Shown piece by piece: positions 1 to 24,364 of a DNA stretch of 24,364 bases (position 1 is its first letter; each line of letters begins with the position of its first letter). Below the pieces are notes generated by a model. That model was not told where the DNA came from. It did not search any database and saw only the letters and a list, made by a program, of their open reading frames with translations. A program made the position numbers and the translations under genes. The DNA comes from a virus (taxonomy: Duplodnaviria > Caudoviricetes): positions 1 to 24,364 of the IMG/VR virus record IMGVR_UViG_3300021961_000614. The stretch is one strand, 5' to 3'.

Positions 1-596
1 GGTTCATCGTCGTAGTCAGGACGCCCAAGGGCGCGGTACTCTGGGGAGAGTTCGATCTTGGCCTTTAGACCCTTGCCAAAGGTCTCGTAAAGCTCCCAGT
101 CAGGTTCGGCAAGGCGGAACAACTGAAGCTCGTTAAAGCCCTCAGGAAGGCCGTGCTGGCGGATCATGGCCGGGACAGGGGATACGGTTTCGACGTTGGC
201 GTAGGTCTTGCCGTTCTTGCCCGGGCGGTGGATGACACTGAGCATGCACCAGACACCGAGAACGGTTTTCAGGTCAAACCGGTTGGCTTCCTGATCTGTC
301 CACGGTTTGCCGCGCCAAGACTGCAGATCCTTGCGCAGGGTGGCCTTATCGCCCCAGCTAAGGGTGTAGTTCTTGAAGATTGCCATCGGCTCCCCGCGCT
401 CTGTAGTCAGGGGTGTGCCGTCTTCTGCTTCGCCATGAATCTCCCAGCCAATCATGATCTTGCGCAGGAACTTGGTCTCGCCCATGTACTCCGACTGCTG
501 GGTGCCAAGATCGATGATTCGGTAGCAGCGGCCCAAGTGACTACCCGGGGGGACGAGGACAAATTCTTTGGACTTGTTTTCGACAAAAAAGCTCAT
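1..596 (-). CDS. NGO0469-family phage replication/ssDNA-binding-like protein (3' end runs off the window)
   Basis: Missing from the ORF track because there is no stop in the window. My translation from ATG 596 gives MSFFVENKSKEFVLVPPGSHLGRCYRIIDLGTQQSEYMGETK...TLRKDLQSWRGKPWTDQEANRFDLKTVLGVWCMLSV...GKTYANV, matching the PxGxH..C.RIIDLGTQ, L.SWRG and YANV motifs I associate with this family. ATGA overlap with the upstream ORF. Confidence 0.8.
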   Translation of the reverse strand, partial: MSFFVENKSKEFVLVPPGSHLGRCYRIIDLGTQQSEYMGETKFLRKIMIGWEIHGEAEDGTPLTTERGEPMAIFKNYTLSWGDKATLRKDLQSWRGKPWTDQEANRFDLKTVLGVWCMLSVIHRPGKNGKTYANVETVSPVPAMIRQHGLPEGFNELQLFRLAEPDWELYETFGKGLKAKIELSPEYRALGRPDYDDE

Positions 597-769
597 TGTG
601 GTTCCTTCAAAAATTCTCTGACGGCGTCAGCAAAGGTGGGTGAATGGGGGTCAGGTAAACCTGCGCGTTGCAGTTCGGTGACGAGCTTCCAGCGTTTGTA
701 TTCCGCCTGAGCGATCGGATCGTTGATCCACTCCTCAAACGACTGTTGCTCTGTGTGGTCGTAGTTCAT
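593..769 (-). CDS. Small hypothetical early protein (58 aa, MNYDHTEQQ...)
   Basis: ATG at 769 overlaps the upstream TGA, and its own TGA overlaps the next ATG, so it is translationally coupled at both ends. Confidence 0.7.
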   Translation of the reverse strand: MNYDHTEQQSFEEWINDPIAQAEYKRWKLVTELQRAGLPDPHSPTFADAVREFLKEPQ

Positions 770-984
770 GGGTACATGCTCATCACGATGCAAGCCACCA
801 GCAACGCGATTGCGTAAGCAACCACGAAGTTGATGTGAGGCCTGCTTTTCTTTTTGAGCAACAACGTCTGGAGGCTCTCGGCATCCCGCGACATCTCGTA
901 CCTACGAGGAGGGGGAACGTAGTGCAGTCCAATCTGGACTTTGCCGGTATTCCAAGGGAGCCTATCTTCTGGTCGTCTGTTCAT
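766..984 (-). CDS. Small hypothetical protein with a C-terminal transmembrane helix
   Basis: AGGAG RBS at 994-990, directly behind the leftward promoter; hydrophobic tail INFVVAYAIALLVACIVM. Confidence 0.75.
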   Translation of the reverse strand: MNRRPEDRLPWNTGKVQIGLHYVPPPRRYEMSRDAESLQTLLLKKKSRPHINFVVAYAIALLVACIVMSMYP

Positions 985-989
985 GTCAT

Positions 990-1047
990 CTCCTTAACCG
1001 CCGTGTTGGCGTAAACACAGTAGACACGAATTTCAACTTGATGTCAA
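990..1047 (-). promoter_or_regulatory. Leftward sigma70-like early promoter with leader hairpin and RBS
   Basis: TTGACA (1047-1042), 17 bp, TCTACT (1024-1019), then GTTTA-CGCC-aacac-GGCG-GTTA-AGGAG. Same layout as the sites at 3705 and 4748. Confidence 0.7.
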
Positions 1048-1099
1048 ACACAACTTCAAGATAAGATTGCATTCGTCATTAACACACCACAGGACCATC

Positions 1100-1300
1100 A
1101 TGACCCTAATCGAGTATTTTGAGAGTGAGCCGATCGGAGCCAAGAAGGAAATGGCTGAATATCTTGGCATCACTCAGGCGTGGATGGCAATGCTCATTCA
1201 CGACAAGGCCAAGTGCTCTGCGAAGATGGCGCGAAAGATCGAAGACGCTACGCAGGGGCTTGTGACGAGACATGATCTGAGGCCCGACCTCTTCAACTAG
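1100..1300 (+). CDS. Cro/YdaS-like HTH transcriptional regulator (66 aa)
   Basis: AGGA RBS before ATG 1100; HTH KKEMAEYLGITQAWMAMLI; C-terminal IEDATQGLVTRHDLRPDLF signature; first gene of the rightward replication operon. Confidence 0.85.
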   Translation: MTLIEYFESEPIGAKKEMAEYLGITQAWMAMLIHDKAKCSAKMARKIEDATQGLVTRHDLRPDLFN

Positions 1301-1308
1301 GAGACCCC

Positions 1309-1968
1309 ATGAGCATCAAGCTGATGTCAGATGTGTTCACGTTGCGCCACATAACCTGCTGCGAGAAGCTGTTGATGCTGGCGCTTGCAGATGCTGCCAA
1401 TGATGAAGGCGTTTGCTGGCCCAGCATAAGTCGGTTGGCGGGCATCGTGATGGTCGATGAGAGAAGCATCAGCCGCATGTTGAATCGGCTGGAGCTTAAA
1501 GGGATGGTGGTCCGAGCAATCCGTCCGGGGCACTCGACCGTCTACACCGTGAGACCCCTGACCGTGAGGTCACCCCACCCCCGACCCGAGGGTCACCCCA
1601 CCCCTGACTCCAAGGTCACCACACCCCTGACCGCAGGGTCATCCAGAACCACCAAGGAATCAGAAGAGATCCATAACGGAACCGTAAACAAGCCTGACGG
1701 CATTGATGATCAGCTATGGGCTGACTTTTTGCTGCACCGATCCAAGCACAAAGCACCGTTCACAGAAACGGCCATGAAGGGATTCGTGCGCGAGGCGGAC
1801 AAGGTTGGCTTTACGTTGGCGGAAGCTATGCGTACCAGCATCGAGCGAGGCTGGAGAGGCTTCAACGCAAAGTGGCTGGAAGAAAAGAAGTCCAAGGACG
1901 AGGAAAAGTCTGAGCACTACCTGCGGCTGACTGGCCGCGCTAACAAAGTGGAGGTGATCGATGTCTGA
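1309..1968 (+). CDS. Phage replication initiator (N-terminal winged HTH, analogous to lambda O)
   Basis: EKLLMLALADAANDEGVCWPSISRLA motif; iteron-encoded low-complexity linker; C-terminal W.DFL.HR...SIERGWRGF domain; AGGAG RBS. Confidence 0.88.
   Translation: MSIKLMSDVFTLRHITCCEKLLMLALADAANDEGVCWPSISRLAGIVMVDERSISRMLNRLELKGMVVRAIRPGHSTVYTVRPLTVRSPHPRPEGHPTPDSKVTTPLTAGSSRTTKESEEIHNGTVNKPDGIDDQLWADFLLHRSKHKAPFTETAMKGFVREADKVGFTLAEAMRTSIERGWRGFNAKWLEEKKSKDEEKSEHYLRLTGRANKVEVIDV
1554..1645 (+). repeat. Four tandem 23-bp iterons (probable replication origin)
   Basis: ACCCCTGACCGTGAGGTCACCCC / ACCCCCGACCCGAGGGTCACCCC / ACCCCTGACTCCAAGGTCACCAC / ACCCCTGACCGCAGGGTCATCCA. Each has the dyad YGAC-N6-GTCA. 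The period is not a multiple of 3, so the repeat is a DNA-level signal. It lies inside the initiator gene, as in lambdoid origins. Confidence 0.88.
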
Positions 1969-2536
1969 TATCACGACGGCTGCTATTGAGCGCCTGTTCC
2001 AAAAATTCTCCCTAATTTGGGGTGCGCAGAAGGTCGGAGCTATGGTAAGGCCCGAGGATGTCGATATGGCCTTAGATCTGTGGGCATCGAGCCTATCGAG
2101 GTACAGCACTGCTACCCTAAAGGCTGTGATCGATACCCTGCCGACCCTAGGGCGGGACTGGCCTCCCTCTTTGGCGGAGTTCATCGATCTGTGCCGACAG
2201 TTCAATCGGCCTGAGGCTCAGGTAGCCCTTCCGGCACCGAGGGCTGAAGCGACGCCTGAGCAGCTAGAGGCGATCCGCAAGGTGGCCGGTGACGCACCTA
2301 TGTTCAACGGGGATCCGCTGCATTGGGCGAAGTATCCGGCCTCAGGCAAGGCGGTCGAGATGATGGTGCAGGCGGCTCAAAGGGGCGACAGGCGGCTGCA
2401 GGATATCGTGGACAAGCATCTAGCCGACCCGGACGCGGTTGCTACAAGGGGGAGGAATGGGCAAGAAGCGCACCGAGCACTCAAGTCCTACGCAGAGGCC
2501 AAACTGGCATCAGCCAATCAAGCCGAGTATTCCTGA
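1961..2536 (+). CDS. Replication protein P-like / helicase loader
   Basis: Overlaps the initiator gene; WPPSLAEFIDLCR followed by ALPAP is typical of P-like proteins; GGAGGT RBS. Confidence 0.7.
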   Translation: MSDITTAAIERLFQKFSLIWGAQKVGAMVRPEDVDMALDLWASSLSRYSTATLKAVIDTLPTLGRDWPPSLAEFIDLCRQFNRPEAQVALPAPRAEATPEQLEAIRKVAGDAPMFNGDPLHWAKYPASGKAVEMMVQAAQRGDRRLQDIVDKHLADPDAVATRGRNGQEAHRALKSYAEAKLASANQAEYS

Positions 2537-2915
2537 GTCCGAGATCGAGTGGCTCAAGCGCTGCGATGCGATCGACTGGTTGCGTAGATACAACACGATC
2601 GCAAAGCGCGACGGCTACCAAAGGGCGCGGGTATGGTGGATGAACCGCTGCATAGACATCGAGCGGGCAAGAGGGGCCGAGGGGTTAGAGGATCTGAAGA
2701 GGAGGATGAATCTTGAGCGCGTGGACAATCCGGCTGGACTTCCCCAGCCCAAGCCTGTTCCCGAACCGAACAAAGGGAAAGCACTGGGGGGCGCTTCACG
2801 CGGCCAAGACGCAGGCCAAGGAACTGGCCTTTTTCCTGACCAAGCAGCAGACGCAGGGATGGATTCCGACGACCGAGGATCTCAGGCTAACGGTGACCTT
2901 TTTGATGCCGGATAG
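2457..2915 (+). CDS. Hypothetical phage protein (core EWLKRCDAIDWLRR...RGAEGLEDLKRRM)
   Basis: Purine-rich RBS (AAGGGGGAGG) before ATG 2457; fills the gap 2536-2713. The start and the long 3' overlap with the resolvase gene are uncertain. Confidence 0.55.
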   Translation: MGKKRTEHSSPTQRPNWHQPIKPSIPESEIEWLKRCDAIDWLRRYNTIAKRDGYQRARVWWMNRCIDIERARGAEGLEDLKRRMNLERVDNPAGLPQPKPVPEPNKGKALGGASRGQDAGQGTGLFPDQAADAGMDSDDRGSQANGDLFDAG

Positions 2916-3096
2916 GAGGAAAAGAGACGCCGACAATTGCCTTGCTGCAGCCAAGTCAACGCTCGACGGGATGGCGTTAGCGTTAGGTGTAGATGATTTT
3001 CAGTTCCAGCCGGTACAGGTGTATCGGCGGTTTGGGGTAAAGCCCGGTTCAATGATCGTGGAGATAGACGATGGAAAAGATGATCGACCCGAATGA
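2713..3096 (+). CDS. rusA: RusA-like Holliday junction resolvase
   Basis: TTG start 7 nt after GGAGG; catalytic pattern PDRRKRDADNCLAAAKSTLDG...GVDD. Confidence 0.8.
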   Translation: MSAWTIRLDFPSPSLFPNRTKGKHWGALHAAKTQAKELAFFLTKQQTQGWIPTTEDLRLTVTFLMPDRRKRDADNCLAAAKSTLDGMALALGVDDFQFQPVQVYRRFGVKPGSMIVEIDDGKDDRPE

Positions 3097-3412
3097 CGCG
3101 ATCGATTTCATGATCGCCAACAGCAAGAAATACGCGCAGGCCAAGGCCAACCGGATCTATGTCGAGGAGTACCGCAAGACCATGAAGGCCGAGCTTTGCA
3201 AGCAGGCTCTGGCCTCGGGCGTGGAGGCGGTAAACGCGCAGGAACGGGAAGCGTACTCAGCCCCGGCCTACAAAAGCCATTTAGAGGCCATTAGAAGCGC
3301 CGTAGAGGAAGAGGAACGCCTGAGGTGGATGATGGTAGCCGCCCAAGCCAGAATCGACGTATGGCGCTCTATGGAGGCTTCTAACCGGGCATTGGAAAAA
3401 GCTGCGCTATGA
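3071..3412 (+). CDS. Conserved helical phage protein of unknown function
   Basis: GGAG RBS; coupled to both neighbours; YAQAKA..Y.EE.RK...AQEREAY...ARIDVWRS pattern familiar from proteobacterial phage early regions. Confidence 0.8.
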   Translation: MEKMIDPNDAIDFMIANSKKYAQAKANRIYVEEYRKTMKAELCKQALASGVEAVNAQEREAYSAPAYKSHLEAIRSAVEEEERLRWMMVAAQARIDVWRSMEASNRALEKAAL

Positions 3413-3687
3413 ATATCAAGGACTGGAAGAGCGCGGTGGCTGATCTGGGGTGCGGGATGTGCAGGAAGATGGGCCAGCCCGGGACGCCTGCCCAACTACA
3501 CCACCCCCGTGCCGGTGTTGGGATGGCGCAACGTCAGAGTGACTGGCTGGTGATTCCCCTGTGCCAGTACCACCACACCGGATCTAAGGGATGGCACGGG
3601 ACGAGAGACGACTTCAAACGGCACTCGACCGACGAGCTAGACATCCTCGCGGAGACGATGGAACTGCTAATCCCGACAAAAAGGTAG
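3409..3687 (+). CDS. Ref/DUF968-like HNH zinc-binding nuclease
   Basis: GCGMC, AQLHH, GMAQR and VIPLCQYHHTG..G.H motifs. Confidence 0.8.
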   Translation: MNIKDWKSAVADLGCGMCRKMGQPGTPAQLHHPRAGVGMAQRQSDWLVIPLCQYHHTGSKGWHGTRDDFKRHSTDELDILAETMELLIPTKR

Positions 3688-3704
3688 GGGAATTAAAGAA
3701 GTTG

Positions 3705-3767
3705 TTGCATTCGATTTAAGTTCGTGTTGTAATTCGTTTACGGCACTTGCGCCGGTTACTTGAGGAG
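3705..3767 (+). promoter_or_regulatory. Sigma70-like early promoter with leader hairpin and RBS
   Basis: TTGCAT (3705-3710), 17 bp, TGTAAT (3728-3733) with an upstream TG; GTTTA-CGGC-acttgc-GCCG-GTTA; GAGGAG. Confidence 0.75.
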
Positions 3768-3773
3768 ATCGAA

Positions 3774-4070
3774 ATGGACACCAACAACATCCCCCTGACC
3801 CAAGTTGATGAGCTTGGCATCCTTCTGGCCCAGATCGCTGATCTGACCAAAAAAGCCGACGCCATCCAAGACGCGATCAAGGACGCTGCCACGGTCGATG
3901 GCGGTGCCAAGGTTGTCGAGGGCAACCTGTTCCGCGCTACGGTGGTCGAGGCAAACCGCAAGGTTACCGACTGGAAAGCGATCGCCAAGGTCTGCAACAT
4001 CCCCGAGGACATCATCATCGAGCACACCTCGGTGACCGCCGTGTTCTCTGTCAAAACCACCAGCCGTTAA
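3774..4070 (+). CDS. Hypothetical early protein (98 aa, N-terminal coiled coil)
   Basis: GAGGAG RBS before ATG 3774, which is a better start than TTG 3747; strong C/G third-position bias. Confidence 0.85.
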   Translation: MDTNNIPLTQVDELGILLAQIADLTKKADAIQDAIKDAATVDGGAKVVEGNLFRATVVEANRKVTDWKAIAKVCNIPEDIIIEHTSVTAVFSVKTTSR

Positions 4071-4079
4071 GGAGCAGCC

Positions 4080-4250
4080 ATGCTAAGTCCCAACATCGAG
4101 CTTGACGGGGAGTACATCGAGGGCTTTAGCGCGGGCTTTCGCTTTGCCCTGATCGAGGTTGGCTTTCACCTACGCAAGGAGCGCTTCCCTCCCGAGGTAA
4201 TCCAGAGGATTAATGAAGTCCTTGCGTACCTGAAGGATGCGGACAAATGA
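4080..4250 (+). CDS. Small hypothetical protein (56 aa, MLSPNIELDGEYIEGFSAGF...)
   Basis: Below the ORF-track cutoff. AAGGAG RBS, ATG 4080, TGA 4248-4250 overlapping the next ATG. Confidence 0.75.
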   Translation: MLSPNIELDGEYIEGFSAGFRFALIEVGFHLRKERFPPEVIQRINEVLAYLKDADK

Positions 4251-4732
4251 AAAAGACGTTCGGGACCATCGGTCTAAGCGAGTTGCCGCCCTCCATCCGA
4301 ACCCTCTGGCATACCCGCAACGACGAGTTGCCAACTGAGGAGTTTGATTGCCTGCCCGATTGGATGGCTCAGAAGCCACCAGAAGGGCTTGAGAGCCTCG
4401 ATATGGAGCGGGTGGTGGTCTATGTACTGTCCACCATCACGGTGCGCGAGGAGACCACTTTAAGGCTTCGTATCGGGCACAGCATGACGTTAGATGAATG
4501 CGGCAAGGTTCTGAACATAAGTAGAGCGCGAATAAGCCAGATCGAAGCCAAGGCTCTACGCAAGCTACGCCACCCTTCCCGCACAGACATCTTAGCGTTG
4601 GCCTTTGACCTTCCTTCTGGCTACGTCAAATTGCGCAAGAGATGGGATTGGCCGAGGGACATTGAAAAGTACGCCGAGTGGAAGAGAAAAAAAGTCGCCC
4701 GCAAGAGCCTGTCCGAAGGCGCGTTGAGATAA
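4247..4732 (+). CDS. Stand-alone sigma-70 region 4 domain protein
   Basis: [12 protein letters not shown]...[33 protein letters not shown] closely follows RpoD region 4 ([29 protein letters not shown]); no region 2 is recognisable. Confidence 0.85.
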   Translation: [161 protein letters not shown]

Positions 4733-4747
4733 ATTTCTAGTGGGGTG

Positions 4748-4810
4748 TTGACGACTCTTAAATTTTTTGTTGTAATTCGTTTACCGCATGTCGCGGATTA
4801 CTCGAAAGGA
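4748..4810 (+). promoter_or_regulatory. Sigma70-like early promoter with leader hairpin and RBS
   Basis: TTGACG (4748-4753), 17 bp, TGTAAT (4771-4776); GTTTA-CCGC-atgtc-GCGG-ATTA; AAAGGA. Shares TGTTGTAATTCGTTTAC exactly with the 3705 promoter. Confidence 0.78.
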
Positions 4811-4816
4811 AAGACA

Positions 4817-5098
4817 ATGTTCAAGGTCGAAAAATACAACGTCCGGATCGTCAACACGGGTGACAAGTACGGTCGTAAGGATTGCCTGACCAACGATCGG
4901 GAGCCGATGGTCGAGTTCTACGATTCCCGGTTCGATCATTCCGACTTCATGGGTCGCGGGCAGTTTGTGAGCCGGTACTTTGTCAGCACCATCTTGGGTG
5001 GCAGCTACCCCGATGGCCTCGTTCTTGATGGCGGGATCCCCGAGTGGTCAGTGAGCGCGGAGGGAATGCAGACTGTCCTTGAGCACCTGAGAGGGTGA
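4817..5098 (+). CDS. Hypothetical early protein (93 aa, MFKVEKYNVRIV...)
   Basis: AAAGGA RBS before ATG 4817; VEFYDSR...GQFVSRY pattern. Confidence 0.8.
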   Translation: MFKVEKYNVRIVNTGDKYGRKDCLTNDREPMVEFYDSRFDHSDFMGRGQFVSRYFVSTILGGSYPDGLVLDGGIPEWSVSAEGMQTVLEHLRG

Positions 5099-5099
5099 G

Positions 5100-5372
5100 A
5101 TGAAGACCGACTACATCGCCGAGTTCGTGACGAGTGTAGCTGGCATCCCGTGCAAGATTGGGGTGCTGGCTTTCGAGCACCAGCAGGGCAGCTTCTCGCG
5201 CCATGCAGCCAGCGATATCGACTACTACGGTGAGACCGAGTCTGACTGGCACGTTTTAGACCGCACAGGCAAACGCGCCCCGTGGCTAGAGCGCAAGCTT
5301 ACCCCGTCCGACGTTGAGCGCATCGAACAAACCATTTACGAGAAAATGATCGAGGAGAACCAAAATGACTGA
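5100..5372 (+). CDS. Hypothetical phage protein
   Basis: GAGGGT RBS; operon packing; GIPC.IGV, DIDYYG and LDR.G..APWLERKL motifs. Confidence 0.8.
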   Translation: MKTDYIAEFVTSVAGIPCKIGVLAFEHQQGSFSRHAASDIDYYGETESDWHVLDRTGKRAPWLERKLTPSDVERIEQTIYEKMIEENQND

Positions 5373-5559
5373 TACCGGCGACACCATCCGCATCGACGAC
5401 TACACCCGCGTCTACGTTGACCAGTGGGAAGAAGACAGCAAGGATCATGTCTACATCTCCCTGCAGCTACACGGTGCCAGCGCCCGCTGTACCATGAACA
5501 AGAACAAGGCCCAAGAACTGATTGACGCCCTGCAAAGGGTGGTCAATAGCCTGTCATGA
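5365..5559 (+). CDS. Small hypothetical protein
   Basis: GAGGAG RBS; overlaps both neighbours. Confidence 0.75.
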   Translation: MTDTGDTIRIDDYTRVYVDQWEEDSKDHVYISLQLHGASARCTMNKNKAQELIDALQRVVNSLS

Positions 5560-6236
5560 GTCCGCTGATCTCAGAGATGGTTGCCATCAACCCTGCTGGG
5601 GCGGTGGACTGGCACTGGTTCGATATGTCTGCCGCCTACAAGAGCGAACAACGGATCAGCGCCGACATCCTCTCGAAAAAGCTACCCTTTGAGAAAGTTG
5701 CGCTGGTTTGCGCGTATGAAGACAAGAAGGCGCTAATTTTTCTCTTCCCGATTGTAAACATGACAGGAGTCATGGGGTTTCAGTTTGAAAAAAACAGAGT
5801 TATGGAACTCAAGGCGTTCTCGTTTTTTACTGACGACGAGGGCGTCAAGGTCAAGCACAAAGACGGGACGCCTTTTGACTACCGAACCGACCAAGCAGCA
5901 AACGTCCTTGCATTCATCGCGGCGTTCCTTGATTCATTGGAAATCGACACGGTAACCGCCCATCAGCCAATCAAACCAAAAAACTGGGAAAAAAAGATCC
6001 GGCAAAACAAGGTTCCAACCTACGACTGGACTACGATCGTCATCGAGCCATCAAAATCAAGGTCGGAGCATCAAGGCGGAACTCACGCCAGCCCAAGATG
6101 GCACGAACGTCGGGGCCACTGGAGAACCATGAAAAAAACCGGCAAAAAAGTCTGGATAAAAAACTGCGAAGTCGGCAACAAGGCCTTAGGCGCAGTGTTT
6201 CATGATTACGTTATCGAAAAGGCTGTCACCCAGTGA
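5556..6236 (+). CDS. Hypothetical phage protein with a C-terminal SPRxHxRRGHWR motif
   Basis: GGTHASPRWHERRGHWR...GKKVWIKNC.VG motif; ATGA coupling; A-rich composition. Confidence 0.8.
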   Translation: MSPLISEMVAINPAGAVDWHWFDMSAAYKSEQRISADILSKKLPFEKVALVCAYEDKKALIFLFPIVNMTGVMGFQFEKNRVMELKAFSFFTDDEGVKVKHKDGTPFDYRTDQAANVLAFIAAFLDSLEIDTVTAHQPIKPKNWEKKIRQNKVPTYDWTTIVIEPSKSRSEHQGGTHASPRWHERRGHWRTMKKTGKKVWIKNCEVGNKALGAVFHDYVIEKAVTQ

Positions 6237-6418
6237 ATACCCGAGAAGAGACAACACAGGCAGAAGTCAGGGCCACAGGAAAACGCTGGTGCAGCGGGTG
6301 CCAACGCCCCGCCCCAGCAGAAGGCGGCAGGAAAAAGAACGCCTTCCGATGGCTCTGCAAGACCTGTTGGGACGCCAGCAAGATGAGAAATCTTGGAAAT
6401 CGTGCAACTCAAGGTTAA
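6233..6418 (+). CDS. Small zinc-ribbon protein
   Basis: GTG start in a GTGA overlap; WCSGC...WLCKTC (two CxxC pairs). Confidence 0.65.
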   Translation: MNTREETTQAEVRATGKRWCSGCQRPAPAEGGRKKNAFRWLCKTCWDASKMRNLGNRATQG

Positions 6419-6453
6419 AATCGGTGGCATCAATATGTCTCTGGAAGAATGAG

Positions 6454-7026
6454 ATGCCCCGCAAAAGCCCTAAAACAGCCTCCAAGGCGTTGGAAGCCCC
6501 TGACCAAGGGGTAGACACCAGCACCGAAGAAAAGCTGCCAGAAGCCCCGAAAAAGAGGATTGGCAGGCCTCCCAAGTACACGCCCGAACTTGCCCACGAG
6601 ATCTGTGTGCGCCTAAGTGATGGCGAACCCTTGCGCAAAATCTGCCGTGACGACCACATGCCGACATGGGCGGCGGTGTATCAGTGGATGGATCGTGACG
6701 AAGATCTTTCTTTAGCCATCGCACGAGCACGGGAAGCTGGGCAAGACGCAATGGCCGAGCGGGCTTACGTCGAGATGTATGACGAGCCTGAGCGGATCCT
6801 GACTGAGGGTGGGGGCAAGATTGACCCGGGGTATGTGCAGTTGGTCAAGGCCCGGGCTGAGATCACCCTGAAGATGCTTGCCAAGTGGAACCCCAAGCGT
6901 TACGGGGACAGGGTGCAACTGGCCGGGGACGCGGAGAACCCGCTCAAGGTCGAGGCTGACCTGACCATCTTTGACGCCCTGATCACGAACATCGAGACCA
7001 AGCGCCAGACCAAGTCGCATGGTTGA
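6454..7026 (+). CDS. terS: Terminase small subunit (Sf6/P22-like HTH)
   Basis: GRPPKYTPELAHEICVRLSDGEPLRKICRDDHMP...W and LAKWNPKRYGD motifs; overlaps the terL start. ATG 6454 is preferred over 6202. Confidence 0.9.
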   Translation: MPRKSPKTASKALEAPDQGVDTSTEEKLPEAPKKRIGRPPKYTPELAHEICVRLSDGEPLRKICRDDHMPTWAAVYQWMDRDEDLSLAIARAREAGQDAMAERAYVEMYDEPERILTEGGGKIDPGYVQLVKARAEITLKMLAKWNPKRYGDRVQLAGDAENPLKVEADLTIFDALITNIETKRQTKSHG

Positions 7027-9346
7027 CCCGCTGATTGCAGCGCTCAAGGACGAGGAAGTCCGCCGTAAGTACGCCCTGCTGCCTCCAGAGAGGCGGGCTG
7101 CGTTCGATTGGCGGGCTAAGTGGCTGTCCAACGCCCATGACCACCAGATCCTTCCCCCGGGCGACTGGTGGACGATCTGGCTGCTTTTGGCAGGCCGGGG
7201 AGCGGGCAAGACCCGTACCGCTGCCGAGCAGATCGGCTGGTGGGCTTGGGAGCAGCCGGGGACTCGCTGGCTCGTAGCCGCCCCTACCTCGATGGATGTG
7301 CGCTCTACCTGCTTTGAGGGTGAGTCAGGGCTGCTGGCTGTCATCCCCGAGATCCTGATTGCCGACTACAACCGGGCGTATCACGAGATCAAGCTAACCA
7401 ACGGGTCGCTGATCAAGGGTGTACCTGCCTCGGAGCCTGAGCGCTTCCGGGGTGGTCAGTATCACGGGGCTTGGCTGGACGAGTTGGCCGCGTGGGAGTA
7501 CCTGCAAGAGGCGTGGGACATGATCATGTTCTCGGTTCGCCTAGGGACCAGAACCCGCATCCTTGCCACCACAACGCCTAAGCCCAAGGACTTGATCATC
7601 GAGTTGATCGGCAGGGAGGGCGACGACGTTCACCTCACGACCGCGTCAACCTACGCCAACCTCGATCACCTAGCGCCAAGCTTCAAGAAGCAGATCCTGC
7701 AGTACGAGGGCACCAAGCTGGGCCGTCAGGAGATCTACGCCGAGATCATCGACCCAGAAGAGGGTGGCATCGTCCAGAGGGAATGGTTCAAGCTCTGGCC
7801 TGCAGAAAAGCCCCTGCCGAAGCTAGAGTTCGTGATCCAGTCCTATGACTGCGCCTTTACCGAGAAGGCCCACAACGACCCGACGGCTGCAATCACCTTC
7901 GGGGTCTTCAAGCCGATGGATGGCGGGATGTCTGTCCTGATCATGGACTGCTGGCAAGACCGGCTGCAGTACCCCGACCTCAAGCCCAAGGTCATCGACG
8001 AGTACGAGACCGTCTTTGGGGAGGGCAAGGACAAGAAGCGGGTGGATCTGGTGCTAGTCGAGGACAAGGCCGCAGGGATATCCCTGATCCAAGACCTTCA
8101 GAGGGCGCATGTCCCGGCAAGGGCGTACAACCCGGGCAGGGCTGACAAGATCCAGCGCCTGTCGATCGTTGCCAACATCATCAGGGCCGGAAGAGTCTGG
8201 GTGCCAGAGTCAACGAACCGTAAGGGCTATGTAAGGGACTGGGCCGAGGGCATGGTCTCGCAAGTGTGTTCTTTTCCCAACACTGACCATGACGACTTCT
8301 GTGTGGATGCAGATTCCTTGGTGGCGATGGCTGACGGGTCGTTCAAACGGATCGCTGACGTTGTTGTTGGGGAGATGGTCAAAACACCAGCCGGTTCAAG
8401 AAGGGTGGTGAAGGTTCACGAAAACGGGATCAAGGAGGTTTGGAAGGTTCTGGCTAATGGGCGCGAATTGCTTGCTACAGCGAATCATGAAGTGTTCACA
8501 GACAAAGGCTGGGTAAGGATTGATTGCTTGAGTCAGGCAGTCCATAATGTATGCGTCAACGAAAGGGGTGGCGCATGGCATTTCAAAGGAAGCTTGGGAT
8601 TGCGGTGGAGTCGGTTGTCTTCAATGGCCGCAGGTATAACCGGTACCCTGAAAGCAGCAATCCAGCGCATCGGCGGTACTTCGCCCGGGCTGGGCACAGG
8701 CTCCATCGAGATGTGTGGGAGTTTTACAACGGCCCGATCCCACGAGGGATGCACATCCATCACATCGACGGGGACACGACAAACAACGAGATTGCCAATC
8801 TGGAATGCGTACCAGAAACGGACCACAGGAGGCATCACGGCGCTTCAGAGCGAACAGATAAGCAACGCCAGCACCTTGAGTCCATCAGGCCTAAAGCAGC
8901 GCAGTGGCACCGATCTGAAGAAGGAAGGATTTGGCACAGAGAGCATGCCAAAGCGTCTCTGGCAAAGACTTGGGGAAAGCCTCGGGCGTTTCCTAGCCTC
9001 GCCTTCCAGTGCTTTTGGTGTGGCTCTAAAGCGCAAGCAAAGTCCAAGCTCAAGCGATTTTGCGGGACGGCCTGCCAATCTGCAGAGTCCAAGTTTCGTC
9101 TCGGTAAAAGCCGTACACAACACCCACACCATGCGGCCAGTGTTCGACCTGACGGTGGAGGGTGAGCACTGCTACTACGCCAACGGAATCCTTGTGCATA
9201 ACTGTGACGCCCTGTCGCAGGCATTGCGGTACTTACGGGATGCAGGCTTCCTGAACATCGACCCGCCCCCGCCAGACTATCTGGACGAGGAGGACTACAT
9301 CGATGCGGGAATGTCTCGCAGGACAGAGAACCCCTACGCGGTGTAA
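7019..9346 (+). CDS. terL: Terminase large subunit precursor containing an intein (about 474 aa after splicing)
   Basis: Walker A AGRGAGKT, Walker B AWLDELAAW, coupling motif TTTP; nuclease residues QSYDCA, VEDKAAG, and HDDF|CDALSQAL, which is split by the intein. Confidence 0.95.
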   Translation: MVDPLIAALKDEEVRRKYALLPPERRAAFDWRAKWLSNAHDHQILPPGDWWTIWLLLAGRGAGKTRTAAEQIGWWAWEQPGTRWLVAAPTSMDVRSTCFEGESGLLAVIPEILIADYNRAYHEIKLTNGSLIKGVPASEPERFRGGQYHGAWLDELAAWEYLQEAWDMIMFSVRLGTRTRILATTTPKPKDLIIELIGREGDDVHLTTASTYANLDHLAPSFKKQILQYEGTKLGRQEIYAEIIDPEEGGIVQREWFKLWPAEKPLPKLEFVIQSYDCAFTEKAHNDPTAAITFGVFKPMDGGMSVLIMDCWQDRLQYPDLKPKVIDEYETVFGEGKDKKRVDLVLVEDKAAGISLIQDLQRAHVPARAYNPGRADKIQRLSIVANIIRAGRVWVPESTNRKGYVRDWAEGMVSQVCSFPNTDHDDFCVDADSLVAMADGSFKRIADVVVGEMVKTPAGSRRVVKVHENGIKEVWKVLANGRELLATANHEVFTDKGWVRIDCLSQAVHNVCVNERGGAWHFKGSLGLRWSRLSSMAAGITGTLKAAIQRIGGTSPGLGTGSIEMCGSFTTARSHEGCTSITSTGTRQTTRLPIWNAYQKRTTGGITALQSEQISNASTLSPSGLKQRSGTDLKKEGFGTESMPKRLWQRLGESLGRFLASPSSAFGVALKRKQSPSSSDFAGRPANLQSPSFVSVKAVHNTHTMRPVFDLTVEGEHCYYANGILVHNCDALSQALRYLRDAGFLNIDPPPPDYLDEEDYIDAGMSRRTENPYAV
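8300..9202 (+). mobile_element. Intein (301 aa, residues 428-728 of the TerL precursor)
   Basis: Block A CVDADSLVAMADGSFKRIADVVVGEMV, block B LLATANHEVFT, block F VFDLTVEGEHCYYANG, block G ILVHN/C. Removing it restores HDDFCDALSQAL. Confidence 0.95.
8575..9165 (+). CDS. HNH homing endonuclease nested out of frame inside the intein (196 aa)
   Basis: LHRDVWEFYNGPIPRGMHIHHIDGDTTNNEIANLECV...H (HNH_3 type) plus a C-terminal CFWC...FCGTAC zinc finger; own RBS-like AAAGGGGTG before ATG 8575; frame offset +2 from terL. Confidence 0.88.
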   Translation: MAFQRKLGIAVESVVFNGRRYNRYPESSNPAHRRYFARAGHRLHRDVWEFYNGPIPRGMHIHHIDGDTTNNEIANLECVPETDHRRHHGASERTDKQRQHLESIRPKAAQWHRSEEGRIWHREHAKASLAKTWGKPRAFPSLAFQCFWCGSKAQAKSKLKRFCGTACQSAESKFRLGKSRTQHPHHAASVRPDGGG

Positions 9347-9347
9347 G

Positions 9348-9538
9348 TCACCCTAATTTAGGGTGAAAAGTAACGTGATGTACATCGCGTCATTTTGACG
9401 TTATCTAGTTATCGTCACTTTCATACCCCCGACCCACCAGTCGCCCCGACCGAGAGGTCGCCCCGACCCGCGGGTCGTCACCCCAATATCCTCCCTGTTT
9501 AGGGTGAAAAGTGACGCTATCTAGTTAACGTCACTTTT
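9348..9538. repeat. Cluster of palindromes and direct repeats flanking three 17-bp iteron-like units
   Basis: TCACCCTAA-T-TTAGGGTGA (9348-9366); GATGTACATC (9377-9386); TTTAGGGTGAAAAGTRACG at 9357 and 9498; TGACGYTATCTAGTTAWCGTCACTTT at 9396 and 9512; three CCCCGAC-N6-GTCG units (9427-9477). Confidence 0.85.
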
Positions 9539-9571
9539 TCGGAAAGGTGAGGGGGTTTTTCTGAACGATAC

Positions 9572-9599
9572 TTGCAGTGAGTCTGCAGTTTGATATAAT
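9572..9599 (+). promoter_or_regulatory. Strong sigma70-type promoter
   Basis: TTGCAG (9572-9577), 16 bp, perfect TATAAT (9594-9599) with an extended -10 TG at 9591-9592. Confidence 0.75.
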
Positions 9600-9605
9600 T
9601 CATCT

Positions 9606-10090
9606 GTCTGGAGTGGCATCCGGGCGATGAACAAATAGGCAAACCCCGCAGGGTACTGTGTGGTCTTGTCGTACAGCAAGCGAGTCTTTTGACCTATTTG
9701 TTCAATCGCCTTGTTGTTGCTCCCGCCAAGAGCCAAGACCACAGAGCATCTTGCGGGGTTTTTGCTTTTGGCGCGGACAAGACGGGAGTCAGGTTGATCT
9801 TGACTTGTAGGCATGGTCTCCATGTCGAAACCAGTAATGGCACCGTAGTCAGGGCGCTTTAGCTAACGGGGCAGAAATCTCCCGCACCCAGATACAGACA
9901 ACCGTTTCAGCAAGACCCAACTGAAACGGGCCAGCCTAGGTTGAGGGACTGGCGCAGGCATGCTTGATAGGTGACGGCCCCGTTGCAAGCATCCCGATGA
10001 ATCAACCCGTCCAGCGCACTTGGCCCGGTCAGGATCAGAAGAATCCCCCGGGCGGAGAGTGAACCTCCAGCAGGGTCACCCGGGGAAGCT
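9606..10090 (+). ncRNA. Long structured leader or non-coding RNA with C4-like alternative pairings
   Basis: Starts just after the TATAAT box. Complementary segments 9623-9639/9693-9710, 9641-9668/9734-9761 and 9721-9733/9764-9777; further hairpins at 9902-9929, 9960-9992 and 10046-10085; no credible CDS. Confidence 0.55.
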
Positions 10091-10145
10091 ATGCACACAG
10101 AGAACAAAGCGGCATAATCAAACAAATTCCGCCCTGAGGTTTGCA

Positions 10146-13100
10146 ATGGCACTACCCTCTGACATCCCGACCCCTGAGAACCTTGAGCGCAGCCGACAAC
10201 AAGTCGAAGAAGAGCAGCGCAGAAAAGCTGAAAGGGATGCCAAGCTTTCCCCGCTTGATAAGGCCTTCGGTGCTTACGAGGCTGCAAGAACAATTGGATC
10301 GGCGCTGTATCAAAATGCCGCATCATTTCCAACTTTCCTGTCTCAGGGTCAGGAAGCTGCAGACAAGCAGGTTGCCGAGAGGATGTTCATTCCCAAGACA
10401 GAACAGGGGATGGACTACCTGCAAAACACCGGGCAGTTCCTAGAAAAGCTTGAGACCGAGTACAAGATCCCGCCGGTTCTTCCGCAGGTGGCTGCGCTGG
10501 AAGGGATCGCAGGACCGGCAATAAAGCAGGCGGCTCGTGCTGCTGGCGAGGCAATGCCACCGATGAGCGGATCTGGTGTAAGAGGGCTGGCTTATCAGGA
10601 AGGGGCAATCAAGCCTTTTGGGGGCCAATGGTTCAAAGATACTATCTTTGATAAACCCTCAGATAAGCAACCGCACCTGCAGGCTCTTGAGAGGGATTTG
10701 CAAGATCCAAACATCTCTGCAGCGAACAAAGAGATCCTGCAGCGTCAGTACACCCATTTGAAGAACACTGACGCCCTGAAGCGCTGGGAAAAGGGCAACC
10801 TTGCCAATTACATCAAGAACAAGATGGGGACGCCGGAAGACCCGATACGGGAGCTTGCGGAAAGAGGGATAACGCATATCCCGCAAGATCCTGATTGGAA
10901 CGAATACGTTGCTATCCCGCAGTCAGTTGCAAAGAAACGTCAGGAAGCTGGGTTCCCCGCTGAAGGGGTTGGTAAGTCTCCACTGGCAAGACTTTGGGAG
11001 TCAATGGCTGACGAGGCTATCTTCCCGGAGAAGGCATCAACCTACCAAGCAGCCTCGCAGGCTAGGGGTCGGCTTTCTGAGATGCAACCTGATTTGGCTG
11101 CTGGTGTAGAAAGGGTTAACCGATCATTTGAAGAAAGCCTGAGAAACTCTGGTCTTCCAGCATCGGAAGTTAAAAACCGAAGCCTTTATACCCATGTTGC
11201 GGACAAGGCAAGGTTAGTTAAAGATAAGGATTTTGAATCTTTGTGGGGTGAGCAAGACAGGCTCAATAAAATATTAAGTGGAACTACTGGTTATATTGCA
11301 AAGCAAAACCCTTGGATTTCAAAGTTAGATCCCGATGAGCCGGTATATCGTGCAAAGATCCGCAATCTAGGGTTTGACCATGTTTTGGACGTTTTGCGCG
11401 AGGATATGAATGCTGGTCGCATTCGTCCCGATCAACTCAACAAAATGAGCATTGAAGATGCCATCAAGCGTACCCATGAGTACGACCAAGCGATGGCAAA
11501 GAAGATGCGCGAGACAACCGCCGCTGTCCGCGAGGGTTTGCCGGTCTACAAGCAGTACCCGGAGGGATACCGCTGGATCGAGCTAAACAAGCCCGGATCG
11601 TTCGCGCACGAGTCCGACATGATGGGGCACTCTGTGCGTGGCTACGAGCCTCCTAAGGGCCACGAAGACTGGGTGGAGACATCCAAAGACTACGGCAGTG
11701 AGGGTTACGGTCACGGTGGTTGGGATGCCATTAAGAGCGGCAGGGCCAAGGTCTACTCGCTGGTAGACGAGAAGGGTGAGCCGCATGTGACGGTGGAGGT
11801 TGCGAAAGACTCTCCCAAGAAAAGTGATTTGGAGCGTCAGCCGCAAGAGGTGCAAAATGAATTCAACCGGCTGCTTGATAATTGGTTAAGCAATTTGGAT
11901 TACCGTCCAAATCAAGAAGATTATTTAGAAAAAACAGACCAACTATTTAGACATCTTGGAATAGATACAAAGCCGTATATTTCACAGATCAAAGGCAAAT
12001 CAAACCAAGCGCCAAAAGAAACCTACCTGCCGTTCGTGCAGGACTTCGTGCGGGGCGGGAAGTGGTCTCAGATCAATGACACTCGCAATGCTGGCCTGCG
12101 TCGATATGGCGATGTGTTTAACGTCAACGAGCAGCGCAAGATCGAGTCTTTGGGCGGGAATGTGCCTGACCATGAGTGGCTGACCGGCGAGGAGATTCAG
12201 CAACTGCACAACCTGATCACGCCGGAAGGCGGTCGCCTGAAGTACGACTCCAAGGGCAACATCATCGGCGGAGATGGCAAGAGCGGCTACAAGCAAGGCG
12301 GCAAGGTTCACATCTCCAGCAACCCTGACACGATGCGTATCGAATTGGCTGAAGGCAAGAAGATGCAGTTTGGTGGCATCGCAAAAGCCGCAGCCAAGAG
12401 CGCAGCTAAAGCCGCGAAAGAAGCGCCATCCGTTGTCATTCCGAGCAAGGTTAGCCAACTGCAGGAAGCCATCCGCCAAAGCAAGGGTGAGTACGGCGCA
12501 AAGCGAGTTCAACGCGCTGCAGATGAAATCAAGAACCTTGAGCAGATGTATCAAGAGGAGGCATTGCGCCAAGCATTTTCTGGGGATAACGCCAAGGCTT
12601 TGGTGACAATGAACCCGGCGGACTTTGAGAAATACGCCGTTGAGTTGCAAAAGCGCACCGAAATTGGCCCGGAAATGGCCAAGTTAGCCCAGAGCGGTGA
12701 GATTGATAAAAGCATCATGACAACGGATGAATACATCCGGCACTTGCTTAACCTGCAAGGCGGGTTTGCCGATATCCCGTTCCTGTCTTTGTTTAAGGAC
12801 GAGGTTGGCGTACCAGTCAAACCGCAAGTGAGAGGCCATGAGGGGCGGCACAGAAGCCGAGCTTTGGCACAAAGAGGGGAGCCGTCCAGTCTTGTAACTG
12901 TTTTCCCGCGTGGAGATTTGCGTGAAGCACTGCCGCGCAGGTCGCAAGAGGAGTACATCGAGGCGCTCAAAGAAGAGATGGAAAGGTCTGGTCGTCTTGT
13001 GATGCCTGAGGTTGAGGGCTCGTTGCGCCGCCCAGCGATTGAATTCCCCGATGTGTACGCTGAAGGCGGAAGCGTCAAGATGCAGTTTGGTGGCATCGCA

Positions 13101-15173
13101 AAAATCTCAGCTAAGAGCGCAGCTAAAGCCGCCAAGGCGATCGAGCCTTCGCCTGCTAGTGAATCAGCCCAGAACCTGAAGAAGTTTCTTGAGGGCAGCA
13201 AGGTTGTGGATGATGAGGGCAATCCGTTAAGGGTTTATCACGGGACGGAGGGGGAAGATTTTGGTTCATTCAGGCCCGCGTCGTTCTTTACGACGCACCC
13301 TCAAGAAGCCTCTGCTTACGCCAATGATATTGAATTTAGCAGACGGAATAGGGGCTTGAATAGGTATAGTCTTGTCTCTTCGCCAGATGAATTGTCTGGT
13401 ACGAAAGTTCCGTATTCAAATGATATTGATGCCTTCCCAATTGGAACCGTCGTGGCGACCGACAACGGAGTATTTAAGCGTCGCAAAGGTGGATGGGACG
13501 TTTTTGACGATCTTGACGTTGATTACGATAGTTTCAACCTAAAAGACGATAATATCCGCGTCGTGAAGGGCGCGGGTGAAAGTGCCCGCAAATGGGTTGA
13601 CAGGCATCGTGAAGACGTAGTCAAAAGTTTTCCCGGCGGAGAAGGTGGTCGGGTTATTCCGGTCTATCTGTCGATGAGAAATCCTGTGCATTTGGGGCCG
13701 CTTCAGGCAAACAAGCTCGGCCTGCGGCTTGGCGCGACTGAAGAAGATATACGCAAGGCTATCGATAAATATTCAAGGATGGGATATGACGGAATAATCA
13801 CGGAGAGCGATGAAGCGACGATGTTTGATGAGGTGCGCGAGTTCTTTGGTGGAATTCCTGATCAATACATTATTTTTCGCCCAGAGCAGGTCAAATCCGC
13901 CATCGGCAACCGTGGAACATACGACATCAACGATCCTGACATCACCAAGGCTGGTGGTGGGCCGGTGAAGATGGCTGGGGGTGGAAGCTTTGCCAAATCT
14001 TTGGCGAAGCTGGCCCGTGCTCAGGCAAAGAGCAGGCAAGAGATTGATGCGATCGCTGAACGCATAGCTCCTCAAGTGACCGGCGAGTATGTGCGGGAGT
14101 CTGACAAGAGCGCAAGGACTGTTGCTGGCAAGACTCAGAAGCAGTTTGAGCGCGAGAAGGATCTGCCGGTTGATATCAGGCCAGACGTTGAGCAAAAGGT
14201 TCCGGCTCCTGTAGACATCGAGAGCCTCAAGGGAAGCGTGATGATCGGCATTCCCGGGGATCCGACGGTAACCGCTCAGACCTTGCATGGCGTTGGGGAT
14301 GTGAAGCTGAAGTCGCCCTCTCCGCAGCATGGAGGCCCGCTGTACGGTCTATACGGCGATCCTGAGCACTTCTGGGCATCTGGGCTGGGTGCAGCCTCGC
14401 GGGTGCAAAACCTCGCAGAAGAGGCCGGTAGGCAGTATGACGCCCCGGTTGTTGGCAAGTACGTCATGATGGGTCCGGAATCCATCAATTACGCCCAGCA
14501 CTTTGCTGATGCCAACCTGCAGGCGATTGATACGCGCAAAATGACTCGTGAGCAGATTGAAGGGTTTAACGAGTTAATTCGTAAGGGAAACCCCAAATCT
14601 GGCCCAAGGCCCTCTTTCCCCGGCATTCAGGATAAGGGAGGCGCATACTTGCACTTTTCTGTAGATCCTGAACTTCGCAAGCACTTCAATAGCCTGATGC
14701 AGCAGCCTACTGTTGTTGACCAATTTGGGCTTCCAAGCGGGCAAGATATCCGCATGGCAATTACTGAGCCTGCGCTTAGGAATTTGGAGACTGGGGTTAC
14801 CGGGTTTTCAATGGGCCGAATGAAGCCGGAAGTTAAAAAACAAGACTTGAGCCTATCTCCGCACCCAACGTATAGCCACGATATTCCGGGCGAGTTTATT
14901 GGGCAGTCAAAGTATCCTGTGCCGTATGAGTTAAGCTTCCCTGATACCTTGAAGGCCATCCGCGAGAATCCGAAGCAAGCTCCGCAGGAATTTGGATCTC
15001 TGAAAATGGTCGGCCCGCGCCAAACCATTGATCAGCAGTTGATCGATGAAATAAAGATGTACGAAGAAAAGATGAAACGTCTGACTGGCAAGAAAAAGGG
15101 CGGGGCGGTGAAAAAGCGCAAGGTAAAGATCTCCAATAGCCGGGATGCACACTTCTTGGCTTCTTTGGACTGA
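10146..15173 (+). CDS. Large polyvalent protein (about 1675 aa): PcfJ-like, ParB-like, ADP-ribosyltransferase (ART-PolyVal type) and unknown modules
   Basis: GAGGT RBS before ATG 10146. PcfJ-like motifs ESDMMGHSV..Y, KVYSLVDEKGEPHVTVEV and ISQIKGKSN (about 11600-12060); ParB/Srx-like GHEGRHR (about 12835-12855); ART motifs SKVVDDEGNPLRVYHGT, FFT, VIPVYLSMRNP, GYDGII and FRPEQVKSAIGNRGTYD (about 13190-13945). Confidence 0.85.
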   Translation: MALPSDIPTPENLERSRQQVEEEQRRKAERDAKLSPLDKAFGAYEAARTIGSALYQNAASFPTFLSQGQEAADKQVAERMFIPKTEQGMDYLQNTGQFLEKLETEYKIPPVLPQVAALEGIAGPAIKQAARAAGEAMPPMSGSGVRGLAYQEGAIKPFGGQWFKDTIFDKPSDKQPHLQALERDLQDPNISAANKEILQRQYTHLKNTDALKRWEKGNLANYIKNKMGTPEDPIRELAERGITHIPQDPDWNEYVAIPQSVAKKRQEAGFPAEGVGKSPLARLWESMADEAIFPEKASTYQAASQARGRLSEMQPDLAAGVERVNRSFEESLRNSGLPASEVKNRSLYTHVADKARLVKDKDFESLWGEQDRLNKILSGTTGYIAKQNPWISKLDPDEPVYRAKIRNLGFDHVLDVLREDMNAGRIRPDQLNKMSIEDAIKRTHEYDQAMAKKMRETTAAVREGLPVYKQYPEGYRWIELNKPGSFAHESDMMGHSVRGYEPPKGHEDWVETSKDYGSEGYGHGGWDAIKSGRAKVYSLVDEKGEPHVTVEVAKDSPKKSDLERQPQEVQNEFNRLLDNWLSNLDYRPNQEDYLEKTDQLFRHLGIDTKPYISQIKGKSNQAPKETYLPFVQDFVRGGKWSQINDTRNAGLRRYGDVFNVNEQRKIESLGGNVPDHEWLTGEEIQQLHNLITPEGGRLKYDSKGNIIGGDGKSGYKQGGKVHISSNPDTMRIELAEGKKMQFGGIAKAAAKSAAKAAKEAPSVVIPSKVSQLQEAIRQSKGEYGAKRVQRAADEIKNLEQMYQEEALRQAFSGDNAKALVTMNPADFEKYAVELQKRTEIGPEMAKLAQSGEIDKSIMTTDEYIRHLLNLQGGFADIPFLSLFKDEVGVPVKPQVRGHEGRHRSRALAQRGEPSSLVTVFPRGDLREALPRRSQEEYIEALKEEMERSGRLVMPEVEGSLRRPAIEFPDVYAEGGSVKMQFGGIAKISAKSAAKAAKAIEPSPASESAQNLKKFLEGSKVVDDEGNPLRVYHGTEGEDFGSFRPASFFTTHPQEASAYANDIEFSRRNRGLNRYSLVSSPDELSGTKVPYSNDIDAFPIGTVVATDNGVFKRRKGGWDVFDDLDVDYDSFNLKDDNIRVVKGAGESARKWVDRHREDVVKSFPGGEGGRVIPVYLSMRNPVHLGPLQANKLGLRLGATEEDIRKAIDKYSRMGYDGIITESDEATMFDEVREFFGGIPDQYIIFRPEQVKSAIGNRGTYDINDPDITKAGGGPVKMAGGGSFAKSLAKLARAQAKSRQEIDAIAERIAPQVTGEYVRESDKSARTVAGKTQKQFEREKDLPVDIRPDVEQKVPAPVDIESLKGSVMIGIPGDPTVTAQTLHGVGDVKLKSPSPQHGGPLYGLYGDPEHFWASGLGAASRVQNLAEEAGRQYDAPVVGKYVMMGPESINYAQHFADANLQAIDTRKMTREQIEGFNELIRKGNPKSGPRPSFPGIQDKGGAYLHFSVDPELRKHFNSLMQQPTVVDQFGLPSGQDIRMAITEPALRNLETGVTGFSMGRMKPEVKKQDLSLSPHPTYSHDIPGEFIGQSKYPVPYELSFPDTLKAIRENPKQAPQEFGSLKMVGPRQTIDQQLIDEIKMYEEKMKRLTGKKKGGAVKKRKVKISNSRDAHFLASLD
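12360..13132 (+). repeat. 56-bp direct repeat pair (12360-12415 and 13077-13132) bracketing the ParB-like module
   Basis: AAGATGCAGTTTGGTGGCATCGCAAAA...AAGAGCGCAGCTAAAGCCGC, 52/56 identical by manual comparison; encodes KMQFGGIAKxxAKSAAKAAK. Confidence 0.9.
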
Positions 15174-15186
15174 TAAAGGTTAGAAC

Positions 15187-17703
15187 ATGGCTACACAATT
15201 CCCTGTTGACCCAGAATTCGGGCGTTTCGTTCAAGGAATTCCTGACGAGGTGCCGGAAGAAGGGATTGAGGTCGAGCTTCCTCCCGAGGATGCTGAGATC
15301 GAGGAGCTTCCTGACGGTTCGGCGGTTATCACGATGGAAACCGAAGGCCCGATGGATGACGAGGACTTCTACGAGAACCTAGCCGAGACGATCGACCCGC
15401 TGTTCCTCAGTACGCTGGCGATGCGGTACACCAAGCTGGTGGACACCGATAAGAAGGCACGGGAAGAACGCGACAAGCAGTACGAGGAAGGCTTAAAGCG
15501 TACTGGTATGGGCAAGGACGCACCGGGCGGCGCAACCTTCATGGGCGCATCCAAGGTGGTTCATCCGGTGATGGCTGAGTCCTGCGTGGACTTTGCCTCC
15601 CGGGCGATCAAGGAGCTATTCCCTCCTGACGGCCCGGTGCGTACCAAGATCCTCGGTGAGATTGACGAGGAAAAGACCGCAAGGGCCGAGCGCAAGCGCG
15701 ACTACATGAACTGGCAGTTGACGGAACAGATCGAAGAGTTCCGCGACGAGCAGGAGCAGTTGCTGACCCAGCTTCCTCTTGGTGGTTCCCAGTACATGAA
15801 GCTTTGGTATGACGAGGACAAGAAGCGTCCCTGCGCCGAGTTCATGCCGATTGACCGGGTGATCGTTCCGTTTGCTGCGACCAACTTCTACACCGCACAA
15901 CGAGCGACCGAGATCCACGACATCACCGAGTGGGAGTTCAAGCGCCGGATTCGCTCTGGGCTTTACCGGGATATCAGCCTGATCCGCTCCTCGATGGAGC
16001 CGGAAGAGTCGAAGTCCCAGAAGGCCAACGACAAGATCGAGGGCCGCAAGTTTGAGGACAACGAGGACGGCCTTCGCAACGTCTATCACATCTATACATG
16101 GCTGGAGCTTGACGAAGATAGCCATGCCAACGGTGAGAGCGCCCCGTACATCCTGATGATCGACGAGCTTGAGAACGAGGTTGTCGGGCTGTACAGGAAC
16201 TGGGAAGAGGGCGACGAGACCATGACCAAGCTGGATTGGGTCGTGGAGTTCAAGTTCATCCCGTGGCGGGGAGCCTACGCGATCGGCATGCCGCACCTGA
16301 TTGGTGGCCTGTCTGCAGCGCTTACAGGAGCCTTACGGGCACTGCTGGATTCGGCGCATATCAACAACGCGGCAACGATGCTCAAGCTCAAGGGAGCCAA
16401 GATCTCCGGGCAGAGCCAGCAGGTAGATGTGACGCAGGTCTGCGAGATCGAGGGCGCTCCGGGCGTGGACGACATCCGCAAGATTGCGATGCCCATGCCG
16501 TTCAACCCTCCCTCACAGGTGCTCTTACAGCTTCTAGGATGGCTTGATAAGGCGGCTAAGGGGGTAGTGACCACCGCCGAGGAAAAGATCGCTGATGTGA
16601 CTTCTAACGCGCCTGTGGGCACAACTCAGGCGTTGATCGAGCAAGGCGCGGCGGTTTTCTCGGCAATCCATGCGCGGTTGCATGATTCCCAGTCCCGGGT
16701 GCTCAAGATCCTTGGCAGGCTCAACCGCTGGTATCTGGACGACCAGCGCAAGGGTGAGATCGTCGAGGATCTGGAGATCGAGCGCGAGGACTTCAAGCGC
16801 AACACCGATGTGGTGCCTGTCAGTGATCCGCACATCTTCTCCGAGACCCAGCGGATGGCGCAGATTCAGGCGGTCTTGGCCCGTGCAGACAAGTATCCGG
16901 ACCTGTATGACCGTCGGGCGGTGGAGGAGCGCTTCCTCAAGCAGATCAAGGTGCCGGGGATCAACGAGATCCTCAAGAACACGCCTGCCCCGGAGGAGCG
17001 CAACTCTGCCGACGAGAACGTGGCGATGGCGATCGGCCAGAACGGCTACGCCTACATCCATCAGGATCATCTGGCGCACATCCAGAGCCATCTGGACTTT
17101 GGCCTGAACCCGGCGTTTGGTGGCAACCCGATCATGGCGTCGATCTATTTACCCCGGGCGCTGGAGCACATCAAGCAGCACATGGTCTTGTGGTACCTGA
17201 ACCGGACCAACGGGTATGTGACCAAGGCGCGGGGCAACAAGCCGATCACCGAGAAGGAATACGAGGACAAGCGCCTGACAGCCGAGATCGACAAGGTGTT
17301 TGCCTTGGCATCCCAGCATGTCGCGCAGGACGCCCAGAAGGCCTTCCAGCAGGTTGTTCCGAAGCTGCAGCAGATGTTGCAGGCAATGCAGCAACTGACG
17401 CCCAAGCCGCAATTGCCGCCTGAGGCTCAGGTGGTGATGGAAACCAGCATGGCCGAGACCAACCGTCGGGCGCAGCGCGATCAGGCCGAGTTGCAACTGG
17501 AGGGCCAGAAGGTATCAATGCTGGCCGAGGAAAAGGCTCGTCGTGAGCAGATTGATGTGGCGCTTAACGCCGCAAACAACCTCACGAAGGAGCGTATCGA
17601 GACTGCACGTTTGACGCAAAAAGACGCCGAACTGCAAGCCGAGCAGTTTGAAACTGCAATCACGCTTCAAAACGAAGCACAACGCCGTCTCTTAGGAGGT
17701 TAA
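15187..17703 (+). CDS. Portal protein
   Basis: 838 aa, first gene of the head cluster; GAS.VVHPV.AE, ELFPPDGPVRT, YMNWQLTE, APVGTT.AL.E.G and VVPVSDP motifs of podovirus-type portals; Gln-rich C-terminal coiled coil. Confidence 0.9.
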   Translation: MATQFPVDPEFGRFVQGIPDEVPEEGIEVELPPEDAEIEELPDGSAVITMETEGPMDDEDFYENLAETIDPLFLSTLAMRYTKLVDTDKKAREERDKQYEEGLKRTGMGKDAPGGATFMGASKVVHPVMAESCVDFASRAIKELFPPDGPVRTKILGEIDEEKTARAERKRDYMNWQLTEQIEEFRDEQEQLLTQLPLGGSQYMKLWYDEDKKRPCAEFMPIDRVIVPFAATNFYTAQRATEIHDITEWEFKRRIRSGLYRDISLIRSSMEPEESKSQKANDKIEGRKFEDNEDGLRNVYHIYTWLELDEDSHANGESAPYILMIDELENEVVGLYRNWEEGDETMTKLDWVVEFKFIPWRGAYAIGMPHLIGGLSAALTGALRALLDSAHINNAATMLKLKGAKISGQSQQVDVTQVCEIEGAPGVDDIRKIAMPMPFNPPSQVLLQLLGWLDKAAKGVVTTAEEKIADVTSNAPVGTTQALIEQGAAVFSAIHARLHDSQSRVLKILGRLNRWYLDDQRKGEIVEDLEIEREDFKRNTDVVPVSDPHIFSETQRMAQIQAVLARADKYPDLYDRRAVEERFLKQIKVPGINEILKNTPAPEERNSADENVAMAIGQNGYAYIHQDHLAHIQSHLDFGLNPAFGGNPIMASIYLPRALEHIKQHMVLWYLNRTNGYVTKARGNKPITEKEYEDKRLTAEIDKVFALASQHVAQDAQKAFQQVVPKLQQMLQAMQQLTPKPQLPPEAQVVMETSMAETNRRAQRDQAELQLEGQKVSMLAEEKARREQIDVALNAANNLTKERIETARLTQKDAELQAEQFETAITLQNEAQRRLLGG

Positions 17704-17705
17704 TT

Positions 17706-17852
17706 ATGGCGCAGCACGACAGCACGATGATCCCGATGCACAAGCGTATCGCTATGGGCGAGAAGCTTGATGGCACCTCCCTGCAACCCAAGGGCCAGCA
17801 GCAAGCCCCCAAATCCGATAAAGGAGCGTTGAGCCAAGCCAAGAAAAAATGA
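17706..17852 (+). CDS. Small basic hypothetical protein (48 aa, MAQHDSTMIPMHKRIAMGEK...)
   Basis: Below the ORF-track cutoff; strong AGGAGGT RBS; its TGA overlaps the next ATG. Confidence 0.75.
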   Translation: MAQHDSTMIPMHKRIAMGEKLDGTSLQPKGQQQAPKSDKGALSQAKKK

Positions 17853-18034
17853 GATACGTCTCCGACCTCGTCGCCGCAATTAAGGCGCGTCAAGCTGAAA
17901 TAAAGCTGTCTCTAGCAGCGGGAAACCCTGCGACATGGGAGGCGTACCAGCGCGTCGTTGGTCAACATCAGGGGCTTGAAGAAGCTCTTGAAATCCTAAA
18001 CAACCTGTTGAAGGAAGAAGATGAAGATGAATGA
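17849..18034 (+). CDS. Small conserved head-cluster protein
   Basis: L..G....WEAYQRVVG...GLEEAL pattern, typical of the small gene between portal and GroES in such phages; ATGA coupling. Confidence 0.8.
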   Translation: MRYVSDLVAAIKARQAEIKLSLAAGNPATWEAYQRVVGQHQGLEEALEILNNLLKEEDEDE

Positions 18035-18461
18035 ACCGGAAGCGTTTAGCGACGCTGACATTGCTTGGGCATTCCCGAGTGTAGACCCCGGTGCGAAACC
18101 TCTTGGCGGCAGAATTCTTGTGCAATTGCGCCGCACAAAAAAGAAGGCAACCAGTGCCGGGATTATCTTGGTTGAAGAGACTAAGGAAACCGAAAAGTGG
18201 AACAACATGGTGGCGAAAGTCATCGAGATTGGTCCGATTGCCTTCCGCAACCGAGATACGAACGAGTCATGGCCTGAGGGTTCTTGGTGTTCGGTCGGTG
18301 ATTTCATCCGCGTCCCAAAGTGGGGCGGCGATCGCTGGGAAGTTGCTGTCCCGGGCGAGGAAGATGGCATCGAAGACCCTGCGCTATTCATGATCCTGAA
18401 TGACCACGAGGTGATCGCCAAGGTCACTGGAAACCCGCTAGTCATGCGGGCGTTCATCTAA
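18021..18461 (+). CDS. GroES-like co-chaperonin
   Basis: KPLGGRILV, TSAGIILVEETKE (mobile loop), AKVIEIGP, VGDFI...KWGG and ILNDHEVIAKV motifs. The start could be 18021 or 18027. Confidence 0.85.
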   Translation: MKMNEPEAFSDADIAWAFPSVDPGAKPLGGRILVQLRRTKKKATSAGIILVEETKETEKWNNMVAKVIEIGPIAFRNRDTNESWPEGSWCSVGDFIRVPKWGGDRWEVAVPGEEDGIEDPALFMILNDHEVIAKVTGNPLVMRAFI

Positions 18462-18470
18462 GGGGGCGTT

Positions 18471-19460
18471 ATGAGCACTGAAAAACAAGCTGAAGAACGA
18501 ATTGAGGTCAAGGAAGAGCTAGACGGGTCTGCCGTCGTAGAGCTTCCTGACAATATTCCCAACCCTCAGTCAGCCGATAGCGAGGAAGACTCGCAGGAAG
18601 AGGAGATTGAGGCGGCAGAAGGTGGTGCCGTCTCCGACGACTCTGACAACGACAGTCCGGACGATTCTGATGCGCTGCGGGAGGCCAAACGTGCCCGCCG
18701 CAAGGCCAAGCGAGAGCTTGTCAAGCGCACAAACATCGAAAAAGACCACAAGCTGGCTCTTTTAGAGCGCCAGAATCAGGAGCTTTTGGAGCGCCTGTCC
18801 GCTGTTGAGCGCAAGACGCACTCTGCGGATATTGCCCGGATCGACAAGGCGATCGAGGATACCGCCCTGCGTTTGCAGTATGCCAAGGCCAAGATTGCCG
18901 AGGCGACCAATATGCAGGACGGGGAGGCCTTAGCCAAGGCTCAGGAGATGTGGTACGAGGCCCGCCAGCAGGTTGATACCCTAAATAACCTGAAGAAAAC
19001 GGCGGTTCAGCCTCAACGGCAGCAAAACATCCCGGATCCGAGGTTACAGCGGCATGCTGCTGACTGGATGGAGCGAAATAGCTGGTACAAGCCCGATAAC
19101 AAGGACATGGACAGCAAAATCGCCAAACAGATCGATGAGCAGCTAACTGCCGAGGGTTGGGATCCCACGAAACAAGATTATTGGCAAGAACTTGATAATC
19201 GCTTGCATCAATATCTCCCTCACCGATACAATCGGAATAACGACGAATATCCGTCGGCTCGTAGTAAACCAAGGAGTGTCGTGACTGGATCAGGACGCGA
19301 ATCTTCGACCCGTGCTGGTGGCTCGAATACCTTCACCCTTAACGCAGAACAGGTTAGGGCGATGAAGGATGCGGGTTACTGGGACGACCCGGAAAAGCGG
19401 AATCGGATGATCAAGCGTTATGCACAGGAAGCACGAAAATCCCAAGGATATAGGAGCTAA
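18471..19460 (+). CDS. Probable capsid scaffolding protein
   Basis: Acidic disordered N-terminus, long coiled coil, W..RN.W motif, LNAEQVRAMK tail; lies between portal and capsid. Confidence 0.7.
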   Translation: MSTEKQAEERIEVKEELDGSAVVELPDNIPNPQSADSEEDSQEEEIEAAEGGAVSDDSDNDSPDDSDALREAKRARRKAKRELVKRTNIEKDHKLALLERQNQELLERLSAVERKTHSADIARIDKAIEDTALRLQYAKAKIAEATNMQDGEALAKAQEMWYEARQQVDTLNNLKKTAVQPQRQQNIPDPRLQRHAADWMERNSWYKPDNKDMDSKIAKQIDEQLTAEGWDPTKQDYWQELDNRLHQYLPHRYNRNNDEYPSARSKPRSVVTGSGRESSTRAGGSNTFTLNAEQVRAMKDAGYWDDPEKRNRMIKRYAQEARKSQGYRS

Positions 19461-20011
19461 TGATGGAATCTCGTCTTAAAAAATCTCTGAAAGCTGGTGG
19501 ACGCCAAGATCGCTCAAGCGAGGACGCCACCCGCCAGCCCCCTCAGGAAAAGTTCATTTCAGCGCAGGAACGTCGAAAGATGTGGAGCGATGAGTGGACG
19601 CAGTCGGCTTTGCCTAAAATCCCCGAACTTCCGGGGTGGCATTTGTGCTGGCTTTCAACCACCAACAGTTACGACAGCATTGATAAGCGTATTCGGCTTG
19701 GGTACGTTCCGGTTATGGCCGATGAGTTACCCGGGTTCCAGAATTACAAAGTCAAGGCTGGTGAGCATGTTGGACAAATCTCGTGTAACGAGATGCTGCT
19801 TTTCAAACTGCCGATGGAAGAGTATCAAGCTTTGATGACTCACCTCCATTATGAGATGCCCAACGAAGAGGCGGAAAAAATCCGTGTCCAAGTTGAGAAT
19901 CTTCAGGGGCAGCGAGATAGCAACGGGAAATCCCTTGTGCGGTTGGAAGGAGACGGCCTAGGCAAACTCGATCAACAGCCAACCAGTACCGCCCCTATTT
20001 TCGAGGGGTAA
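19460..20011 (+). CDS. Conserved head-cluster protein of unknown function
   Basis: AGGAG RBS; P.LPGWHLCWLS, KRIRLGYVPV and MLLFKLP motifs. Confidence 0.8.
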   Translation: MMESRLKKSLKAGGRQDRSSEDATRQPPQEKFISAQERRKMWSDEWTQSALPKIPELPGWHLCWLSTTNSYDSIDKRIRLGYVPVMADELPGFQNYKVKAGEHVGQISCNEMLLFKLPMEEYQALMTHLHYEMPNEEAEKIRVQVENLQGQRDSNGKSLVRLEGDGLGKLDQQPTSTAPIFEG

Positions 20012-20033
20012 CAAATGGACAAGGAGTAAGACT

Positions 20034-20606
20034 ATGTCTGCAACCTCTGCTCCGTTCGGTCTGCGCCCTGCGTTCCACCCCTCCGGATTGGATCGCGCAC
20101 AAGCGCTTGCTGACGGAATCACTTCGGGCTACGGCTCGAACATCCTCAAAGGCCAACCGGTCAAGTACGCTACCAGCGGCGTCATTCAACCCGCTGCTGC
20201 TGGCGAAGCATTCGTTGGTGCCTTCTCGGGCGTCGAATGGACCGATACCACTGGTCGTCGTCGTGTCTCGAACTACTGGCCTGCCTCGACGGCATACCAG
20301 ACTGGTTCGTGCGTTGCCTACTTCTACAACGATCCCAACATCGTTTATGAAGTGCAGGCTGCTGGTTCGCTGGCCCAAGCTGCGGTCGGTGACATGGCTG
20401 ACCTGAGCAACACGACTGCCGGTTCCACGACCACAGGTCTGTCGCAATGCACCCTGTCCACCACTTTGGCGGGCGCGGGTAACAGCGCACAGATGCTGAT
20501 TCGTGATCTGGCCCCGTACCCCGGCAATGCTTGGGGCGATGCGTACACGATTGTGCGGGTAACTATTAACGAGTCGCAGGTTAATGCGGCTGTTAATGCT
20601 ATCTAA
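20034..20606 (+). CDS. Probable capsid decoration/minor head protein
   Basis: AAGGAG RBS; APFGLRP, I.KGQPV, G.F.GVE.TD and DPNIVYEVQ motifs; rich in small residues; immediately upstream of the major capsid gene. Confidence 0.7.
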   Translation: MSATSAPFGLRPAFHPSGLDRAQALADGITSGYGSNILKGQPVKYATSGVIQPAAAGEAFVGAFSGVEWTDTTGRRRVSNYWPASTAYQTGSCVAYFYNDPNIVYEVQAAGSLAQAAVGDMADLSNTTAGSTTTGLSQCTLSTTLAGAGNSAQMLIRDLAPYPGNAWGDAYTIVRVTINESQVNAAVNAI

Positions 20607-20619
20607 GGAGGGCTAAGAC

Positions 20620-21537
20620 ATGGCAGCCCCGATGCGTAGTACCGACTTTCGGTCGATTGTTGAGCCGATCCTCAACGAGTGTTTCGACGGAGTCTATGAC
20701 CAACGTGCCGACGAGTGGAGCCGCGTGTTCCGCGAACAAGAAGGCATCCCGCGTAACTATCACGAAGAGCCGGTCCTGTACGGTTTTGGTGCCGCTCCGC
20801 AACTGCCTGATGGCACTCCGGTGACCTATCAGCAGGGCGGTGTGCTCTTCCTCAAGCGCTACGTTTACAACGTCTATGGTCTGGCATTCTCGCTGACCAA
20901 AGTGCTTGTCGAAGACGGCGACCACATCCGTATCGGTCAGGTTTATGCCAAGCACCTTGCTCAGTCCCTGATTGAGACCAAGGAGACCCTGTGCGCCAAC
21001 GTGCTGAACAACGCCTTTACCGGTGGTGCTTCGGCTGGTGGTGACGGTGTCGCCCTGAACAGTGCTTCGCACCCGATCGTGAGTGGCACGTTCTCCAACC
21101 TGCTGTCTACCGCCGCTAACCTGTCGCAGACCTCTCTGGAGCAGATGCTGATCCAGATTCGTCAGGCAGTGGATAACAACGGCAAGAAGATTCGTCTGGT
21201 TCCGCGCCAACTGGTCGTGGCCCCGGGCAACCTCTTCCAAGCCGAGGTTCTCCTGAAGTCGGTCCTTCGGGCAGGCAACGCAAACAACGACATCAACCCG
21301 ATCAAGTCCATCGGACTGCTCGACGAGGGTGCCGCTGTTCTGTCGCGTCTGACCAGCGCCACCGCATGGTGGGTGCAGACCGATGCGCCGGAAGGCATGA
21401 AGCTGCTGATGCGCCGTCGTCTGGAGAAGACGATGGAAGGTGACTTTGAGACCGACACCATGCGGTACAAGGCCACCGAGCGTTATGACGTTGGCTTCAC
21501 GGATCCCCGTGCCATGTACGGCACTCCGGGCGTCTAA
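20620..21537 (+). CDS. Major capsid protein (HK97 fold, Mu gpT-like)
   Basis: AAGGAGG RBS; ANVLNNAF, GGDGVAL.SASHP, PRQLVVAP and GDFETDTMRYKATERYDVGFTDPRAMYG motifs; strong codon bias; followed by a terminator. Confidence 0.92.
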   Translation: MAAPMRSTDFRSIVEPILNECFDGVYDQRADEWSRVFREQEGIPRNYHEEPVLYGFGAAPQLPDGTPVTYQQGGVLFLKRYVYNVYGLAFSLTKVLVEDGDHIRIGQVYAKHLAQSLIETKETLCANVLNNAFTGGASAGGDGVALNSASHPIVSGTFSNLLSTAANLSQTSLEQMLIQIRQAVDNNGKKIRLVPRQLVVAPGNLFQAEVLLKSVLRAGNANNDINPIKSIGLLDEGAAVLSRLTSATAWWVQTDAPEGMKLLMRRRLEKTMEGDFETDTMRYKATERYDVGFTDPRAMYGTPGV

Positions 21538-21540
21538 ATC

Positions 21541-21567
21541 AAGCCGGGGGAGCAATCCCCCGCTTTT
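21541..21567 (+). terminator. Intrinsic terminator after the major capsid gene
   Basis: AAGC-C-GGGGGA-GCAA-TCCCCC-GCTTTT: GNRA-capped stem with a short U tract. Confidence 0.75.
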
Positions 21568-21581
21568 AAGGAGAACCGGAC

Positions 21582-21968
21582 ATGGGAAACCAAGTGACCA
21601 ACATTGGTGGGGTTCTCTCGGCTGTTACCGCGACTATTGCTTATACCGATAGTTCTGCAGTGACAGTGGGGACGATCCCGGCCAATGCGCAAATCATCGA
21701 TATCAATATCGATGTAACCACTGCATTTGATGCAGGCACTACCAACACGATCGCTGTTGGCAAATCTGGCTCTGCTGCTGCTTATGTTGCAGCAACGGGG
21801 GTTGGTTCTGCTGGCCGTGCGAGTGTTGCTTCCACTGGCGTTTATGCCGACTGGGCTGACGTAGGATCCGCTGAAGTTGCGGTGACTGCGACGTATGCTC
21901 AGACCGGTACGGCGGCAGCGGCGGGTGCAGCACGGGTGACGGTGGTTTATCGATCGCCCGCGCCATAA
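21582..21968 (+). CDS. Small beta-rich virion structural protein
   Basis: AAGGAG RBS; IPANAQIIDI.IDVTTAFDAGT...G.ARVTVVY pattern; Ala/Thr/Gly-rich. Confidence 0.75.
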   Translation: MGNQVTNIGGVLSAVTATIAYTDSSAVTVGTIPANAQIIDINIDVTTAFDAGTTNTIAVGKSGSAAAYVAATGVGSAGRASVASTGVYADWADVGSAEVAVTATYAQTGTAAAAGAARVTVVYRSPAP

Positions 21969-21978
21969 AGAGAGAATC

Positions 21979-22518
21979 ATGGGCTATGCCGTTTACATCG
22001 TAACCAATGTTGTTAATGCTAAGCAGTACGTTGGCATTACCAATAACTTGGGCATTCGATGGAAACGGCATAAAAAAGCTCTTGGTGAAACACCTCTTTT
22101 GCATAGAGCCATCAAAAAATACGGGAAGGAATTTTTTGTGTTTTCCCACATTGCTGATGCTTTTGACAAAGAGGCTGCTTTTGATCTTGAGAGGATTCTG
22201 ATTGAACAGCACAATACTTTTTATCCAAATGGTTACAACTTAACCAAGGGGGGAGAAGGTGGTGCTGGCGCTAAGATCGGAAGAGTGCTATCCAAAGAGA
22301 CAAAGAAAAAAATTTCTGAATCTCTTAAAGGCAAGCCAAGCCCAAGAAAGGGCGCAAAGTTGTCTGACGAAACAAAACAAAAGTTGCGTGAGTCAAAAGT
22401 TGGCAAGCCGAGCAAAAGACTTGGATATAAGCACTCCGAAGAAACTATTGCAAAAATCAGAGCGCAAAAAATAGCCCGTGATCTTCTTAAAAAAGTAAAG
22501 GAAACTGAAAATGTCTAG
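21979..22518 (+). CDS. Free-standing GIY-YIG homing endonuclease with NUMOD3-type repeats
   Basis: AVYIVTN..NAKQYVGIT, RW.RH, LE..LI and NGYNLT.GG motifs; repeats LSKETKKKISES, LSDETKQKLRES and HSEETIAKIR; clearly AT-richer than its flanks. Confidence 0.92.
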   Translation: MGYAVYIVTNVVNAKQYVGITNNLGIRWKRHKKALGETPLLHRAIKKYGKEFFVFSHIADAFDKEAAFDLERILIEQHNTFYPNGYNLTKGGEGGAGAKIGRVLSKETKKKISESLKGKPSPRKGAKLSDETKQKLRESKVGKPSKRLGYKHSEETIAKIRAQKIARDLLKKVKETENV

Positions 22519-23533
22519 TTTCAGACCTATGGTGAAAATGGACACCTCTGAGCCGACGGTCGAACTGAAGCTCAAGAAAGGTGGTTCCGTCTCCAAGCCC
22601 AAGAAGATGATGAACGGCGGCATGATGGGTTCTCTTCCTGCAGCAGCGGCTCCGGTCGGTGCTCGTGGGGGGATGGGTCCGGTTGCTCGTCCGACTCGTC
22701 CGTCTTTGGCAGCGCGTCGTGCAGCGATGAAGGCCGCACCGATGGGCCGTCCGACGATGAAGGAAGGTGGCGAAACCAAGGCCGAGCACAAGGCCGAGAT
22801 GGCTGCTATCAAAAGCGTCGATAAGAAGCTCTCTAAACATGCCGAGAAAGCTGCGTCCAAGGCCCACAAAGGCCTGAAGACCGGTGGTGTTGTCATGGGT
22901 CAGGGCGGCTACAAAACCGGCGGCGTCGTCATGGGCCAAGGTGGCTACAAGGACGGCGGTGGCGTTAAAGGCGGTGGAGTCGAAGGTAATGTCTCTTCTG
23001 CCAAACCCGGCGCGACCAATACCAAGACTGGTGAGGTCAAACTGGGCAACGCTGGCTTCAAGAAAGGCGGTGCCTCAAAAAAGGCCTACGCTACGGGGGG
23101 CAGTGTTAACGACACCGGTCGGCCCGTAGCGTACCCGAAGAAACCCGTCTCCAAACCCGTCAAAAACAATCTTCAGTCTGGCACCTTCAAAAAGGGTGGC
23201 AAAGTGAAGATGGCTGGCGGCGGGGCTTTGGACGGCCAAGGAGTAATATCCGACGCCGAAAGGAAGATGCTTCTTGACGCTGAAAAAGTTCCTTCTGACA
23301 TCCAAGAACAGATCCAAGACATCCGGGAACGGAAAGGTCGGGAGAACTTCGAGAAGATGAAAACGGAAGAGAACGAATCGCTGAGAGACTTTATCCCTAG
23401 TCTTGGTCGCAAGGCCATGAGGGGGATTAAGGAGTTGTTTGGGAGCACTCCCAAAGGCTCCGGGAGCGTGACCGAAACGGAGAAATCTGTGACGGTGACA
23501 CCCGGCAAGAAGCGCGGCGGTCGGGCACGTTGA
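22511..23533 (+). CDS. Lys/Gly-rich low-complexity protein with about 11 xxGG motifs (possible internal virion protein)
   Basis: LKKGG, MMNGG, MKEGG, LKTGG, YKTGG, YKDGG, FKKGG, YATGG, FKKGG, MAGGG, KKRGG; AAGGA RBS. Confidence 0.8.
   Translation: MSSFRPMVKMDTSEPTVELKLKKGGSVSKPKKMMNGGMMGSLPAAAAPVGARGGMGPVARPTRPSLAARRAAMKAAPMGRPTMKEGGETKAEHKAEMAAIKSVDKKLSKHAEKAASKAHKGLKTGGVVMGQGGYKTGGVVMGQGGYKDGGGVKGGGVEGNVSSAKPGATNTKTGEVKLGNAGFKKGGASKKAYATGGSVNDTGRPVAYPKKPVSKPVKNNLQSGTFKKGGKVKMAGGGALDGQGVISDAERKMLLDAEKVPSDIQEQIQDIRERKGRENFEKMKTEENESLRDFIPSLGRKAMRGIKELFGSTPKGSGSVTETEKSVTVTPGKKRGGRAR
22880..22951 (+). repeat. Tandem 36-bp coding repeat (TGGVVMGQGGYK x2)
   Basis: ACCGGTGGTGTTGTCATGGGTCAGGGCGGCTACAAA / ACCGGCGGCGTCGTCATGGGCCAAGGTGGCTACAAG; all differences are synonymous. 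Confidence 0.9.
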
Positions 23534-23537
23534 GGAC

Positions 23538-23563
23538 GAGTGGGGGCTTCGTGCCCCCGCTTT
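23538..23563 (+). terminator. Probable intrinsic terminator
   Basis: GAGTGGGGGC-TTCGT-GCCCCCGCTT followed by TACTT, just after the stop at 23533. Confidence 0.65.
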
Positions 23564-23580
23564 ACTTGTGAAGGCGCACC

Positions 23581-23883
23581 ATGAAAGTTCAAACAGTTTC
23601 TAGGACTGGCGTTGGCTCTAGCGACGCGCTGGTCATGAATACCAACATCAGCCCGTTTAATGTCGGGTTTGGTGTTATTGCGACTGGCACGGTTGACTAC
23701 ACCGTCCAGCACACATTTGATGACCCTGCCGTGGGTTTTACGACTTGGTTCTCGCATCCGACGGTTGCCGCGCAGACTTCTGATGCTGACGGCAACTATG
23801 CGTTCCCGGTGACTGGAATCAAGGTTCTGGTCAACTCAGGAGCCGGTAGCGTCACGATGAATGTCATTCAGGCAGGCATTTGA
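23581..23883 (+). CDS. Small beta-rich structural protein
   Basis: GAAGG RBS; YTVQHTFDD...W..H...GNYAFPVTGI pattern; structural gene context. Confidence 0.75.
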   Translation: MKVQTVSRTGVGSSDALVMNTNISPFNVGFGVIATGTVDYTVQHTFDDPAVGFTTWFSHPTVAAQTSDADGNYAFPVTGIKVLVNSGAGSVTMNVIQAGI

Positions 23884-24122
23884 TGGGACAAGTTGGTGAT
23901 TCCGCGGTCGCCAACCGGGCAAATACCACCAGAGGTTATGCCGACGGGGTTGGGGCAGAAAATACATTGAATGACACCGCCGGTCAGAATGTTGGTGCCG
24001 GTGGCGTTGTCGATTTATTCAATGGTGCCCCTCCTGCGGCAAGATCGTTCATTGCGGATGAAACCGACCCCGGGTATGTCCTGCAAGAGGACGACAGCAA
24101 GATTAGATTGGAGGCTTCGTAA
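23880..24122 (+). CDS. Small structural protein with a C-terminal LQEDxSKIxLE motif
   Basis: Overlaps both neighbours; the tail YVLQEDDSKIRLE resembles motifs of fibre-associated proteins. The start may be ATG 23883. Confidence 0.65.
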   Translation: MMGQVGDSAVANRANTTRGYADGVGAENTLNDTAGQNVGAGGVVDLFNGAPPAARSFIADETDPGYVLQEDDSKIRLEAS

Positions 24123-24364
24123 TGGCTGACCAGAAAATCTCGGCAATGCCATCAGCGGCTGCGCTGACTGGCGCGGAGCTAGTGCCGCTTGTACAGGGCG
24201 GGGCCAATGTTCGCTCAACAGTTGGCAATGTCGGTGCGTTTTATACAAACAGAATTGGGCTGTTCAGTTCGACTACCCAAACCGCTTTGGCAGACACCGC
24301 AACGGTAATGACTTTTGATACGGTTGCGTTTTCGCAGAACATTAGCCTTGTAGACGGTTCAAAA
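24122..24364 (+). CDS. Tail fibre-like protein, N-terminal part (runs off the window)
   Basis: Missing from the ORF track. GGAGG RBS and TAATG overlap; MADQKISAMPSAAALTGAELVPLVQGGANVRST is a typical fibre N-terminal motif; open to the window end. Confidence 0.75.
   Translation, partial: MADQKISAMPSAAALTGAELVPLVQGGANVRSTVGNVGAFYTNRIGLFSSTTQTALADTATVMTFDTVAFSQNISLVDGSK

Follow-up and report, generated by a model that had tools for sequence, protein, structure and literature searches.

The window, by which we mean the whole stretch of 24,364 nucleotides analyzed here, is a 24.4-kb phage record that represents a fragment of a genome. In addition to an O-like initiator, it encodes a P-like loader, RusA, small and large terminase subunits, a polyvalent protein, portal and capsid. 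The element of interest, hereafter the cassette, lies inside an 800-nt gap (9347–10145) flanked by the following genes; the initiator is listed because it is needed further below:

1309–1968: full-length O-like initiator
7019–9346, + strand: terminase large subunit (terL) with an intein, the upstream neighbor (Pfam Terminase_6N/6C, Intein_splicing)
10146–15173, + strand: polyvalent protein with ART-PolyVal domains, the downstream neighbor, with the portal gene next (Pfam PF18760; PHROGs)

The window also carries a sigma-70 region 4 protein (4247–4732), a GroES-like co-chaperonin (18021–18461), and a GIY-YIG/NUMOD3 homing endonuclease 3' of the capsid genes (21979–22518). The terL intein (8300–9210) sits near the C-terminus, and is apparently absent in L428, L325, L429, and L431. 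Between terL and the promoter, the stretch at 9347–9560 is rich in repeats, with a 26-nt inverted pair (9396–9421 and 9508–9533), a 32-nt near-palindrome (9507–9538), and three 17-nt CCCCGAC units (9427–9477). It looks like protein-binding or packaging sites; it is missing from five other loci where the cassette follows terL.

The cassette itself is an RNA of ~165 nt that begins with a 5' hairpin, continues into a three-way cloverleaf (the b/b' stem, a loop bearing a', and a CGCCA loop), and ends in a U-tract. The labels A1, B0–B2, and P0–P3 were coined in this analysis. Its parts are:

9591–9599, + strand: extended -10 promoter-like site TG-n-TATAAT (TG 9591–9592, TATAAT 9594–9599), from the sequence
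9606–9625, + strand: 5' hairpin P0, loop GUGGCA (9613–9618) complementary to the P3 loop; 4/7 pairs changed on both sides
9628–9639, + strand: address word a, a hypervariable, putatively single-stranded target; 60 distinct words in 96 elements, mean identity 0.31
9641–9668, + strand: 5' arm of P1 (b); 7/23 pairs compensatory, 98.8% paired
9673–9717, + strand: P2 stem (9673–9683 with 9706–9717) with a large loop exposing a' (9693–9704); 4/10 pairs compensatory, 96.7% paired
9719–9733, + strand: P3 hairpin, loop CGCCA (9724–9728), overlapping segment c of the original prediction; 99.4% paired, invariant
9734–9769, + strand: 3' arm of P1 (b', 9734–9761) and U-tract (9759–9769), a terminator-like end by U count and minimum-energy fold
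9764–9771, + strand: c' core, complementary to 9726–9733; conserved, no covariation

Transcription from the promoter-like site is predicted to start near 9605–9606; the site was not among the matches of a strict promoter scan of the window. The predicted folding energy of the 172-nt stretch is -78.4 kcal/mol (z = -5.83), and none of 200 shuffled sequences was equally stable. A covariance model scored 178 bits on the + strand versus 39 on the - strand, in agreement with the original prediction of a + strand RNA, and found a single copy in the window. The segments proposed there were also correctly placed: the TATAAT (9594–9599) and the 5' hairpin (9606–9625) are present, a and a' share a perfect 12-bp core (9628–9639 with 9693–9704), and b pairs with b' over 28 nt (9641–9668 with 9734–9761) at 86% complementarity. 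The covarying stem P2 and the hairpin P3 had been overlooked. This matters for the proposal that the long helices are mutually exclusive or pseudoknotted: an extended a/a' helix and c/c' do exclude b/b', but on an intact cloverleaf, where P2 displays a' in its loop, a can still reach a' and form a loop pseudoknot. As for c/c', an 8-bp core survives (9726–9733 with 9764–9771), whereas the two outermost pairs are disrupted in 44 and 50, respectively, of 67 aligned sequences. None of the ten c/c' pairs is compensatory among these 67 sequences, although covariation could hardly show since one side is fixed by the search motif. The c' core, one G of which is missing in several relatives, could lock the read-through fold. 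We rejected a coding explanation of the cassette because its open reading frames are inconsistent between relatives.

Using a 21-nt motif from the window, we found 119 loci in IMG/VR, and we estimate that the collection holds ~340 such stretches. Including the window, 120 copies were retrieved; 117 have the 5' hairpin in view (three are cut off) and reduce to 97 distinct elements with a median pairwise identity of 77%. Being related, these sequences are not independent samples, and all family counts below should be read accordingly. A -10 hexamer lies 16–18 nt 5' of the hairpin motif in 96/96 elements with enough flank, versus 13% of random positions, with an additional -35 or TG in 38/96. All 97 elements have at least five U among the eight nucleotides after P1. 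In an alignment of 67 of the 97 elements, the cloverleaf (P0+P1+P2+P3) has 96.9% of its cells paired, whereas slid controls reach only 37–49%. Compensatory changes occur at 15/45 pairs versus 10.1 in shuffles, of which 1/500 scored as high, and RNAalifold counts 10/43 compensatory pairs. P3 and part of P1 are uninformative for covariation as they were fixed by the search motif, which explains the invariance of P3; by eye, the P3 stem is nevertheless kept in variants found independently of that motif. Complementarity between the P0 and P3 loops is supported by one event, a compensatory change in L376 versus L406 that was noted by eye, and suggests a second loop-loop pairing.

Comparison with Rfam returned nothing at gathering level in the window or in relatives (20, 16, and 10 loci). 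The 5' hairpin had been predicted to resemble that of C4; no C4-family match reached gathering score, and the sole resemblance in the window was to isrK, aligned over this hairpin at 15 bits (E = 1.4) against a gathering score of 50. Two relatives carry an int-alpA RNA 3' of the cassette (L002 1912–1984 and L079 1804–1877). BLAST against GenBank phages and PLSDB plasmids gave nothing meaningful. A scan of GTDB with a 17-mer gave 80 loci, of which only one was real; it lies on a 2-kb MAG contig, and therefore no host was found. L003, one of three loci from a pattern search, proved to be a chance match, and a further pattern search yielded one unrelated locus. We found no published description of the family in the literature; the alignment files of PMC10690425 and PMC5737381 might hold one, and motif searches of seven supplementary files of PMC10690425 gave no match. 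In eight RNA sequencing runs, contigs at a depth of 2–15 were too shallow to show RNA ends. One 178-nt contig spans the U-tract (9724–9900, one difference) and the other contigs are relatives with other addresses, but we did not count them as expression because DNA carry-over is possible. Altogether, the folded RNA is real and uncatalogued.

The least conserved parts of the element are a and a' (identity 0.31 and 0.45, versus 0.84–0.85 for P1). Both are hypervariable and yet complementary, changing in step across phages. In 96 of the 97 distinct elements, the a:a' duplex averages -18.4 kcal/mol for own pairs versus -8.2 kcal/mol for foreign pairs, and a pairs best with its own a' in 85/96. Among scaffold pairs that are at least 95% identical but have different a', own pairing beats swapped pairing in 251/261, with a median gap of 17 kcal/mol. 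By cross-pairing, the 96 elements fall into 51 address groups. A metagenome scan added eight loci, of which L433 is identical to the window at the cassette, and L427 and L428 have other addresses. The latter two share with the window the promoter and 28/28 positions of b, and over the next 360 nt they are nearly identical to it (358 and 357 matching positions), whereas a matches at only 8/15 positions. Own duplexes of the window, L427, and L428 range from -17 to -21 kcal/mol and cross duplexes from -4 to -9 kcal/mol. Near-identity outside the address indicates that members of one phage lineage swap addresses as whole units; the three strains differ mainly in address. L427, L428, and L433 are also the only loci to have the window's spacer between the U-tract and the downstream RNA (9774–9840), which contains two small hairpins and an 11-codon ORF.

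We searched for a further target of the address downstream. A repeat of a at 10102–10114 was considered as a b2-like target and rejected, since it is unchanged in L427 and L428 where the address differs. More generally, no second copy of a rose above controls within 1.4 kb downstream (6.94 versus 6.93 nt, 64 loci), hence the second target of the C4/CI arrangement is at most half present.

Next, we followed the predicted folding path, computed as the equilibrium folding of shortened transcripts without pseudoknots rather than as kinetics. Before b' is made, the nascent RNA is predicted to form the long a/a' helix in 95/96 elements; this helix is prolonged by pairing of the 5' loop with 9715–9722 and encloses b. 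Once the U-tract is reached, the cloverleaf is the minimum-energy fold in 96/96, at a median of 16 kcal/mol below the a/a' trap. After read-through, the a/a' plus c/c' fold is the minimum in only 10/96, the window included. The flanks of the a/a' helix covary (6/9 pairs) and its 5' extension is invariant; covariation is absent from the small inner hairpins of the trap. Covariation, the folding path, and the weak isrK match of the 5' hairpin together support alternative folds, a terminator-like stem with a U-tract, and a C4/CI-like antisense design, as originally predicted.

On this evidence, the cassette is probably a conserved, self-addressed leader RNA of uncultured phages that attenuates transcription under antisense control, much as P4 CI and P1 C4 do. 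We propose that the a/a' helix forms first on the nascent RNA and, by enclosing b, would keep the more stable terminator from forming in time. Polymerase would then continue into the pseudoknotted RNA downstream and, in most relatives, further into a truncated initiator gene. Terminated and processed cloverleaf RNA would accumulate and, acting in trans, pair with a and with the hairpin loop of newly made transcripts, thereby blocking the trap and causing termination. The outcome might be a self-limiting early burst, together with a shut-off of co-infecting phages that have the same address only. The folding calculations suggest a kinetic read-through trap that an antisense RNA of the same address would defeat, a design like that of P4 CI or P1 C4. 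The cassette probably allows each phage to halt transcription of a second structured RNA just downstream while it ignores relatives with a different address.

The folding result does not by itself require an RNA acting in trans. A switch acting only in cis, in which the a/a' trap sets a fixed or protein-tuned read-through fraction while the address drifts by neutral compensation, would account for it, and would agree with the absence of a second target downstream (64 loci) and of an evident processing site. Nevertheless, the sequence of a/a' diverges much more rapidly than that of the other helices, and the address is swapped as a block between loci that are otherwise 99% identical. Both observations fit selection against cross-talk better than drift, and we regard a purely cis-acting device as improbable. 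The polarity might also be reversed or post-transcriptional: the long transcript might be activated by the cloverleaf or by the 5' part once released, or a/a' might serve only to mask the antisense loop of a precursor that has its target at another site. The only Rfam resemblance (15 bits) is indeed to isrK, whose short form activates its long form in trans in the account given in PMC4825925, and pairing of a with the a' loop is compatible with an intact cloverleaf. Since neither an ORF nor a ribosome-binding site follows the U-tract, and a copy of a was not found within 1.4 kb downstream, we consider this arrangement very unlikely.

Antisense control of the C4/CI type has been found in a few temperate phages of enterobacteria, where it serves lysogen immunity, and C4 is reported to be released by RNase P at the GG start of P1. 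C4 has been described as a three-stem RNA with two antisense loops, one of them variable and specificity-setting, that match upstream sites, and in P1/P7 the specificity depends on 4 nt (PMC5320573). The cassette resembles C4 (RF01695, c4-a1b1) in having three stems (P1–P3) that expose two antisense loops, which are complementary to upstream sites and of which one is variable and specificity-setting. By contrast, it does not match RF01695, c4-a1b1, or c4-2 at gathering score, its closing stem is 23–28 bp long and ends in a U-tract, and it measures ~120 nt versus ~77 nt for C4. Moreover, P1 lacks the GG start, beginning with A or C in the alignment, and no downstream copy of the variable word (1.4 kb, 64 loci), adjacent ribosome-binding site, or gene start follows the U-tract; its relatives lack repressor and integrase. 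We conclude that this family of probable C4/CI-like attenuators is real and uncatalogued, and stands outside C4 by Rfam score and by its missing downstream target.

In P4, CI is an antisense RNA from the leader itself and terminates transcription prematurely, ahead of the replication genes, through pairing with seqA (PMC4825925). The cassette would share with P4 CI/seqA/seqC an antisense RNA from its own leader and, according to fold calculations, a termination design. It differs in that the seqC-like site is limited to an invariant 8-nt core, that the terminator is made from the closing stem of the antisense RNA itself, and that there are dozens of address groups in apparently non-integrating phages. 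In the case of Gifsy-1 IsrK (RF01394, a SeqA homolog), the 5' hairpin with its UGGCA loop aligns to the consensus at the sub-gathering score given above, but IsrK acts in trans to switch on translation of an ORF, and the cassette has no such ORF.

The original prediction placed the polyvalent-protein and head operon under this switch. Directly 3' of the cassette, the DNA is instead non-coding and belongs to several families of structured RNAs, B0, B1, and B2, which show no mutual homology by nhmmer. In the window, this interval contains:

9845–10093, + strand: structured RNA of family B1, ~250 nt, with a kissing-loop pseudoknot (9939–9944 with 10002–10007); covariation, and 84 bits by nhmmer with a profile that included the window itself
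10091–10118, + strand: a further promoter-like site, ATGCAC-16-CATAAT, upstream of the polyvalent gene; consensus match only

Compensatory changes affect 24/33 pairs of B1, which is 98.4% paired in 28 sequences, and the 6-bp kissing loop is paired in 28/28. An open frame spans just 4/44 copies, and we rejected a coding explanation here too. The B modules tested had no match in Rfam; this includes STAXI (RF01728), a comparable motif of tandem pseudoknots that sometimes occurs near c4 RNAs (PMC2864571). In the same slot before B1, we found by eye at least four other, unrelated hairpin-plus-terminator leaders (L355, L375, L398, L395, L430, L434, L325), each of them built from a 5' hairpin, an inner word that changes in step with its complement, and a terminator-like stem, and likewise lacking an Rfam match. 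Attenuator and downstream RNA are therefore interchangeable modules. B0 (e.g. L014 1555–1775) is a chain of covarying stems in which an internal loop word repeats, in direct orientation and with covariation, the word that follows the 3' end of the module (shared run of 7.5 versus 3.3 nt, 29 word pairs). No internal complement of this word was found (0/39), so the loop word could pair only with the opposite strand. The direct-copy signature was not found in B1 (6.1 versus 6.3 nt, 47 copies).

We then surveyed 80 loci with long flanks, of which the 73 with at least 900 nt downstream were used for the context count. In 59 of these, the cassette leads into a gene for a truncated initiator of ~120 aa; in one it follows that gene, in four it lies between terL and a cargo gene as in the window, in one before terS/terL, and in eight elsewhere. 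The ~120-aa protein matches only positions ~170–270 of the 288 of a replication-initiator family, i.e. the C-terminal domain. Among 102 longer relatives, several have DUF1376 or HTH_36. The predicted fold of the truncated initiator (pLDDT 77) had no match in the PDB (best Z 4.7) and is uninformative. For the converse count we took the best 80 of 575 truncated-initiator loci, a choice biased toward the query. All of these best 80 have at most 67 open residues upstream of the truncated initiator; 55 have the present RNA family there, 20 another leader plus B1, and four are cut off inside the B module. The remaining one, L403, has no leader or B RNA within 720 nt upstream. The truncated gene is present in 15 of 20 longer records, none of these 15 encodes DnaB, and none of four complete truncated-initiator genomes has a match to the N-terminal part of the initiator. 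Full initiators occur in three genomes where the cassette lies elsewhere, as well as in the window. Integrase was absent from 20/20 longer records, the 13 near-complete ones included, as was an S24 (CI-type) repressor from 14 records of relatives (0/13 in the near-complete set), so classical lysogen immunity does not apply.

What the attenuator gates in the window's own phage might still be the polyvalent-protein and head operon; B1 would then be a leader or an antiterminator comparable to HK022 put. The cassette heads a gene block in both contexts, and a separate promoter-like site follows the B module in only 3/42 loci of the initiator context, where the downstream genes probably depend on read-through. 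Against this, the window has its second promoter-like site at 10091–10118, even though only 1/6 terL-type loci pass the same promoter scan, and in L425 and L197 the cassette is located directly 3' of the truncated initiator. The separate ~250-nt RNA after the U-tract and the rarity of the terL-cargo position (4/73, versus 59/73 before the truncated initiator) further weaken the head-operon part of the original prediction, of which the alternative folds and the antisense design are supported. We judge head-operon gating to be a possible but doubtful output; it is compatible with an antisense-controlled attenuator and differs in the output only. Because the cassette stands before a non-coding RNA rather than a gene, we propose that RNA as the gating target.

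The position of the cassette ahead of an initiator reduced to its C-terminal domain (59/73) raises the possibility of an RNA-primed origin. In lambda O, domain layout assigns origin binding to the half that is lost here. On that view, lytic phages would have in the cassette a replication origin that is specified by RNA and gated by antisense pairing. The attenuator with its address would meter a pseudoknotted RNA, and this RNA would enter its own template to serve as an R-loop primer, in place of the lost origin-binding half of a lambda-O-like initiator. Address words might define incompatibility groups when phages co-infect, and the copy after terL in phages like that of the window might be a relocated one, retained as a second or late origin. 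A precedent is ColE1, in which a stretch of RNA pairs with the template DNA strand to give a priming R-loop (PMC4412123, PMC5043065). Like ColE1 RNA I/RNA II, the cassette would involve an antisense-controlled long non-coding transcript, and the B0 loop word is able to pair only with the opposite strand, but the antisense RNA is from the same strand rather than counter-transcribed. Short look-alike words had suggested homology to ColE1 RNA II; nhmmer --max of B0, B1, and B2 gave nothing above shuffles, and we discarded this idea. Cassette position, initiator truncation, and the direct-copy word of B0 count for an RNA-specified origin; the lack of ColE1 homology, the lack of a copy in B1, and the normal initiator in the window's phage count against it. 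The association of cassette and truncated initiator could also reflect the shared ancestry of one phage group. The GC-skew minimum, which cannot separate replication from transcription, lies at most 1 kb from the cassette in 3/4 truncated-initiator genomes, whereas in 3/3 genomes with the cassette elsewhere it tracks the initiator region instead. The latter argues against a relocated cassette as the main origin, and overall we consider the origin proposal unlikely.

If an antisense-controlled attenuator is what the family encodes, C4/CI logic would extend to hundreds of uncultured phage contigs, including near-complete members without integrase or CI-type repressor. Dozens of addresses that are predicted not to cross-react, swapped between near-identical strains, could be a code for kin recognition or superinfection in lytic phages, and the natural address series is potentially a ready set of orthogonal RNA attenuators. 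Should the B RNA replace the DNA-binding domain of the initiator, a common phage group would have a plasmid-like, RNA-primed origin.

Two further observations concern existing records. L014 (1788–2150) and 575 viral stretches encode the stand-alone C-terminal domain of a YdaU/O-like initiator, in phages of ~35 kb without helicase, integrase, or CI-type repressor. In a GenBank phage (L425, MW202484.1, 4400–4790), the leader and B1, directly 3' of the truncated initiator gene, are annotated as a hypothetical protein.
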